Below are positions 1 to 64,000 of a stretch of 64,000 nucleotides of DNA, one piece after another. The DNA is from Candidatus Spongiihabitans sp. GTDB taxonomy: Bacteria; Pseudomonadota; Gammaproteobacteria; Arenicellales; Poriferihabitantaceae. Position 1 is the stretch's first letter, and each line of letters begins with the position of its first letter. The stretch is from NCBI GenBank assembly GCA_965261335.1, contig OZ253450.1, positions 386,772-450,771 of the forward strand. Reading direction: 5' to 3'. Under the pieces are notes generated by a model. That model searched no databases, was not told the origin of the DNA, and saw only the letters and a list, made by a program, of their open reading frames with translations. Both the position numbers and the translations under genes were made by a program.

Positions 1-3000
1 ACAGGGTCGGTAATTCCCGCCAAATCTGTCGCAGTAATGTCTTTACAATCGATTCCGCTGCGGGTTCTGCGGATTGTTAATACGAGTTGCTCCCTAACCG
101 CTTCGGTGCGTGAACAGACGTTTCCTATGGCAGTATCGGCAATGCTGACTGTGAAGGTTTGTTTAGCCGGCGAACTTTCCCCGTCTGTGGCAGTAACGGT
201 GATGGTGGCCGTTCCTATGGCTATTGGCGTAATGGTTACGACGCTATCCGCCACTGTAACAGTGGCGATGTCATCATCACTGGATTGTGCGGTATAGGTC
301 AACGTGTCGTTAGGATCGTTAAATTTACTCGCCACATCCACATCGCGAAGACTACCCTGTGCCACGAGGTTGGTAATATCGGCAATCGTACCTGTAATTG
401 TGGTGGGTTTTTTGACAATGACCATAAAAGTTTGTGTAGCCGTTTGTCCGGCTGTATCGGTAGCCGTTATGGTGATGGTTGTAGCCCCTCCTACGGCTAA
501 TGATGGCGTAACCGTAACTTCACCACTATCATCAACCCCAACGGTGGCGATGGTTTCATCACTGGATTGTGCAGTATAGGTCAAGGTGTCGCCGGGGTCG
601 CTAAAATTACCCGCCACATTCACGGTTTGAGCATCACCACTTGCCATGAGGTCAGTAATATCGGCAATCGTATCTACGGTTGTTGGCACTGCGGCGTTAA
701 TCGCGGTTCCTGTTGGAAGGGTTATTGCGTTTCGTGGGACATCAGCAAACAGGCTCGCAGGGAGCGAAGCAGGCAGTGGGTTTCTACTTAAATTAAGGGT
801 TGTCAAACTGGTTAAGCCCGAGAAAAGCCCAGCAGGCAAGGTGGAAAGTTGGTTGTCGTTTAAGTTCAGTGTTTGTAAGGCACTCAGTCCAGAGAATATA
901 TCGGCGGGCAAGGTGGTTAAGCTGTTATCTTGTAATTGAAGTTCTGTCAGCCCGGTTAAGCCCGCAAAATCACCATTCTTTAGTGGGCTGCTTAGGGCGA
1001 AGGCAGGAGTCCCGCCATCAAAATTTAACGCGGTAATGCTTCCCAAATCTGTCGTAGTAATCTCATCACAAGCGTCTTGATCACTCACTGCCGCGATGAT
1101 TCTTGCCTGAACGTCTGCAGAACGTGAGCAAACTTTGGCTGGATTGGTAGCTGCCACCGTGAAAGTCTGCGTAGCCGTTTGATCCGCTGTATCGGTGGCA
1201 GTGACGGTTATCTCTACGTCCCCTATGGCTACTGGGGTAATGGTTACTACGCTACCGCCCACCATAACGGTGGCGATGGCATCATTACTGGATTCAACGG
1301 TAAAGGTCAACGTGTCTATATCGCTAAAGTAGTCCGCCATATCCACCTGAAGAGGACTACTCATTGCCGCGAGATCAATATCGGCAAGCGCGGTTACAAT
1401 GGCGGGGGGTTGGTTGGTAACGGTTACCACAAAAGTCTCCGTAACCGCTTTATCCGCGCTATCGATGGCAGTAACGGTGATGGTTGTACGCCCGACAGCG
1501 ATGGGTGTAATGGTCACTACACTACCGCTGACCGTAACGGTGGCGGTGTCGTCATTACTAGACATGACTGTAAAGGTTAAAGTCTCGTTTTCGAAACCGT
1601 TAAAGTTACCCGCTACATTCAGCTCACGAGGACTATCCATTGCCACGAGGTCAATATCATTAAGTGCGTTCACAATGGTTGGGGCTGGATTGGTAACGGT
1701 TACCACAAAAGCCTGTGTAACCATTTGACCGATGGTGTCTTCGGCAGTGATGGTGATGGTTGCACTGCCTGCAGCGTTTGCCGTGATGGTGACTGTGCTA
1801 CCCACAACTTCAACGGTAGCGGTGGGAGTGTTACTGGATTCAGTGGTAAAGGTCAACATGTTGTCTGGCTCGCTATCGCTAAAATAACCAGATACATCCA
1901 CCGTGCGAATACTGCTCTGCGCCACAAGGTTATCAATATCCTCAATCGAGTTTACGACTGTGAGCAAACGAACGATGGTTACTCTAATTTCCTGTGTGTA
2001 GGTCGATACGCCGTCCGATACGGTAACTAGAACCCAATATCCTTGGTCTCCTCCACTTGAAATAATATTACCTTGCGAGTCTCTTGGGTTTTTATAATCG
2101 GGAATATACTCGTCTTGGAAGCTTAATTCTCCTGCGTTATTTATCTCAAACAACGCGGCATCGCTATTTGAAAGCGTATAGTTCAAAGTATTCGCGTCCA
2201 TATCGGTCGCGGTGATGGTGGTTACTGCTTTTGTGTTTTCGGGGAGTGTTATTTCATATGGAGACTCACCATTGTTAGAGCTAATCTCGGGTCTATGATT
2301 GGCGACAAGGGTCAAATCGTGCTGATTGTTTGTTCCAAATGAGCCAGTAGCCGCTATAGTAATGTTGTATGAATATTTATCAGTGGGCGGTGCATCGTTT
2401 ATGCTCAGGACACCCGTTGACGTTAGGGTAAACAGACCGACATCTACTCCGCCGACAAGCGTATAGCTCGGGTTTTGACCGCTTAAGGCACTATTCTGAG
2501 CCGTGAAAGTGGTTACTTCGGCTCCTGCTTCAAGTGCCGGGGACACGGATAAATCCCCAGTAATATACCAAGCACCTAGGTTCTGAATAAAATCAGATGC
2601 ACCATCAAGCATATTACTCATATTCGTTACACCGCGGACATCCCAACGGCTAATGTCTTGGTTAAAGTCAGTGGCACCCGAAAACATATTATCCATATCC
2701 GTTACCTTCCTAACATCCCAACGGCTTATGTCTTTGTTAAAGGCAGTGGCATCACGAAACATATACGCCATATTGGTCACATTGCTGACATCCCAATCAC
2801 CAATATCTCCGTCAAAGTCGGTAGCATATTCAAACAGCGTGCCCATACGATCAACATTGCTGACATCCCAATCGCCAATGTCTTGATTAAAGCTTTCAGC
2901 ATACCTAAACATACCCCACATATCTGTTACCCGAGACAAATCAGGTTGGTCGGTTGCGTCTCCTATAAGGTTGGTTGCTCCAGCAAAAGCCAGTCCCATT

Positions 3001-6000
3001 GAAGTCCATTGCTGATTTCCCCATTGGTTAATGGCGATGATACTGTTGGAATTAGTATTGCCATTCCCCGCATCAAAATAAATACGCGGGAAGTCGCCAC
3101 TAATACGGACGGTATGAGTCCCTGTATCGGCGTAAGTATGCGTGGCATTGGCGGTATAGGTCGTTGTATCTATGCCACCATCACCCCAATTTACGTTGTA
3201 ATTATAGCCACTGTCTGTTGTTGGAATGGTGATGGTCAGACCTCCTGGTACGCTCCAAGTGGTCACGAAGTCATCCAGACTCCCAGCAGGCATCTCACCT
3301 GCCCCACCATTGACGGTGATGGTGATGGTTCTACTATCCGTACCACCGCTATTAGTGGCGGTGATGAGGTAGGTGGTTAAAGGTGCAATCGCCGTTGGTG
3401 TGCCTGAAATGGTGCCAGTGGCGGTGCTAAATGACAGTCCATTACCAATGGCTGGGGCGATGCCATAGCTGACAACATTACCACCGCCACTTGAGCTGAT
3501 AGTTATAGGCTGGATAGCAGTGCCCACGGTGGCAACCAGCGTATTGGTGCTGATACTGATAATCGGGGTGGCTACGGGTGGAGTTGGTGCCGCATTGGTG
3601 ATGGTCAATGTGCGGGAATTATTCTCTCCATACCCCCCCGTTGATGTTATATCTAACGTATATGAAGGTGAACTCAGTGCTTGAGCTACGCTTAGAGACC
3701 CATCACTCAGGCTAAATAAATCCGCACCATCTCCGACAAGCGTATAACTGGGAGTTTGTCCGTTAAGTACATTGTTTTGAGCGGTGATGCTTCCTATCAC
3801 AGCATTTATCCCAGCCGTACTACCAACCGTGAACGTTAGCGTTTCTGGTAATGGGTCATCTGACGACAATTCCGCATCGGTAACATACCAAGCACCTAAG
3901 TTTTGGCTAAAGTCATCGGCACTAGCAAACATCCACGTCATATTGCTCACCTTCCTAACATCCCAACCACCGATGTCTTGGTTAAAGGCTCCAGCCTCTC
4001 TAAACATAAACTCCATACTGGTTACATCGCTGACATCCCAATCGCCTATGTCTTTGTTAAAGGCTCCAGCGTCTCTAAACATATTTTTCATATTCGTTAC
4101 ATTGCTGACATCCCAATTACCAATGTCTTGGTTAAAGGCTCTAGCATGCTGAAACATCTCACTCATATCCGTTACCTGAGACAAATCAGGTTTGTCGCTG
4201 GCTGTTCCTGCGAGTGTATCAGCCCCCTTAAAAGCACCTGCCATTGAAGTCCATTGACGACCCGCTCCCCATTGTTTGATGGCAACGATGGTGGATGAGC
4301 CATTGTCTGATCTGGTGCTAGGATAATAAATCCGCGGGAAGGTGCCGCTAATGCGGATGTCATAATCGCCTGCGTCGGCGTAAGTATGCGTGGCACCGCC
4401 TGTATGTACATCGGTGTCACTCACGTTATCGCCCCAATCAACCGTGTAATTATACGTTTCGGTAGAGAATGTTGGAATGGTGATTGTTGGATGGGTGGAT
4501 ACTATTTCCCAAGTGGTCACGAAGTCATCCAGACTCCCAGCAGGTATCTCACCTGCCCCACCATTGACGGCGATGGCTATTGTCGCAGTAGCCGTACCAC
4601 CGCTATTAGTAGCGGTGATGGTGTAGGTGGTTAAAGTTGCAATCGCCGTTGGTGTGCCTGAAATGGTGCCAGTGGCTGTGTCAAGTGTCAGTCCATCGGA
4701 GAGTGTTGGATTGATTGCAAAGAGAGCAACCACACCACCGCCACTTGAACTGATGGTTATCGCATCAATGGGACTGCCCACGGTGGCAACCAGCGTATTG
4801 GTGCTGATACTGATACTCGGGGCTAATTCAACGATTGTTACTCTAATTTCCTGTGTGCGGGTCGATACGCCATCCGATACAGAAACTAGAACGCGATATT
4901 CTTGGTCGGCGTTTTGGTCAACCACCCCATCTGAGTTTCTTGGGTTTTCATAATCTGGAATATAGGCATCCTTGAAACTTAATACGCCTGAATCCGTTAT
5001 CTCAAACAACGCGACATCGCTATTTGAAAGCGTATAGTTCAAAGTATTCGCGTCCATATCCGTCGCGGTGATGGTGGTTACCGGCTGTGTATTTTCGGGG
5101 AGCGTTATTGCATATGGAGACTCACCATTGTTAGAGCTAATCTCGGGTCTATGATTGGCGACAAGGGTCAAATCGTGCTGATTGTTTGTTCCAAATGAGC
5201 CAGAGCCAGTAGCCGCTATAGTAATGTTGTATGAAGTTTTATCAGCGGACGGTGCATCGTTTATGCTCAGGACTCCCGTTGACGTTAGGGTAAACAGACC
5301 GCCATCTACTCCGCCGGCAAGCGTATAGCTCGGGCTTTGACCGCTTAAAACACTATTCTGAGCCGTGAAAGTGGTTACTTCGTCTCCTGCTTCAAGTGCC
5401 GGGGACACGGATAAATCCCCAGTAATATACCAAGCACCTAGGTTTTGGTTAAAGGCAGTGGCATCACGAAACATATACGTCATACTCCTTACACCGCGGA
5501 CATCCCAACGGCTTATGTCTTGGTTAAAGGCTCTGGCATCACGAAACATGCTCGACATATTGGTCACATTGCTGACATCCCAATCACCAATGTCTTGGTT
5601 AAAGGCTGCGGCATTAGAAAACATCCCTTGCATATTATTTACACTGCTGACATCCCAATCACCAATGTCTTGGTCAAAGGCAATGGCATTCTGAAACATC
5701 GAATGCATACTATTTACACTACTGACATCCCAACGGCTTATGTCTTGGTTAAAGGCAGTGGCACGAGCAAACATCCACGTCATATTGGTCACATTGCTGA
5801 CATCCCAATCACCAATGTCTCGGCTAAAGGCCATCGCATTGTAGATACTCCCTAACATAAAACTCATATTAGTTACACCACTGACATCCCAATCACCAAT
5901 GTTTTGGTCAAAGGCTTCGGCATTCTGAAACATCGAGTTCATCTTGGTTACCCGAGATAAATCAGGCGTATCGCTGGCTTGTCCAGCAAGGTTGGTCGCA

Positions 6001-9000
6001 CCCCTAAAAGCACCATTCATTGAAGTCCATTGCCCTGTTCCCCATTGGTCAATGGCGATGATACTGTTGGAATTTTGGTTGCCGTTGTTATCGTGGGTAT
6101 TAAAATAAATACGCGGGAAACTGCCGCTGATACGGACTTCATAATCACCTGCGACGGCATAAGTGTGCGTGGCGTTTTCGGTCTGGTTCGTGCTGGTGCT
6201 GGTGGGACTATCACCCCAATTAACGGTGTAATGATACGTTTCGGTAGCGTATGTTGGAATGGTGATGGTCTGATCTGCGGTTACCTGCCAAGTGGTCACA
6301 AAGTCGTCTGTTGCCAATGCTTCATCACTAACGGTAATGGTGAATCCTTTAGAATAATTAAGTGTGCCATCATTCACTTGGATTCTGATGCTATAACTTG
6401 ATTTTCCTGCGGCGGGTGTTGCGAGTATTCTTAAACTGGTGCCGTCAATTATGAACAATGCGTTGTCTGTATCACCATTTCCAGCGGCTAATGTATATGT
6501 ATATGTTTCATCCGCATCCGCATCGATAACAGATAATAAACCAACTCGCTGGTGAGCCGTTGCACTGCGCACCACTGCTGTTGAAGAAAGCCCAATGTCG
6601 GTCGGGGCTGTTTCGCTGACTGGCGTGATTCTTACGATAATTTCTTGTGTATCAAAAGATATTCCATCCGATACAGAGACTAGAACGCGATATTCTTGGT
6701 CTGCGTTTTGGTCAACCACCCCATCTGAGTTTATTGGGTTTTCATAATCTGGAACACGGTCGGCTTTGAATTTTAATGTTCTTGAGTTTCCTGTTCCAGT
6801 TATCTCAAATAAATCAGAATCATACCTAGAAATAGAATAGGTCAAAATATCATTGGTATCCCCATCCGTAGCGGTGATGGTGGTGACTTCTCGTGTGTTT
6901 TCGGGGAGTGTAATTGCATATGTAGAAGCACCACCATTGGGGGCGGTAATCTGCGTAATATGATTGGTGACAAGCGTCAAATCGTGCTGATTGTTTGTTC
7001 CAAATGAGCCAATAGCCGCTATGGTAATGTTGTATGAAGTTTTTCCAGCGGGCGGTACGTCGTTTATGCTCAGGACACCTGCTGAAGTTAGGGCAAACAA
7101 ATTGGCATCACCTCCGGCGACAAGCGTATAGTTCGGATTTTGACCGCTTAAGGCACTATTCTGAGCCGTGAAAGTGGTTACTTCGTCTCCTGCTTCAAGT
7201 GCCGGGGACACGGATAAATCCCCAGTGATATACCAAGCACCTAGGTTTTGACTAAAAACAGGAGATGTGCCAAACATATTATTCATATTCGTTACACTGC
7301 GGACATCCCAACCGCTTATGTCTTTGTTAAAGACAGCGCCATTAGCAAACATCCACTGCATATCGGTCACATTGCTGACATCCCAACCGCTTATGTCTTT
7401 GTTAAATACGTCAGTATATTCAAACAGCGTGCCCATATCGGTCACATTGCTGACATTCCAATTGCCAATGTCTTGATTGAATTTTTCAGCATACCTAAAC
7501 ATACTCCGCATATTTGTTACCCGAGACAAATCAGGTTGGTCGAGTGTTGTTTGTCCTGCTAGGTTGGTTGCTCCACTAAAAGCCAGTTCCATTGAAGTCC
7601 ATTGCTGACTTCCCCATTGGTTAATGGCGATGATACTGTTGGAATTATCATTGCCTTCCCTCGCATTAAAATAAATACGCGGGAAGTCGCCACTAATACG
7701 GACGGTATAAGTCCCTGCATCGGCGTAAGTATGCGTGGCGTTGCCGGTCTGGCTCGTGTCGGTGCTACCATCGCCCCAATTTACCTTGTAACTATAGCCA
7801 CTGCCTGTTGTTGGAATGGTGATGGTCTGACTTGCCGCTACGCTCCAAGTAGTAACAAAATCATCTGTTTCTAATACGTCATCGCTCACTGTAATGGTGA
7901 ATGCCTTAGCGAAATCATTTGTGCCGTCATTAACATTGATTCTAATGCTGTAGCTTGATTTACCTGTGGCAGGTGTTGCGAGTATTCTCAAACTGGTGCC
8001 GTTAATGGTGAACAATAGGTTGTCATCATCACCATTTCCATCGGCTAACGTATATGTATATATTTCACCCGCATCCTCATCGATAACAGATAATAAACCA
8101 ACCCGCTGGCGAGCCGTTGCACTACGCACCACTGCTGTTGAAGAAAGCCCAATGTCGGTCGGGGTTGTTTCGTTGACGGGCATGATTGTTACGATAATGG
8201 TTTGCGTATCGGTCGATATTCCATCCGATACAGAGACTAGAACGCGATATTCTTGGTCGGCGTTTTGGTCAACCACCCCGAGTGAGTTTCTTGGGTTTTC
8301 ATAATCTGGAATAAAGTCATCTTTGAAACTTAATGTTCTTGAGTTTCCTGTTCCAGTTATCTCAAACAGTGCCACATCATCATTCGAAAGCGTATAGCTC
8401 AAAGTAGCATTCTCATCTCCATCTGTAGTGGTGATGGTGGTGACCGCCCGGGTATTTTCAGGGAGTGTTATTGCATAGTGAGAAACGCCATTGTTAGAAG
8501 TAATCTCGGGTCTATGATTGGCGACAAGGGTTAAAGATCGGTAGTAGATCCGTGTGTCGCTAGCGCTCTTCTTAATCACATTACCACTAACTGATATGCG
8601 GATATTATATTCATTTTTTGTAATTTCTGGACTTCCCTTTATGCTCAACACGCCTGTGCTCGTTATTGTAAAGAGATCATCATCAGTGCCACCATCAAGT
8701 CCATAGGTCGGGTTTTGACCGTTTAAGTAACTATTCTGAGCCGTGAATCGGGTGACTTCGTCCCCTGCTTCAAGTGTCGGAGGCACGGACAAATCCCCCG
8801 TAATGTACCAAAGCCCGAAGTTGGCGACAAAAAAACGAAAATTAGTTCCATCAATCATATTCTCCATATTGGTTACATTGCGGACATCCCAAGCACTGAT
8901 GTCATGCGTCATAAATGTGGCATTCTGAAACATATAACTCATGTCTGTAAGATTGCGGGTAACCCAACCGCCGATAGGTTGGTTAAAACCGAAGGCTCTT

Positions 9001-12000
9001 CTAAACATAGCCGACATATTGGTTACATTGCGGGTAACCCAATCGCCAATAGGTTGGTTAAAGATATGATTATAATTAAACATATTGTTCATGTCTGTAA
9101 CCTCGCCTGTATTCCAACCACCGATAGGTTGATTAAAGGAGCTGTGCTGAAACATTCCCGATAAATCGGTTACGCTACTGACATCCCAACCACCGATAGG
9201 TTGGTTAAAGAGTGCGGTATGAGCAAACATATTCGACATATTGGTCACCTTGCTGACATCCCAATCGCCGATGTTTTGGTTAAAGGCATCGGCATTATTA
9301 AACATATTGTTCATGTCGGTTACAGTCGATAAATCAGGTCTATCGTTTGTATCTCCAACCAAGTTACTACAGCCATAGAAGGATTTTTCCATAGAAGTCC
9401 AGCGTCCATTGCCCCATTGCTTGATGGCAATGATCTTGTCCTTGTCGCCTTCGTTATTAAAATAAATGCGCGGGAAGGTGCCACTGATACGGACTTCATA
9501 ATCATCTGCATCAGCGTAAGTATGCACGGCATTGCCTGTATAAGTAGCCGTGTCTGCTGCTTCACCACTGCCCCAATTCACGGTGTAATGATACGTTTCG
9601 GTAGCGTATGTCGGAATGGTGATGCTCTGACCTGCCGTTACCCGCCAAGTGGTAACAAAATCATCTGTTGCCAATGCGTCCTCGCTAACGGTAATGGTGA
9701 ATGTATTAGAGAAATCATTTTCACCATCATTTACATTGATTCTGATGCTGTAGCTTGATTTGCCGGCGGCAGGTGTGTCCTTTATTCTTAAACTGGTGCC
9801 GTCAATTATGAACGCTTCGTTATCTGCATCACCCACTCCAGTTATCAATGTGTATGTGTATTCGTCACCCGTCTCTGTATCAGTATTAGACAAGAACCCA
9901 ATCCGGGTGTTGGCGACTGCATTGCGAACCACTGCTTCTGAAGAAAGCATAATATTGGTCGGGGCTGGGTTCTCACCAAACATAAAGTCTCGGTGATTGT
10001 TTGTTCCAAATAAAAAATTCGCCATCGCTGATACGCTAATATCATATTTAGTTTTTGTGGGGTCGGGTGCTAGGTTTATGGTCAACACACCTGCTGGGGT
10101 TAGGGTAAAGAGATCGGCATCAGTGCCAGAAAGAGAATAAACCGAGCTGTGACTTCTTAAATGAGCATTCTGAGCCATGAAAGTGGTTACTGTACCACCT
10201 GCTTCAAGAGTGGGGGAAATAACCAAGTCAGGCACAGCAATATACCAAAGCCCAAGATTTTGATTAAAGGCGGTGGCACCAGCAAACATCGAATTCATGA
10301 ACGTTGCATTTATATTCCTCACGTCCCAACGGCTGATGTCTTGGTTAAAGGCTACGGCATTCTGAAACATCGTTTTCATATCTCCTACGAGACTCACATC
10401 CCAATCACCAATGTCTTGGTTAAAGGCAGTGGCAAAACTAAACATACTCTTCATATTCGTTACACTGCTGACATCCCACTTGCCGATGGCTTGGTTAAAG
10501 GACCGGGCATTCCGAAACATGTGCGACATATTCGTTACACTGCTGACATCCCACTTGCCGATGGCTTGGTTAAAGTACTCGGTACTCTGAAACATGTACG
10601 ACATATTCGTTACACTGCTGACATCCCAATCACTAATGTCTTGATTAAAAGCCATCCTATTGTAGGCACTCCCTAACATAGACATCATATTGGTAACACT
10701 GCTGACATCCCAATTACCAATGTTTTGGTTAAAGGCTTGGGCATTATCAAACATACCGTTCATATCGGTTAGCCGAGATAAATCAGGCGTATCGCTGGCT
10801 TGTCCAGCAAGGTTGGTCGCACCCCTAAAAGCACCATTCATTGAAGTCCATTGCCCTGTTCCCCATTGGTCAATGGCGATGATACTGTTGGAATTTTGGT
10901 TGCCGTTGCTATTGAAGTTATTAAAATAAATACGCGGGAAACTGCCGCTGATACGGACGCTATAAGTCCCTGAATCGGCGTAAGCATGCGTGGCGTTGCC
11001 GGTCTCGCTCGTGGCGTTGCTATCATCGCCCCAATTTACGGCGTAATCATAGCCATCACCTGTTGTTGGAATGGTAATGGTCTGACCTGCCGTTACCTGC
11101 CAAGTGGTCACGAAGTCGTCTGTTGCCAATGCTTCATCACTAACGGTAATGGTGAATGTTTTGGAGTAACCAAGTACGCCATCATTCCCTCGGATTCGGA
11201 TTCTGATGCTGTAGATTGTCCTTTCTGCGGTGGGTGTTGCGTTTATTCTTAAACTGCTACCGTCAATGGTGAATGCGTCATTGTCATCATCACCATTTCC
11301 AGCGGCTAACGTATATGTATATATTTCACCCGCATCCGCATCGATAACAGATAATAAACCAACCCGCTGGCGAGCCATTGCACTACGCACCACTGCTGTT
11401 GAAGAAAGCCCAATGTCGGTCGGGTCTGTTTCGTTGACTGGCGTGATTCTTACGATAATTTCTTGTGTATCAAAAGATGTTCCATCCGATACAGTAACCA
11501 GAACACGATATTCTTGGTCGGCGTTTTGGTCAACTACCCCATCTGAGTTTCTTGGGTTTTCATAATCTGGAATAAAGTCATCTTTGAATCTTAATGTTCT
11601 TGAGTTTCCTGTCCCTGTTATCTCAAACAGTGCGGCATCGTTATTTGAAAGCGTATAGGTCAAAGTATCATTGGTATCCCCATCCGTAGCGGTGAGGGTG
11701 GTCACTTCTCGTATGTTTTCGGGGAGCGTTATTGCATATGGAGACTCACCATTGTTAGAGCTAATCTCGGGTCTATGATTGGCGACAAGGGTCAAATCGT
11801 GCTGATTGTTTGTTCCAAATGAGCCAGTAGCCGCTATGGTAATGTTGTATGAAGTTTTATCAGCGGGCGGTGCATCGTTTATGCTCAGGACACCCGTTGA
11901 CGTTAGGGTAAACAGACCGACATCTACTCCGCCGACAAGCGTATAGCTCGGGTTTTGACCGCTTAAGGCACTATTCTGAGCCGTAAACCGAGTTACTTCG

Positions 12001-14126
12001 GCTCCTGCTTCAAGTGCCGGGGACACGGATAAATCCCCAGTGATATACCAAGCACCTAGGTTTTGACTAAAAGCAGGTGTGTTGTTACCAAGCATATTAC
12101 TCATATTCGTTACACCGCGGACATCCCAACGGCTAATGTCTTGGTTAAAGGCAGTGGCACTAGCAAACATCCACTCCATATTGGTCACATTGCTGACATC
12201 CCAATCACCAATATCTTGGTTAAAGTCGTCAGTATGTTCAAACAGCGTGCCCATACGCTCAACATTGCTGACATCCCAATCGCCGATGTCTTGATTGAAT
12301 TTTTCAGCATGCCTAAACATACCCCACATATCTGTTACCCGAGACAAATCAGGTCGGTCGGTTGTTGTTTGTCCTGCTAGGTTGGTTGCTCCACTAAAAG
12401 CCTGTTCCATTGAAGTCCATTGCTGATTTCCCCATTGGTCAATGGCGATGATACTGTTGGAATTATCATTGCCATTCCCCGCATTAAAATAAATACGCGG
12501 GAAGTCGCCACTAATACGGACGGTATGAGTCCCTGTCACGGTGTAAGCATGCGTGGCATTGCCAGTATAGGTCGTTGTATCTATGCCATCATCACCCCAA
12601 TTTACGGTGTAACTATAGCCACTGCCTGTTGTTGGAATGGTGATCGTCTGACCGTCCGTTACGCTCCAAGTGGTCACGAAATCACCCGAGTCACCTAACG
12701 GACTCCCAGCAGGCATCTCGCCTGCTCCACCATTAACAGTGATGGTGATGGTTCCACTATCCGTACCACCACTATTAGTGGCGGTGATGAAGTAGGTGGT
12801 TAAAGTTGCAATCGCCGTTGGTGTGCCTGAAATGGTGCCAGTGGCTGTGCTAAATGACAGTCCAGCGGGAAGTGTTGGATCGATGCTGTAGCTCTCAACA
12901 TTACCACCGCCACTTGAGCTGATAGTTATATCCGCGATAGCAGTGCCCACGGTGGCAACCAGCGTATTGGGGCTGATACTGATACTCGGGGCGGCTATGG
13001 GGGCTGTTATTGCCGCATTGATGATGGTCAATGTGCGGGAATTATTCTCTCCATACCCCCCCGTTGATGTTATACCTAACGTATATGAAGGTGAACTCAG
13101 TGCTTGAGCTACGCTTAGAGACCCACCAATCAGGCTAAATAAATCCGCACCATCTCCGACAAGCGCATAACTGGGAGTTTGTCCGTTAAGTTCATTGTTT
13201 TGAGCGGTGATGCTTCCTATCACAGCACCTATCCCAGCCGTACTACCAACCGTGAACGTTAGCGTTTCTGGTAATGGGTCATCTGACGGCAATTCCGCAT
13301 CGGTAATATACCAAGCGCCTAGGTTTTGGATAAAGCCAAAGCCAGGGGCAGATGAAGAGGCTAAAAAAAACATCTCGCTCATATCGATAACCTTCCTAAC
13401 ATCCCAACCACCAATGTCTTGGTTAAAGACTCTAGCACCACTAAACATAAACGCCATACTGGTCACATCGCTGACATCCCAATTGCCTATGTCTTGGTTA
13501 AAGGCGGTAGCGTCTCTAAACATCTCACTCATATCCGTTACCCGAGACAAATCAGGTTTGTCGCTGGCTGTTCCTGCGAGTGCATAAGCCCCCTTAAAAG
13601 CACCCGCCATTGAAGTCCATTGACGACCCGCTCCCCATTGTTTGATGGCAACGATGGTGGATGAGCCATTGTCTGAGGAGGTGCTAGGATAATAAATCCG
13701 TGGGAAGGTGCCGCTAATGCGGATGTCATAATCGCCTGCGTCGGCGTAAGTATGCGTGGCACCGCCTGTATGTACATCGGTGTCACTCACGTTATCGCCC
13801 CAATCAACCGTGTAATTATACGTTTCGGTAGAGAATGTTGGAATGGTGATTGTTGAATGGGTGGATACTATTTTCCAAGTGGTAACGAAGTCATTCAAGC
13901 CTTGTGCATTAGCCAGCTGTGCGACAAACAATAGTGCAAAGAAAGTGGCGACGAATAGGCACTTCAGAGGTGCGGACAAAATACCACAACGATTTGATGT
14001 GGCTGTCCGTGCTGTTTTGAGTTGCGTTGCAATTGAAATCATCGCCCTACCCCATAAGCCGAACGCGGATTGTGGGGTGGTAACTATATGATTATTAATG
14101 GTTTTTATGATGAACGATGATTTCAT
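1..14126 (-). CDS. Giant modular surface/adhesin-like protein; 5' end complete, 3' end beyond the left window edge (>=4708 codons in window). Signal peptide, 8 iterated modules (TTW..WGD..THxY..FPRIYF beta-sandwich + DUF285/26-residue repeats + cadherin-like/He_PIG-like domains), then Ig-like domains and LRR blocks
   Basis: Hand translation of the minus strand from ATG 14126-14124 gives [13 protein letters not shown]...[59 protein letters not shown]. This has a hydrophobic core plus an AxA-type cleavage site; an alternative ATG lies at 14042. The frame (first codon base = 2 mod 3) was translated by hand over 14126-~10500, 9340-6280, 1142-900 and 299-240 without a stop. The motif D-F-V-T-T-W recurs in this same frame at 13892, 12683, 11117, 9662, 7862, 6305, 4526 and 3272. 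The ORF track lists no minus-strand ORF in this frame across 14 kb, as expected if the ORF has no stop in the window. Repeats of the type [20 protein letters not shown] match the DUF285/TIGR02167-type surface repeat. Segments such as [15 protein letters not shown]...[30 protein letters not shown] are cadherin-like. Confidence 0.85.
2250..4530. repeat. Copy A of the ~2.2-kb intragenic duplication (giant-gene modules 7-8)
   Basis: See copy B. Shadow ORF pairs are near-identical: 3784..4152 with 13207..13587, and 3009..3380 with 12420..12698. Confidence 0.85.
11730..13895. repeat. Copy B of a ~2.2-kb intragenic long-range duplication (giant-gene modules 1-2)
   Basis: Long stretches are identical or near-identical to 2250-4530. 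For example, 11881-11940 is identical to 2401-2460, and 11941-12060 is near-identical to 2461-2580. Offsets run from ~9480 down to ~9367 nt, implying a ~23-codon indel inside the DUF285 block. Shadow ORFs 13538..13786 and 4172..4420 differ at only a few residues. Confidence 0.85.
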
Positions 14127-14213
14127 TTGGAATATTCTCTTGATTGAAGTATTCGTGAGGCTGATGGGTTGAATTCACCGCCCTCACTCGACAGCGTTAC
14201 TGTAGCACAACTA

Positions 14214-14857
14214 ATTGAAAATTGAAAATTGAGAAGCAACCTAGTCCGTCATTCCTGCGGAAGCAGGAATCCAGTAAAATAAATATTCTTATCTAATTGA
14301 AAATTGAAAATTGAAAATTGAAAATTGAGAAGCAACCTAGTCCGTCATTCCTGCGGAAGCAGGAATCCAGTAAAATAAATATTCTTATCTAATTGAAAAT
14401 TGAAAATTGAAAATTGAGAAGCAACCTAGTCCGTCATTCCTGCGGAAGCAGGAATCCAGTAAAATAAATATTCTTATCTAATTGAAAATTGAAAATTGAA
14501 AATTGAAAATTGAAAATTGAAAATTGAAAATTGAGAAGCAACCTAGTCCGTCATTCCTGCGGAAGCAGGAATCCAGTAAAATAAATATTCTTATCTAATT
14601 GAAAATTGAGAAGCAACCTAGTCCGTCATTCCTGCGGAAGCAGGAATCCAGTAAAATAAATATTCTTATCTAATTGAAAATTGAAAATTGAAAATTGAAA
14701 ATTGAGAAGCAACCTAGTCCGTCATTCCTGCGGAAGCAGGAATCCAGTAAAATAAATATTCTTATCTAATTGAAAATTGAAAATTGAAAATTGAGAAGCA
14801 ACCTAGTCCGTCATTCCTGCGGAAGCAGGAATCCAGTAAAATAAATATTCTTATCCA
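14214..14857. repeat. Nested tandem repeat array: 7 x [ (ATTGAAA)n + identical 68-bp hairpin-containing core ], n = 2,4,3,7,1,4,3
   Basis: The core ATTGAGAAGCAACCTAGTCCGTCATTCCTGCGGAAGCAGGAATCCAGTAAAATAAATATTCTTATCTA starts at 14228, 14324, 14413, 14530, 14605, 14701 and 14790. The only mismatch is at 14856. Heptamer tracts start at 14214, 14296, 14392, 14481, 14598, 14673 and 14769. Unit lengths are 82, 96, 89, 117, 75, 96 and 89 bp, i.e. 68+7n. Confidence 0.95.
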
Positions 14858-14972
14858 TAGCCGTCATTCTCAATTATCAACACCCTTATAAGGGGGCTTT
14901 GGGCTAACATCGGTGTCAAAAGCGGTCTCAATCGCTCATTTATAAGTATAAACGCCCTCTCTCTGCGTGCTT

Positions 14973-15000
14973 TTGTTATTGCCAGCAAGCAGGTTATAAT
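14973..15000 (+). promoter_or_regulatory. Candidate sigma70-type promoter for the aminotransferase gene
   Basis: Consensus -10 TATAAT at 14995-15000, 16-bp spacer, and -35-like TTGTTA at 14973-14978. It lies ~55 nt upstream of ATG 15055. Sequence match only. Confidence 0.35.
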
Positions 15001-15054
15001 TTAAGCATAATTAAACTGGCAGGGCTACCCTAAACATTTCCGCGAACAAACCCT

Positions 15055-16425
15055 ATGCGAACCTATGATACGACAGAATTGCGTCAAATAGATGCAAATC
15101 ATCATATACACCCATTCACTGACCATAAGGCGATGTACAAAAGTGGTACACGCATTATTACGAGTGCGGAAAATATCTATATTTATGACAGCGATGGGAA
15201 TCGCTATCTCGATGCTATGTCTGGTTTGTGGTGCGTCAATATCGGCTATGGCAGAACCGAGTTAGCGGAAGTTGCAAAATCACAGATGGAGCAACTGCCT
15301 TACTACAATAGTTTCTTTCAATGTGCGCAATTACCTGCGGTGGAATTGGCAGAAATACTTGCTGAGGTAACGCCGCCACAAATGAAGCGCGCGTTTTTCG
15401 GCTGTTCTGGCTCTGATGGCAATGACACCGTTTTGCGTTTGGTACGCTACTTCTGGGAAATTCAAGGACATGCCGAACGTAATATCGTGATTAGCAGACG
15501 CAATGCCTATCACGGTAGCACGATGGCAGGTGCGAGTCTTGGTGGCATGGCTGCCATGCATGCACAAGGGGGTTTGCCGATTCCCAATATCGAGCATATC
15601 GATCAACCCTATTTCTATGGCGAGGGTGGCAATGTTAGCCTCGAAGAATTTGGATTGCAGCGTGCCCAAGCACTCGAACAGCGCATATTAGAATTAAGCC
15701 CCGAGCGCGTTGCAGCGTTTATTGCCGAACCCATTCAGGGTGCTGGTGGGGTGATTATTCCGCCGGATAATTATTGGCCAGAAATCAACCGCATCTGCCA
15801 GAAATATGATGTATTGCTGTGCGCCGATGAAGTGATTTGCGGTTTTGGGCGAACCGGCGAATGGTTTGGCTCGGACACCTTTGGCATCGAAGCCGATGTG
15901 ATGACACTGGCAAAAGGATTATCCGCTGGCTATCAACCCATCAGCGCGGTTATGATTGCCGATAGAATCGCTACGATTCTCGACCACAACGGTGGCGAGT
16001 TTGTGCATGGTTATACCTATTCCGGTCACCCTGTAGCATGTGCGGTGGCATTAAAAAATATCCAAATTTTGCGTGATGAACGCATTATCGAAAAGGCACG
16101 CGAGAACACGATGGATTATTTTCAATCCAAAATTGCTGCCCTTGAATCACATCCTTTGGTCGGCGAAGCACGCACCAAGGGGTTTCTTGGCGGTTTGGAA
16201 CTGGTTGCAGATAAACAGAGCAAACGTCGATTCGACGAGGACGGCAGTGCGGGTACACTCTGTCGAGAAAATTGTCTGAAAAATGGTGTAGTGGTGCGTG
16301 CTGTGGACGATACAATGGTGTTATGTCCACCTCTGATTATTACCCGCGCACAAATTGATGAATGTTACGATCTCATTTGGACGAGCCTAGAACAATCATT
16401 GGTCGAACTTAAAAATCGTGCTTAG
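15055..16425 (+). CDS. Class-III (omega) PLP-dependent aminotransferase, SpuC/putrescine- or beta-alanine--pyruvate transaminase-like
   Basis: 456 aa. Family motifs are present: LWCVNIGYG, AYHGST, FIAEPIQGAGGVI, DEVICGFGRTG, and the PLP-lysine context TLAKGLSAGYQP. Substrate specificity is not determinable from the sequence. Confidence 0.85.
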   Translation: MRTYDTTELRQIDANHHIHPFTDHKAMYKSGTRIITSAENIYIYDSDGNRYLDAMSGLWCVNIGYGRTELAEVAKSQMEQLPYYNSFFQCAQLPAVELAEILAEVTPPQMKRAFFGCSGSDGNDTVLRLVRYFWEIQGHAERNIVISRRNAYHGSTMAGASLGGMAAMHAQGGLPIPNIEHIDQPYFYGEGGNVSLEEFGLQRAQALEQRILELSPERVAAFIAEPIQGAGGVIIPPDNYWPEINRICQKYDVLLCADEVICGFGRTGEWFGSDTFGIEADVMTLAKGLSAGYQPISAVMIADRIATILDHNGGEFVHGYTYSGHPVACAVALKNIQILRDERIIEKARENTMDYFQSKIAALESHPLVGEARTKGFLGGLELVADKQSKRRFDEDGSAGTLCRENCLKNGVVVRAVDDTMVLCPPLIITRAQIDECYDLIWTSLEQSLVELKNRA

Positions 16426-16477
16426 CTGACCGAGCAAACCGTCATTAACGATAATCCAAGCCTCACAAACCAAAACA

Positions 16478-17398
16478 ATGTCAAGCAAAACTACAATGTC
16501 GATTGAAAACGGCGCCACTAAGGAAATAAATGGTGTCAGCCATATCTTTTTTGATGATTATTGGATTCGTTATTATAAACCGCCAAAAGAGACCTCTTTC
16601 GAAAAAAAGAAACTGCTGGACGCACTAACCCGTAGAACATTCCATCATACTGAACGCGGCATTAACACGCCCGGGGAAAGGTTAGACGAAGTACGCTCCG
16701 CATATGAAAAAGAAATCGATCCTGCTCGAAAACGTGTCAATGCGGCTATGCTGGCGGGCGCATTATTCAATCGTGCCACCGATATATTCACGACCATCGT
16801 GAATCTTGAAGAACGTGGTATTGAGATGACTCAAGATAATGGGCTTATGCTTGAATGCTCAATCTGTTTCTCTGAAGCCCTGTCATTATCCGGCAATGTC
16901 AGGCATTACAGTGGCGAAGAAGGTGTCGATGAGCTATGGGGTGAGCCGGGAAAGGTGTTCACTATGTCCATCGCAGATTATTATTGTAGCCGCTACCGTA
17001 AAATCGCACAGGCGATGCGTGAAATTGATCGAGTCGGCGAAATCATTCAATCTACGTTTTGTTGTCTGCACTGGTTTTCACAAGCCACCCCCTTGGTAGA
17101 AGATTTCATCGCCATCGCTAAATGTGAATGCGAAATCTTGCGTAGCGATTCGAACTATCTAACGGTATGGCCAGAATTTGTTGCCGATGGGGAAAAAATT
17201 ATCAACTTCCGTGCGATTATCCCAGAACAAGCCAGCACTGATCTGGAAAGACATATCAAACGTGGTACCGCCTTGTTACGTTCAGGAAAAGACCTCATCG
17301 CTTGGATTGCCAACCTCCGCGTACCGATGCCCACAAGCACGACAGAATACCTAACAAAATGCACTGCTTACCGAAAAGCGACCCAAGAATTCGTATAG
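16478..17398 (+). CDS. Hypothetical protein (306 aa), no recognised motif
   Basis: Long ORF that fills the gap between the flanking genes on the same strand. I could identify no domain motif. Several Cys residues but no obvious metal-binding pattern. Confidence 0.6.
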   Translation: MSSKTTMSIENGATKEINGVSHIFFDDYWIRYYKPPKETSFEKKKLLDALTRRTFHHTERGINTPGERLDEVRSAYEKEIDPARKRVNAAMLAGALFNRATDIFTTIVNLEERGIEMTQDNGLMLECSICFSEALSLSGNVRHYSGEEGVDELWGEPGKVFTMSIADYYCSRYRKIAQAMREIDRVGEIIQSTFCCLHWFSQATPLVEDFIAIAKCECEILRSDSNYLTVWPEFVADGEKIINFRAIIPEQASTDLERHIKRGTALLRSGKDLIAWIANLRVPMPTSTTEYLTKCTAYRKATQEFV

Positions 17399-17455
17399 AC
17401 TTCAGCGGACTTATTCGTTCCCCGTGTTGCGACCAATCACAATAATCTGAAAATT

Positions 17456-18451
17456 ATGTTGAGTCCTATTTTAGTTACTGGAGGTGCCGGATATATTGGT
17501 TCGCATACCGTATTACATATTCTTAAAGCTGGCTATGATGTGGTGGTGCTAGATAACTTGTATTCGGGGCATCGTTGGGCGATTCCTGAAGCCGCAGAAT
17601 TTTATCAGGGGGATATTCATGACCGTGATTTGGTGACTAAAATAATCCGCAAATACAATATTGATTCGGTGATTCATTTTGCCGGTCATATCGTAGTACC
17701 CGAATCGGTCGAGAATCCAGCCAAGTATTACCAGAATAATGTCGTCGGGTCGCTCAACCTTATTGATGCCTGTATAGCCAATAACATCAACCACTTTATA
17801 TTTTCATCCAGTGCAGCGGTGTATGGTGTTCCAGAATCTTGTCCGGTGAATGAGCAGGCGACACCACGACCAATCAACCCTTATGGGGCGACTAAATTGA
17901 TGACCGAATGGACTTTACGCGATTTCTCGATGGCGACTTCGAGTAAACCGTTTAACTATGTGGCATTACGCTACTTCAATGTTGCCGGAGCGCATATCGA
18001 CGGTGGTCTGGGGCAGTCCACCCCTGAAGCGACCCACCTCATCAAGGTCGCCTGTCAAACGGCTTGCGGTATGCGACCCTATTTGTCTATTTTTGGTGAT
18101 GACTACCCAACCGCTGATGGCTCCTGTATCCGTGATTATATTCACGTCGATGATTTGGCAGTGGCTCATCTTGATGCCCTGTCTTATTTGCATAACGACG
18201 GAAAAAGTACCGTATTGAACTGTGGATATGGGCACGGATTTAGCGTTAAGCAGGTTATTGATTGCGTCAAAACCGTCAGCAACGTGGATTTTGAAGTGCA
18301 AACGGTCGCACGGCGAGCGGGCGACCCACCCGAGCTGATTGCCGATAATAAAAAAATCAAGCGCGTGTTAAACTGGCAACCCAGATACGATGAACTTGCC
18401 ACGATATGCCGTTCTGCTTATCGGTGGGAGAAAAAACTATCGCAAAAATAA
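17456..18451 (+). CDS. galE: UDP-glucose 4-epimerase
   Basis: 331 aa. Rossmann motif VTGGAGYIGSH, catalytic YGATK, and typical GalE length. Confidence 0.9.
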   Translation: MLSPILVTGGAGYIGSHTVLHILKAGYDVVVLDNLYSGHRWAIPEAAEFYQGDIHDRDLVTKIIRKYNIDSVIHFAGHIVVPESVENPAKYYQNNVVGSLNLIDACIANNINHFIFSSSAAVYGVPESCPVNEQATPRPINPYGATKLMTEWTLRDFSMATSSKPFNYVALRYFNVAGAHIDGGLGQSTPEATHLIKVACQTACGMRPYLSIFGDDYPTADGSCIRDYIHVDDLAVAHLDALSYLHNDGKSTVLNCGYGHGFSVKQVIDCVKTVSNVDFEVQTVARRAGDPPELIADNKKIKRVLNWQPRYDELATICRSAYRWEKKLSQK

Positions 18452-18496
18452 AATCAGCGATTAGCAACAAATTACTCCGAATAACAGGACAATAAC

Positions 18497-20113
18497 TTGA
18501 TAGGTATGCAACAAAATTTAATGACCCGATTGTGGCAAAAGGACACTGCTCTATGGAGCGGTGCTGATGCCGATGCTATCACCAGCCGGCTAGGTTGGCT
18601 GGATGCTGTGGCATGGATGGAGGCACATATTGACGATATTCATCGCTGGGCACAACAAATCGCTGGCTGCGGTCAATTTGACACGGTTATTTTATTGGGC
18701 ATGGGCGGCTCCAGCTTAGCCGCTGAAGTGTTTTCAACGGTATTTGTCGACTCTACCGACACGATTCAACCAAGCCTCCAATTGCGGGTTATGGATAGCA
18801 CCTCCCCGGCTCAAATCAAGGCACTTGATGACGTGCTTGCGCGTTCGTTAATTATCGTTGCCAGCAAATCGGGGAACACGGTGGAAACAGCCGATTTATT
18901 TGCCTACTTCCATGCACAATTACGCCAATATACCGATTGTCCGGGCGATCATCTGGTCGCTATTACCGACCCAGATTCGTGGCTCCACCAACACGCCGTT
19001 GAAAATGATTTTACTCGGGTTTTTCTGAACCCGCCCGATATAGGTGGGCGTTATTCGGCATTGAGTTATTTCGGCTTGGTGCCGGCCGCCTTGATTGGAG
19101 TTAACCTGCATCGATTATTGGCAAACACGCGCATGTTGAGCGATGCGTGTCAGTCTGATACGGATAATCCTGCGGCTCATGCGGTATTGGCGTTAGCACA
19201 CCTGATGGGCGATGGTGCCTTGTCGGGACGACCTATTTTGCAGCTGCGTCTCACCCCGCCGTTACAGTCGCTGGCAGTGTGGATTGAGCAATTGGTTGCG
19301 GAAAGTCTTGGAAAAGAGGCAAAGGGCATATTGCCGACATACGATGATGCGATAGATACTCCAAACCAAAATAATATGTTGAGCGTCTATATTGGACTTG
19401 ATGACGAGGACGGCGACAGGCACAAGGCGGCAACACGGACTGCCGATATGCGGTGGCATTTGGCGAGCCGTTATGATATTGGTGCGGAATTTTTACGCTG
19501 GGAAATGGCAACTGCGCTGGCAGCGAGCATCATGGCAGTCAATCCATTCGATCAACCCGATGTTGAGCAGGCAAAGCAACAAACACGATTATTTATAACC
19601 GGTCGGGAGTCGCAACCATTCAATACGCTATTTGAAAACCAGCACTATATGGTATATGCCCCTGCGATGGGAGAGGATAATGCAAAGCCCACGATACAGG
19701 CTGTATTCGACCGATTTGAAGCCCTGTCCACTGGCACATTATATTTGGCAGTGCTGGCTTATGTGCCAGATTTTGTCGCTGTCAATGACCGTTTACAAGC
19801 CCTGCGGCGGCGATTCGCACAACGCTTCGTGCTGACTACCACATTAGGTTATGGTCCGCGTTATTTGCATTCGACCGGGCAGTTTCACAAAGGCGGTCCA
19901 GCCAGCGGCTGTTTTATCCAAATTACCGAGCAGGCGATGGCAGACATCGCAATTCCCGGTCGGCATTACAGTTTTTCCGACTTACACAGCGCGCAGGCTG
20001 ATGGAGATTATGCGGTTCTGGAGAAAAAAGCGCGTCCGCTACTGCGAATAACACTAAAAGGCGATAGACTCGCGGCGTTGGATAAATTGGTAGCAGACAT
20101 TGAACACGGGTAG
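18497..20113 (+). CDS. pgi: Glucose-6-phosphate isomerase (SIS-domain PGI family)
   Basis: 538 aa with the motifs ASKSGNTVET and GGRYSALSYFGLVPAAL. The listed start is TTG at 18497; ATG at 18506 is an alternative. Confidence 0.8.
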   Translation: MIGMQQNLMTRLWQKDTALWSGADADAITSRLGWLDAVAWMEAHIDDIHRWAQQIAGCGQFDTVILLGMGGSSLAAEVFSTVFVDSTDTIQPSLQLRVMDSTSPAQIKALDDVLARSLIIVASKSGNTVETADLFAYFHAQLRQYTDCPGDHLVAITDPDSWLHQHAVENDFTRVFLNPPDIGGRYSALSYFGLVPAALIGVNLHRLLANTRMLSDACQSDTDNPAAHAVLALAHLMGDGALSGRPILQLRLTPPLQSLAVWIEQLVAESLGKEAKGILPTYDDAIDTPNQNNMLSVYIGLDDEDGDRHKAATRTADMRWHLASRYDIGAEFLRWEMATALAASIMAVNPFDQPDVEQAKQQTRLFITGRESQPFNTLFENQHYMVYAPAMGEDNAKPTIQAVFDRFEALSTGTLYLAVLAYVPDFVAVNDRLQALRRRFAQRFVLTTTLGYGPRYLHSTGQFHKGGPASGCFIQITEQAMADIAIPGRHYSFSDLHSAQADGDYAVLEKKARPLLRITLKGDRLAALDKLVADIEHG

Positions 20114-20222
20114 GCATGATAATTGATATGAAGGGGCTAGTAGGCAATTCGGTTCATCTATGTAAATCGCCGCTCCTGCACGTCCTTCGCCCGCAGCATA
20201 CATTACATCCATGTAAACAATA

Positions 20223-21149
20223 ATGCTTACATTTCAACAAATTATTATCACATTGCAGCAGTATTGGGCAGATCAAGGATGTGTCATTCTGCAACCCTAT
20301 GACATGCAGGTGGGGGCTGGCACGTTCCATCCGGCAACCTTTCTGGGTGCCATCGGTCCGGAACCGCTGTATGCGGCGTATGTACAACCCTCTCGTCGTC
20401 CAACAGACGGACGTTATGGTGAAAATCCCAATCGTTTACAACACTACTTCCAATTTCAGGTGGTGCTAAAACCTTCGCCGGATAATTTTCAGGACTTATA
20501 TCTCGGCTCGCTGACAAGTCTTGGATTGAACATGCTCAAAGATGATGTTCGATTTGTTGAAGATGATTGGGAGTCACCCACATTAGGTGCTTGGGGCTTA
20601 GGCTGGGAAATCTGGATAAATGGCATGGAGGTCTCCCAATTCACCTATTTTCAGCAGGTTGGTGGCTTGGACTGCAAACCGGTTACTGGCGAAATTACCT
20701 ATGGGTTGGAGCGTATTGCCATGTATTTACAAGGCGTGGATTCGTTATTTGATCTGTGCTGGTCAAAGGGCGTGAACAACACGGTAGCAGGATACAGCTA
20801 TGGCGATCTTTATCGACAAAACGAAATCGAGCAATCTGTTTATAATTTTGAATGCTCGGATGTGACACAACTTTTTGCACAATTTAATGGTGCAGAAACA
20901 CTGGCGTTGGAATTGGTCGAAAAAGAATTACCCCTACCTGCTTACGAGCAAGTGCTAACCGCGTCCCATACATTTAACTTGCTGGATGCCCGCCATGCCA
21001 TCGGCGTAACCGAACGTGCCCGATATATTGGACGGGTGCGTCATTTATCAAAACGTGTGGCACAAAGTTATTATCACAGCCGCGAACAAGCAGGCTTTCC
21101 TCGCAATCACAAAACCGTGACTCGCGGGTCTCGTCGACGAACAAAATAA
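20223..21149 (+). CDS. glyQ: Glycine--tRNA ligase alpha subunit
   Basis: 308 aa. N-terminus [37 protein letters not shown] is highly characteristic of GlyQ. Confidence 0.97.
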
Positions 21150-23281
21150 TGGCACAATCAAAAAAATCGCTTGGTCGGAGGCGGAATCTGTTAATTGAAC
21201 TGGGCACCGAAGAGCTACCTCCTAAAGCACTCAAAAATCTGGCTCAATCATTCGCATACCATTTTTTTAATGGTTTGGTTGCAGCGCGTGTCGTTGAGGA
21301 TAATCCGAATCAATATAAATACTATGCCACACCACGGCGACTGGCAGTTTGGGTCAAAGCCGTTTTGCCCAAACAGCCCGACCGCACTGAACAACGAAAA
21401 GGCCCATCAATACAAAGTGCGTTTGACGACCATGGTATGCCCACTGTCGCGGCTCATGGATTTGCAAAATCATGTGCCGTGTCGGTTGAACAATTAGAAA
21501 AATCGCTTTCCGATGAACCAGCGCGATTGGTTTTTAAGCACAAAGTAAAAGGCAGAAAACTAAATATACTGGTTGATCAATGTTTGCATGACAGCATAAA
21601 AGCATTACCCATTCCGAAACGGATGCGATGGGGGAATAACGAGATGATGTTTGTTAGACCGGTACATTGGTTGCTGGCATTGTATGGCAGCGATGTGATT
21701 AGCACCAAAGCATTGGGACTCAAAGCCGACCGTTTGACTCACGGACACCGATTCCACTGCCCGACAATATTAAAAATACCCGCAGCAGATCGTTATCTAC
21801 ATATATTAAAACTACATGGATTCGTTATCGCCGATTACGAAACTCGTCAAGCACTTATTGTCAAACAGGCGACCCGCCTAGTAAAAAAAACCGCTAACCG
21901 AGTCGAAATCGATCAAGGCTTGCTCGATCAGGTCACCGCTCTGGTTGAATGGCCGACTGCATCGCTCGGCAAATTTGACCGCAAATATTTGAAGTTACCG
22001 AAAGAGGTTTTGGTGTCAACAATGGCAGATCATCAAAAATATTTTCATGTCACTAACGAGCAGGGGAAATTGATGCCATTGTTTGTTTCTCTCAGCAACA
22101 TCAAAAGCAAAACCCCGAAACGTGTGTGCCAGGGCAATGAGCGGGTGCTGAGTGCGCGCTTATCTGATGCCGAATTTTTCTGGAATACCGATCAGAAAAT
22201 AAAATTATATGAGCGGGTTGACGCGCTTAAGAATGTTCTATTTCATAATAAGCTGGGTTCGGTTTATGACAAGACCATCCGGGTCGAGAAATTAGCCTGT
22301 GTGATTGCCACAAAACTCAAAGCGAATAAAGTGCAAGTACAGCGAGTGGCGCGATTGTGTAAAACCGATTTGGTCACCGATATGGTTGGCGAATTTCCGC
22401 AACTGCAAGGGACTATCGGCAAGTATTATGCGACCAATCAGGGCGAAGACAAAGCAGTTGCCAATGCCATCGAAGAGCATTACCTGCCACGCTATGCGAA
22501 TGATACATTACCGTCAACATCCGTCGCACAATGTATCGCACTGGCAGATAAAATTGATTCTCTGGTGGGGATATTTGCGACCGCTGAGATACCTACTGGC
22601 GATAAAGACCCATTTGCCTTACGCCGTGCCGCATTAGGCGTATTACGCATCATTATCGAGAAAAAACTGGCTCTAGACTTATTCGATTTGTTGTCGTTGA
22701 GCATGGCACAATACATCGATTGTGACTTAAAAAACCTGCATACAACTGATGCAGTACTGAATCAGGTATTCGACTTTAGCAACGAACGATTGAAGGGATA
22801 TTTTCAGTCGCAGGGCTTTTGTGTACAAGAAATCGCCGCAGTACAGGCTTGTAACCCAACCAAACCCATCGACTTTGCCAATCGCTTACAGGCAGTGAGT
22901 CATTTCTTCAACAAACAGCCTAGCGCGGCTAAATCACTGGCTGCAGCGAATAAACGAATTGCTAATATTTTAAGCCGCGCTCATTTTGATGACACCGTCA
23001 AATTTAAGCGCGAGCTCATCATAGAGCCTGCGGAAAAACAATTAGCAAACGAGGTTGACACCATTCGCAGTGAAGTAAATCAACATTTCAAGGCACATCG
23101 ATACGAGCAAGGTTTTAACAAATTATCGACATTAAAAATCTTGATTGATGAATTTTTTGAGCAGGTGATGGTGATGCATGATGATGTGGCAATCAAAAAT
23201 AATCGCTTGCTATTACTGATGAAAATTCGTCAATTATTCCTTGGTGTCGCCGATATTTCTCATATTCGGATTGACCCATGA
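21149..23281 (+). CDS. glyS: Glycine--tRNA ligase beta subunit
   Basis: 710 aa. TAATG overlap with glyQ. N-terminal LLIELGTEELPPK motif and typical glyQS synteny. Confidence 0.95.
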   Translation: MAQSKKSLGRRRNLLIELGTEELPPKALKNLAQSFAYHFFNGLVAARVVEDNPNQYKYYATPRRLAVWVKAVLPKQPDRTEQRKGPSIQSAFDDHGMPTVAAHGFAKSCAVSVEQLEKSLSDEPARLVFKHKVKGRKLNILVDQCLHDSIKALPIPKRMRWGNNEMMFVRPVHWLLALYGSDVISTKALGLKADRLTHGHRFHCPTILKIPAADRYLHILKLHGFVIADYETRQALIVKQATRLVKKTANRVEIDQGLLDQVTALVEWPTASLGKFDRKYLKLPKEVLVSTMADHQKYFHVTNEQGKLMPLFVSLSNIKSKTPKRVCQGNERVLSARLSDAEFFWNTDQKIKLYERVDALKNVLFHNKLGSVYDKTIRVEKLACVIATKLKANKVQVQRVARLCKTDLVTDMVGEFPQLQGTIGKYYATNQGEDKAVANAIEEHYLPRYANDTLPSTSVAQCIALADKIDSLVGIFATAEIPTGDKDPFALRRAALGVLRIIIEKKLALDLFDLLSLSMAQYIDCDLKNLHTTDAVLNQVFDFSNERLKGYFQSQGFCVQEIAAVQACNPTKPIDFANRLQAVSHFFNKQPSAAKSLAAANKRIANILSRAHFDDTVKFKRELIIEPAEKQLANEVDTIRSEVNQHFKAHRYEQGFNKLSTLKILIDEFFEQVMVMHDDVAIKNNRLLLLMKIRQLFLGVADISHIRIDP

Positions 23282-23643
23282 AACAAGACTCTTTTGCGAC
23301 AATGATGGACGAAGTGGCCGCTTTCCATGATAAACATGCGTTCAACCAAAACGGCGGCGAAGACATGATTTATCGCATATCACTGATGACCGAAGAGTTG
23401 GGCGAAATTTCCGCCTGTGTAACCAAAGGCAAGCCACTTTCCGAGCTTGCAGAAGAATGTGCCGACTTGTTGATTCTGATTATGGGAAATGCCATCGCCG
23501 CAGATTTTGACTTGAACGCGGCTTTCTGGAAAAAAATGGATAAAATTTCAAAACGTAAAAGCCGTATGATTGATGGCAGGATTCGGGTTTCTGCCTTTGA
23601 GGATACGGTTACGAACAGCCAAAATAACGTGCCCGAACAATGA
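23278..23643 (+). CDS. MazG-like nucleotide pyrophosphohydrolase domain protein (small, 121 aa)
   Basis: EExGE...ExxD pattern: MTEELGEISACV ... LAEECADLLILIMGNA. 4-nt ATGA overlaps with both glyS and gmhB. Confidence 0.6.
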   Translation: MKQDSFATMMDEVAAFHDKHAFNQNGGEDMIYRISLMTEELGEISACVTKGKPLSELAEECADLLILIMGNAIAADFDLNAAFWKKMDKISKRKSRMIDGRIRVSAFEDTVTNSQNNVPEQ

Positions 23644-24221
23644 ACTCAATGGATAGAAAGCTCATTATTCTCGCTCGAGATGGGGTCATTAACTACCAAG
23701 CAGAAGGGGGTATCAAATCCCCGCAAGAATGGGTTGCCATCCCCGGCAGTTTGGAAGCCATTTCCCTCCTGTGTCGGGAAGAATATCGGGTGGTGGTCAT
23801 TACCAATCAATCTGGTATTTCCAAAGGATTATATTCTATCAATGTGCTGAATCAGATTCATCAAAAAATGCTTGATAAATTACATCATAGTGGCGGGGAG
23901 ATTGATGCGATATTTTTCTGTCCACATCATGCTAACCAACAGTGCGAATGCAGAAAACCGAAACATGGACTGTTTCTTGAATTGTCAAAACGCCTGAAAT
24001 GCAATCTAAAAAACGTCTGTGCTGTGGGTGATTCATTAGTCGATTTGCAAGCTGCCTGCACGGCTGGAGCAACCCCGATATTGGTTGAAACCGGCAAAGG
24101 AGTAAGCCATACCGATATACTTTCAAGCAATCATCATGAAATCGCCATTGACACCGTACCCAGATTCAAAGATTTGAGTCACTTTGTTGATCATTTGCTA
24201 AATCGGACTGTGCGTGTTTGA
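23640..24221 (+). CDS. gmhB: D-glycero-beta-D-manno-heptose 1,7-bisphosphate 7-phosphatase (HAD-IIIA)
   Basis: 193 aa. DGVIN motif, Zn-binding CPHHxxxxCxCRKP motif (FFCPHHANQQCECRKPKHGL), GDSxxD, and glyQS-gmhB-plsC synteny. Confidence 0.85.
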   Translation: MNSMDRKLIILARDGVINYQAEGGIKSPQEWVAIPGSLEAISLLCREEYRVVVITNQSGISKGLYSINVLNQIHQKMLDKLHHSGGEIDAIFFCPHHANQQCECRKPKHGLFLELSKRLKCNLKNVCAVGDSLVDLQAACTAGATPILVETGKGVSHTDILSSNHHEIAIDTVPRFKDLSHFVDHLLNRTVRV

Positions 24222-24960
24222 CAGAGGTGACTGGATGTTGCATTTACGTTCATTGCTCTATCTCATCGGTCAATCCGTAACAGCCGTGATTGTCAGCCTA
24301 ATAGCTCTGTGTTGTTTCTTTTTACCATCGTTAACTCGTGCAAAAATCATTTCGATGTGGGCACGTTTTAATATCTGGACATTACGGGTATTATGCGGCA
24401 TCCATTTTCGGCTCACTGGTGCGGAAAATATCCCCGCCCAGCCATCTGTAATCATCTCCAATCACCAATCTGCTTGGGAAACGCTTTGCTTCCAAATAAT
24501 TTTCCCGCCCCAATCCTATCTGTTAAAAAAGGAATTGCTGTGGCTACCCTTCTTTGGATGGGGGCTGGCAATGAACCGTCCGATTGCCATCGACCGCACA
24601 AAAAAAAAACGTGCATTGGATTATTTGATTAAACAAGGCATCATTCGTCTCAACGAAGGACGCTGGCTGGTTGTTTTTCCGGAAGGCTCGCGCATGTTAC
24701 CCGGTCAGCCGGGAAAATTTCAAGTCGGCGGTGCCATGCTTGCCACCCAAGCGGGTTGTTCGGTTATTCCGGTTGCCCATAACGCCGGATTGTTCTGGCC
24801 GAAAAACAGCTTCCTCAAATACCCTGGCGTAATCGACATCATTATCGCGCCCATCATAGACACTCATGGCAAAAAAACCCGTGAAGTGAATCAACAGGTT
24901 GAAACCTGCATTCGTCATAACCTAAAGAAATTACCTACCAGTAGAATACTCTCTGATTGA
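24214..24960 (+). CDS. plsC: 1-acyl-sn-glycerol-3-phosphate acyltransferase
   Basis: 248 aa. Acyltransferase motifs NHQSAWET (HX4D/E type) and FPEGSR. An alternative ATG start lies at 24235. Confidence 0.85.
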   Translation: MFDRGDWMLHLRSLLYLIGQSVTAVIVSLIALCCFFLPSLTRAKIISMWARFNIWTLRVLCGIHFRLTGAENIPAQPSVIISNHQSAWETLCFQIIFPPQSYLLKKELLWLPFFGWGLAMNRPIAIDRTKKKRALDYLIKQGIIRLNEGRWLVVFPEGSRMLPGQPGKFQVGGAMLATQAGCSVIPVAHNAGLFWPKNSFLKYPGVIDIIIAPIIDTHGKKTREVNQQVETCIRHNLKKLPTSRILSD

Positions 24961-25279
24961 CAGAGAGCTGCTTGGGGAAGTCTCTTGATACCCAACACAG
25001 TGCGCGGTGCCTCATCATCCCGAAGGTGGTGAATATCATCCAAGTGAAAACTGCCTTCATGCTGCATCAGGATGAGGGTCTTGATGAATTCAGAGGGCAG
25101 GTACCTCGATTACTTTTTAGTCGGGGAAGTGTTTGTCGATTCGCCCAGAAAGGTTCATGTAATCCATTAAGGGTGTCCATTACTTTATCAGTAACCAATA
25201 AACCGGCACGATCCGTGAGTAAATCGTTCGTTGTATCGAGTTTGTAAGGTAGCATAGTCATCAGCCTTGAGTTGTACAC
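24961..25279 (-). pseudogene. IS1380-family-like DDE transposase, N-terminal remnant (frameshifted, truncated)
   Basis: Minus-strand ORF 25067..25279 reads ...YKLDTTNDLLTDRAGLLVTDKVMDTLNGL...LPRLKSNRG. A second frame continues as YLPSEFIKTLILMQHEGSFHLDDIHHLRDDEAPRTVLGIKRLPQAA. Together these fit the conserved N-terminal ~110 aa of IS1380-type transposases (LTSxAGL...; ..G....D...L..D). No DDE catalytic region follows. The remnant abuts the plsC stop. Confidence 0.5.
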
Positions 25280-25413
25280 CCATTGGAGGATGGAAGGTTT
25301 TGCTGTTAACCATTATAGAGACAGGACTCCCTACGTTTTAGGGGTTTTTATCTGTGGATTGGGAGCCAGAAATGTTGCATCTAAAGTAAAAACAGATTAT
25401 GTTCCGTTTGCGT

Positions 25414-25500
25414 GCCGGGGTGGCGAAATTGGTAGACGCGCCAGATTCAAAATCTGGTTGGGGCAACTCAGTGTCGGTTCGAGTCCGACCCTCGGTACCA
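25414..25500 (+). tRNA. tRNA-Leu (anticodon CAA)
   Basis: GCCGGGGTGGCGAAATTGGTAGACGCGCCAGATTCAAAATCTGG...GTCGGTTCGAGTCCGACCCTCGGTACCA. It has a long variable arm, the anticodon loop TTCAAAA, the T-loop GGTTCGAGTCC, and an encoded CCA. It is close to E. coli tRNA-Leu(CAA). Confidence 0.9.
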
Positions 25501-25620
25501 GTGTTTATTATGGTGGTAAAAGTGTTCATAAAAACGCCATATTCATATTTCTGACTATGGCGAATTATCACAAGAGGCGTTAAACTATGTTGCCAGAAAG
25601 TTAAACAATAACGTAACAAA

Positions 25621-26094
25621 ATGAACAAAATGAACAAAATCCCAGTAGAAAACCCGCCCCAACACGACCTCAAAACCCACATCGGCGAATCCGTCATCAT
25701 TGTTGGCGATGTCAACGGTAAAGAAGATGTTGTCATTGATGGTAGCGTAGAGGGCGACATCAATTTTCGTGATAACAGTGTCATCATCAGCAAAAGTGGG
25801 CGAATCAAAGCGAGTATAACCGCCAGAGATATTGTCGTTATCGGGGATGTAAAAGGTGCGCTACACGCAAGTGAACAGGTCACGATAGAGGCTTCGGGCA
25901 AGGTGATTGGCAATATTCATGCGCCGCGAGTTTCTTTGAATGATGGCTGTCAGTTCAAAGGAGCCGTTGATATGGATGAGATAGGCACTTCATCAGATAA
26001 CCAAGCATCAAAGATTCGACTATCCAAAACCCCCTTTTCTCGTGAGCACCCCCTCAAAGTAGCCAGAAAGCCCAACCAGTCTGGTCAATCATAA
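25621..26094 (+). CDS. Bactofilin family (polymer-forming cytoskeletal) protein
   Basis: 157 aa. Repetitive beta-helix pattern typical of bactofilin/DUF583: VIIVGDVNGKEDVVIDGSVEGDI...ITARDIVVIGDVKG...VTIEASGKVIGNIHAPRVSLNDGCQFKG. Confidence 0.8.
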   Translation: MNKMNKIPVENPPQHDLKTHIGESVIIVGDVNGKEDVVIDGSVEGDINFRDNSVIISKSGRIKASITARDIVVIGDVKGALHASEQVTIEASGKVIGNIHAPRVSLNDGCQFKGAVDMDEIGTSSDNQASKIRLSKTPFSREHPLKVARKPNQSGQS

Positions 26095-26135
26095 ATGCTA
26101 CAACCCCACACTTATGTAATAAACCGTTTTCTAGC

Positions 26136-27485
26136 CTAGTCGTTCACGGTTTGTGCTACGGTTTTCGCAATTTGTTTGGTCAGGGTTTGCACTTGCTCCA
26201 TGTCATTTCCCTCGATCATAACTCGGAATAAGGGTTCCGTTCCGGAAGGACGTAATACAACCCTACCAGTTCGTCCTAAAGTTTCTTCAGCATCTACAAC
26301 GGCATCAAGAATATGTGGATGTTCTGACAATTTTTTGCCATTTGAATTGCCGATTGGGACATTGATCATGTGTTGCGGGTAAACTTCCATTCCGTTCGCT
26401 AATTCGTCAACCGGCTTATCGCTTTCGAGCATCCATTCCAGCACCTCGAGCGCAGCGACAATGCCGTCACCGGTCGTCGTTTTATCTAAGCATATAATAT
26501 GACCAGATGCTTCGCCACCCAAATTCCATTGGTTGTTTGTCAGTGCCTCATGGACATAACGATCACCTACTTGGGTTCGTTGAAACGGGATTAACATTTT
26601 TTCGAGTGCCCGCTCCAATCCCAGATTACTCATCACCGTGCCGACAACGCCACCATTAAGCCGCTTGTTCACTTTTCGATAATCAGCAAGCATATAGAGT
26701 ATCTGATCGCCGTTAATTTCGTTGCCCTTCCGATCAACCAGTAAAACACGGTCAGCATCGCCATCCAGCGCAATGCCTAAATCAGCTTCGGTTTCCTTGA
26801 CATGTTTCTTCAGGGTCGTTAAATCGGTCGAACCACATACTGCATTGATGTTAAACCCATCCGGCTTATCGGCAATAGCAACAACATCCGCACCCAATTC
26901 GGCAAAGACTTTGGGGGCGACATTGTACGCCGCACCATTGGCACAGTCGATAACCAGTTTTATACCCGACAGTGTTTTTGTTTCGTCAAACGTGCTTTTA
27001 CAATGCTCAATATACCGTCCATAGGCATCGGAAAAGCGTTTCGCCTTGCCCATAGCCATCGAACCAACACATCGTAGCGGCTGCCACATCATCTCATCAA
27101 TTTCATTGACCAGATCATCTTGTAGTTTTGTGCCTTCGGATGAAAATATTTTTATCCCGTTGTCGTAGTATGGATTGTGAGAAGCACTGATGACCACACC
27201 AGCACAGGCTCTAGCAGTGCGGGTAAGATAGGCAATCCCCGGTGAGGGCATCGGACCAAGCAAAGAGACATTCACTCCTGCGGCAGAAAATCCTGCTTCT
27301 AAAGCTGATTCCAACATATATCCCGAAACACGGGTGTCTTTACCGATTAACACCGTATCACCGCGCCCAACTTTGGAGAATACACAACCAGCTGCCCAGC
27401 CCAGTTTTAATATAGTGTCTGGCGTAATCGGCTGTTTACCGACCTCACCTCTTATCCCATCCGTGCCAAACAGTGAGTCCCTCAT
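26136..27485 (-). CDS. glmM: Phosphoglucosamine mutase
   Basis: 449 aa. N-terminal FGTDGIRG, the active-site serine loop ISASHNPYYDNGIK, and typical position after ftsH. Confidence 0.95.
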   Translation of the reverse strand: MRDSLFGTDGIRGEVGKQPITPDTILKLGWAAGCVFSKVGRGDTVLIGKDTRVSGYMLESALEAGFSAAGVNVSLLGPMPSPGIAYLTRTARACAGVVISASHNPYYDNGIKIFSSEGTKLQDDLVNEIDEMMWQPLRCVGSMAMGKAKRFSDAYGRYIEHCKSTFDETKTLSGIKLVIDCANGAAYNVAPKVFAELGADVVAIADKPDGFNINAVCGSTDLTTLKKHVKETEADLGIALDGDADRVLLVDRKGNEINGDQILYMLADYRKVNKRLNGGVVGTVMSNLGLERALEKMLIPFQRTQVGDRYVHEALTNNQWNLGGEASGHIICLDKTTTGDGIVAALEVLEWMLESDKPVDELANGMEVYPQHMINVPIGNSNGKKLSEHPHILDAVVDAEETLGRTGRVVLRPSGTEPLFRVMIEGNDMEQVQTLTKQIAKTVAQTVND

Positions 27486-27538
27486 CTAATTGCTATCGCT
27501 TTGACTGCTGACATAAACGCGCAGCGGCCATCACTAAT

Positions 27539-29488
27539 TCAGCTGGCGGAATCGGGCAAATCAAGGTCTGATTCGTCGAGTGTAGGCACGTCGGTATCAG
27601 ATTTATCCGCCGTGTCACGCTTGCCTCCTTTCGTTTTGGTGCCTTTCGAACTCGTTTCTGGAGTCGGTGTCGGCTGTTTACCTGCCATGATTTCATCAAC
27701 CTGTTCGGCATCTAGCGTTTCCCATTCAAGCAATGCTTTTGCCATGACTTCAATTTTGTCATGGTTTTGCTCAATGATGTCTCGTGCACGAGCATATTGT
27801 TGATCAATAATCCAGCTCACTTCTTTTTCGACTTTTTCCGCCGTATCAGGGCTAACATTGCGGTGGGTGGACATTTCTCGTCCAAGAAAAACCTCACTTT
27901 GGTTGTCACCATACACTCGCGGGCCTAATGAATCACTCATGCCCCAGCGCGACACCATATTTTGCGATAATTCCGTAGCCTGTTCAAAATCGTTAGATGC
28001 ACCGGTGGTCATTTGATTCATAAACACCTCTTCAGCAATCCTACCTCCCATCAACACGGCAATTCTTGCCAGTAAATAATCACGGTTATGGCTATAACGA
28101 TCCTCTTCTGGCAACTGCATGGTAACACCCAACGATCTGCCACGAGGAATGATGGTCACCTTATGTACTGGGTCGGTAAAGTCGGATAACACTTTGGCAA
28201 CCACCGTATGCCCAGACTCGTGATACGCAGTATTTTTCCGCTCATGCTCGGGCATCACGATAGAGCGTCTTTCGACCCCCATCAAGACCTTGTCTTTCGC
28301 CTTTTCAAACTGCTCCATACCAACTACTTTTTTGTTTTCTCGTGCTGCGAACAATGCTGCCTCGTTGATGAGGTTTGCAAGGTCTGCACCAGAAAAACCA
28401 GGCGTGCCACGGCCAATCACTGCTAAATCAACATCTTCACCAATCGGTACTTTTGCGATATGTACTGTGAGTATCGCCTCGCGCCCACGAATATCAGGCA
28501 GTGGTACGTCAACCTGACGGTCAAACCGCCCGGGGCGTAATAATGCAGGATCAAGCACATCTGGACGGTTGGTGGCAGCAATGACAATAACGCCTTCGCT
28601 CGCATCAAACCCATCCATTTCAACCAATAATTGGTTCAATGTTTGCTCCCGTTCATCGTGACCACCACCTAACCCAGTACCACGTTGTCGTCCGACCGCA
28701 TCGATTTCGTCAATAAAAATAATGCACGGTGCATTCTTTTTTGCCTGATCAAACATATCCCGCACCCGAGATGCACCGACCCCGACAAACATTTCAACAA
28801 AATCAGAGCCAGAAATAGTAAAAAACGGGACTTTGGCTTCCCCCGCTATGGCTTTTGCCAACAGCGTTTTACCGGTTCCCGGACTACCCGTCATTAACAC
28901 GCCTCTTGGAATTCGCCCTCCCAGCTTGCGAAAACGCGATGGGTCTTTTAGGAACTCAACTAATTCTTCAACTTCTTCCTGAGCCTCATCCACACCCGCC
29001 ACATCGGCAAAGGTAATCTGGTTTTTATCCTCGGTCAGCATTCGTGCCTTGCTCTTTCCAAAGCTCAGCGCACCACCACGACCCCCACTCTGCATTTGGC
29101 GCATAAAAAACATCCAAATACCGATTAACAATAGTATGGGGAATGAACTGATGAGCAGATGCACCAGCAGAGAAGTTTCCTCTTTCGGCTTTCTTTTTAT
29201 TTCAACCTGATTGCTGACCAGATCGTCTATCAATTTGGGATCATTGGGTGCGTAGGTCACAAATTCCCCGCCACTATGGGTAACACCACGAATGATGTCA
29301 TCATCGATTTCTACTGCCGATACACTGCCTTTTCGTACCTCGGCAAGGAATGTCGAATAATTGATTTCGTTATTCGCGCTCTTTTCAGAGCCGATGAAAT
29401 TATTGAATACAGACATGAGCACCATGGCAATGACGACCCAGAGGAAGATACTTTTAATCAAATTAGACAAGTCAAACACTCCATACAA
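27539..29488 (-). CDS. ftsH: ATP-dependent zinc metalloprotease FtsH
   Basis: 649 aa. Walker [14 protein letters not shown], the AAA second region of homology, and the zinc motif HESGH. Confidence 0.97.
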
Positions 29489-29561
29489 TGAAAACGATTA
29501 AAAATTGAGTAAACTATTTTAGCACTGATTATACGCCATCTATCGAAAAAGCACCCATTAA

Positions 29562-30239
29562 CTATTCGTATGCCCTACCCACTGTCCGAAAACCACGCGC
29601 CAGCAAATAAACTTCTTTTGATTCCGCTCGGGATGCCTCTGGCTTAATCATCTGTATCTGCTCAAAATATTTGGTCATTTTTTTTCGGACGCAACCGACA
29701 GATTCGCCTTCAAATAGTTTAGTCAATAAATGACCGCGCAAATTCAATGCTGTCAGGCAAAAAGTCAATATCGTGTCTTGTAGCTGTGCGGCATTCGCCT
29801 GATCGGTAATACCAATACCTGTGATATTGGGGGCCATATCAGATAAAACAAGATCAATTTTACCCGTCTTAAAATAACCACAAACCTGTCTGTGTATCTC
29901 TACATCGGTAAAATCACCCTGAACAAACCATACTTTGGCAATTTCTTTCATCGGCAATAAATCCACAGCAACAATCTGGTTACACTGGTCGCTACCAATC
30001 ACTTTGGAAGCCGCATATTGAGACCAGCTGCCGGGGGCAGCACCGAGATCAACTATTTTTGAATACGGCTTAATCAACCTATATTTTTGATCGATTTGCT
30101 GTAGCTTAAAAACCGAACGCGCCCGTAATCCCTGACTACGCGCCTGCTTGACAAACTGATCACGATTTTGTCTGGCAATCCAATTTTTGGATTTTTTGTG
30201 CTTTGGTGTTTTATGTTTTATAGGGCAATCTCCAAACAT
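29562..30239 (-). CDS. rlmE: 23S rRNA (uridine2552-2'-O)-methyltransferase
   Basis: 225 aa. SAM motif VDLGAAPGSWSQY, the SDMAPN motif, and position upstream of ftsH. Confidence 0.93.
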   Translation of the reverse strand: MFGDCPIKHKTPKHKKSKNWIARQNRDQFVKQARSQGLRARSVFKLQQIDQKYRLIKPYSKIVDLGAAPGSWSQYAASKVIGSDQCNQIVAVDLLPMKEIAKVWFVQGDFTDVEIHRQVCGYFKTGKIDLVLSDMAPNITGIGITDQANAAQLQDTILTFCLTALNLRGHLLTKLFEGESVGCVRKKMTKYFEQIQMIKPEASRAESKEVYLLARGFRTVGRAYE

Positions 30240-30503
30240 TATTCAGCAACAAATTGAATGCTAGAGCATAGCAGCGTCTGAGGTTAAAATGTCTTATCAG
30301 GCGTTCTGGGCGATGACCGACATAGATGCCCATCAATTGCGGAGATGCTTATTGATATGAATTTGCGTCTTATTAAAATGACACAATAATTTGTCTATTA
30401 AACATCGTTATATGCCTTTTAGAAAGTGCATCCATGCCTAATATACCCCCGTCTCTATCAACTGCTGTTATGGAGTAGGTGCTATGCCACACATGTGCCC
30501 ATG

Positions 30504-30824
30504 CTATTCACCAATGATAACCTGTTCAAAACCTTCCTCACCGTCATCTGTTTGAATAGATTTTAACGCAGTGGTTGCAACAGGAATAGCTAGGTCGATT
30601 ATCTATCTATTAACATCACAATTATCGCTTGCGGTAGTAATTGTGGCTTTACCAATCGGAATTAATCTCAGCTCGTCCGCACATTCTTGAGATATGCAAG
30701 CACTAGAAGCATCCGTATCAATTAACGCTCTTTTAGAATCAGCATCAATAATTAACTGCTGTGCTTTGCTATTTGAATACTATTCTACTTCGCACAATTT
30801 AACTACTTTTATACTAATTAAAAA
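30504..30824 (-). pseudogene. Retropepsin-like (clan AA) aspartic protease, decayed
   Basis: Minus-strand reading gives FLISIKVVKLCEVE*YSNSKAQQLIIDADSKRALIDTDASSACISQECADELRLIPIGKATITTASDNCDVNR*IIDLAIPVATTALKSIQTDDGEEGFEQVIIGE*. This fits the bacterial/archaeal retropepsin-like pattern (..V.V.N....v.alvDTGAs..vi....a.eLgl.p.g......a.G...). In-frame stops lie at 30780-30782 and 30603-30605. The catalytic DTG reads DTD, and there is no ATG start. Confidence 0.5.
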
Positions 30825-30848
30825 CTATTGCTCCTATTTAAATCTTGG

Positions 30849-31106
30849 TTAAATGATGACACAAGATTGGTATCCCAAGTCAATTTTGGCATCTATGACT
30901 TGTTGTACTGAAAAACAACCTTTTCCATAATCCTTTGTGCCAATGCTAATAGCATCATTGCTAATAGCATCATTTTCACTTTCAAAAAAACCAATGACCT
31001 GTTTTTTATGGGGCAATACAAATTCTTTGAAATGTGTTTGCTTTAATCCCGCAAGTTTTGTTTTAAAGTAAGCGAAATTATTATCTACCTCTGTATTTGT
31101 GTGCAT
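30849..31106 (-). CDS. Small hypothetical protein (85 aa from ATG 31106)
   Basis: The ORF track gives 30849..31139 from a TTG. The ATG at 31106 is preceded by GGGAGAAATATT (an SD-like GGGAGA). It contains a perfect 15-bp in-frame tandem duplication (NDAIS NDAIS). It lies immediately upstream of the decayed aspartic-protease gene. Confidence 0.45.
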   Translation of the reverse strand: MHTNTEVDNNFAYFKTKLAGLKQTHFKEFVLPHKKQVIGFFESENDAISNDAISIGTKDYGKGCFSVQQVIDAKIDLGYQSCVII

Positions 31107-31205
31107 AATATTTCTCCCACTAATTTCATTTTGCAACAAAACAGAAGTCTATGCTAAAACCTTATTATACTTGCCTAGATCGTAGCTTATGAAACTCGTT
31201 AGTCC

Positions 31206-31595
31206 TCATTCGCCTTCTTCCACATCCGTTTGGACAGGCGATCTATCCACTAATTGCACATACGCCATCGGTGCATTGTCGCCTGCACGGAAGCCACATT
31301 TTAGGATTCTTAAATAGCCGCCTGGGCGATCTTTGAAATGTGGTCCTAAATCATCGAATAATTTGACCACGACATCACGGTCGCGAAGCCGAGCAAAGGC
31401 ACGGCGACGGTTTGCAACATTGGCGATTTTCGACAGCGTAATCAGCGGTTCGGCGAATCTCCTGAGTTCTTTGGCTTTGGGCAGTGTTGTTTTAATCTGC
31501 TCATGCAAAAATAGTGAATTCACCATGTTGCTAAACATGGCTTTTCGATGAGATGAGGTACGATTCAGGCTACGCCCTGCTTTTTTATGTCGCAT
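31206..31595 (-). CDS. rplQ: 50S ribosomal protein L17
   Basis: 129 aa, [24 protein letters not shown]...; last gene of the alpha operon. Confidence 0.97.
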
Positions 31596-31628
31596 CTTTA
31601 TAATTCCAGATATTATTCAATTCATTGA

Positions 31629-32654
31629 TCAGCTGATTCGTCGCGGCATTCCCAATAATGGATTTCTATCTTCTTTCGCCAACGAGGCAGGTGGCCAGTT
31701 TTCAACCGTTGATCCCAGCGTCAGGTCACGTTGTGCCAACACATCTTTAATTTCGGTAAGCGATTTTTTGCCCAAGTTGGGGGTCTTCAATAATTCAGTT
31801 TCGCTATGTTGAACCAAATCACCAATGTAATAAATATTTTCAGCTTTCAAACAGTTCGCCGAGCGCACCGTCAGATCAAGATCATCAACTGGTTTTAGCA
31901 ATGACGGAGCAATTTCAGGCTCCTCCACGATTTGGCTTTGTGCCATAGACTCTTCCAAATTGACAAAAACCGAAATCTGGTCATGCAATATCGTAGCCGC
32001 ACGTCGGACTGCGACCTCAGGGTCAATCGAACCGTTTGATTCAATATCTAACACCAATCTATCCAAATCGGTCAACTGCTCAACCCGAGCATCCTCGACC
32101 GAATAAGCAATTCGATTAATTGGGCTAAATGACGCATCCAGATGGATAACCCCAACTGAGCGGGATTCTTCGGCGTTGTTTAAGCGACTTTCAACCGTTT
32201 CATAACCTCGTCCTCTACGAATGGTCAGCTCCATATCAAGCGTAGCATCTTTGGACAATGTCGCAATGTGATGGGTTGGATCAACTAATTCAACGTCATC
32301 GGTCAATTCAATATCATCGGCAACAACCACTCCAGCCTCTTTTTTGTTCAGGGTCACCACTGCCTCACTTCGATTGTGCATGATAACCGGAAGAGACTTC
32401 AGATTCATTAGAATATCGATAACATCTTCCTGCACACCAGCAAGCGTGGAATATTCATGCAGTACACCTTCAATACGAACTTCAGTAACTGCGCATCCCG
32501 GCATAGAGGACAACATTATACGGCGAAGTGCGTTGCCAAGAGTATGTCCAAATCCTCGCTCCAGCGGTTCAATGGTAATTTTAGAATGATGTTTGCCGAT
32601 AGTTTTAGCTTCCACCAAACGTGGTCTAAGAAATTCGACAGTTAGGTCTTGCAT
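31629..32654 (-). CDS. rpoA: DNA-directed RNA polymerase alpha subunit
   Basis: 341 aa, ...[24 protein letters not shown]..., with the C-terminal domain [24 protein letters not shown]. Confidence 0.98.
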
Positions 32655-32725
32655 CTGTTTTCCTCGTAATTTTGGGATGAAGTTAAAAAATAAAAATCAG
32701 CCAGTTACCGATTAAAATACCCGCG

Positions 32726-33347
32726 CTATTTAGAATAAAGCGCAACGACCAAAGCTTCATTGATGTCTGGTGATAAATCGGACCGATCTGGCAGTGATTT
32801 ATACCCCTTTAACGGCTTGAACATTGACTTCAACCCATGGGACGAATCCGATTTGCTCTGCAATTTCCAATGCGGATATGATCCGCAAATGTTTTTTACA
32901 TTTTTCTACCACTTCAATCTCGTCCCCAGGTCGTACCTGATAGGACGGAATATTGACTTTTTTGCCATTGACCATAATGCTCTTATGGCTTACCAATTGG
33001 CGTGCCTCTGCTCGTGTAACACCGAAACCCAGCCGATAAACCACATTGTCCAGCCGACTTTCTAATAATTGTAATAAGTTTAATCCGGTCGAACCTGAAA
33101 TACGCGCCGCTTCTTTGTAGTAGTTGCGAAACTGTTTTTCAAGCACACCGTACATTCGGCGCAATTTTTGCTTTTCTCGTAACTGCGTTCCATAAACTGT
33201 CCTACGAATACGACGGCCTGCCGCCTTTACACCCGGAGGACTATCAAACTTGCACTTCGAGTTAATCGTTCGAGCCGGGCTTTTCAAAAACAAGTCCGTG
33301 CCTTCACGCCGGGCCAGTTTACAAGTTGGTCCTAAATATCTTGCCAT
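32726..33347 (-). CDS. rpsD: 30S ribosomal protein S4, reading frame interrupted near the 3' end (apparent frameshift at 32799-32807)
   Basis: ORF 32799..33347 (182 aa, [23 protein letters not shown]...) stops after ...VNVQAVKGV. The conserved S4 C-terminus [25 protein letters not shown] is encoded in the adjacent frame at 32726-32803. Confidence 0.9.
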
Positions 33348-33390
33348 CGTATTACCTGTCGTTATCTGAATTTTTTATGCCATTAATCGG

Positions 33391-33786
33391 CTATACACGT
33401 CGCCGTTTAGGCGGACGACAACCATTGTGTGGTATCGGTGTAATGTCAGAAATTGAGTGAATTTCAAACCCAAGTCCATTCAACGCCCGAACCGCTGATT
33501 CTCTGCCAGGGCCAGGTCCTTTGATTTTCACCTCAAGCTGCTGTACGCCCATTTCTTGGGCACGGACACCGCAAGATTCTGCTGCTGTCTGGGCTGCGAA
33601 CGGGGTGCTTTTGCGCGATCCCTTAAATCCAGAATTGCCTGCCGATGCCCAACACAACGTATCGCCGTGACGATCCGAAATAGTAATAATGGTGTTGTTG
33701 AATGTAGCATGGATATGTGCTACACCTTCGATTACATTCTTTCTGACTTTTGTTTTGCCCTTGCTTGTTTTGCTTGGTTTTGCCAT
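33391..33786 (-). CDS. rpsK: 30S ribosomal protein S11
   Basis: 131 aa, ...[30 protein letters not shown]...; alpha operon synteny. Confidence 0.97.
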
Positions 33787-33838
33787 AGATATTAATTCGT
33801 TACACTAGTTATGCTGGTTAGTTCGCTCTCGTGGGATC

Positions 33839-34195
33839 TTATCTTTTGATAGGACGAGTCGGACCCTTACGAGTACGCGCATTTGTTTTCGTACGCTGAC
33901 CATTCACGGGCAACCCTCTTCGATGTCGCAACCCCCGATAACAACCTAAATCCATCAGACGCTTAATATTCATCGAAACCGATCTTCTCAAATCCCCTTC
34001 CACCTCGTATTTAGCCACTTCGATACGCAATTTTTCTGCATGAGCTTCATTAATATCCTGAACTTTGGTCGAGCGTTCTACGCCAGCGATGTCACAAATT
34101 TGTTGTGCTGTGTGACGACCGATACCATAGATGGCAGTTAGTCCCAGTTCAATATGCTTATGGTTTGGAATATTGATTCCAGCAATACGTGCCAT
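33839..34195 (-). CDS. rpsM: 30S ribosomal protein S13
   Basis: 118 aa, [26 protein letters not shown]... Confidence 0.97.
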
Positions 34196-34322
34196 ATTTT
34201 AATCTCTAATTAAATTGTGTCCGAGTAAAAGTGGTATGCAACCAGATTGAAGCGGGTGCGGATTCTATCAAAACAAATCATCATCATCAATCCCTCACAT
34301 ATCCAATAATCATGCAATATCC

Positions 34323-34436
34323 TCAACCTTGACGCTGTTTGTGGCGCGGGTCAGTGCAAATAACACGAACCACTCGATTCCGCCGAATAATTTTGCAGTT
34401 TCTGCAAAATTTTTTAACTGATGCCCTTACTTTCAT
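34323..34436 (-). CDS. rpmJ: 50S ribosomal protein L36
   Basis: Too short for the ORF track. Hand translation gives [37 protein letters not shown] (37 aa), between secY and rpsM as expected. Confidence 0.93.
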
Positions 34437-34466
34437 TTTTCAAATCTCTATTAAATTAATCCAATA

Positions 34467-35804
34467 TTAACGAATGCCAGGATGTTTGGAGAATGGTGAC
34501 TTTTTCATAATGCTTTCATATTGGTGAGACATCATGTGGGATTGAACCTGCGAAATCAAATCCATAGTGACAACCACTATAATCAATAATGAAGTCCCCC
34601 CAAAATAAAATGGCACACTCCATTTAACAATCAAAAACTCTGGGATTAAACAGACAAATGTGATGTAAACCGCACCCACCATCGTTAATTTAGATACCAC
34701 GTTATCGATGTATTTCGCACTCTGTACACCAGGTCGGATACCCGGAATGAAGGCACCTGATTTCTTCAAATTATCCGCAATTTCAGTCGGGTTAAACACT
34801 AAGGCAGTATAGAAAAAACAGAAAAAAACAATCATACCACCATAAAACAGAGTATATACCGGCTCACCCGGTTGCAGTTTGGTCGCAATATCGGACAACC
34901 AGCCCATCCCTTCTGCTTGTCCAAACCAGTTTCCAATACTGGCTGGAAACAAAATCAGGCTGGATGCAAAAATAGGCGGTATAACCCCTGCCATATTCAG
35001 CTTAAACGGCAAATGACTGCTTTGACCTGCCATCATTTTCCGCCCTTGTTGACGCTTCGCATAATTGACGGTAATTCTGCGCTGTCCTCGCTCGACGAAG
35101 ACCACAAAAAAGGTGACTGCAATAGCACCGATAAACAACAGCAAAACAATCCCGCCAGACAATGCTCCAGTGCGGGCAAGCTCTAAAGTTCCAGCGACCG
35201 CAGAGGGTAAACCCGAAACGATTGAAGCAAAAATAAGCAACGAAATTCCATTACCGATACCGCGTTCGGTCACTTGCTCTCCCAGCCACACCAAAAACAT
35301 CGTGCCAGCACATAGTGTCGCCGCGGTAATAATTTTAAATCCCACACCCGGAATCAGTATAACCGGACTACCTGCCACTTGCTGACTCTCGATTGCCACA
35401 GAAATACCCAGCCCCTGAAACAACGCCAGCACTAGCGTAAAATATCGGGTGTATTGCGTGATTTTTCTGCGCCCTGCTTCGCCCTCCTTTTTCAACTGCT
35501 CCAGTTGCGGAACAACCACCGTCATCATTTGCATAATGATTGAAGCGGATATGTAGGGCATCACGCCTAATGCAAAAATAGATAACCTACTTAACGCACC
35601 GCCAGAGAACATGTTGAATATATCAACAATAGACCCCCTAGTTTGCTCAAACAGTATGGCAATGGCAACCGGGTCAACACCCGGCACCGGAACATGTGTA
35701 CCCAGACGAAATACCAGCAAGGCACCCGATAAAAACAAAATGCGTTGCTTAAGCTCGGACAAGTTTCCGAACATTCCAGAACCAGAAAATCCAGCATTAG
35801 CCAT
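34467..35804 (-). CDS. secY: Preprotein translocase subunit SecY
   Basis: 445 aa, multi-pass membrane protein, ...[19 protein letters not shown]...; spc operon position. Confidence 0.97.
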
Positions 35805-35848
35805 TATATTGCACCCATTGTGTGGTCACGTTATTTTATTCTGATCGA

Positions 35849-36304
35849 TTAATTAGCAGTATCATCGATGACATTACCGCCCGCTTTTTCGATGGCTTCT
35901 CGCGCTCCTTTGGTCGCACCGATACCTTGCAGGGTGACCGCACGGTTAATCTCACCGGAAAGTATCGCCTTAGCTCGATTGATATGCAGTCCGATAACAC
36001 CAGCTTTCTGCAGGGCTACAATATCCACCACATCGCCATCCACCTTACCTAATTCGTTTAAGCGGATTTCCGCCATGTGATTATTCACTTTGGAACGAAA
36101 GCCTCGTTTCGGCAATCGCCTTTGCAACGGCATTTGTCCGCCTTCAAATCCAACCTTATGGTAACCGCCAGAACGGGATTTTTGACCCTTATTTCCCCTA
36201 CCTGCAGTCTTTCCATTGCCTGAACCAGGTCCACGCCCCACTCGCTTGGCAGCAGTTTTGGAACCCAGTGCGGGCTTGATATTATTTAACCTAAGTGATG
36301 TCAT
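35849..36304 (-). CDS. rplO: 50S ribosomal protein L15
   Basis: 151 aa, [37 protein letters not shown]... Confidence 0.96.
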
Positions 36305-36332
36305 AACCTAAAATGAATCTAAAAATATAATG

Positions 36333-36524
36333 CTAATTAATGCCTTCGCACTTGACCATATAACGAACCTTATTGATCATGCCGCGATTTTCTGGTGTAT
36401 CAATCACTTCAACAGTTTGGTGCATTCGACGTAGTCCCAAACCACGAACACAGGACTGATGATTCTGAAGACGACCATGTATGCTGCGCGTCAGGGTTAC
36501 TTTCAAAGTTTTCTTTTCCGCCAT
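36333..36524 (-). CDS. rpmD: 50S ribosomal protein L30
   Basis: 63 aa, [33 protein letters not shown]... Confidence 0.95.
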
Positions 36525-36566
36525 TGCTTTTCTCTTCGCTCTTGATTATTACCGCTTGACAATACG

Positions 36567-37076
36567 TTATCGTAGATTTTTTACTTCTTTACCACGTTTT
36601 TTCGCAATATAACTTGCACTACGCATCCCCTTAAGGGCAGAAATAGTCGCCCGAGTCACATTAACGGCATTCGTGGTACCGATGACTTTGGTCAAAACAT
36701 TTTGTATGCCCATCGCTTCAAATACTGCACGCATCGTCCCTCCAGCAACAATTCCAGTCCCTTCGGTGGCAGGTCTCAATACGACTCGCGCCGCACCATG
36801 TCGCCCAATCATAGGATATTGCAAGGTGTCACCTTTCATCTGAACCTTAAACATATTACGCCGCGCATCATCCATCGCCTTTTGTACAGCGATGGGTACT
36901 TCACGCGCCTTGCCCCTGCCCATTCCAACACGACCTTCCCCATCACCGACCACAGCCAGCGCGGAAAAACCAAATATTCGACCACCTTTAACAACCTTTG
37001 AAACACGCCTAATATTTATCAGGTTTTCCCGATAATTATCTTTGCGGGCGTTATCACGTTCTCTTATTTTAGCCAT
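36567..37076 (-). CDS. rpsE: 30S ribosomal protein S5
   Basis: 169 aa, ...[33 protein letters not shown]... Confidence 0.97.
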
Positions 37077-37096
37077 CTAAACAATATTCTATTTAT

Positions 37097-37468
37097 TTAA
37101 AATTTGAGTCCATGTTCACGAGCAGCTTCGGCAAACGCCTGTATCCGCCCGTGATACAAATATCCAGACCTGTCAAATGCGACTTTCTCAATTCCTACAG
37201 CGGTTGCATTTTTCGCTAACATTTCACCCACTGCCATTGCGGCATCTCGATTGCCACTATTGGTCAATGTTTTACGCAACAAGGGATCCAATGTAGAAGC
37301 CGATGCCAAAACTTTATCTCCGAATTGATCGAAAACTTGTGCATAAAAATGACGGGATGTACGATGAACCGATAGGCGTATCGCTTCCAGTCGGGTAATT
37401 TTACCCCTGATTTTTCTTGCTCGTCTCAGTCTCGCACTATTTTTATTTACCATGTTCAATATTCCCAT
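37097..37468 (-). CDS. rplR: 50S ribosomal protein L18
   Basis: 123 aa as listed. The internal ATG at 37453 ([19 protein letters not shown]...) gives the canonical ~118 aa. Confidence 0.95.
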
Positions 37469-37504
37469 TGATTTTTCAGATTAGCTACCGTTGTCGCTTA
37501 AAAA

Positions 37505-38050
37505 TTATTTCTTCTTCGCCTGTTTCCTTACAACATGCTCGTCGGCATAACGCACCCCTTTGCCCTTATACGGCTCAGGCGGACGATAACTTCGTATTTC
37601 TGCGGCGACCTGCCCAACCTTTTGCTTATCAATACCACGCAATATGATTTCAGTTTGAGTGGGCGTTTCTGCCGTTACTCCGTCAGGAAGCTGATATACA
37701 ACCGGATGAGAAAATCCTAAACTCAAATTGATTTTATTACCTTGAGCCTGTGCCCGATAACCCACGCCTGTTATGGATAGCTTCCGTTCAAACCCGACCG
37801 ATACACCATTCATTAAATTGTTAATCATTGACCGAGTTGTACCCGACATCGACAACGTATGTTTGCTCGTTTTTTCTTTATCATCGACAAGCCGTACCTG
37901 TAACCCCGCCTCATGCTGTTGCAATTCTATTCCGCGACACAGTTCAAAACGCAATTCACCTTTGGGTCCTTTTGCTGTTACCACGCTACCATCGATGTTG
38001 ACTTCAACACCGGACGGCACCGTTATCATTTTTTTTGCAATTCGTGACAT
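37505..38050 (-). CDS. rplF: 50S ribosomal protein L6
   Basis: The start is moved to ATG 38050 (MSRIAKKMITVPSGVEVNI...). The track start at 38101 would overlap rpsH and add a non-conserved extension. Confidence 0.95.
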   Translation of the reverse strand: MSRIAKKMITVPSGVEVNIDGSVVTAKGPKGELRFELCRGIELQQHEAGLQVRLVDDKEKTSKHTLSMSGTTRSMINNLMNGVSVGFERKLSITGVGYRAQAQGNKINLSLGFSHPVVYQLPDGVTAETPTQTEIILRGIDKQKVGQVAAEIRSYRPPEPYKGKGVRYADEHVVRKQAKKK

Positions 38051-38085
38051 TTTTGTTGCTCTTGGCTTATCGGTCGGTTCGGTTA

Positions 38086-38481
38086 TCAGAATACAGTACA
38101 AACTATTTCGCCACCCATACCTTGTTGGCGTGCAGTACGGTCTGTCAATATCCCTTTAGAAGTCGATACTAAGGCAACGCCCAAACCACTTTTGATTGTT
38201 GGCAGATTATCTTTGCTCGCATACACACGACAACTCGGCATGCTGATACGCTTGATTTCATCGATGACCGGATTACCTTGAAAATACTTTAACCGAATCT
38301 CAAGGCTCTTTTTCACGCCTTCACCAGCAACCGAATAATCGGTGATATAACCTTCTTCTTTCAACACTGCCGCAATGGCTATCTTGCTTTTTGATGACGG
38401 CATTGCCACTGCCTGCTTATGCGACTGCAAACCGTTTCGTATTCGCGTCAACATATCAGCGATAGGGTCGGACATACTCAT
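38086..38481 (-). CDS. rpsH: 30S ribosomal protein S8
   Basis: 131 aa, [25 protein letters not shown]... Confidence 0.97.
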
Positions 38482-38538
38482 TTGAATTTCTCGTGCTTTA
38501 TTTTCTGCTAAAAATGTATTGGACTACTGGCGACCAAC

Positions 38539-38844
38539 TTACCAACTGGATTTGACCACGCCAGGGGCCTCGCCACGCATAATGACTTCCCTCAGCTTAT
38601 TTCGACAGAGTCCAAACTTTCTGTAATTTCCTCTCGGACGACCGGTCAGCGTACATCGATTGCGTTTTCGTATTCGGCTGGAATCGCGTGGCAGTTTCTG
38701 TAAATCCAGCATCGCCTGAAATTGCTCTGTCGCGCTGGTTTCAGGGTTTGAAATTTTATCGGTCAACTGCGCCCTTTTGTCCGCATACATGGTAATTAAC
38801 CTCTGACGCTTAACTTCGCGGGCAATCATTGATTTTTTAGCCAT
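38539..38844 (-). CDS. rpsN: 30S ribosomal protein S14
   Basis: 101 aa, [16 protein letters not shown]..., C-terminal ...[11 protein letters not shown]. Confidence 0.96.
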
Positions 38845-38847
38845 AAT

Positions 38848-39387
38848 TTAATTCTTCATCGGAAAATTAAAGGCACGCAATAATGCGCTCGCCTGTTCGT
38901 CATTTTTTGCAGATGTAGTAATACAAACATCCATGCCGCGTAACGCATCAACATTGTCATAATCAATTTCTGGAAATACGATTTGCTCCTTAAGACCAAA
39001 CGAGTAGTTTCCACGACCGTCGAATGACTTATTCGACAACCCTCGAAAATCCCGAATTCTTGGAATCGCAACCGAAATTAAACGATCCAAAAATTCATAC
39101 ATCCGCTTCCGTCTCAATGTCACTTTTGCGCCAATTGGCCAACCTTCACGAATTTTGAAAACTGCCTCAGATTTTTTCGCTTTGGTAATAATTGGTTTCT
39201 GTCCCACTATTTTTTCAAGGTCATTGGCCGCACTTTGCAATACATTTTTGTTTGCCACTGCTTCACCCAACCCCATATTCAGCGTTATTTTGGTAATTCT
39301 TGGAATTTCCATTGCACTTTTGAACGCAAACTCTTGCTGGAGCTTAGGCACAATTTCAACTTTATACTTTTCCTGCAATCTGGTCAT
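38848..39387 (-). CDS. rplE: 50S ribosomal protein L5
   Basis: 179 aa, [20 protein letters not shown]...[15 protein letters not shown]... Confidence 0.97.
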
Positions 39388-39446
39388 GTGTCTGTAAAAA
39401 TACTAACGAATAAATAAACAATTACGAAACCTCTAATCTATAAAAA

Positions 39447-39767
39447 TCAAGCAAGGTCAATGACTTCATCATTTGATTTGAAATATCTCACCTTCCGTCC
39501 ATCTTCCAATTTTTTAAAACCGATGCGCTCACCTTTTTTGGTTGTAGGATTGTACAACGCAATATTGGACAACTGGATAGGGGCTTCCTTTTCAATAATG
39601 CCACCGCTTTCGCCTGCGTTGGGATTGCTTTTCGTGTGCCGCTTCACCAAATTAACATTATCCACCAATGCGCGACCATCAGCGGTGATATTCAACACAT
39701 TACCGCGTTTACCTTTATCGCGTCCAGCAATGACGATAACATCGTCATTTTTTTTGATTCTTTGCAT
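39447..39767 (-). CDS. rplX: 50S ribosomal protein L24
   Basis: 106 aa, MQRIKKNDDVIVIAGRDKGKRGNVL... Confidence 0.96.
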   Translation of the reverse strand: MQRIKKNDDVIVIAGRDKGKRGNVLNITADGRALVDNVNLVKRHTKSNPNAGESGGIIEKEAPIQLSNIALYNPTTKKGERIGFKKLEDGRKVRYFKSNDEVIDLA

Positions 39768-39829
39768 AGTCTTTATTTGCTCAATCTAAATTTTTAATCT
39801 TTTAATATCCACGCTATGGTACTTTTTGA

Positions 39830-40198
39830 CTACAACACTTCTGGTGCCAAAGAAATAATTCGCATGAATTTATCGGAACGCAATTCACGGGTTACCGGAC
39901 CAAAAATTCGTGTACCAATAGGCTGGTGTGCTGCATTCAATAAAACTGCCGAATTTTTATCAAAACGAATCAACGAACCATCGGGTCGCCGTACACCAGA
40001 GCGTGTTCTAACCACGACCGCATCATAGACATCGCCTTTTTTCACGCGACTATTCGGCAACGCTTCTTTGATTGTAATTTTGATAATGTCACCAATACCT
40101 GCATAGCGGCGTTTAGAGCCACCCAATACTTTTATACACATCACGCGCTTTGCACCGCTGTTATCCGCAACGGACATCATTGACTGCATTTGAATCAT
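39830..40198 (-). CDS. rplN: 50S ribosomal protein L14
   Basis: 122 aa, [33 protein letters not shown]... Confidence 0.97.
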
Positions 40199-40213
40199 CT
40201 TTATTCTCCTGTC

Positions 40214-40486
40214 TTAAACTGCCCGACTAACCACCTCAACCAAACGCCAACATTTGGTCTTTGACATCGGGCGACACGCTTCAATACGAACGGTATCCCC
40301 AGTCTTGCACTCATTATTTTCGTCATGAGCATGTAGTTTTGTAGAGCGGCGTATGTACTTTTGATACAACGGATGCTTAACCTGACGTTCAACCAATACG
40401 GTGATACTTTTGTCACTCGCTGCCCCAATCACATTGCCTTGGATCAGCCGTTTGGTCGTTTTCTTTGTTGTCGATTCTATACTCAT
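40214..40486 (-). CDS. rpsQ: 30S ribosomal protein S17
   Basis: 90 aa, ...[39 protein letters not shown]... Confidence 0.96.
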
Positions 40487-40535
40487 TATGTTCTATTGAT
40501 TATGCTTAACTGACACTCCCACCCACATGTTGCGC

Positions 40536-40742
40536 TTATTCTAATGACTGACTGTCTGCCATCTCTTTTAAAATGGTTTTGACTCTTGCAATGTTTTTTT
40601 GAACAACCTTGAATCGTGCTGGATTGGCAAGTTGCCCCATTCCGCGCTGCATACGAAGATTGAATTGCTCTTTCCTGAGACCTAATAATTCTATCTGTAG
40701 GTCTGCTACTGTTTTGTTTCTAAGTTCAGCCGCTTTCATCAA
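40536..40742 (-). CDS. rpmC: 50S ribosomal protein L29
   Basis: 68 aa, [32 protein letters not shown]...; start overlaps the rplP stop. Confidence 0.95.
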
Positions 40743-41152
40743 CCCACCTGTCGTCTTACAAAATTAGTTTGTACCGGCAATTTCGCACTGGCAAGCCTAA
40801 ACGCTTCTCGTGCCAACTCTTCAGAAACACCTTCAATTTCATAAATCATTGTGCCGGGCTGAATCAATGCCACCCAAAACTCAGGGTTCCCTTTGCCTTT
40901 TCCCATGCGAACCTCTAGTGGTTTCTTGGAAATCGGTTTATCTGGAAATATACGAATCCACATTCTTCCGCCACGTTTTACATGACGAGTAATGGCGCGC
41001 CGAGCCGCTTCAATCTGCCGAGCGGTCAACCGACATCGAGTTGTAGATTGAAGCCCAAACTCGCCGAAACTTACTCGATTACCACGACTTGCTAAACCGC
41101 GATTGCGACCTTTGTGCATCTTACGAAATTTTGTTCTTTTTGGTTGCAACAT
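40739..41152 (-). CDS. rplP: 50S ribosomal protein L16
   Basis: 137 aa, [21 protein letters not shown]... Confidence 0.97.
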
Positions 41153-41161
41153 AATTAATTA

Positions 41162-41851
41162 TTAACTCGCGTCTGCTGTCGATTTAACGGCAGGCTGTTC
41201 AGCAACCTGAATTTCTGCTTTTTCCTGAGCAAAAATTTCCCCCTTAAATATCCATACCTTGACCCCGATAATGCCGTAGGTGGTCTGTGCCTCGTGCACA
41301 CCATAATCAATATCGGCACGCAGCGTATGCAGTGGCACACGCCCTTCTCGATACCACTCGGTGCGTGCAATTTCCGCACCATTCAAACGTCCGGCAAGCA
41401 TAACCTTGACACCTTCGGCACCTGAACGCATTGAATTTTGCACGGCACGTTTCATTGCCCGCCGAAACATGATGCGCTTTTCAAGTTGCTGACAAATATT
41501 TTCTGCCACCAATTTTGCGTTTAACTCTGGCTTTCGTATCTCTTCCACTGCGACCTGCACCGGATTACCACTAATTTTGGTCAATTCAAATCGTAGCCGT
41601 TCAATATCCTCACCTTTCTTACCGATGACAATACCGGGTCTGGCGGTGCATATCGTTACATTCATATTTTGTGCTGGCCTATCAATGATGATTTTACTCA
41701 CTGAGGCATTCGCTAATCGCTTGCGTAAAAATTCACGAATTTTAAGATCACATGCCAGCATATCTGCGTAGTTTCTAGACGCATACCATTTGGCATTCCA
41801 ATCTTTCACAATGCCTAGTCGAATACCGTTTGGTTGTACTTTCTGACCCAT
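41162..41851 (-). CDS. rpsC: 30S ribosomal protein S3
   Basis: 229 aa, [24 protein letters not shown]... Confidence 0.97.
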
Positions 41852-41905
41852 TACTTATAATTCCACTTTTTTCTATCGGTTAATATTTGGCTTACTATTC
41901 TGCTA

Positions 41906-42256
41906 CTATTTCTTCGCACTGGGCGGATTATCACTAACACTAATTGTGATATGACAATTACGTTTCAAAATTCGAGTACCACGACCTTTAGCCCGCGCAC
42001 GAAATCGTTTCAACATTGGTGCCGTATCAATCATCACCTGACTGACCCATAATTCATCAATATCCGCACCATCATTATGCTCCGCATTGGCAATCGCAGA
42101 ATTCAACACTTTTTTTATCGGCAATGCACCTTTTTTAGGGCTGAATGCCAGAATTTCTAATGCTTTTTCAACTGGCAAGGAACGAATTTGGTCTGCCACA
42201 AGACGACCTTTTTGCGCCGACAACCGAACATATTTCGCAACTGATCTGACTTGCAT
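41906..42256 (-). CDS. rplV: 50S ribosomal protein L22
   Basis: 116 aa, ...[30 protein letters not shown]... Confidence 0.96.
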
Positions 42257-42289
42257 CGCTTTTACTCTTTAATTATGAACTTAATTAGG

Positions 42290-42562
42290 TTACTTGGCTT
42301 TTTTGCCAGCCGTATGACCGCGATAGGTGCGGGTTGGTGAAAACTCGCCAAGTTTATGCCCCACCATGTTTTCGTTAATCAGCACTGGAACATGCTGTCT
42401 GCCATTATGCACTGCGATAGTGATACCGATAAACTCAGGCATAATCATCGAGCGTCTCGACCATGTTTTAATCGGTCGGCGAGAATTCTCTGCCTTCGCT
42501 TTTTCAACTTTCGCCCATAAATGATGGTCAACGAAAGGCCCTTTTTTAATTGATCTTGGCAT
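42290..42562 (-). CDS. rpsS: 30S ribosomal protein S19
   Basis: 90 aa, [22 protein letters not shown]... Confidence 0.97.
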
Positions 42563-43386
42563 TATTTTTTCCTTCTACGAATGATCATTGATGAGGTTCG
42601 TTTATTAGAGCGAGTGCGGTATCCTTTGGTAGGAACCCCCCAAGGCGATACAGGATGCCTGCCACCTGAGGTACGTCCTTCACCACCACCATGCGGGTGG
42701 TCAACTGGATTCATTGCCACACCTCGCACGGTCGGACGAATACCCTTCCAGCGATTCGCCCCAGCTTTACCAATTTTGCGTAAACTGTTTTCGGAATTGC
42801 CCACTTGACCAATAGTCGCTCGACAATCCAGATGTACTTTTCTAACCTCACCAGAGCGCAACCGCAACTGTGCATAAGCCCCTTCTTTACCAAGATATTG
42901 CACCCCTGCTCCAGCGGTGCGTGCAAGTTGCGCCCCTTTTCCGGGTTTAAGCTCGATGCAATGCACCACCGTTCCGACCGGAATATTCCGTAACGGCATG
43001 CAATTGCCGACATGATAGCCACCACCGATACCCGAGATTACGACATTTCCTGCTGCCAAACCGCGTGGTGCAATAATATAACGATGTTCTCCGTCTTTAT
43101 AAACCAACAAAGCAATGTGTGCACTCCGATTCGGGTCATATTCGATATGCTTAATGGTCGCTGGTATGCCATCTTTGGTGCGCTTAAAGTCAATGACCCG
43201 ATATTGACGTTTATGTCCACCGCCACGATGTCGAACGGTGATACGACCTCCACTATTTCTACCGCTGATTGCCGTTTTCGGCTCAAGTAGTGGTGCATAG
43301 GGTTTGCCTTTATGCAAATCCGGAGTAACCACCTTGACCATCCCTCTGCGTCCTGGAGTAGTCGGTTTTTGTTTTACTAATGCCAT
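42562..43386 (-). CDS. rplB: 50S ribosomal protein L2
   Basis: 274 aa, [19 protein letters not shown]...[17 protein letters not shown]... Confidence 0.98.
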
Positions 43387-43414
43387 AACAGTTTACGGTG
43401 TATTGATATCAATT

Positions 43415-43789
43415 TTATGTGCCACTCATGCTAAGAAAATCAATATCTTGACCTTCATATAAACAAACATAGGCTTTTTTCCAGCAACTCCGCGCTCCCT
43501 TAATCCGACCGGTCATTTTCGTCTTGCCGCGTACATTGGCAATCTGAACACGCTGCACTTTCACATCAAACAGCTTTTCCACTGCTTGGCGAATTTCCGC
43601 TTTACGGGCATCCGTCCGGACGCGAAACACAACTTGATTGTTTTTATCCGCAACCATCGTTGATTTCTCCGACACTATCGGCTTGAGGATAATCTGATAC
43701 AAGCGTTCTTCATCAGCCACAACAAGGCGATGGACTTGCTTATGATAGGCGACTGTTTTCGCTTTGAATCGGGATTTAGCCATGCTCAT
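43415..43789 (-). CDS. rplW: 50S ribosomal protein L23 (with ~24-aa N-terminal extension if ATG 43789 is used)
   Basis: The conserved core begins at ...EERLYQIILKPIVSEKST... The only ATG start overlaps the rplD stop (ATGA). A GTG just before ADEERL is a possible shorter start. Confidence 0.9.
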   Translation of the reverse strand: MSMAKSRFKAKTVAYHKQVHRLVVADEERLYQIILKPIVSEKSTMVADKNNQVVFRVRTDARKAEIRQAVEKLFDVKVQRVQIANVRGKTKMTGRIKGARSCWKKAYVCLYEGQDIDFLSMSGT

Positions 43790-44409
43790 TGTAATGCCTC
43801 ATCGATATTTTTTGCCGCATCGGTCGTAATGATTATTTTCTCATGACGAATTAAACTCACAGGATCAATTTCTTTGCTGTTACAAACAGAAACCTGTTTC
43901 AAATTTCGTGCTGAAAGTGCAATATTACCGTTGTCTTCAGCCAATATAATCAATGCTTGCGTGGCATCCAATTTATCCAACGTAGCGAGCAATAATTTAC
44001 TCTTAGGTAGCTCCATAACCAATTCGTCGACCACAATCAAACGCTGCTGGCGAGCGAGTTCTGACAGTATCGAACGCATTGCCGCACGATACATTTTCTT
44101 GTTCACTTTTTGTGAAAAATCGTGCGTAGAAGCTGGGAAAGCACGACCGCCACCGGCAAATATCGGACTCCGAATAGTCCCCGCACGAGCGCGCCCACTG
44201 CCTTTTTGCTTCCACGGCTTACTACCGCCGCCACGCACTGCAGCACGATTTTTTTGTGCTCGTGTTCCACTACGACCGCCAGCCTGATAGGCTCTCACGA
44301 CCTGATGCACTAACGCTTCGTTAAAATCAACACCAAAGTTAATTTTCGACAAGCCAAGCGTGTCGTCTTTCCCTCCGTTGATCTGATTTACTTTTAATTG
44401 AATAGTCAT
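43786..44409 (-). CDS. rplD: 50S ribosomal protein L4
   Basis: 207 aa, ...VHQVVRAYQAGGRSGTRAQKNRAAVRGGGSKPWKQKGSGRAR... Confidence 0.97.
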   Translation of the reverse strand: MTIQLKVNQINGGKDDTLGLSKINFGVDFNEALVHQVVRAYQAGGRSGTRAQKNRAAVRGGGSKPWKQKGSGRARAGTIRSPIFAGGGRAFPASTHDFSQKVNKKMYRAAMRSILSELARQQRLIVVDELVMELPKSKLLLATLDKLDATQALIILAEDNGNIALSARNLKQVSVCNSKEIDPVSLIRHEKIIITTDAAKNIDEALQ

Positions 44410-44421
44410 TTGTTTTTCTTA

Positions 44422-45162
44422 TTAGCTCGCAACATTTGCTTCTGTTGCTTCAGATTCGGATGTTGATTCAGGTGCACCATCTTCGACAGACTGATACTCT
44501 GGGATTGACAACACCACATCAGATTTAACCGCCGGTCGGACTATCACGTTACTCCCTTTGCAACCCGGAATAGAGCCGGAAATCAAAATAAGGTTTCGTT
44601 TGCTATCCACCCGAACCACTGTCAAGTTCTGTTGCACGACCTGATCTGCTCCCATATGCCCAGCCATTTTCTTGCCCTTGAACACCCTGCCTGGATCTTG
44701 AGCATTCCCAATCGAGCCGCCCAATCTATGTGCCTTTGAGTTACCATGTGAGGCGCGTCCACCGGCAAAACCATGACGTTTCATCACCCCAGCAAAACCT
44801 TTTCCGATGCTTTGCCCAGTCACATCCACTTTCTGACCTTTACTAAATAACGAGACTGTCAACTCTTTACCTGCCAAACTGTCAAACGCACCATCGATTG
44901 GTGCAGGCAACCGAAATTCCCATACCCCCCGACCCGGCTCGACACCCGCTTTGGCGAAATGCCCTTTCATTGCTTTGCTCACTCGGCTAGCCCTGCGTTC
45001 ACCCGTGGTCAATTGCACACCGTTATAGCCATCCACTGTTTCGGTCTTAACCTGCGTAATTTTATTCGGCAACACTTCAATAACCGTGACCGGCTGAGAT
45101 TTACCCTGTTCGGTAAACACCCTAGTCATGCCGATTTTTTTTCCAACGAGTCCCAATGACAT
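44422..45162 (-). CDS. rplC: 50S ribosomal protein L3 (with acidic C-terminal tail)
   Basis: 246 aa, [30 protein letters not shown]...; about 30 extra C-terminal residues rich in E/S. Confidence 0.96.
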
Positions 45163-45185
45163 TTTATTAGCCCTACTCTATCAAC

Positions 45186-45500
45186 TTAGTTCACTTTAAT
45201 TTCAACATCAACGCCAGCTGCTAAATCCAGCTTCATGAGTGCGTCAACCGTTTTGTCGGTCGGTTGAACAATATCCAAAATTCTTTTATGCGTTCTGATT
45301 TCAAATTGATCACGCGCTTTTTTGTTGACATGCGGCGAGCGTAACAACGTATATTTTTCGATTTTAGTTGGCAACGGAATAGGACCCATAACCAATGCAC
45401 CGGTTCGCCGAGCGGTATCCACAATCTCCAATGCTGAACGATCAATGGATTTGTGATCGAATGCTTTTAAGCTTATGCGGATTTTTTGATTCTCAACCAT
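45186..45500 (-). CDS. rpsJ: 30S ribosomal protein S10
   Basis: 104 aa, ...[31 protein letters not shown]... Confidence 0.97.
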
Positions 45501-45549
45501 GACTCAACTTTTCCCCGATAATGGACTAGACATTTAATTAGCAATCGTG

Positions 45550-46743
45550 CTACTCGATAATTTTGGTCACCACGCCCGCACCAACAGTGCGACCGCCCTC
45601 ACGAATGGCAAAACGTAACCCGTCCTCCATCGCTATCGGCGCAATCAACTCCGCCGTTAGTTTGACATTGTCACCCGGCATCACCATCTCAACATTCTCC
45701 GGCAACTCACAGGCACCCGTTACATCGGTCGTCCTAAAATAAAACTGCGGACGATAGCCTTTGAAAAAGGGCGTATGTCGCCCACCTTCCTCTTTCGACA
45801 ATATATAAACCTCTGCCTCAAACTTGGTATGCGGCGTTATCGTCTTTGGCTTTGCCAATACCTGTCCACGTTCCACTTCCTCACGCTTCGTACCGCGCAA
45901 TAAAATACCCACATTATCGCCCGCCTGCCCCTCATCCAGTAATTTGCGGAACATCTCAACCCCAGTACATATCGTTTTCACCGTCTCTTTGATGCCGATT
46001 ATCGCAATCTCCTCATTCACCTTAATCACGCCTCGTTCTATCCGACCCGTCACCACCGTGCCACGTCCCGAAATCGAGAACACATCCTCTACCGGCATCA
46101 GAAAATCACCGTCAACCTTGCGATCAGGTAGCGGAATATAACTGTCCAATGCCTCCGCTAACTTGAATATCGAACCCTCCCCCATATCCGATGCATCACC
46201 TTCCAATGCCTTCAAGGCACTGCCGATAATAATCGGCGTGTCATCACCGGGAAAATCATAACTATCCAGCAACTCGCGTACTTCCATCTCTACTAATTCC
46301 ATCAATTCCTCATCGTCCACCATATCGGCTTTGTTCAAAAAAACAACAATATACGGAACCCCTACCTGACGTGCCAACAATATATGCTCGCGCGTTTGCG
46401 GCATCGGACCATCTGCTGCCGAACAAACCAATATCGCACCATCCATCTGCGCCGCACCAGTAATCATGTTCTTGACATAATCCGCGTGTCCCGGACAATC
46501 AACATGCGCATAATGACGCACTTCGGTTTCATACTCAACATGTGCCGTGGCAATCGTAATACCGCGTTCACGTTCCTCTGGCGCATTATCAATCTCATCA
46601 AATGCCTTCGCCGATGTACCCCCATACTTCGCCGACAACACTTTCGTCATCGCCGCCGTTAAGGTCGTCTTACCGTGATCAACATGACCTATAGTACCAA
46701 CATTGACATGTGGCTTCGTTCTGTTAAATTTTTCTTTCGACAT
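45550..46743 (-). CDS. tuf: Elongation factor Tu (copy in the str operon position)
   Basis: 397 aa, [31 protein letters not shown]...; follows fusA. Confidence 0.99.
45559..46743. repeat. tuf duplicated segment, copy 1 (about 1185 nt apparently identical to 62663-63847)
   Basis: All shadow ORFs in the other frames are identical between the copies at a constant offset of 17104 nt. The sequences diverge immediately outside the ATG and within the last 9 nt. Confidence 0.9.
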
Positions 46744-46801
46744 GAGCGTCTCCTATAATCTAATCTTTGCGTTAAACGTAAACTTTAATTTATTAATCCA
46801 A

Positions 46802-48892
46802 TCAAGCACTTCTGACGGCAGCGGTTATGCTTTCTGGAACCGGTGCATATTGCTTGAATTCCATCGTATAATTAGCCCGCCCCTGTGTTGCCGAACGCAA
46901 CGAAGTGGCATAGCCAAACATTTCCGATAATGGCACTTCTGCTTTGACTACTTTGCCACTCGGCGAACTTCCCATTTCGTGGATTAGTCCACGCCGCGAA
47001 CTCAAGTCGCCATTCACACTACCCATATATTCTTCTGGGGTAACCACTTCCACTTCCATCATCGGCTCAAGCAGCTGCGGGGCGGCTTGTTTTGCGCCCT
47101 CTCGAAAAGCGATGGAACCGGCCGCTTTGAAAGCATGTTCAGACGAATCTACATCATGGTAAGAACCGAAAAACAAGGTCGCTTTCACGTCAACGATCGG
47201 ATAACCAGCGACAACACCTGCCTGCATAGCCGACTGAATGCCCCTATCCACTGCTGGAATAAACTCACGCGGAATCACCCCGCTCTTAATCTCGTCAACA
47301 AATTCATATCCCTTGCCCATACTACGAGGTTGCAAGCGTAAATGAACATGCCCATATTGACCACGCCCACCGGTTTGCTTGGCATATTTATACTCGGTTT
47401 CGATAGTCTTGGTGATGGTTTCGCGGTATGCCACATGAGGCTTGCCAATATTGGCATCGACACCGAACTCTCTTTTTAAGCGGTCAATGATAATTTCCAA
47501 ATGTAATTCGCCCATGCCCGAGATAATCGTCTGCCCTGACTCTGCATCGGAGCGCACCCTAAAAGAAGGGTCTTCCTGTGCCAACTTGTCTAAGGCAATG
47601 CCGAGCTTTTCCTGGTCGGTTTTGGTTTTCGGTTCCACTGCCTGCGAAATAACCGGCTGCGGAAATTCCATACGCTCTAATATTACTTTGGCATCAACAG
47701 CGCATAAAGTATCGCCTGTGGTTATACTTTTAAGCCCGACTGCGGCAACGATGTCGCCAGTATGCACTTCCTTAATATCCTTGCGGTCATTGGAGTGCAT
47801 TTGCAAAATCCGACCGATGCGTTCTTTTTTGCCCTTAACCGAATTGATGACCGTGTCACCACTTTTGATCTCACCCGAGTAAACTCGAAAAAATACCAAT
47901 TGCCCGAAAAACGGATCAGACATAATCTTAAACGCCAATGCCGAAAACGGTTCATTGTCATCCGCTTGTCGCATTAGTGGGGTCTCTCCATCTGCCACAA
48001 CCCCTTTGATAGACGGCACGTCCAGCGGACTGGGCATAAAATCAATCACCCCATCAAGCATCGCCTGTACGCCTTTATTCTTAAACGCCGAACCACAGAA
48101 AATCGGAATCACTTGGTTATGCAATGTGCGTATGCGAATGCCTTTTTTAATTTCCTGCTCACTTAATTCACCTTGCTCAAAGTATTTCTCCATCATCGCA
48201 TCGTCGGCTTCGGCGGATGCCTCGACCAGTTTGGCACGATATTCATTGCTTATCGCCAGCATATCTTCGGGAATATCTCGGCATTCAAACGCAAGACCTC
48301 TGTTTTCTTCTTGCCAATAAACCGCTTTCATTTTAATCAGATCGACAACACCCGCAAACTGCTCCTCAGCACCGATGTTGAGCTGCATCACCACTGGATT
48401 TGCCCCCAGACGTGTCTCGACTTGCTCAACTACGCGCAAAAAATCCGCCCCGATACGATCCATTTTATTGACAAAAGCCATGCGTGGCACATTGTATTTA
48501 TTGGCTTGTCGCCATACCGTTTCAGATTGCGGTTCAACCCCGCCGACGGCACAAAAAACCGCCACTGCACCATCCAATACGCGCAACGAACGCTCCACTT
48601 CGATGGTGAAGTCAACATGTCCGGGGGTGTCGATAATATTAATGCGATGTTCTGGCTGGTCTTTCTCCATGCCACTCCAAAAGCAGGTGGTTGCCGCCGA
48701 TGTAATGGTGATTCCTCTTTCCTGCTCCTGCTCCATCCAGTCCATGACGGCGTTACCGTCATGCACTTCACCCATTTTATGCGATAAGCCAGTATAGAAC
48801 AGCACTCGCTCGGTGGTCGTCGTTTTACCCGCATCAATGTGCGCCATGATGCCGATATTACGATAACGATGCAGTGGAGTTTTGCGTGCCAT
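46802..48892 (-). CDS. fusA: Elongation factor G
   Basis: The start is set to ATG 48892 ([35 protein letters not shown]...). The track start at 48904 is a TTG four codons upstream. Confidence 0.98.
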
Positions 48893-48924
48893 TGTTTTGT
48901 GCAATTTAACAGATACAAATAAAA

Positions 48925-49398
<474 letters not shown>

Positions 49399-49692
49399 TT
49401 AATGTTGTCTTCAGAATTTAATCACGTTTATTGAACATCCATAAATCAATTATTCGAACAGCCCTTGCCCATACAAAAATCGAGCATAAATCGATTTTGG
49501 TTAACCCATAAAAATACGCCATTCTGATTATTCAGAAGAGCGTACCCCCTCTTGGGGAAAAACCCAAAAGGCTTGGGAGTTTAGGGTTTGGCAGGAAACG
49601 CTGTTCACTGCTCGGGGCCTAAACTCAGCCCATTCGGACATTACAAGCTGATTCTTACAGCCTGATTTTGATAATCTTACCTGACGATGACT

Positions 49693-50067
49693 TTACGACT
49701 TAGGTCGCTTGGCACCGTATTTAGAACGCCCTTGTCGCCGGTCAGAAACACCCGATGTGTCTAGGGCTCCACGCACTGTGTGGTAGCGCACACCTGGCAA
49801 ATCTTTTACCCGTCCTCCGCGGAGCAACACCACGGAATGCTCTTGGAGATTATGACCTTCACCACCAATATAAGTGGTCACTTCATAGCCATTGGTCAAG
49901 CGGACCCGTGCTACTTTTCGTAACGCTGAATTCGGCTTCTTCGGTGTCGTAGTATAAACCCGTGTACAAACTCCACGTTTCTGCGGACAAGCCTGCAATG
50001 CCGGAACATTGGACTTTTTTATCTGCTTCTGACGTGGTTTTCTAACCAGTTGGTTTAATGTTGGCAT
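49693..50067 (-). CDS. rpsL: 30S ribosomal protein S12
   Basis: 124 aa, [52 protein letters not shown]... Confidence 0.98.
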
Positions 50068-50371
50068 TCGCTCAATTCACTTAAATTTTACATCTTGCAC
50101 AAACGCCAAGCCACGCTTGTGGCAGAATGCACCCCGCAAAACATTTACTTCAAAACACTCAAAACCGAGCAATTAAAACACAGCCCAATCAGGTCACCTA
50201 GTGAGGGCGGCGATTCTATGCTGATGAACCACTAGTGTCAAGTGAAAACCTGCCTAACAAGCAAATTATCTGTCGACCGACAAGCGGACTGCTGAAAACC
50301 ACAATCAAATAGCATCACTGACCACACATCCTTCTTCGCCAACACTATATTGTATTGTCCTCTGCGATTGC

Positions 50372-53300
50372 CTACTCATGGACGGTGTCCAGCGTGGTCG
50401 TATCCTCTTGAGATTCTCCTAAAAGTGCGTCAAATTCTTGTTTTTTCAGGATATTCGTAATTCTATTTCGCTTCCGTTCGTCATGGAAAGCCAGTCCTGT
50501 TCCTGCTGGAATCAAGCGCCCTACAATGACGTTTTCTTTGAGTCCACGCAGGTAATCTACCTTACCGTTGACTGATGCATTGGTCAACACTCGGGTCGTT
50601 TCCTGAAATGAAGCTGCCGATATAAACGATTCGGTGGTCAACGATGCTTTGGTGATTCCTAACAGCACTGGGTCATAGGTTGCAGGTTCTTTACCTTGTT
50701 CGAGTAATTGGTCATTTTCATCCAGTAGCATGGCTTTTTCTACTTGTTCACTCGGCAAATAGCGACTGTTACCGACATCGGTAATTTTGACCTTGCGTAA
50801 CATTTGTCGAATGATTACTTCGATGTGCTTGTCGTTTATTTTTACGCCTTGCAACTGATAAACATCCTGCACTTCATTAACGATGTAATCTGACAAGGCT
50901 TCAACACCACGATACTTGAGAATGTCGCTCTCCAGCAACGAACCCTCGACAATCACTTCGCCACGCTCCACGCTTTCCCCTGCAAACACGACAATACGAC
51001 GAGTTTTTGGAATCAGAGTGCTGTAGGTTTCTCCATCTTTGTCGGTGATAATCAAGCGGTATTTGCTTTTGGTTTCTTTGCCAAAAGAAATATTGCCATC
51101 AGATTCTGCCAAAATAGCCGATTCTTTCGGTTTACGCGCTTCAAATAACTCTGCGACACGAGGCAAACCACCCGTAATGTCATGCGTTTTTGATGACTCC
51201 AGCGGAATCCGTGCGATAACATCACCTTCGTGTACTTGTTGTCCGTCTTCGAGGGTAACAATTGCATCGGGCGGTAGTTGGTAACTTGCATCAACATCGG
51301 TACCGGGTATCTTCAGCCCAACACCCGTCTCGTCTATCAGGCTAATGGTCGGTTTAATGTCGAGGGCACTACCACGTCGACGTTGTAGGTCGAGTGTGAC
51401 ATAGGTGCTTTTGCCGGTTAATTCATCGGTTTGCATCTTTGCCGTGACCCCTTCCTCGATGTCGGTAAAGACGACGGTTCCAGCAACTTCAGTAATAATA
51501 GGATGGGTATGTGGATCCCAGGTGACGACAACATCGCCAACTTTCACTTTAGATCCTTCAACAACCGTCAATATCGCGCCATAGGGCAGTTTGTGCTTTT
51601 CACGGTCACGCCCATGCTCATCCTGAACCATCAGCTGACTTGAGCGGGTAATAACAACATGATTGCCATCGCTGTTTTTAACCAATTTTTCACCGACAAG
51701 ATGAATTTTTCCCTCATTTTTCAGTTCAACCTGACTGGCCACCACCGAGCCTGAAGCCGCACCACCAATATGAAAGGTACGCATCGTCAATTGGGTGCCC
51801 GGCTCACCGATTGACTGAGCAGCGATAACACCTACCGCTTCACCGATATTGATGGTATGTCCGCGACCCAAATCACGTCCATAGCACTTCGCACAAACAC
51901 CATATCTGGTTTCGCAAGTTACTGCAGAGCGTACCACGATCTCATGAATATTCGCCTGACTTATCTTGATGACTGCCGATTCATCAATCATTTCATCTTT
52001 CGAAACAAGCACCTCATCGCTGTCTGGGTCGATAACGCATTCAACCGCATAACGCCCCAATATACGATCTCCCAAAGACACGACAACCTCACCACCTTCC
52101 ACCTGCGCTTCACGAGGTAAACCGCGTTGCGTTCCGCAATCAACCTCGGTGACCACTAAATCCTGACACACATCGACCAGTCGTCGTGTCAGGTATCCTG
52201 AGTTGGCTGTTTTCAGTGCAGTATCAGCAAGCCCTTTTCTTGCACCGTGGGTCGAAATAAAGTATTGCAGAACGTTTAATCCTTCGCGGAAATTAGCGGT
52301 AATTGGCGTTTCAATGATAGAGCCATCTGGTTTTGCCATCAATCCTCGCATACCTGCCAATTGCTTAATTTGAGCATGGGAGCCTCGTGCCCCTGAGTCT
52401 GCCATCATAAAAATAGAGTTAAACGAATCCTGCTCTACGGACTGATTATTCTTAACAACAGGCTCTTTACCCAACTCATCCATCATGGTATCCGCAACCT
52501 CTTCACTGGTACGAGTCCAAATATCAATTACTTTGTTATAACGCTCATTATCGGTCACGAATCCATCAGCATATTGTTGCTGAATTTCGACCACTGCTTT
52601 TTGTGCGTGGTCGAGAATGCTCGCTTTCTTTTTCGGAATCATCATGTCATCAATGCCAATAGAAATCCCAGAAAGTGCTGCCATTTTAAATCCGGTGTAC
52701 ATCAACTGATCCGCAAAAATAACTGTTTCTTTAAGCCCCATTTCCCGATAGGACACATTAATCAGTTCAGAAACTGTTTTCTTCTTCATCGGTCGGTTAA
52801 CCAGATCAAAATCCAATCCTTTAGGTAAAATTTCAAACAACAATGCCCGCCCGACAGTGGTTTCAACCGTTATCATATCGACCGCAGTGGCATCGTCTAG
52901 CACAGGGTCGTCCGTATCCGTAGCGACATTATCATTATTCGCCACCAGCGTATTTTTTTCATATACAGGTAAACGCACCTTTATCGGGGCATGCAAATGC
53001 ACCTGACCCGTCTCATTGGCTCGGCGTAGTTCGTGGAGATTGGCAAAATACTTTATTTTACCAGTGTAACTGCTACTACCCTTTGCAACGATATTTTCAC
53101 GCGTCATATAATATAAACCGAGCACGATATCCTGCGAAGGCACAATAATTGGCTCACCATTTGCCGGCGATAAAATATTATTGGTGGACATCATTAAAGC
53201 ACGCGCTTCAAGTTGTGCCTCTATCGAAAGTGGCACATGAACAGCCATTTGATCGCCGTCAAAATCCGCATTGTAAGGGGTACACACCAACGGGTGAAGC

Positions 53301-54643
53301 TGAATCGCTTTTCCTTCTATGAGAATCGGTTCAAATGCCTGTATACCCAAGCGGTGCAATGTTGGCGCACGGTTAAGCATAATCGGGTGTTCGCGAATCA
53401 CTTCTGCCAAAATATCCCAGATTTCCGGTCCTTCGGCTTCGACTATTTTCCTAGCTTGTTTAATGTTCACCGAAGAGTCTTTAAGCTCAAGCTTGCTGAA
53501 TATAAACGGCTTAAACAATTCCAGCGCCATTTTTTTAGGCAACCCACATTGATGTAGCTTCAAAGTCGGACCAACAACGATGACCGACCGACCTGAATAG
53601 TCCACTCGTTTGCCCAGCAGGTTCTGACGAAAACGACCTTGCTTGCCCTTAATGATGTCTGAAATAGATTTCAACTGACGCTTATTTGCGCCGGTAATCG
53701 CCTTGCCACGTCGACCATTGTCAATCATCGCATCAACCGCTTCTTGGAGCATTCGCTTCTCATTACGAACAATCAGATCCGGCGAGTTTAGGTCGAGCAA
53801 TCTTTTTAAGCGATTATTACGGTTGATAACCCGCCGATATAAATCATTCAAATCCGAAGTAGCAAACCGCCCTCCTTCCAAAGGAACCAGCGGACGTAAA
53901 TTCGGTGGCAATACTGGCAATACATCCATAATCATCCATGCTGGATTGTTACCCGAGCTGATAAACGCTTCAATCACTTTCAATCTGTTGGTGAATTTTT
54001 TAATTTTTGTTTCGGATTTGGTTGATTCCAGCTCTTCTCGTAGCAATAACGCTTCTTCTTTTAAATCAATTTCTTTGAGTAGCTTACGAATCGATTCAGC
54101 ACCCATACCCGCTTCAAATTCATCGCCAAAAGTTTCGATAGCTTCGAGATAAGATTCTTCTGACAACAAGCTACCACGTTCAAAATCCGTAATGCCGGGG
54201 TCAATAATCACATAAGCTTCAAAATAAAGCACCCTTTCCATTTCTCGAACCGTCATGTCGAGCAACAATCCCAAACGTGATGGCAAGGACTTGAGGAACC
54301 AGATATGGGCACACGGTGTTGCCAGCTCGATGTGCCCCATCCTCTCCCTGCGTACTTTAGACAAAGTGACTTCGACACCACATTTCTCGCAAACCACACC
54401 ACGATGTTTTAAGCGTTTATACTTGCCACACAGGCATTCGTAATCGCTCACCGGACCAAAGAGTTTTGCACAAAACAAGCCATCTCGCTCAGGGCGAAAT
54501 GTTCGATAGTTGATGGTTTCGGGTTTTTTTACTTCACCACGAGACCAACCACGAATTTTTTCTGGGGATGCAATACTGACCCGAATAAGGTCAAAGTCTT
54601 CAATCGTATCGGTTTGCTTAAACAGGTTAAAAATATCTCTCAT
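50372..54643 (-). CDS. rpoC: DNA-directed RNA polymerase beta' subunit
   Basis: 1423 aa. Zn-finger [23 protein letters not shown] and the catalytic [12 protein letters not shown]. Confidence 0.99.
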
Positions 54644-54700
54644 TTTGTGCGCCCTCTATTTACGCTATTTAGTTGGAGTTGGCAGTGTGTCGACGGATTA

Positions 54701-57700
54701 TTAGTGATGCCCTTGTTTGAGCTCAATATTGAGTCCCAGTGCACGAATCTCCTTGACTAAAACATTAAACGATTCAGGCATTCCAGCATCCATGCCATAA
54801 TCACCACGCACCATGCTGGCATAGATTTTGGCACGACCGGCAATGTCATCGGACTTAACGGTCAACATTTCCTGCAATGTATATGCTGCGCCATAGGCCT
54901 CAAGTGCCCATACTTCCATCTCTCCGAATCGTTGTCCGCCAAATTGTGCCTTACCACCTAACGGTTGTTGGGTAATCAAACTGTATGGGCCTGTCGAACG
55001 TGCGTGCATTTTGTCATCAGCCAAATGGTTTAGTTTTAGAATATACATGTACCCGCAGGTGACTGGGCGGTCAAACTTCTCGCCGCTTCGACCATCATAT
55101 AATATTGCCTGACCACTGTCCGGGAGACCTGCTAATTTCAACATGCCTTTGATTTCTGCTTCAGTAGCCCCATCAAATACGGGGGTTGCCATTGGCACAC
55201 CCTGTCGAAGATTATTCGCCAACTCGAGTATTTCAGTTTCGGAAAAATCATCTAGTGACTCTTGCTTGCCACTGGTGTTATAAACTTTTCCGAGAAACTT
55301 GCGTAGCTGACTCGTTTTTTTGTTTTTACGCAGCATGTCGTCAATTTGCGTGCCAATTTTCTTGGCAGCCCAGCCCAAATGGGTCTCCAAAACCTGTCCG
55401 ACATTCATGCGTGATGGCACACCAAGCGGATTCAAGCAAATGTCCACAGCGGTACCATCATCCATATAGGGCATATCCTCAATCGGAACAATTTTGGAAA
55501 TAACCCCTTTATTACCATGACGACCTGCCATCTTATCACCCGGTTGCAAACGGCGTTTCACTGCTACAAAAACTTTGACGATTCTTAAAACGCCGGACGC
55601 TAAATCATCGCCCATTTCAATTTTCCCACGTTTTTCTTCAAAGAGACGGTCAAATTTTTCACGTTGTGATCCTAATTGAGCCCGAATAATTTCTATCGAC
55701 CGATTGGCCTCTTCGTTACGCAGTCGAATTTCAAACCACTGTCGATGCGGTAATTCACCTAAATAATTATTGGTCACTTTTTCGCCCGCTTTCAGGGCGT
55801 TTGGACCGCCCTCTGCAATACGATTGTGTAATAATTTCTCGATTCGCGCATAGGCATCCGCTTCGACAATGCGCAATTGATCATCCAAATCCTTACGCAC
55901 AGCATCTAATTCATATTTATCATTCGCAAGTGCACGCTCATCTTTTTCCAAACCTTCGCGAGTAAATACCTGAACATCAATGACGGTACCCTTCATGCCC
56001 GCCGGCATACGCAACGATGTATCCTTAATTTCGCCCGCCTTCTCAGCAAAAATAGCACGCAGTAGCTTCTCTTCTGGAATCAATTGCGTCTCCCCTTTTG
56101 GGGTCACTTTTGCCACTAAAATATCCCTTGGCTCCACTTCTGCACCAATATATACAATTCCGGATTCATCTAGCTTGGACAGCGCCGAGTCGCCAACCTG
56201 CGGAAGGTCGCGACTAATCTCTTCAGCACCAAGTTTAGTATCCCGTGCCACGCAAGACAGCTCTTCAATATGAACAGAGGTATATACTTCGTCTTTGACC
56301 AACCGTTCCGAAATTAAAATAGAGTCCTCAAAGTTATATCCATTCCAAGGCATGAAAGCGATCAACACATTTCGACCCAAGGCTAATTCACCCATATCTG
56401 TGGACGGACCATCAGCAAGCACATCGCCCCGCGCAACCTGCTCCGCTATACGCACCAATGGACGCTGGTTAATTGTCGTATTTTGGTTTGATCTCTGGTA
56501 CTTGGTCAGGTTATAAATATCAACCCCAGACTCGCCGACAACACTCTCGTCATCATGCACCCGAACCACAATCCGTGACGCATCCACTGAATCCACAACA
56601 CCTCCACGCCGCGCAACTACAGTCACGCCCGAATCCACCGCCACAGCACGCTCCATACCGGTTCCAACTAACGGTTTTTCACTACGCACCACTGGTACTG
56701 CTTGACGCTGCATATTCGCACCCATCAAGGCACGGTTCGCATCATCATGCTCAAGAAAAGGCACTAACGATGCTGCTACCGAGACGATCTGTTGCGGTGC
56801 CACATCGATATAGTCGATTTTGTCCGATGCTGATAACGAGAATTCATTTTTATGTCGACATGAAACCATTTGATCGGTGAACTTGCCGTGGCTATCCACT
56901 GTGGCATTCGCCTGTGCGATGACATATTTATGTTCATCAATGGCGGACAGATATTCAGTCTGTTCGGTTACCTTACCACCAACCACTTTTTTATATGGTG
57001 TCTCAAGAAAACCGTACTCATTGGTTCTCGCAAAACAAGCCAGCGAATTGATTAAGCCGATATTTGGACCTTCGGGCGTTTCAATCGGACAGACCCGTCC
57101 ATAGTGAGTCGGATGCACATCGCGCACTTCAAAGCCAGCACGTTCACGAGTCAACCCACCTGGACCCAATGCAGAAACACGCCGTTTATGCGTAATTTCC
57201 GATAGCGGGTTGGTTTGATCCATAAATTGTGATAACTGACTTGAACCGAAAAATTCTCGAACCACTGCCGAGACTGGTTTTGCGTTAATTAAATCACGCG
57301 GCATCATTTCTTCGATTTCAACCTGATTCAAGCGCTCCTTGACCGCACGTTCGACGCGCACCAATCCGATGCGGAATTGATTTTCCACCAACTCACCAAC
57401 CGACTTGACTCGCCGATTGCCGAGATTATCAATATCGTCCGTTTCCCCTTTGCCGTTTTTGATGGCAATAATTTTACGCATGACATCAACAATATCCTGC
57501 TTGCTGAGTATGCCGGGACCCTCCTTGGACTCCCTGCCTAACCGTCGGTTAAATTTCATGCGACCGACTCCCGATAAGTCATAACGCTCTTTATTGAAAA
57601 ACAAGTTGCTGAATAACAGTGCGGAAGCCTCTTTTGTTGGCGGCTCGCCCGGTCTCATCATGCGATAGATTTCAATTTGGGCATCTTCTTCTGAACGCGA

Positions 57701-58801
57701 CGAATCAATTCGTAGGGTGTCAGAAATAAACGGACCACAATCAATGTCGTTGGTAAAAATGGTGGTTATATCGGTAATACCATTATTCCTAAATGTTTGC
57801 AAAAGCGTCTCGTCAATTTCTTGATTCGCCTGCGCTAGCACCTCTCCAGTTTCGGTATCAATGATATCTTCTGACAATGCCCGTCCCAATAAAAATTCAT
57901 CCGGAACCATGATTTCATCGACTCCCGCTTTTTGCTCCACGATTAGTTTTTTGACATACTGTCCGGTAATCTTAGTTTCAGCCTCAATGATTGTCTTGCC
58001 TTTCGACTTGCCACTGTTACTCTTTACATCGAATTCCAAACGTTGCCCACGCATACGCTCGGGAACGAGCGTCAAAATGGCATCGGAATCCGTTAAGACA
58101 AAATGGTCGTTTTCAAAAAACATCGCCAACATCTCTTCCGTACTGTATCCCAAAGCACGCAACATGATGGTAGCAGGCAACTTCCGCCGTCGGTCAATGC
58201 GGACATAAAGCAGGTCCTTAGGATCAAATTCCATATCCAGCCACGACCCTCGAGCAGGGATAACACGGGCAGAAAACAGTAATTTACGCGAAGCATGCGT
58301 CTTACCAGCATCGTGATCAAAGATAACGCCCGGTGATCTGTGCAACTGCGAAACAACAACCCGCTCACTGCCGTTGATAACAAATGTACCGTTATCCGTC
58401 ATTAACGGCATATCACCGAGATACACTTCCTCTTCTTTGATGTCTTTGGATTTCTTGCCACTACCGCTTTTGTTAAAAACAACCAACCGCATAACGACTC
58501 GCAACGGACAGGCATAAATCAAACCACGTTGCTGACACTCAAAGACATCAAACCGAGGCTTTTCCAGACGATAACTGACAAAGTCCAGCATCACGCTACC
58601 ATTATAGCTTTCAATCGGGAAAACGGATTTGAAAGCCTTCTGAATCCCCTGATCAATGCGCTGGTCGGGTGGCGTAAACTCTTGCAGATATTTGTAATAC
58701 GACTCTTTTTGCATCGCTAGCAGGGGGGGTCCCTGAAAGTCATCAGAACGTTTACTAAAATTCTTTCGAATGCGTTTTTTTTCGGTAAAAGAATAGCCCA
58801 T
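54701..58801 (-). CDS. rpoB: DNA-directed RNA polymerase beta subunit
   Basis: The start is set to ATG 58801 ([18 protein letters not shown]...). The track start at 58867 adds 22 non-conserved residues. Confidence 0.98.
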
Positions 58802-58832
58802 GCTTACCCCGTATGACTGCTCAATCAATAAA

Positions 58833-58859
58833 TACAAAAATACTGCCACCTGTGGGCAG
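58833..58859 (-). terminator. Hairpin plus T-tract between rplL and rpoB (attenuator-like)
   Basis: The minus strand reads CTGCC-CACAGGT-GGCAG followed by TATTTTTGTATTTATT. This is the position of the known partial terminator between rplL and rpoB in E. coli. The stem is only 5 bp. Confidence 0.4.
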
Positions 58860-58920
58860 AAAGTCACCCCTTGCCTACGACAGCGTCACCGCCCTGTTTG
58901 AAAATATTCAGGAATCAAAT

Positions 58921-59298
58921 TTACTTGAGTTCGACAGTACCGCCGGCTTCTTCAATTTGTTTTTTGAATTCTTCTGCTTCCGCTTTCGCAATCCCTTCTT
59001 TAACCGCAGTAGGCGCCCCTTCAACCAAATCTTTAGCCTCTTTCAGTCCCAGTCCAGTGATGGCACGCACTGCTTTGATGACACCCACCTTCTTGTCGCC
59101 AAAACTAGTTAACATCACATCAAACGCATCTTTTTCTTCGGCTACCGCAACTGCCACATCACCAGCCGGAGCGGCGACGGCGACGGCTGCTGCCGCTGAT
59201 ACTCCAAATTTCTCTTCCATATCCTTGATTAACTCGGACAGGTCAAGCACTGACATCTCGGCAATCGCGTCGAGAATTTCTTCTTTACTTAAAGTCAT
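58921..59298 (-). CDS. rplL: 50S ribosomal protein L7/L12
   Basis: 125 aa, [38 protein letters not shown]...[11 protein letters not shown]... Confidence 0.98.
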
Positions 59299-59354
59299 GG
59301 TAATTACTCCTGATAGCTAACAAACATTAATTTTTTGGACACAGTAAGCAACAA

Positions 59355-59879
59355 TCATGCTGCTTTCTTCGCTTCCGCCAGTGCGGCAAGCGTCCGCACA
59401 CATTGACTCGGCACTTCATTGAGTGTTGTTACCAATTTCTGAATCGGTGCCTGCATGGTACCTACCAGCTTGGCAAGCAATTCATCTCGACCGGGCAGTT
59501 TGGACAAACTTTGAATCATCGAAAAATCAATCAGGGAGCCATTCATCACCCCCGCTGTAATCTTCAATCCTTCATTATCTTTCGCAAACTCTGCCATCAC
59601 CTTAGCAACTGAAACGGGATCTTCAGATGCCGAAAAAATGATCGGTCCGGTAAAGTAATCGCTTAAACACTCAAAATCAGAACCCTGAACGACCCGTTTG
59701 GCAAGATTATTCTTGACCACTCGAACCCATACCCCAGCGTTCCGCGCTTTCTGACGTAATACGGTTATCTGTGCAACATTGAGACCGCGATACTCAGCCA
59801 ATATCCCAGCCTGTGCCGAAGCAATTGCCTCTGTCACATCACTGATTACGACTTTTTTCTGCTCGTAACTTAAACTCAT
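59355..59879 (-). CDS. rplJ: 50S ribosomal protein L10
   Basis: 174 aa; sits between rplA and rplL; ...LAEYRGLNVAQITVLRQKARNAGV... Confidence 0.96.
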   Translation of the reverse strand: MSLSYEQKKVVISDVTEAIASAQAGILAEYRGLNVAQITVLRQKARNAGVWVRVVKNNLAKRVVQGSDFECLSDYFTGPIIFSASEDPVSVAKVMAEFAKDNEGLKITAGVMNGSLIDFSMIQSLSKLPGRDELLAKLVGTMQAPIQKLVTTLNEVPSQCVRTLAALAEAKKAA

Positions 59880-60182
59880 AAAGCACTCCTCATTAAATAA
59901 TGGTGTCCTGCATCAGAAGCAGTTCTGACTTCGGGGCACCGTCTGCGCTGGCAATTTCTAAACATATTCTTGCAAACAAACATTAGAAATATTTTAAGAA
60001 TTTCTGAATCAGAATACAGAAATTCACCTGCGGTCTTTGACGACATCGCCTTTGGGCTCTCAACTTACCGCCCTTTTCCGCAATCGAGAACCGCTTTGCC
60101 AAAGCAAAAGCCAACCACGAAAAAATGCTGATAACGAACCCCGCTCAGTTCAAAAATCAAACCAAACACGACATCCCAAAAC
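59880..60182 (-). promoter_or_regulatory. rplJ 5' leader (position of the L10(L12)4 autoregulatory leader)
   Basis: 303-nt untranslated gap between rplA and rplJ. It contains several short, mutually exclusive inverted repeats: ATTTCTA 59954-59960 with TAGAAAT 59984-59990, and AGAAAT 59985-59990 with ATTTCT 60000-60005. The assignment rests on position only. Confidence 0.35.
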
Positions 60183-60884
60183 TTACCTGATCACAGGGAT
60201 ACTCGTGCGATCAACCTTAACACTAGGTCCCATCGTGCTAGACAGTGAAACCCGTCGAATATATTGCCCTTTGGCAGACGCTGGTTTCGCCTTAATCAAA
60301 GCAGAAACCAACGAATTTAAATTCTCTTCCAGATGATTTTCTGCAAACGATACCTTACCAATAGCGCAGTGAATCACCCCCGCTTTATCAATGCGAAACT
60401 GCACCTGACCCGACTTGGCATCTGTAACCGCTTTGCCCACATCAGTCGTCACGGTGCCGACTTTAGGGTTCGGCATCATCCCTCGAGGACCGAGAATCTG
60501 CCCCAGCTGACCAACTACACGCATGGTATCCGGGGTCGCGATACAAACATCAAAATCAATTTCACCTTTCTTGACTGTGGCTACCAAATATTCAAGCCCG
60601 ACAATATCTGCTCCCGCTGCTTGAGCGGCTTCGGCATTTTCGCCCTCGGCAAATACTGCGACACGCACTGTTTTCCCCGTACCATTCGGCAATACGGTCG
60701 CACCACGTACATTTTGATCTGATTTTCTGGCGTTGACACCAAGCACCACCGCAATATCAATCGTTTCATCGAACTTTGCAGAACTCACCGCTTTGATCAA
60801 CGATAATGCATCAGCAACCGCATAACGTTTTTTTCGATCCACTTTTTCGTTCGCTGCACGAATTCTCTTACTTGAAAACGTCAT
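60183..60884 (-). CDS. rplA: 50S ribosomal protein L1
   Basis: 233 aa, ...[43 protein letters not shown]... Confidence 0.97.
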
Positions 60885-60887
60885 TGG

Positions 60888-61319
60888 TTATACTCCTTCC
60901 GTCTCGATACCCATGCTTCGAGCACTGCCAGCAATAATTCGGACTGCCTGTTCAATATCATTCGAACTCAAATCTGGTTGTTTTATTTTGGCAATCTCTT
61001 CTAACTGCACACGAGTCACCTTGGCCACCTTATCGCGATTGGGTACGCTACTACCCTTTTCAATGCCAGCGGCTTTTTTAAGGAGGATAGAAGCAGGGGG
61101 TGTTTTCTTAATATAGGTGAAACTTTTATCTGCATATACCGTAATCACCACAGGCACCGGCAATCCCTTTTCCATGTCCTGCGTTTCGGCATTGAATGCC
61201 TTGCAAAAATCCATAATATTAACGCCATGTTGCCCCAATGCTGGACCAACTGGCGGACTCGGTTTTGCGTCCCCCGCGGGGACTTGCAGTTTAATATATG
61301 CGTCTATCTTTTTAGCCAT
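60888..61319 (-). CDS. rplK: 50S ribosomal protein L11
   Basis: The start is set to ATG 61319 ([36 protein letters not shown]...). The track start at 61358 adds a non-conserved extension. Confidence 0.97.
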
Positions 61320-61405
61320 AATAACTCCTAATGGGTACAATCGCCTGACTGTCGCCACGCTCCCCGTTTAATGTTAAAAAATTGCAATCTAATTGTAACT
61401 AGAAA

Positions 61406-62065
61406 CTATCCTTTCTCTACCTGTGTAAAACTTAACTCCACAGGTGTGGAACGCCCAAGAATCGCAATCGATACTTTCAATTTCGCTTTTTCAAAATTGG
61501 CTTCTTCCACAGTACCGCTGAAATCCTGAAATGGTCCATCAACAATTCTGACAATCTCGCCCGGCGCAAAAGTAAACTTCATCTTCGGTTGGTCGACACT
61601 ATCTGACATTTGCTGGATAATTTCTTCTGCCTCTTTATGTGTGATTGGCATGGGTCGGTTTGCGGTTCCGCCAATAAATCCAGCAACTTTAGGAACATTT
61701 TTAACCAAATGCCATGTTTCATCTGTCAGCTCCATTTCCACCAACACATATCCGGGGAAAAACTTTCGCTCACTAATACGTTTCTGACCGCCTTTCATCT
61801 CCATCACCTCTTCCGTAGGAACCAAGACATCGCCAAAAAACTCCTCTTTTCCAGCACGCGCAATATGGTCGATAATGGATTGTCTAACCTTTTTTTCAAA
61901 TCCAGAAAATGCCTGCACTACAAACCAACGCATATTGGGATTGTTGTTCTGTTTCTCGGTCGTAGGCACTGCTTGAGAATCCGTTTCAGCCAATTTGGAT
62001 TGCGTTGATGAGTCCCGCTCTAATGCCGTTTCAACATCAGCATTCCGTGTTTCATCGCTCATCAT
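61406..62065 (-). CDS. nusG: Transcription termination/antitermination factor NusG (with ~44-aa N-terminal extension)
   Basis: 219 aa. The conserved core begins at ...MRWFVVQAFSGFEKKV..., and a KOW region is at the C-terminus. Confidence 0.95.
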   Translation of the reverse strand: MMSDETRNADVETALERDSSTQSKLAETDSQAVPTTEKQNNNPNMRWFVVQAFSGFEKKVRQSIIDHIARAGKEEFFGDVLVPTEEVMEMKGGQKRISERKFFPGYVLVEMELTDETWHLVKNVPKVAGFIGGTANRPMPITHKEAEEIIQQMSDSVDQPKMKFTFAPGEIVRIVDGPFQDFSGTVEEANFEKAKLKVSIAILGRSTPVELSFTQVEKG

Positions 62066-62415
62066 GTCCCCCTTACCCTGAGAAAGACATCATAAATCAT
62101 ATAAAACGACAAGGCATCAAAAACCCACATCACCAGACCAATAATGATGACCAATACGATAACAAACATGGTGACCTGCACGGCTTCCGGACGAGTAGGC
62201 CAAATTACTTTTTGACGTTCAATATTCGCTCCCTTAATGAAAGACCATGTTGAGTGCCCCATTTCCGTAGTCATCATCAACCCAACTGCAACTGCCACGC
62301 CGGCAATGACTATGCCGACACGCCCCAGCTGCATCAGGTCACTGAACTGATAGTAAACCACAACGGCTAATACGACACTCAGAATTGCGACGATTATTTT
62401 GACTTTATCTATCAC
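62062..62415 (-). CDS. secE: Preprotein translocase subunit SecE
   Basis: 117 aa with three hydrophobic segments, ...KVIWPTRPEAVQVTMFVIVLV...; overlaps the nusG start. Confidence 0.93.
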   Translation of the reverse strand: MIDKVKIIVAILSVVLAVVVYYQFSDLMQLGRVGIVIAGVAVAVGLMMTTEMGHSTWSFIKGANIERQKVIWPTRPEAVQVTMFVIVLVIIIGLVMWVFDALSFYMIYDVFLRVRGT

Positions 62416-62507
62416 TAACTTTATACGAATAATCTAAATTTACGATTTACCTCATCATGCGTCCCACTCAAGGGCAACATCATTCAGCACATATCACCAG
62501 CAGTACG

Positions 62508-62583
62508 ATGGCAGGCCAGGAGGGAATCGAACCCCCAACCTGCGGTTTTGGAGACCGCCGCTCTGCCAATTGAGCTACTGGCC
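62508..62583 (-). tRNA. tRNA-Trp (anticodon CCA)
   Basis: Reverse complement AGGCCAGTAGCTCAATTGGCAGAGCGGCGGTCTCCAAAACCGCAGGTTGGGGGTTCGATTCCCTCCTGGCCTGCCA. Anticodon loop CTCCAAA. Classical position between tuf and secE. Confidence 0.92.
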
Positions 62584-62653
62584 TTCGAACCGACATGATG
62601 TTACTTGCACCCTATACAATTGTTGCAAAACTCATCAAAACGAATCCGACCGT

Positions 62654-63847
62654 TTATTCAATAATTTTGGTCACCACGCCCGCACCAACAGTGCGACCGC
62701 CCTCACGAATGGCAAAACGTAACCCGTCCTCCATCGCTATCGGCGCAATCAACTCCGCCGTTAGTTTGACATTGTCACCCGGCATCACCATCTCAACATT
62801 CTCCGGCAACTCACAGGCACCCGTTACATCGGTCGTCCTAAAATAAAACTGCGGACGATAGCCTTTGAAAAAGGGCGTATGTCGCCCACCTTCCTCTTTC
62901 GACAATATATAAACCTCTGCCTCAAACTTGGTATGCGGCGTTATCGTCTTTGGCTTTGCCAATACCTGTCCACGTTCCACTTCCTCACGCTTCGTACCGC
63001 GCAATAAAATACCCACATTATCGCCCGCCTGCCCCTCATCCAGTAATTTGCGGAACATCTCAACCCCAGTACATATCGTTTTCACCGTCTCTTTGATGCC
63101 GATTATCGCAATCTCCTCATTCACCTTAATCACGCCTCGTTCTATCCGACCCGTCACCACCGTGCCACGTCCCGAAATCGAGAACACATCCTCTACCGGC
63201 ATCAGAAAATCACCGTCAACCTTGCGATCAGGTAGCGGAATATAACTGTCCAATGCCTCCGCTAACTTGAATATCGAACCCTCCCCCATATCCGATGCAT
63301 CACCTTCCAATGCCTTCAAGGCACTGCCGATAATAATCGGCGTGTCATCACCGGGAAAATCATAACTATCCAGCAACTCGCGTACTTCCATCTCTACTAA
63401 TTCCATCAATTCCTCATCGTCCACCATATCGGCTTTGTTCAAAAAAACAACAATATACGGAACCCCTACCTGACGTGCCAACAATATATGCTCGCGCGTT
63501 TGCGGCATCGGACCATCTGCTGCCGAACAAACCAATATCGCACCATCCATCTGCGCCGCACCAGTAATCATGTTCTTGACATAATCCGCGTGTCCCGGAC
63601 AATCAACATGCGCATAATGACGCACTTCGGTTTCATACTCAACATGTGCCGTGGCAATCGTAATACCGCGTTCACGTTCCTCTGGCGCATTATCAATCTC
63701 ATCAAATGCCTTCGCCGATGTACCCCCATACTTCGCCGACAACACTTTCGTCATCGCCGCCGTTAAGGTCGTCTTACCGTGATCAACATGACCTATAGTA
63801 CCAACATTGACATGTGGCTTCGTTCTGTTAAATTTTTCTTTCGACAT
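62654..63847 (-). CDS. tuf: Elongation factor Tu (second copy, tufB position)
   Basis: 397 aa, protein identical to copy 45550..46743. Confidence 0.99.
62663..63847. repeat. tuf duplicated segment, copy 2
   Basis: See copy 1. Confidence 0.9.
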
Positions 63848-63977
63848 GGTTTAATTCTCGACAACTTCAAATAATCAAATAAATAATAGACGGCATTGCC
63901 AATTACACGGTCAACCACCTAATCCAAACAAAAAACACCGCTGTTGCGCTACCCCCATCATCCACCGAGTACCAAAC

Positions 63978-64000
63978 TGGAGCCCACAACCGGATTTGAA
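63978..64000 (-). tRNA. Partial tRNA, 3' end only (identity undetermined)
   Basis: The reverse complement of the window end reads TTCAAATCCGGTTGTGGGCTCCA. This is a T-loop/T-stem, a 7-nt acceptor strand, discriminator T and CCA. tRNA genes upstream of tufB are the usual arrangement. The anticodon is outside the window. Confidence 0.5.

Follow-up and report, generated by a model that had tools for sequence, protein, structure and literature searches.

The window, a stretch of 64,000 nucleotides (GCA_965261335.1 OZ253450.1:386772-450771), comes from an organism that RpoB places in the Gammaproteobacteria, with the sponge symbiont Candidatus Spongiihabitans (Arenicellales) as its closest named relative (RpoB identity 83% with Ca. 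Spongiihabitans sp. and 73% with Arenicellales); other matches are from sponge-type MAGs. About 14 kb at the left end of the window comprise the 5′ three-quarters of a single intact giant gene, whose stop codon lies beyond the left edge (Table 1). A sequence-only reading had proposed a minus-strand ORF of more than 14 kb opening at ATG 14126, with at least 4708 codons, and translation agrees: the frame from 14126 to 3 holds 4,708 codons and no stops, compared with 154–415 stops in each of the other five frames over the same 14.1 kb. Base composition predicts ~250 stops in the giant-gene frame, so the probability of finding none is ~1e-112. Domain profile matches throughout the frame show it to be coding over its whole length. 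The reading was also right that the ORF is missing from the six-frame track for want of an in-window stop, since ORFs that run off the end of the source are unlisted and only short ones (e.g., 10161–10676) appear in the region.

Table 1. Features of the giant-gene locus, in window coordinates
Feature	Coordinates	Strand	Content	Basis
Giant gene, 5′ 14.1 kb (4,708 codons)	1..14126	-	CDS runs past left window edge	open frame, domains, orthologue
Tail in window (aa 4031-4708)	3..2036	-	3 Big_2-like, Cys-capped animal-type LRR (LRR_8 774-953), 2 Big_9/Big_2-like, start of second LRR cap 3-116	profiles, PDB matches
Module 8 (aa 3614-4030)	2037..3287	-	cap, DUF285 2568-3005, spacer	self-comparison, profiles
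Module 7 (aa 3196-3613)	3288..4541	-	near-copy of module 1 (72-93% identity), DUF285 3888-4250	self-comparison, profiles
Module 6 (aa 2603-3195)	4542..6320	-	cap, DUF285 5430-6026, cadherin-like, He_PIG	profiles
Module 5 (aa 2084-2602)	6321..7877	-	cap, DUF285 7233-7598, cadherin-like	profiles
Module 4 (aa 1484-2083)	7878..9677	-	cap, DUF285 8808-9398, cadherin-like + PKD	profiles
Module 3 (aa 999-1483)	9678..11132	-	cap, double-length DUF285 block 10245-10847, spacer	profiles
Module 2 (aa 477-998)	11133..12698	-	cap, DUF285 12027-12416, cadherin-like + PKD-like	profiles
Module 1 (aa 75-476)	12699..13904	-	'DFVTTW' beta-sandwich cap, DUF285/PARCEL 13227-13616, cadherin-like, He_PIG	profiles, model, fold search
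Predicted extended Sec signal peptide (aa 1-74)	13905..14126	-	N-region conserved in P0145, P0146, P0455	hydropathy, inspection, start codons
Leader/promoter-proximal segment, 86 nt	14127..14212	-		identical in three strains
Composite tandem array	14213..14855	.	between giant gene and divergent aminotransferase gene	strain comparison, repeat finding

Comparison with two related-strain assemblies bears on whether the long ORF arose in assembly, as a collapsed or chimeric join of smaller paralogous repeat genes. Assemblers can be misled by a gene as repetitive as this one, whose internal copies are 72–93% identical across hundreds of residues, and by same-genome paralogues that share 100%-identical stretches. 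However, the window is collinear with the close strain L001 (contig ERZ26693861 ctg138346_457x, ~457x by contig name) over 9.3 kb at 97.9% identity and with a second related strain, L002, over 5.9 kb at 95.3% identity, with just 15 gap columns in these alignments. The L001 orthologue retains one 6,276-codon frame, called as a single product of 6,276 residues, and a run of 4,708 codons without a stop is incompatible with random mis-joins. We regard an artefact as exceedingly improbable. The giant gene is real and belongs to a gene family that is so far uncharacterised, and its product is best explained as a surface protein of ~6,000–6,300 residues (~0.65 MDa) in a sponge-associated gammaproteobacterium.

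Profile searches show that the product consists almost entirely of extracellular-type domains, as had been proposed. Eight tandem modules, each with an N-terminal beta-sandwich cap and a DUF285/PARCEL (LRR-like) block and mostly with cadherin-like or He_PIG/PKD Ig-like domains, are followed by a Big_2-like/LRR tail. DUF285 (PF03382) matches 14 stretches (1293 bits, cut-off 25) and PARCEL (TIGR02167) matches 15 (368 bits, cut-off 30), while He_PIG, LRR_8, Big_2, PKD, and Big_9 all exceed their Pfam cut-offs. All of the forecast HMM families (DUF285 PF03382/TIGR02167, He_PIG, Big_2, LRR, and cadherin) were recovered, with a weak match for cadherin. A module model (pLDDT ~70–85 for residues 1–300) shows beta-sandwiches and an LRR-like solenoid, and in a fold search the modelled domain after DUF285 matches protocadherin/cadherin EC domains (E = 1e-4). 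Among PDB sequences, the tail LRR comes closest to LRRTM, IGFALS, LRRC15, VLRs, LGR4/5, and Toll. No PDB entry is related in sequence to the DUF285 module, and no match in the databases searched is informatively named, consistent with the earlier statement that this domain grammar could not be matched to a characterised protein. The product is very acidic and rich in Thr/Ser/Asp/Asn, and the more than 4,600 residues of its mature part include only 5 Cys, of which four lie as two close pairs.

The DUF285 blocks place the protein near a known class of repeat proteins. Period-75 arrays (TRF) in these blocks reflect tandem units of 25 residues (75 nt), among which we counted 31 units of the FNQxIGxWDV type, and the same ORF carries a predicted membrane/surface-targeting signal (a hydrophobic core and an ANA/QG site). 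PARCEL/DUF285 repeat surface proteins (Roske et al. 2010, PMC2996958), for example Mycoplasma mycoides-cluster lipoproteins and NCBIfam Mbov_0838, share this repeat length, DUF285/TIGR02167 scores far above threshold, and a predicted membrane-targeting signal, as well as variable sequence, patchy distribution, IS-associated relatives, and an antisense ORF over the repeat DNA. In contrast to those proteins, eight blocks are here interleaved with cadherin/Ig-like domains within a Gram-negative protein of ~6,000 residues, and an autotransporter barrel would take the place of the lipoprotein anchor as carrier. The dyad symmetry behind the PARCEL name is also undetectable: blastn (word size 7) found no minus-strand self matches within the eight DUF285 blocks, and the per-unit reverse-complement excess is 10.65 vs. 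11.18 in codon-shuffled controls, in a test that differs from the MEME palindrome method of the original PARCEL paper.

The N-terminus suggests Sec export. The protein begins MKSS...[20 protein letters not shown], and hydropathy and inspection agree with the long N-region, hydrophobic core, and AxA site described previously: a long n-region precedes the h-region ([15 protein letters not shown]), with predicted cleavage after ANA (ANA/QG site). Conservation of the long N-region in homologues favours ATG 14126 as the probable start over the second candidate ATG at 14042. A Pfam profile search found neither ESPR nor any other match over the N-terminal extension.

Most evidence on the export route comes from the other end of the protein in its relatives. 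Since no beta-domain is present in the window (tblastn) and the C-terminal ~1,370–1,570 residues lie outside it, assignment to the autotransporters rests on paralogues and relatives. A conserved C-terminal linker and beta-domain with terminal Phe are present in 7/7 full-length relatives examined (P0145, P0146, P0149, P0152, P0171, P0204, and the same-genome paralogue P0455). P0455 (6,080 residues) ends in a linker and an Autotransporter beta-barrel (PF03797), and the C-terminal block of P0145 scores 51.5 bits against PF03797 (cut-off 26); both have the same signal peptide as the window protein and modules up to 92–100% identical. Relatives of the window tail have the domain order LRR/Ig, He_PIG array, barrel. 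We consider it probable that further Ig-like repeats, a helical linker, and a 12-stranded autotransporter beta-barrel make up the C-terminal part beyond the window. Given the long Sec signal peptide and the barrel ending of the paralogue and relatives, we infer that type Va autotransport is the best explanation for export. Sec would take the protein across the inner membrane, after which BAM and the protein's own barrel would thread the ~5,800-residue passenger to the surface by type Va secretion, leaving the domain string to project from the cell.

Compared with type Va adhesins, the giant protein presents both shared and discordant features. The unusually long predicted signal peptide and the Cys-poor passenger are shared, few Cys being typical of autotransporter passengers, as is the ending in an alpha-helical linker and PF03797 barrel, which is seen in the relatives and paralogue and not in the window copy. 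Conversely, the passenger would string LRR-like solenoids together with Ig/cadherin-like beta-sandwiches and would have no beta-helix, the typical though not universal form of type Va passengers. The window part matches only DUF285, Ig-like, cadherin-like, and LRR families, with no beta-helical passenger, autochaperone, or pertactin-type Pfam match. A passenger of ~5,800 residues would be at the extreme of known autotransporter sizes, and export of such a length of independently folding Ig/LRR domains by a Va barrel would be unusual.

Sec export followed by another kind of anchoring or release (a different sorting tag, T2SS release, or periplasmic or outer-membrane retention) would make the relatives' barrel inapplicable to this copy. 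Among the best 150 representatives only 11 have an autotransporter barrel, ~74 others end inside DUF285 repeats and are apparently truncated, and further ones have T9SS CHU_C tails or endings of other classes, indicating that DUF285 giants are not tied to a single export system. This variety of C-terminal modules across taxa, together with free module shuffling between relatives and an LRR/Big_2 tail unlike the tails of P0455 and P0145, favours such an alternative. Yet the barrel also ends every full-length relative of the LRR/Big_2 tail (P0149, P0152, P0171, and P0204), and the remaining ~1,570 residues (L001) accommodate more repeats and a linker/barrel of ~460 residues, and we judge this alternative unlikely.

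Secretion in one step by an ABC/MFP/TolC system via a C-terminal signal is less probable still. Type I-secreted giant RTX-type adhesins such as SiiE, LapA, and the Marinomonas ice-binding adhesin (MpIBP) are likewise hundreds of kDa in size and acidic, with tandem Ig-like/cadherin-like domains that hold binding modules far from the cell, and the C-terminus where their signal would lie is outside the window. However, the giant protein has a conserved, predicted Sec-type signal peptide, which T1SS substrates are not known to carry; none of its 4,708 residues gave an RTX- or T1SS-related Pfam/NCBIfam match; and an autotransporter barrel ends all close relatives and the same-genome paralogue. On the visible side the neighbours are aminotransferase, epimerase, PGI, and glyQS, with no ABC/MFP genes, leaving type I secretion very unlikely. 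Two further routes were rejected. A two-partner TpsA protein (type Vb, the class to which HMW1A belongs) is disfavoured by the lack of any Pfam match in aa 1–170 (TPS domain PF05860) and of a TpsB-like gene among the upstream neighbours, and an inverse autotransporter (type Ve, as in intimin/invasin) by an N-terminus in which a signal peptide is followed directly by a DUF285 module rather than by a barrel and Big domains.

The giant gene belongs to a same-genome multigene family that, as strain and paralogue alignments show, diversifies by gene conversion and module shuffling. Identity to L001 is 97.9% in the giant gene vs. 99.7% in the flanks, and 154 of the 188 substitutions sit in 12 patches with a total span of 1,078 nt. 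Several patches are closer to a paralogous repeat than to the allelic site (e.g., 81/82 vs. 60/82), a pattern that points to gene conversion. Module order varies among relatives, some of which are broken by IS elements. The LRR/Ig module is 57–60% identical to a paralogue family, at least 21 strong, of a Bacteroidota MAG (Ekhidna sp.) that co-occurs with the close strain in one sample, which fits proposed lateral domain exchange (PMC10947273). The 457x contig label of L001 is the deepest coverage among the contigs seen from its sample.

Upstream of the gene, a repeat array that varies between strains begins 87 nt before the start codon. Here (AATTGAA)n tracts alternate with a ~61–68-nt unit bearing the hairpin TTCCTGC-GGAA-GCAGGAA. 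The window has tract lengths of 2,4,3,7,1,4,3, L001 of 26,3,.., and L002 of 13,7,5,..,11, and both tract lengths and unit number differ among strains although the flanks are 98–99.7% identical. A scan of the 86 nt adjoining the start codon gave no sigma-70-like promoter, shuffled sequence folds as well as the putative 5′ region does (z = +0.85), and no long stabilising hairpin is predicted. The hypervariable heptanucleotide array may tune expression of the giant gene. In H. influenzae, longer (ATCTTTC)n tracts go with lower hmw1A/hmw2A expression (PMC2424069, PMC12721329); both systems have a 7-nt repeat that varies in copy number between close strains upstream of a large secreted (here predicted) adhesin gene, whereas the array described here is a 640-nt composite of several tracts and REP-like hairpin units shared with a divergent gene.

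Binding is a classic role of cadherin, LRR, and Ig-like domains. The passenger may mediate attachment to host cells, matrix, or other microbes, or recognition or evasion by them, in line with suggestions made for eukaryote-like LRR/cadherin proteins of sponge symbionts, a proposal that we rate at about even. The earlier description of an adhesin-like surface protein is a reasonable proposal, the function being read from the domain content. The protein could instead be a surface protein that is not mainly an adhesin, serving as a variable coat or decoy against phagocytosis, phage, or immune recognition, or in aggregation between bacteria. Eukaryote-like LRR/cadherin proteins of sponge symbionts have been proposed to modulate phagocytosis (PMC10947273, PMC7848895), and fast mosaic diversification with a variable upstream SSR resembles antigenic/contingency loci. 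The binding modules count against a coat or decoy, but the data are neutral between binding and shielding, and we consider a coat or decoy the less probable reading. Overall, we think it likely that the gene encodes a giant modular Sec-exported surface adhesin, probably of autotransporter type, within a diversifying family.

Giant repeat adhesins as such are common. In a limited literature search, we found no description of a single autotransporter gene of at least 6,000 residues that combines LRR/cadherin/DUF285 domains with gene conversion and an SSR array. The protein resembles sponge-symbiont eukaryote-like proteins (LRR, cadherin, and DUF285) in coming from a relative of Ca. Spongiihabitans, an LRR of animal extracellular type, and cadherin-like spacers, whereas the literature found treats such proteins as domain counts. 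Tentatively, and at a strength that leaves it rather doubtful as a whole, sponge-symbiotic Arenicellales may hold a family of classical autotransporters of 5,000–6,300 residues whose passengers, instead of beta-helices, are shuffled eukaryote-like cassettes (DUF285-cadherin-He_PIG and LRR-Ig), exchanged with co-resident bacteria of other phyla that join them to T9SS tails, gene-converted within and between paralogues, and switched or tuned by SSRs (the heptanucleotide array here and poly-C tracts in Bacteroidota copies), forming a host-interaction contingency-locus system in a mutualistic or commensal symbiont.

If the autotransporter assignment is true, the protein would be among the largest type Va autotransporters, with a passenger of independently folding Ig/cadherin/LRR-like domains, and would bear on the open question of the amount and nature of the cargo that can be exported through a Va barrel with BAM. 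The "eukaryote-like protein" signal of sponge microbiomes would gain a concrete gene-level form, a rapidly recombining multigene family with predicted surface exposure, modules shared between phyla within the same sample, and candidate phase-variable control, thereby offering testable handles on how an early-branching animal recognizes or tolerates its symbionts.

The long minus-strand frame at the left of the window reads as coding along its full in-window length. As the sequence-only reading had claimed, translation from ATG 14126 to base 3 runs through 4,708 codons without a stop; across these 14.1 kb the remaining five frames hold 154–415 stops (about 250 are expected from base composition, and the chance of zero is about 1e-112). 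The region had seemed gene-free because the ORF listing excludes ORFs that overrun a source end, the cause also given by that reading. We located the same gene in two close strains through the neighbouring aminotransferase gene: one contig (L001; 1.62 Mb, labelled 457x, ENA sample ERZ26693861) carries it as a single called product of 6,276 residues, and the other (L002; 12.7 kb) ends within it. Over 9.3 kb, L001 aligns collinearly with the window at 97.9% identity (99.7% in the flanking housekeeping genes); L002 is likewise collinear, at 95.3% identity (98.1% in the flanking housekeeping genes). This collinearity and these flank identities show a real giant gene, unbroken in two or more strains, that diverges more quickly than the DNA around it. 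A collapsed or chimeric assembly, the concern raised from the sequence alone, is very unlikely given that both contigs are collinear with the window.

The product is a chain of repeated modules behind a long signal peptide. The predicted signal peptide comprises 74 residues, with a long n-region, a core ([15 protein letters not shown]) and ANA/QG. Homologues P0145 and P0146, like the paralogue P0455, conserve at the protein level the n-region ahead of the second ATG (14042), which makes ATG 14126 the likelier start; a Pfam search of the N-terminal extension gave no match to an ESPR-type signal-peptide extension. Eight modules begin at aa 80, 483, 1005, 1490, 2090, 2609, 3202 and 3620, each with a "DFVTTW...YNYTVDWGD" cap and a DUF285/PARCEL block followed by cadherin-like, He_PIG or PKD-like domains, and they are mutual copies (for example, aa 74–900 and aa 3196–4050 are 72–93% identical). 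Domain matches predicted beforehand were recovered for DUF285 (14 stretches, 1293 bits), for He_PIG, LRR_8 and Big_2 (all above cut-offs, as are PKD and Big_9) and for TIGR02167 (the NCBIfam PARCEL repeat, 368 bits), while the predicted cadherin matches are present in Pfam but weaker. At the protein level the repeats qualify as PARCEL; dyad symmetry in the repeat DNA was not detectable in two simple tests. An AlphaFold model of module 1 is usable for residues 1–300 (pLDDT ~70–85) and poor past 300, and its domain after DUF285 matches the fold of protocadherin and cadherin EC domains (E = 1e-4). A sequence search for solved structures gave no relative of the DUF285 part. For the LRR of the tail, the nearest solved relatives are animal extracellular proteins (LRRTM, IGFALS, LRRC15, VLRs, LGR4/5 and Toll). 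The in-window part amounts to 503 kDa with a pI of 4.1, and its mature portion has only five Cys, four of which form two close pairs. We rejected as a gene the ORF antisense to module 3, an artefact of repeat DNA read backwards; although repetitive ([18 protein letters not shown]...), the peptide that it encodes does not resemble the sense protein.

Relatives that reach their C-terminus point to export by a classical autotransporter. An exhaustive search of representatives returned 19,129 proteins at E ≤ 1e-30, a large share of them between 2,000 and 7,466 residues long. The closest matches, P0145 (5,302 aa) and P0146 (5,640 aa), have the signal peptide in common with the window protein and modules up to 92% identical. 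Both end in a conserved C-terminal block of ~460 residues (terminating "...RILLE..IRF"), as do the examined LRR/Ig-tail relatives P0149, P0152, P0171 and P0204 (6/6 in all), and in P0145 this block scores as an Autotransporter beta-domain (PF03797, 51.5 bits against a cut-off of 26). The window's own 2.77 Mb contig also encodes a second giant, P0455 (6,080 aa), an intact autotransporter whose signal peptide is near-identical, which matches window aa 1301–1600 in stretches at 100% identity and which ends in the same barrel; we rejected it as the full-length product of the window gene because it is a paralogue. In an insertion-sequence-broken homologue (L010), the order is LRR/Ig, then a cadherin/He_PIG array, then the barrel. 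A Sec signal, a Cys-poor passenger and barrel-ended relatives make a type Va autotransporter the best-supported model and a likely one for the giant protein, whose own C-terminus lies outside the window and is modelled on these relatives. Assignments to TPS, inverse-autotransporter or T1SS systems fail on the testable features, and we rejected them. Among the best 150 representatives, only 11 have a PF03797-type barrel; about 74 of the remainder stop inside DUF285 repeats and look fragment-like, and still others have T9SS CHU_C tails or C-termini of other classes. Such mixed C-termini show that DUF285 giants are joined to differing export modules by lineage rather than to a single one.

The family shows signatures of both recombination and decay. 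Between the window and L001, 154/188 substitutions fall within 12 patches totalling 1,078 nt, and in several patches the L001 allele is closer to a paralogous repeat of the window gene than to the allelic site (e.g., 81/82 vs. 60/82), a pattern that reads as a gene-conversion signature. Module order is also permuted among the window protein, P0145, P0148 and P0455. Giant-gene copies on L009 and L010, contigs of the same metagenome that represent co-occurring relatives, are probably decaying (see table). The genome family comprises several paralogues, and two more candidates among them were set aside: P0169 as the window gene's counterpart, being an insertion-sequence-truncated paralogue 0.87 Mb off, and P0302 with P0324, on the window's own contig, as part of the giant gene, being a frameshifted barrel remnant beside an integrase fragment at another locus (see table). 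On L011, a 4x-coverage contig with exact protein sequences in common with the window's genome, biotin carboxylase appears as three short ORFs, reflecting either pseudogenisation or low-coverage sequencing error.

Immediately upstream, a hypervariable repeat array separates the giant gene's start codon from the divergent aminotransferase gene. This 640-nt composite consists of (AATTGAA)n tracts alternating with a REP-like unit of ~61–68 nt that bears an 8-bp hairpin, an element present nowhere else within the window. The 86 nt adjoining the ATG and ~250 nt at the far side of the array are the same in all three strains. Tract lengths (2,4,3,7,1,4,3 in the window; 26,3,... in L001; 13,7,5,...,11 in L002) and unit numbers differ strongly between strains whose flanks are 98–99.7% identical. 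No convincing promoter was found in the 86 nt next to the start codon, RNA of the upstream array folds no more stably than shuffles, the array core had no match in JGI metagenomes, and the L009 and L010 homologues lack a comparable heptamer array in their upstream DNA. The array resembles the heptanucleotide repeats likewise found upstream of H. influenzae hmw1A/hmw2A, where repeat length tunes adhesin expression (PMC2424069, PMC12721329). We hypothesize that it could place the giant gene or the divergent aminotransferase gene, or both of them, under SSR control.

Parts of the giant protein are shared across phyla. Its LRR/Ig module is 57–60% identical to at least 21 paralogues, several with T9SS tails, in a MAG of Ekhidna sp. 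(Bacteroidota) whose contig and L001 derive from one ENA sample. Another Ekhidna protein, P0100 (918 aa, DUF285 + He_PIG), is encoded on a contig of that sample among ordinary Bacteroidota-type neighbours. Its signal peptide ([31 protein letters not shown]) nearly matches the one on the gammaproteobacterial giant, which suggests cross-phylum transfer, leader included. "Eukaryote-like" cadherin and LRR domains have been proposed to be enriched and laterally exchanged in sponge symbionts, and to serve attachment or phagocytosis avoidance (PMC7848895, PMC10947273). The sequence-only reading of a giant adhesin-like surface protein holds, with a function that we infer solely from this literature context and domain content. 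Ekhidna LRR-Ig paralogues (L003 and L004, from MAG CBDHDT010000193.1) also carry a C22 homopolymer in the 5′ coding region, between ATG and signal peptide; the tract keeps the reading frame in L004 and breaks it in L003, homopolymer lengths being error-prone in long-read assemblies. A poly-Pro and signal-peptide N-terminus occurs in only 2/21 called Ekhidna paralogues and the others begin at an internal Met, which would be expected were most copies phase-OFF.

The window's RpoB is 83% identical to that of Candidatus Spongiihabitans sp. (Arenicellales, family Ca. Poriferihabitaceae in the NCBI taxonomy) and 73% identical to that of an Arenicellales MAG, most matches being unnamed metagenome proteins; according to sponge genome notes, such MAGs are obtained from metaMDBG assemblies of HiFi reads, whose style of contig name is also seen here. 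GC skew is near zero in the giant gene and switches from positive to strongly negative at ~26 kb (~25000–26500), where plus-strand genes (15–25 kb) meet a minus-strand block of ribosomal-protein, EF-Tu/EF-G and rpoBC genes adjoined by a tRNA (25414–25497). This switch could be replication-related or a plain gene-orientation effect. A conserved ORF beyond the aminotransferase gene had no Pfam match (see table).

Coordinates of features in the window and at the compared loci
Feature	Sequence	Position	Strand	Details
Tail	window protein	aa 4031-4708	-	three Big_2-like, Cys-capped LRR, two further Ig-like; second LRR unit begins at window edge
Antisense ORF	window	10161-10676	+	171 aa; inside module 3 DUF285 block
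Repeat array	window	14213-14855		
Array counterpart	L001	9273-9800		
Array counterpart	L002	6000-6800		
ORF, 306 aa	window	16478-17398	+	between class-III aminotransferase and NAD-dependent epimerase; conserved in L001 and L002, called 300 aa there
P0169 paralogue	L013	10001-16489		close strain's contig; truncated to 2,162 aa by IS1595/DDE insertions
Barrel remnant	L011	4164-6960		frameshifted, 573 + 374 aa; adjoins integrase (rve) fragment
Biotin carboxylase ORFs	L011	9447-10768		167, 95, 184 aa
Split giant homologue	L009	2540-14713		765/1032/1570-aa pieces; IS1595 or DDE transposases
Split giant homologue	L010	10001-23882		1386/1731/255/541/228-aa pieces; IS1595 or DDE transposases
P0100	L012	8001-10757		Ekhidna sp.
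C22 homopolymer	L003	9879-9900		
C22 homopolymer	L004	9876-9897		

For this copy, the export route and any function are inferred from sequence. Each component is already known, and the novelty with respect to described systems lies in how they are put together: a sponge-symbiont lineage carries a probable classical autotransporter, ~6,000 residues long or longer, whose passenger strings DUF285, cadherin/Ig-like and animal-type LRR modules into a chain that recombines, and a hypervariable SSR array precedes its gene.

Follow-up and report, generated by a model that had tools for sequence, protein, structure and literature searches.

Introduction

Dispersed intergenic heptamer repeats are found in several bacterial groups, among them the STRR sequences of cyanobacteria. 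The TAACTGA repeats of Beggiatoaceae (PMC4679880) and the G-rich heptamers of Xanthomonas and Nostoc (PMC4692102) are likewise dispersed intergenic heptamers. A heptamer tract of another kind accompanies hmw1A/hmw2A in nontypeable Haemophilus influenzae, namely one (ATCTTTC)n tract transcribed in the 5'-UTR, whose repeats pair with a G-rich region of that 5'-UTR to form a long hairpin cut by RNase III (PMC12721329). Neisseria intergenic mosaic elements (NIMEs) are arrays in which dRS3/NTS hairpins delimit repeat units of 50-150 bp (PMC11893778). Ssn single-strand nucleases recognise the NTS hairpin, which as ssDNA is the target of SsnA (Chenal et al. 2025, PMC11893778), the GTC preceding the palindrome and the C following it being important for SsnA cleavage and binding (PMC11893778).

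Here we describe an array that recalls each of these systems, found in the window, the whole 64,000-nucleotide stretch of DNA analysed. Its layout is of the NIME type, with tandem hairpin units within the 50-150-bp range, in intergenic DNA and near surface-protein genes, and another copy lies before a paralogous adhesin gene. As in NIMEs, tandem units of ~70-120 bp, each with a 20-bp ATTCCN-N8-NGGAAT palindrome, stand beside a surface-protein gene of a host-associated bacterium and vary between strains, while the hairpin keeps the oriented flanks of NTS (CGTCA... and ...ATCCAG). Unlike dRS3/NTS, the stem has T:A where those have C:G, and unlike NIMEs the units are all identical and are separated by variable-length heptamer microsatellites, which NIMEs lack. 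With hmw the locus shares a 7-bp SSR upstream of a large adhesin gene and a strain-dependent repeat number, but its seven tracts alternate with hairpin units, no complementary partner is present, and the tracts are probably upstream of the promoter. The tandem 7-nt units, confined to intergenic DNA with many loci per genome, resemble those of STRR, Beggiatoaceae and Xanthomonas/Nostoc, and as with dispersed heptamer repeats the AATTGAA word is cross-phylum and its arrays are direct and inverted. In contrast to such repeats, the heptamers are here joined to an NTS-type hairpin core, and this composite is amplified as one higher-order unit; an NTS half-site near the heptamers was seen in 0/120 (AATTGAA)n loci from metagenomes. 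We consider it rather likely that the array represents a hypervariable NIME-type mosaic repeat, as known from Neisseria, and that it stems from a dispersed element, amplified in tandem, of a sponge-symbiont lineage close to Candidatus Spongiihabitans.

Architecture of the Array and Its Hairpin Core

The intergenic region separates a giant surface protein gene (3-14126, minus strand, running off the window), which encodes 14 BspA-like DUF285 repeats together with LRR, He_PIG, Big_2 and PKD domains and has an ortholog of 6276 aa, from a class III aminotransferase gene (15055-16425, plus strand). The nested repeat before the giant gene, first noted in the preliminary description, is confirmed, and as stated there it fills most of the 928-bp intergenic region (643/928 bases). 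In effect, the array (14213-14855, no strand assigned) is tandem at two levels and reads 7 x [(AATTGAA)n + 67/68-bp constant unit], each unit consisting of the tract followed by the constant sequence AATTGAGAAGCAACCTAGTCCGTCATTCCTGCGGAAGCAGGAATCCAGTAAAATAAATATTCTTATC(T). The seven plus-strand tracts contain, in order, n = 2, 4, 3, 7, 1, 4 and 3 heptamers and lie at 14213-14226 (promoter-proximal for the giant gene), 14295-14322, 14391-14411, 14480-14528, 14597-14603 (with an allele-specific junction), 14672-14699 and 14768-14788, which places them 86-660 nt upstream of ATG 14126; the gap between array and ATG, previously given as 88 bp, measures 86 nt. The first constant unit occupies 14227-14294 on the plus strand, the others starting at 14323, 14412, 14529, 14604, 14700 and 14789. 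All seven are 100% identical, and with their tracts they make up full units of 75-117 bp.

Beyond the array, at 14861-14879 (plus strand), an orphan left half-hairpin, CCGTCATTC, runs into an inverted heptamer arm of two units. This arm (14866-14879), ATTCTCA ATTATCA, is the reverse complement of TGATAAT TGAGAAT and is the only inverted one in the window, where the tracts are otherwise direct; with the half-hairpin it is homologous to the inverted arm of a single-unit element at the locus of the paralogous adhesin (L122). A 12-bp palindrome, CCCTTATAAGGG, follows at 14883-14894 (no strand assigned). On the side of the giant gene the heptamers abut a 26-mer, AGTTGTGCTACAGTAACGCTGTCGAG (14187-14212, minus strand), which is identical in two other strains (L120 and L121) and in the paralog L122. 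Its word depth is 10-27x that of the single-copy flank, and it is thus part of a dispersed element; similarly, a 42-nt stretch at 14912-14953 (plus strand), with ~28x word depth in run X1, represents another dispersed repeat. Rfam gave only sub-threshold, repeat-driven FtrB matches (26 bits vs a gathering score of 66), and no intrinsic terminators were found at the locus.

Each constant unit carries an NTS/dRS3-type hairpin with an 8-bp stem and a GGAA loop, CGTCATTCCTGCGGAAGCAGGAATCCAG, the first copy of which lies at 14247-14274 (plus strand). All seven are forward on the plus strand, with exact 27-mers starting at 14248, 14344, 14433, 14550, 14625, 14721 and 14810. The 27-nt core occurs seven times vs 0.00 expected from shuffles, which excludes a chance origin, and every copy in the 64-kb window is within the array, i.e., beside the accessory adhesin gene only. 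Relative to the NTS consensus CGTCATTCCCGCGMAVGCGGGAATCYRG the hairpin has three mismatches, two of which, C>T at position 10 and G>A at position 19, form a compensatory stem pair, the third being at loop position 14. The GTC that precedes the palindrome and the C that follows are retained, as are the oriented flanks GTC and ATCCAG. The exact hairpin 27-mer is present in >119 loci from many phyla, with a small GIY-YIG ORF directly beside it in 3/119. A metagenome scan for the unit-specific 27-mer returned no matches.

The hairpins could point to a role at the level of DNA, in which seven same-strand NTS-type sites are cleaved by a resident Ssn nuclease (GIY-YIG, cd10448) that would restrict or shape the recombination of incoming or single-stranded DNA around the adhesin gene, with nicks next to the tracts that could destabilise them. 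The retention of bases critical for SsnA binding and cleavage and the confinement of the hairpins to the neighbourhood of the adhesin gene agree with such a role, as does the clustered and patchy divergence of that gene (see below); furthermore, NTS repeats of Neisseria are concentrated near genes for surface proteins and have a modulating effect on transformation, and such repeats are enriched in animal and plant symbionts (PMC11893778). However, no ssn gene was found either in the window or among related loci totalling ~100 kb, and the hairpin matches neither the published NTS pattern CGTCATTCCCGCGMAVGCGGGAATCYRG (≤1 mismatch) nor dRS3 (ATTCCC-N8-GGGAAT) nor the degenerate SRM string. Moreover, Nm SsnA lost its activity when the palindrome was altered but the stem was kept (Chenal et al., PMC11893778), and so a cognate enzyme would be needed for the window hairpin. 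We therefore regard Ssn cleavage of these hairpins as quite improbable.

Allelic Variation

We compared the window with two strains whose right flanks match that of the window at 99.8% and 99.0% identity. The three assembled alleles (window, L120 and L121), which belong to different strains by SNPs, contain 7, 4 and 5 units, and their tract lengths all differ. L120 has tracts of 26, ~6, ~5 and 3 copies, whereas the five units of L121 carry long mixed AATTGAA/AATTGAG/AATTGAT tracts, as read from an 11x long-read contig with possible errors and with irregular 6-nt units resembling read errors. In the promoter-proximal tract alone, the copy number is 2 for the window, 26 for L120 and ~13 for L121. 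Contigs encoding the neighbouring genes provided no further alleles among those searched. In runs X2-X4, the flanks are present at 406-479x and no unitig crosses the n = 1 junction of the window. Thus, given the different L120 and L121 alleles and the three runs without this junction, the locus is hypervariable between strains.

Run X1, the one run with the window allele, offers a view within a sample. An exact unitig of 43 nt (14584-14626) crosses the n = 1 junction with a depth of 3615 vs 4474 for the single-copy flank (81%), and the unitig shared by the unit ends and the following heptamers has a depth of 25000, or ~5.6 copies vs 6 expected. The window allele dominates this run, at 81-93% of the expected depth, in a view from Logan unitigs (k=31) that leaves tracts of at least four units unresolved, is confounded by the multi-copy 26-mer and only bounds heterogeneity. 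Since one allele dominates, rapid within-host switching is not evident. The same depths bear on the possibility that the nested array is an assembly artefact, with a repeat mis-collapsed or mis-expanded. Such repeats are hard to assemble, and the irregular 6-nt units of L121 at 11x could be seen in that light, but the exact unitigs over the n = 1 junction, the near-expected copy number of the shared junction and the presence of similar arrays at this site in independent long-read assemblies render an artefact exceedingly improbable.

The preliminary description had gone further and hypothesised that the tracts form a contingency switch. Their hypermutability, like that of the unit number, is borne out by the three alleles on an evolutionary scale, while switching or tuning of the gene is unsupported. 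In its full form this scenario makes the tracts an evolved contingency locus, in which the number of heptamers or units switches or grades transcription of the giant adhesin gene in the manner of the (ATCTTTC)n tracts of hmw1A/hmw2A. A 7-bp SSR immediately upstream of a giant surface-protein gene, with strong variation among near-identical strains and the same element upstream of the paralogous adhesin (L122), would fit it, whereas the dominance of a single allele in run X1 would not.

Promoter Candidates and the Adhesin Gene

The giant gene starts at ATG 14126-14124 on the minus strand, preceded by a weak SD, AAGAGA (14141-14136), for which the paralog has AAGGAG at the same position. A weak candidate promoter on the same strand (14199-14228) comprises a -35 TTTTCA (14228-14223), an 18-nt spacer and a TGn-extended -10 TACAGT (14204-14199). 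It occupies the stretch that separates the array from the gene, its -35 falling within the first tract. This best minus-strand candidate (TTTTCA-18-TGcTACAGT) reaches 7.5 bits in a sigma-70 PWM scan, where the best match in shuffled sequence has a median of 9.0; nothing in the region, the aminotransferase promoter included, beats the best shuffle match. That promoter, probably TTGTTA-16-TATAAT (14973-15000, plus strand), lies on the aminotransferase side of the array, which is >115 bp upstream of it, and its core is conserved in a sister species (L123). TTGAAA, proposed as a near-consensus -35 hexamer in each heptamer, does occur in every one of them on the plus strand and agrees with TTGACA at 5/6 positions. 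The identity of the 26-mer AGTTGTGCTACAGTAACGCTGTCGAG in the paralog was also considered as support for the promoter, and most of its weight was withdrawn in view of the multi-copy nature of this sequence.

Several of these features count against graded or switched transcription. The candidate promoter is gene-proximal to the array and has its -35 in a periodic tract, so that changes in n cannot alter the -35/-10 spacing. The precedent of hmw finds no parallel either, since the fold of the putative leader (14127-14900, minus strand) gives only local 8-bp hairpins (z = +0.31) and no long repeat-containing hairpin. No RNA run contains the locus, the one labelled 'RNA?' (X8) carrying only other copies of the repeat. 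The intrinsic curvature envisaged from A-tracts every 7 bp has to be rejected on geometric grounds: at 10.5 bp per turn, a 7-bp spacing rotates each successive A-tract by 240 degrees, and the bends therefore cancel every 21 bp.

The adhesin gene itself has diverged faster than its surroundings: over 1728 codons it shows 40 nonsynonymous and 16 synonymous changes, vs 9 differences in 7.3 kb of flank, and its divergence is clustered and patchy. Faster divergence than the flank is typical of genes under variable selection and is in line with a contingency locus.

Relatives of the Repeat

The heptamer is a member of a widespread TGANAAT microsatellite family, and (AATTGAA)≥4 was found in >120 metagenome contigs from many biomes and across phyla. 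Words of the module have a depth 40-120x that of the single-copy flank. In the sister species, members of the family occupy the space between convergent genes or follow immediately on stop codons. One sister-species locus (L123) contains four heptamer arrays in 11 kb, differs from L124 at one array and has the core of the L122 element in flipped orientation, next to (AATTGAN)n. Three sister lineages lack both the adhesin gene and its array at the orthologous site. Occurrence at 3' ends, in convergent intergenic regions and in numerous unrelated metagenomes weakens a promoter-specific role and adds to the evidence against a contingency locus, which we judge to be rather unlikely. A regulatory effect of the array on the giant gene is likewise possible, at a low probability.

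Another alternative is that the TGANAAT units serve as a series of binding sites for a protein that recognises DNA or RNA and would cover the upstream region, the candidates being an Avd-like PF05635 four-helix-bundle protein or a Fur-type regulator. On an unrelated contig (L177), a PF05635 ('23S rRNA IVS protein') gene (E = 6e-26) is bordered by nested (AATTGAR)n and inverted (ATTCTCM)n arrays, and inverted (AATTGAN)/(NTCAATT) arms 20-90 nt apart occur in 10/120 metagenome loci. We also take the variant unit TGATAAT to equal the Fur 7-1-7 half-site. Nevertheless, the PF05635 gene is seen only in L177 and is absent from the window and related loci, the window arms are direct rather than inverted, and the unit of the window matches the putative Fur half-site at only 6/7 positions. 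Coating by such a protein thus appears highly improbable.

Origin and Implications

The single-copy element at L122, upstream of the paralogous adhesin P0054, is ancestor-like, with true inverted arms, and gives the basic order of the NIME-type repeat: an (AATTGAN)n arm, a 68-bp core with the NTS/dRS3-type hairpin, the orphan half-hairpin, an inverted (NTCAATT)n arm and the 26-mer. In this context, we put forward that the arm and core were repeated seven times in the window and that the inverted arm was reduced to two units. Slipped-strand mispairing inside a tract would add or remove 7 bp, whereas unequal exchange between any two tracts or cores would add or remove whole units and create new tract lengths, and would also keep the cores identical by concerted evolution. 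The giant adhesin gene has a single plausible proximal promoter, and the array would stand directly upstream of it and overlap its -35, so that length changes might alter the upstream promoter context but not the spacing of the core promoter.

The locus joins two puzzling classes of repeats, the NTS/dRS3 hairpin, recently shown to be the target of Ssn single-strand nucleases, and a cross-phylum heptamer microsatellite, in one fast-changing higher-order unit. It is thus a convenient natural substrate for asking whether nicking at hairpins drives microsatellite instability, and whether such mosaics are portable regulatory DNA outside Neisseria is also a question to which it is suited. More speculatively, NTS-type hairpins and TGANAAT heptamers might be coupled in sponge symbionts into a single instability module that amplifies itself, in which a resident Ssn-type nuclease nicks the hairpin when the DNA there becomes single-stranded, the nick leads to slippage, unequal exchange or inversion in the tracts, and the arrays are portable hypermutation and promoter-context cassettes that travel with giant adhesin genes. 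We hold this to be improbable; if true, it would tie dRS3/NTS hairpins and bacterial heptamer arrays, both unexplained, into one mechanism. Should the array have no effect on expression, it would still be a useful strain marker for populations of sponge symbionts. Giant adhesins are thought to mediate the attachment of symbionts to the sponge host, and a mutational hot spot directly before a giant adhesin gene could diversify its expression among symbiont lineages.

A Nested Array between Divergent Genes

The 928-bp divergent intergenic region (14127-15054) has a G+C content of 36%, versus 46% for the window, and its flanking genes are as the preliminary description gave them: to the left a giant minus-strand ORF that begins at ATG 14126, stays open up to the window edge and contains 14 DUF285 stretches together with LRR, He_PIG, Big_2 and PKD, and to the right a class III aminotransferase gene (15055-16425). 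The nested heptamer array reported there is confirmed by its unit structure and by the unitigs of sequencing run X1. It is a two-level tandem array (14213-14855) of seven units, each composed of (AATTGAA)n, with n = 2, 4, 3, 7, 1, 4, 3 in order, followed by a constant segment of 67/68 bp, AATTGAGAAGCAACCTAGTCCGTCATTCCTGCGGAAGCAGGAATCCAGTAAAATAAATATTCTTATC(T), whose seven copies are 100% identical. An orphan half-hairpin with a 2-unit inverted arm (14861-14879) lies at the right end. The 27-nt hairpin core occurs seven times in the array versus 0.00 expected, and neither further copies of it nor further heptamer-family arrays were found elsewhere in the 64-kb window. In run X1 an exact unitig crosses the allele-specific n = 1 junction at a depth of 3615, versus 4474 for the single-copy flank, and the junction common to all units reaches 25000 (~5.6 copies, 6 expected), which rules out an assembly artefact. 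Between the array and the promoter of the aminotransferase, 42 nt (14912-14953) reach ~28x the single-copy word depth in run X1, with sharp boundaries in many contigs; this stretch is another dispersed repeat.

Variation between Strains and Lineages

The array evolves far faster than its surroundings. Two more alleles of the locus were assembled, in L120 (a 1.6-Mb contig, 457x) and L121 (a 12.7-kb contig, 11x), whose right flanks match the window at 99.8% and 99.0% identity, so that the three represent different strains of one species. The L120 allele comprises four units, whose tracts count 26, about 6, about 5 and 3 copies; in the L121 allele the five units have long mixed tracts, and some irregular units there may be errors, given the low 11x coverage. 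Furthermore, runs X2, X3 and X4 contain the flanks at 406-479x with zero unitigs over the n = 1 junction, thus indicating other alleles there. In a sister lineage, two strains from one sample (L123 and L124, 417x and 161x) differ by an extra (CAATTCC)3 block (L123 7562-7601 versus L124 7562-7615), and so in one of three heptamer arrays, the other two being unchanged.

The giant gene, whose ortholog is 6276 aa long, has close relatives labelled by their source as 'BspA family leucine-rich repeat surface protein'. The aminotransferase shares 81-85% identity with proteins labelled by their sources as Candidatus Spongiihabitans sp., a genus of sponge symbionts within the Arenicellales (Gammaproteobacteria). 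The sister lineages L123/L124, L126 and L127 have a SulP transporter or a GCS2 enzyme, and no adhesin, upstream of the aminotransferase (L123 4597-5000, L126 4573-5000, L127 4300-5000). Thus, the giant gene and the array are accessory DNA here, and the gene itself is a species-specific insertion in the window's species. At the same place, L123 carries another element that combines a hairpin with heptamers (ATTATCA x2).

L120 is the strain closest to the window. A comparison of the two over the initial 1728 codons of the giant gene gives 40 nonsynonymous and 16 synonymous codon differences, versus 9 base differences over 7.3 kb on the other side of the array. Between these two strains the adhesin gene (window 8943-14126, L120 1-5186) is diverging ~7 times faster than the housekeeping flank. 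The differences are clustered (e.g., codons 824-851, 916-970 and 1071-1126), which suggests gene conversion among internal repeats or diversifying selection.

Origin of the Array

A contig of the same metagenome, L122, carries a paralogous adhesin, P0054, with an 80% identical N-terminus and a single unit upstream. The order of this element is a divergent CCDC90-like coiled-coil gene with its leader, AATTGAT AATTGAA AATTGAG, the core, AAAACCTAGCCGTCATTC, (TCAATTT)3, the 26-mer AGTTGTGCTACAGTAACGCTGTCGAG, a 75-nt leader and the ATG. The good SD (AAGGAG) ahead of the paralog's first ATG supports ATG 14126 as the start of the giant gene. The 26-mer and its adjoining heptamers are identical across the window, L120, L121 and L122, and the half-hairpin with inverted arm at window 14861-14879 has its homologue in the right part of the L122 element. 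In three runs, array-unit words occur at 40-120 times the single-copy flank depth and the 26-mer at 10-27 times; all parts belong to a multi-copy family in the sampled runs. The simplest reading is that the window locus is one L122-like element with its [arm + core] part amplified sevenfold. From the structure, we infer that, once a first duplication had occurred, the array would gain or lose whole units by unequal exchange between any pair of tracts or cores, which would also generate new tract lengths and homogenise the cores, and that slippage would change n by one.

P0054 is itself bracketed by inverted heptamer arrays (L122 400-530 and 10402-10450), with (TCAATTT)3 upstream and (ATTGATA)n from 6 nt past the stop codon. 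In L123, (AATTGAN)n precedes the start in the CCDC90-like gene family by 45-60 nt. The unit core is found there in reversed orientation beside (AATTGAN)n, indicating that a core between inverted arms can flip.

Promoters and the Switch Hypothesis

The tracts had been proposed to form a contingency (phase or rheostat) switch of the giant gene. The hypermutability is real, as the strain alleles demonstrate, but the anatomy does not favour a regulatory switch. The best sigma-70 candidate of the giant gene (minus strand; TTTTCA 14228-14223, 18-nt spacer, TGcTACAGT with the -10 at 14204-14199) straddles the array boundary within the conserved 26-mer. It scores 7.5 bits versus a shuffle median of 9.0, its host 26-mer is multi-copy, and it is regarded as a candidate only. 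If it is the true promoter, the array lies upstream of it; a classical spacer-length mechanism is excluded, since the periodic tract leaves the core spacing unchanged by keeping a -35-like hexamer at constant distance. The aminotransferase has a better, probable promoter of its own (TTGTTA-16-TATAAT, 14973-15000), located on its side of the array and with a core conserved in the sister species. The plus-strand 'promoters' in the tracts (TTGAAA-17-GAAAAT) are by-products of periodicity. Nor do phased A-runs add curvature, as had been suggested: by established DNA geometry, with 10.5 bp per turn, A-tracts each 7 bp lie 240 degrees apart and three successive bends cancel.

In the hmw adhesin genes of Haemophilus influenzae, invoked earlier as a precedent, the transcribed tract pairs with a G-rich segment to form an RNase III substrate (PMC12721329). 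In contrast, the putative leader of the giant gene has no long hairpin with a repeat partner and folds into just the seven local hairpins (z = +0.31), which argues against the parallel. The depth of the window allele in run X1 is 81-93% of that expected at two junctions, and rapid switching inside one host population, which 31-mer unitigs resolve poorly, is not evident. A contingency or rheostat locus controlling the adhesin gene is unlikely.

Kinship of the Hairpin Core

In the core, CGTCATTCCTGCGGAAGCAGGAATCCAG, a stem of 8 bp closes a GGAA loop, at about -8 kcal/mol for DNA. It is an NTS/dRS3-type hairpin, here regarded as a relative rather than an established member. The Neisseria Transformation Sequence is defined as CGTCATTCCCGCGMAVGCGGGAATCYRG (Chenal et al. 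2025, PMC11893778). Compared with it, the window hairpin is altered at a single loop base and, in a compensatory manner, at one stem pair (C:G to T:A), and for this reason matches none of the published search patterns (NTS with at most 1 mismatch, dRS3, SRM). It retains the GTC before and the C after the palindrome, the positions most important for cleavage and binding by SsnA, a small GIY-YIG nuclease that binds and cuts NTS solely as single-stranded DNA (PMC11893778). NTS hairpins are clustered near surface-protein genes, and related motifs are widespread, above all in symbionts (PMC11893778). The exact 27-mer GTCATTCCTGCGGAAGCAGGAATCCAG occurs at >119 loci in species-representative genomes of many phyla (Dehalococcoidia, Thermodesulfobacteriota, Nitrospirota, Planctomycetota, CPR phyla, Rickettsia and others), two Ca. 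Spongiihabitans genomes among them, and a small GIY-YIG ORF abuts the hairpin at 3 of these. A Neisseria-like role at the DNA level via an Ssn nuclease appears distinctly improbable.

Around the 27-mer, an inverted relative, CTGGATTCCCGNNNNCGCGGGAATGAC, is often found opposite (L001-L119), and period-7 tandem repeats lie within 200 nt at 8 of 119 loci; for periods 5, 6 and 9 the count is 2 or fewer, and for 8, 10 and 11 it is none. Many NTS-type hairpins are broken within the loop, after GCGGAAG, by an element ending in AGACTGTGCAA(A/G)AACC (L123 7426, 8335 and 11054; loose ends at window 14630-14636 in runs X1 and X4). The element resembles an IS or MITE with the hairpin loop as its target. 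IS110-family transposase genes occur close by in L123 and L124.

The Heptamer Family

The window heptamer belongs to the TGANAAT family, whose words read AATTGAA, AATTGAG and AATTGAT when the phase is shifted. In the sister species, arrays built from these words or from their reverse complements are common (four in 11 kb of L123); they lie in 5', 3' and convergent intergenic positions. (AATTGAA)>=4 is found in >120 metagenome contigs from gut, rumen, soil and water samples; an inverted partner arm lies 20-90 nt off in 10 of 120, and an NTS half-site near the heptamer array in none of the 120. An unrelated metagenome contig (L177, 517-1000 and 1380-1624) contains a nested array that strikingly resembles the window's, with five (AATTGAR)n tracts split by a constant 30-nt segment. 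It adjoins inverted (ATTCTCM)n arrays and a gene for a PF05635 '23S rRNA IVS protein' (E = 6e-26), which the arrays flank. The variant unit TGATAAT, complement ATTATCA (L122 10408-10450; window 14873-14879), has the same sequence as the half-site of the Fur 7-1-7 box, to which the window unit TGAAAAT is a 6/7 match. That the array serves to bind a protein is very improbable.

The array is probably a mosaic repeat, neutral by default. The locus joins known kinds, the NIME/NTS arrays and heptamer microsatellites; what is new is the fusion of an NTS-type hairpin and heptamers in one higher-order, fast-changing unit, in a sponge symbiont.

Follow-up and report, generated by a model that had tools for sequence, protein, structure and literature searches.

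A NIME-like array of CGTC-1 REP hairpins with an embedded heptanucleotide microsatellite beside a giant BspA-type adhesin-like gene

REPs of the CGTC-1 family are recognized by a CGTC or TGTC tag, an 8-bp stem that begins with AT, a 4-nt loop and a CCA tail, and the dRS3 repeats of Neisseria belong to this family (Di Nocera et al. 2013, PMC3733652). CGTC REPs are known to cluster in Neisseria and Wolbachia, they are mostly organised as head-to-head dimers with a negligible share of head-to-tail arrangements, and no dedicated transposase is known for them (PMC3733652). The head-to-head preference is an organisational tendency of the CGTC-1 family and not a sequence criterion. In the NIME arrays of Neisseria, 20-bp inverted repeats with the dRS3 consensus ATTCCCNNNNNNNNGGGAAT alternate with RS elements of 50-150 bp (PMC1797815). 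A different kind of variable repeat precedes the adhesin genes hmw1A and hmw2A of Haemophilus influenzae, where (ATCTTTC)n lies in the promoter/5'-UTR and expression of hmw1A drops as n rises (PMC12721329, PMC2424069).

The array described here occupies positions 14214-14857 (+ strand, 644 bp) of a 64-kb stretch of DNA, hereafter called the window, and consists of seven units, each made of an (ATTGAAA)n tract followed by a 68-bp core. The preliminary description of this DNA had reported seven such cores, identical except for C in place of T at 14856, preceded by tracts of 2, 4, 3, 7, 1, 4 and 3 heptamers so that unit length is 68+7n; all seven starts, the sole mismatch and all tract lengths were recovered exactly, and the core repeat gave 0 matches in 100 shuffles. 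On the + strand, tract 1 (14214-14227, 2 units), which is the one closest to the giant gene, is followed by core 1 (14228-14295, hairpin 14247-14273), and each core begins with the variant heptamer ATTGAGA. Then follow tract 2 (14296-14323, 4 units) with core 2 (14324-14391, hairpin 14343-14369), tract 3 (14392-14412, 3 units) with core 3 (14413-14480, hairpin 14432-14458), tract 4 (14481-14529, 7 units) with core 4 (14530-14597, hairpin 14549-14575), tract 5 (14598-14604, a single unit) with core 5 (14605-14672, hairpin 14624-14650), tract 6 (14673-14700, 4 units) with core 6 (14701-14768, hairpin 14720-14746) and tract 7 (14769-14789, 3 units) with core 7 (14790-14857, hairpin 14809-14835), which carries the T to C change. 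Successive hairpins are thereby separated by 76, 69, 97, 55, 76 and 69 bp, and the G+C content oscillates between 50% in the hairpins and 24-31% in the spacers, within an array that at 32% is AT-richer than the window (46%). There is also a higher-order level that had been missed before: a four-unit block of 377 bp is partly duplicated, as seen from a 259-nt exact match at offset 377 and from a single base difference between 14296-14480 and 14673-14857. As had been stated for ATG-initiated frames, none of 20 aa or more lies inside the array; a coding role was rejected, the only frames being TTG-initiated and 20-38 aa long.

The preliminary description could not assign the array to a described class of repeat such as REP, and this is where our reading departs from it. 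In all seven copies the core has at its centre a canonical REP with the CGTC tag, which belongs to family CGTC-1 and has the structure CGTC-ATTCCTGC-GGAA-GCAGGAAT-CCA. Every copy has the unpaired CGTC tag 5' of the hairpin, an 8-bp stem (ATTCCTGC/GCAGGAAT) that begins with AT and is free of mismatches, the 4-nt loop GGAA and, directly after the hairpin, CCAG, which supplies the CCA tail; the folding energy is -12.1 kcal/mol per unit. The identical 20-mer of the hairpin was found at no fewer than 119 loci in many phyla. Among the 154 hairpin occurrences within those loci the YGTC tag is present in 134 (87%) and the CCA tail in 123 (80%), and 47% have an inverted partner. By comparison, the seven hairpins here all lie head-to-tail on the + strand and lack an inverted partner, which makes the array atypical for CGTC REPs, since head-to-tail arrangements are reported as negligible in the family. 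It also differs from published CGTC-1 REPs in that the hairpin sits within a longer identical 68-bp core that alternates with a microsatellite. What we see is a known type of repeat in a rapidly evolving variant, and not a new class.

Among the described systems, the best reading is a REP array of NIME-like type in which a microsatellite is embedded. As in NIME, hairpins alternate with AT-richer segments (here 55-97 bp), producing a G+C wave, and the array is syntenic but strain-dependent in length and repeat number and has as its neighbour a surface-protein gene with above-average divergence. NIME hairpins are targets for IS or phage integration, and here a comparable IS110 junction was found in the sister species, on the left side only. 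The array differs from NIME in several respects: the arms are ATTCCT...AGGAAT instead of ATTCCC...GGGAAT, with one compensated change per arm pair and 5/6 positions kept; there is one spacer family that varies only by heptamer number, where NIME combines over 100 RS families in a mosaic; the hairpins all share one orientation; spacer length is set by the heptamer microsatellite; and the host is a gammaproteobacterium near Candidatus Spongiihabitans and not Neisseria. Like hmw1A, the locus has a heptanucleotide repeat of strain-dependent copy number immediately before a very large adhesin gene, the gene-proximal tract ending 87 nt from the ATG of a BspA-type surface protein. At hmw1A, however, there is a single tract with a demonstrated effect on expression, whereas here several tracts of another repeat sequence are interleaved with REP cores, and their transcription and effect on expression would be putative. 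GTAG-type REP clusters (BIMEs and REPINs) likewise consist of short intergenic palindromes reiterated with flanking DNA, which are amplified and clustered together, but these have a GTAG tag, a link to the RAYT transposase, usually alternating orientation and no embedded microsatellite. Bacterial MITEs (Correia/NEMIS, Nezha) share with our locus a short non-coding ancestral unit, dispersed in the sister species, with 14-nt, 93% inverted repeats; in contrast to MITEs, the inverted ends here are a slippage-prone heptamer repeat and the unit is amplified in tandem, not dispersed.

Other identities were rejected. CRISPR was rejected, as the "spacers" are runs of one heptamer, and this lack of unique spacers, together with the absence of an adjacent cas, rep or toxin gene, also excluded iterons and toxin-antitoxin RNA arrays. 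The resemblance to dRS3 had suggested an origin in Neisseriaceae, which was discarded because the nearest named relatives of the neighbouring aminotransferase are from Candidatus Spongiihabitans (Gammaproteobacteria, Arenicellales; 81-82% identity, a placement by one protein) and because no 12-mer resembling a DNA uptake sequence is over-represented in the window. Searches of wider sequence collections returned little: for the core, one lone, unrelated REP in JGI metagenomes; for the hairpin, 3 matches in IMG/VR; and for the unit, 0 matches among plasmids and phages.

The preliminary description had deduced ongoing slippage and unequal exchange from one array, and this is borne out by four independent alleles that differ in the number of cores and in the length of every heptamer tract. 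Tracts of this heptamer family at other, orthologous loci of a sister species likewise vary from strain to strain. The alleles come from four contigs (the window, L001, L002 and L132) and at least two samples, and represent distinct strains because their flanking haplotypes differ. Boundaries and core are the same in all four, and the contents are wholly restructured, with 2.5 to 7 cores and tracts of 1 to 30 units. The window allele, with its seven cores, has the tract series 2, 4, 3, 7, 1, 4, 3; L001 has 4 cores and one tract of 26 units, L002 has 5 hairpins and a mixture of heptamer variants (A, G, T), and L132 has 2.5 cores and one tract of 30 units. The gene-proximal tract holds 2 units in the window, 26 in L001, at least 13 in L002 and 3 in L132. 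The housekeeping flanks of the window and L001 are 99.7% identical over 11.8 kb. Slipped-strand mispairing lengthens and shortens the heptamer tracts, and unequal recombination between identical cores adds or removes units and multi-unit blocks; core number and tract lengths are therefore reshuffled between strains with near-identical flanking genes. That slippage and unequal recombination between strains shape the array is shown by this comparison of allele sequences. Attempts to recover further alleles through neighbouring genes returned only L002 again (epimerase query) or no record (300-aa protein query).

Whether the repeat is unique to this promoter or dispersed, a question raised in the preliminary description, has a different answer at each scale. 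In the 64-kb window it is unique, as neither core, hairpin nor heptamer tract has any copy outside the array, although L132 has more hairpin copies beside its array; in a sister species (aminotransferase 85% identical) it is dispersed as a sequence family in the manner of a MITE: some 10 sites within 21 kb carry heptamer tracts and core segments, and the hairpin too is present in several copies per 21 kb. Since the orthologous site in the sister species holds a single degenerate copy of the module, the array is a local amplification. The right flank (14858-14880, + strand, CATAGCCGTCATTCTCAATTATCAA) carries a remnant with a second CCGTCATTC and two inverted heptamers, and this remnant is homologous to the end of the dispersed element in the sister species. 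The last unit and the flank that follows it can be aligned with this end of the element as far as the loop of the hairpin. At 14867-14880 a 14-nt arm shows 93% complementarity to the TTGAAAATTGAGAA in front of each core, forming an inverted repeat that closes the unit by pairing heptamers with the right flank. Neither a target-site duplication nor a cognate transposase was identified for the dispersed element. On these features the array most likely arose when a single copy of a dispersed, composite element was amplified locally in tandem. This composite consists of a CGTC-1 (dRS3-type) REP hairpin and an (ATTGANA)n microsatellite that also makes the inverted ends.

The genes on either side were as the preliminary description had them. 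On one side, 87 nt separate the array from the start codon (ATG at 14126, minus strand) of a giant gene for a BspA-family surface protein. The 5' part of this gene (3-14126, minus strand, 4708 codons) lies in the window and the rest continues past the window start; the product exceeds 6276 aa in L001 and contains 14 DUF285 stretches together with LRR_8, He_PIG and Big_2 domains. On the other side, the ATG of a divergent class-III aminotransferase gene (15055-16425, + strand) is 197 nt from the array end, and an epimerase and a PGI gene are also among the neighbours. The leader between the array and the giant gene (14127-14213, minus strand, 87 nt) is identical in the four alleles. It contains a candidate extended -10 element, TGCTACAGT, at 14207-14199, which is absent from the promoter-scan output, and the matching -35 position (14227-14222, TTTCAA) would fall within the second heptamer. 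On the strand of the giant gene, the scan gave no promoter above threshold in or next to the array other than a 9/12 site at its far edge (14873-14844). The best sigma-70-like promoter of the aminotransferase (TTGTTA-16-TATAAT, 10/12, 14973-15000, + strand) is located beyond the array and has a -10 region that related species have conserved. A comparison of synteny in related species showed no giant gene upstream of their aminotransferase genes.

Taken together, the locus is best explained as an amplified REP-heptamer unit that varies by slippage and unequal recombination, possibly with an effect on adhesin expression, and with a rearrangement at its far end; we give this reading as a whole a probability of roughly 0.7. 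At its far end the array marks a genome rearrangement, shown once: in L132 this flank is unrelated (pdxJ side), but the array has stayed with the giant gene (95% identical) and with the 87-bp leader, which is identical. The array and the 5' end of this BspA-type adhesin-like gene appear to be physically linked, and the gene-proximal heptamers of the array would fill the -35 and upstream region of the sole plausible promoter. Adhesin expression would then shift as the array changes, in a manner similar to (ATCTTTC)n at Haemophilus hmw1A. That the array alters expression of the giant gene between lineages is, on these sequence comparisons, a tentative proposal, to which we give somewhat less than an even chance. 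A regulatory role is in any case not a property of the repeat family, because copies in the sister species also occur in non-promoter contexts.

The latter observation fits the alternative that the array is neutral selfish or structural DNA, a by-product of unstable repeats that has no effect on neighbouring genes and whose variability reflects mutation rate only. The sister-species family is found in varied contexts, for example between convergent genes, the array structure is not conserved among the four alleles, and the aminotransferase promoter is outside the array. The array region has no strong promoter signal and no terminator-like site, so a terminator function was rejected, and beyond the 8-bp hairpin the folding is unremarkable (z = -1.4 and -0.4) and no better than that of shuffled sequences, the last unit plus flank reaching z = -1.95; an extended RNA or DNA structure was rejected as well. 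On the other hand, the array stayed on the 5' end of the giant gene through the rearrangement that replaced the other flank in L132, its first heptamers sit at the expected -35/upstream promoter region, and in the sister species a second variable family, of membrane-protein genes, has heptamer tracts about 44 bp upstream. With evidence on both sides, neutrality is a serious contender, though less likely than not.

Another possibility, proposed earlier for NIME in Neisseria, is that the array is a landing pad for recombination, through which the neighbouring adhesin gene would be more readily rearranged or replaced by another allele. One CGTC hairpin of the sister species contains ...GTCGTTCCT, directly adjoined by a member of the IS110 family whose inverted ends are defined. 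The last two bases at this junction are CT, the dinucleotide conserved in IS110 cores, and an uninterrupted copy of the same site lies close by; REPs are also known IS110 targets. The right-hand junction is not cleanly matched to the empty site, and for that reason the case for the hairpin as an IS110 target concerns the left junction only. The window contains no IS110 transposase, and no IS is present in any of the four array alleles. The breakpoint in L132 and the greater divergence of the giant gene (97.9% identity between strains vs. 99.7% for the other flank) point in the direction of recombination, but this is one breakpoint, and rapid divergence of giant repetitive genes has other causes as well. 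We consider a landing-pad function unlikely.

The array could instead be transcribed as part of the giant-gene leader, with transcription starting upstream of or inside it, so that (UUUCAAU)n and the REP hairpins would govern processing or stability of the mRNA. Such a 5'-UTR element would have a precedent in the hmw1A heptamer repeat and RNase III, each unit supplies a stable 8-bp hairpin, and the minus strand of the heptamer tracts is free of stop codons and terminators. The 9/12 promoter-like site at the far edge is on the right strand for this, but is absent in L132, where the flank has been replaced. The heptamers, moreover, lack a long-range pairing partner save for the short right-flank inverted repeat, and the model has neither covariation nor Rfam support: two matches to FtrB that stayed below threshold (E = 0.16 and 0.95, gathering score 66 bits) were taken as chance, and the RNA-family scan of the whole window gave two tRNAs only. 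This makes a transcribed element rather improbable. We are similarly sceptical of the most elaborate model, a two-parameter contingency switch in which core number and tract lengths would together determine expression of a giant host-interaction adhesin, and in which the hairpins would also serve as targets for IS110/bridge-type recombinases that exchange adhesin alleles and move the promoter module. Finally, an artefact of long-read metagenome assembly is very improbable, since, although the low-coverage L002 (11x) and L132 (4x) hold irregular 5- and 6-nt units resembling homopolymer errors, the same building blocks and identical boundaries recur in four contigs from two or more samples, one of them at 457x, the window array is internally exact and its 644 bp are far below long-read length.

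Our results illustrate that CGTC/dRS3-type REP hairpins can seed hypervariable arrays far beyond Neisseria, here beside a BspA-type gene of more than 6,000 codons in a sponge-symbiont lineage. The microsatellite within a REP array is a new structural combination, which creates three nested levels of length variation, and the array structure could be scored directly in long-read metagenomes. The presence of an identical hairpin across many phyla, in a family with no known transposase, raises the question of which enzyme spreads or maintains it. Should the two-parameter switch prove true, the locus would be the first case of NIME-like variation beyond Neisseria and would give the first evidence that phase variation occurs in the sponge-symbiont type of symbiosis. 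If the array tunes adhesin expression, it would be an example of how uncultivated symbionts diversify the proteins with which they contact their host.

The array at 14214-14857 consists of REPs of the CGTC/dRS3 type with a heptamer microsatellite built in; it is linked to a giant gene for an adhesin-like protein, in a lineage of probable sponge symbionts. The preliminary description had found no described repeat class, such as REP, that fits, and this was wrong: the centre of each core copy reads CGTC / ATTCCTGC / GGAA / GCAGGAAT / CCA and shows all four sequence features of the CGTC-1 family among the CGTC-tagged REPs defined by Di Nocera et al., namely an unpaired CGTC/TGTC tag, an 8-bp stem starting with AT, a 4-nt loop and a CCA tail (PMC3733652). 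The Neisseria members of this family are the dRS3 repeats (PMC3733652). In a scan of species-representative genomes the exact hairpin 20-mer ATTCCTGCGGAAGCAGGAAT (YGTC tag, CCA tail) was present at at least 119 loci, and the matches listed come from Nitrospirota, Chloroflexota (Dehalococcoidia), Planctomycetota, Thermodesulfobacteriota, Bacteroidota, Gammaproteobacteria and candidate phyla. Among the 154 occurrences in the matches listed, the preceding tetramer was TGTC or CGTC in 134, the CCA triplet followed in 123, and an inverted CGTC-type partner lay at most 120 nt away in 73. From the diversity of these loci and the tag, tail and partner statistics, the hairpin is a very widespread REP type and not private to this lineage, and the 20-mer ranges far beyond the five phyla from which CGTC REPs were listed in 2013 (PMC3733652).

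Tandem arrays of hairpin-bearing units, with periods of 89-113 bp, were seen in a few other genomes, and among the matches listed none of them has an embedded microsatellite. No transposase is known for CGTC REPs. The tandem arrays in other genomes, of up to about nine copies, occur at L026, L036, L048 (OZ245366.1, Thermodesulfobacteriota) and L078 (Desulfobacterales HSG2), where the units combine the same hairpin with a second, inverted CGTC-type hairpin. A search of IMG/VR with the hairpin gave three matches, and a core-specific 21-mer gave a single, unrelated match in JGI metagenomes; this contig (L128, 2330-2375) has a lone CGTC-type palindrome, AACCTAGTCCGTCATTCCTGCCTTCGCGGGAATGACG, directly past the stop codon of a 762-aa ORF, and has the 13 nt that precede the hairpin stem (AACCTAGTCCGTC) in common with the window core.

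The nested structure first described was confirmed. Seven 68-nt cores (starting at 14228, 14324, 14413, 14530, 14605, 14701 and 14790) differ by one mismatch at 14856, and none of 100 shuffles gave a match to the core; according to Tandem Repeats Finder and inspection of the sequence, the cores are preceded by 2, 4, 3, 7, 1, 4 and 3 ATTGAAA heptamers. A third level had been overlooked, the partial duplication of a four-unit block of 377 bp: 14296-14480 and 14673-14857 differ by one base, and an exact 259-nt match lies at offset 377 inside the array. The array is non-coding. The earlier statement that it has no ATG ORF holds for frames of at least 20 aa, and just tiny TTG frames are present. 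On the plus strand (14222-14891) each unit has an identical TTG-initiated 24-aa frame, MKIEKQPSPSFLRKQESSKINILI, crossing the hairpin, and REP-derived frames of this kind could easily be mis-annotated as small proteins by gene callers. A search of Rfam gave no significant match for the array, and searches of plasmid and phage sequences with the array unit gave none. CRISPR, iteron and toxin-antitoxin RNA arrays were rejected, as spacers and neighbouring genes do not fit.

Two further contigs (L001 and L002) encode the exact aminotransferase protein, and a fourth (L132), from another sample, was found via the N-terminus of the giant protein. The left boundary and the 87-bp leader are common to all four alleles, and the right boundary to the three that keep the aminotransferase side. 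In place of the seven cores of the window, L001 (457x) has four cores with a gene-proximal tract of 26, L002 (11x) has five hairpins, one core being truncated, with long tracts mixing ATTGAAA, ATTGAGA and ATTGATA, and L132 (4x) has two full cores and one partial, with tracts of 4, 30 and 7. Some irregular units of 5 or 6 nt in the low-coverage contigs could stem from sequencing errors. With four contigs from at least two samples in agreement, the array is very unlikely to be an artefact of assembly. In the sister species, orthologous tracts at other loci of co-occurring strains have 8 vs 10, 6 vs 3, 4 vs 5 and 6 vs 5 units. The ongoing heptamer slippage and unequal exchange between cores proposed in the preliminary description are thus well supported, judging from the four restructured alleles together with these tract differences.

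The giant gene runs on the minus strand from 14126 past the window start, with 4708 codons inside the window, and its product exceeds 6276 aa in a related contig. It contains 14 DUF285 stretches plus LRR_8, He_PIG and Big_2 domains, and its homologues are named BspA-family leucine-rich-repeat surface proteins; many internal repeats have a 75-bp period. On the other side a class-III aminotransferase gene starts at 15055 on the plus strand. Its best promoter-like site (14973-15000, 10/12) lies outside the array, and its -10 region is kept in related species. The aminotransferase is 81-82% identical to its closest named relatives, from Candidatus Spongiihabitans (Gammaproteobacteria, Arenicellales), which are sponge symbionts; on the strength of this one protein the organism is provisionally placed near them. 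The remaining window, with a GC of 45.7%, is core chromosome (rpoB, rpoC, EF-G, EF-Tu, rpoA, secY, ftsH, L2). In L132 the DNA past the array is unrelated to the window and carries pdxJ, a sugar transferase and an epimerase, and the array, the identical leader, the start MKSSFII and the giant gene (95% identical over 5.4 kb) stay together. The array thus goes with the 5' end of the giant gene, and a rearrangement breakpoint lies at its far end. Our results show the identity, origin, variability and linkage of the array.

Whether the core is unique or dispersed had been left to be checked: beyond the hairpin it occurs in one other organism, a sister species, where it is dispersed, and the 64-kb window holds no further copy of core, core hairpin or heptamer tract outside the array. 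The sister species comes from the same metagenome (circular 2.92-Mb contig, aminotransferase 85% identical). In 21 kb of its sequence about ten sites carry (ATTGANA)n tracts with 2-8 units, adjoining core positions 1-54 or, inverted, 31-66. The last unit and right flank of the array (14762-14890, reverse strand) align with the end of this dispersed element up to the hairpin loop. Two inverted heptamers in the right flank form, with those before each core, a 14-nt inverted repeat (93% complementary). The orthologous site of the sister species, which immediately precedes the conserved aminotransferase promoter, holds a single degenerate copy: CCGTC-ATTCCTGC, a 45-nt insert, GCAGGAAT-CCAGTAAAA, then TCATTATCAATTATCAAT. 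The presence of the element here therefore predates the divergence of the two species, and the comparison indicates that its tandem amplification is confined to the window's lineage. Four paralogous CCDC90-like tail-anchored coiled-coil genes of the sister species (L122, minus strand, 12718-13194, 15291-15920, 16559-17101 and 18734-19396) differ in the number of ANTEAxLKxxI repeats, and in every one an (ATTGANA)n tract precedes the ATG by about 44 bp; they make up a second family of variable membrane proteins that goes with the heptamer repeat. The same locus carries DarT and Macro-domain genes (1-651), a DarTG-like toxin-antitoxin pair.

The organisation resembles the Neisseria NIME arrays, in which 20-bp dRS3 hairpins alternate with RS elements of 50-150 bp; these arrays have a G+C wave, differ from one strain to another and lie beside genes for surface proteins (PMC1797815). 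Here the hairpins are separated by 55-97 bp, GC is 0.50 in the hairpins and 0.24-0.31 in the spacers, and the array differs from strain to strain and adjoins a variable surface-protein gene. However, the arms read ATTCCT and not the strict dRS3 consensus ATTCCC, there is no mosaic of RS families and the host is outside the genus, and for these reasons we call the array NIME-like, not NIME. NIME arrays have been proposed to serve recombinases as targets and so to favour the exchange of genes next to them (PMC1797815); by analogy, though this is rather unlikely, the hairpins could favour exchange of the giant gene. The housekeeping flank of the window shares 99.7% identity with that of L001 over 11.8 kb. 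The giant gene (window 3-14126) is, with 97.9% and 95.3% identity to L001 and L002, far more diverged than the housekeeping side. Consistent with hairpins as targets, an IS110-family element of the sister species with inverted ends AACCCCCCTAGCCCCCC and GGGGGATTTAGGGGGTT (L122 13368-14917, 16076-16120 and 19549 onward; L123 likewise) always has its left end abutting GTCGTTCCT inside a CGTC hairpin, an uninterrupted copy of the insertion site lies nearby, and the last two bases at the left junction are CT, which is the conserved core dinucleotide of IS110; it is known that IS110 elements target REPs. Against this, no IS110 transposase is present in the 64-kb window and no IS in any of the four alleles. 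At about 16076 in L122 lies a mini-derivative built of the two IS110-family ends alone.

An effect of the array on giant-gene expression is plausible, though we consider it somewhat less likely than not. The sole visible promoter-like arrangement for this gene, an extended -10 (TGCTACAGT, 14207-14199, minus strand), is below the scan threshold, and the candidate -35 position (TTTCAA, 14227-14222) and the region upstream fall within the gene-proximal heptamers. Upstream of about -45, the DNA would differ between alleles with 2-3 proximal heptamers and those with 26. Haemophilus hmw1A offers a precedent: its (ATCTTTC)n tract precedes a large adhesin gene and forms part of the transcribed 5'-UTR, and the higher n is, the lower the expression (PMC12721329, PMC2424069). 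Against such an effect, the heptamer-core family also lies between convergent genes in the sister species, promoter-like matches in the array region are weak, and no terminator-like site was found there.

Among the papers searched in full text, none describes 'nested tandem repeats' in prokaryotes, which is weak evidence of rarity and no proof. The array is of interest for its nested architecture and as a NIME-like organisation outside Neisseria, and its variation could be scored directly in long-read metagenomes.
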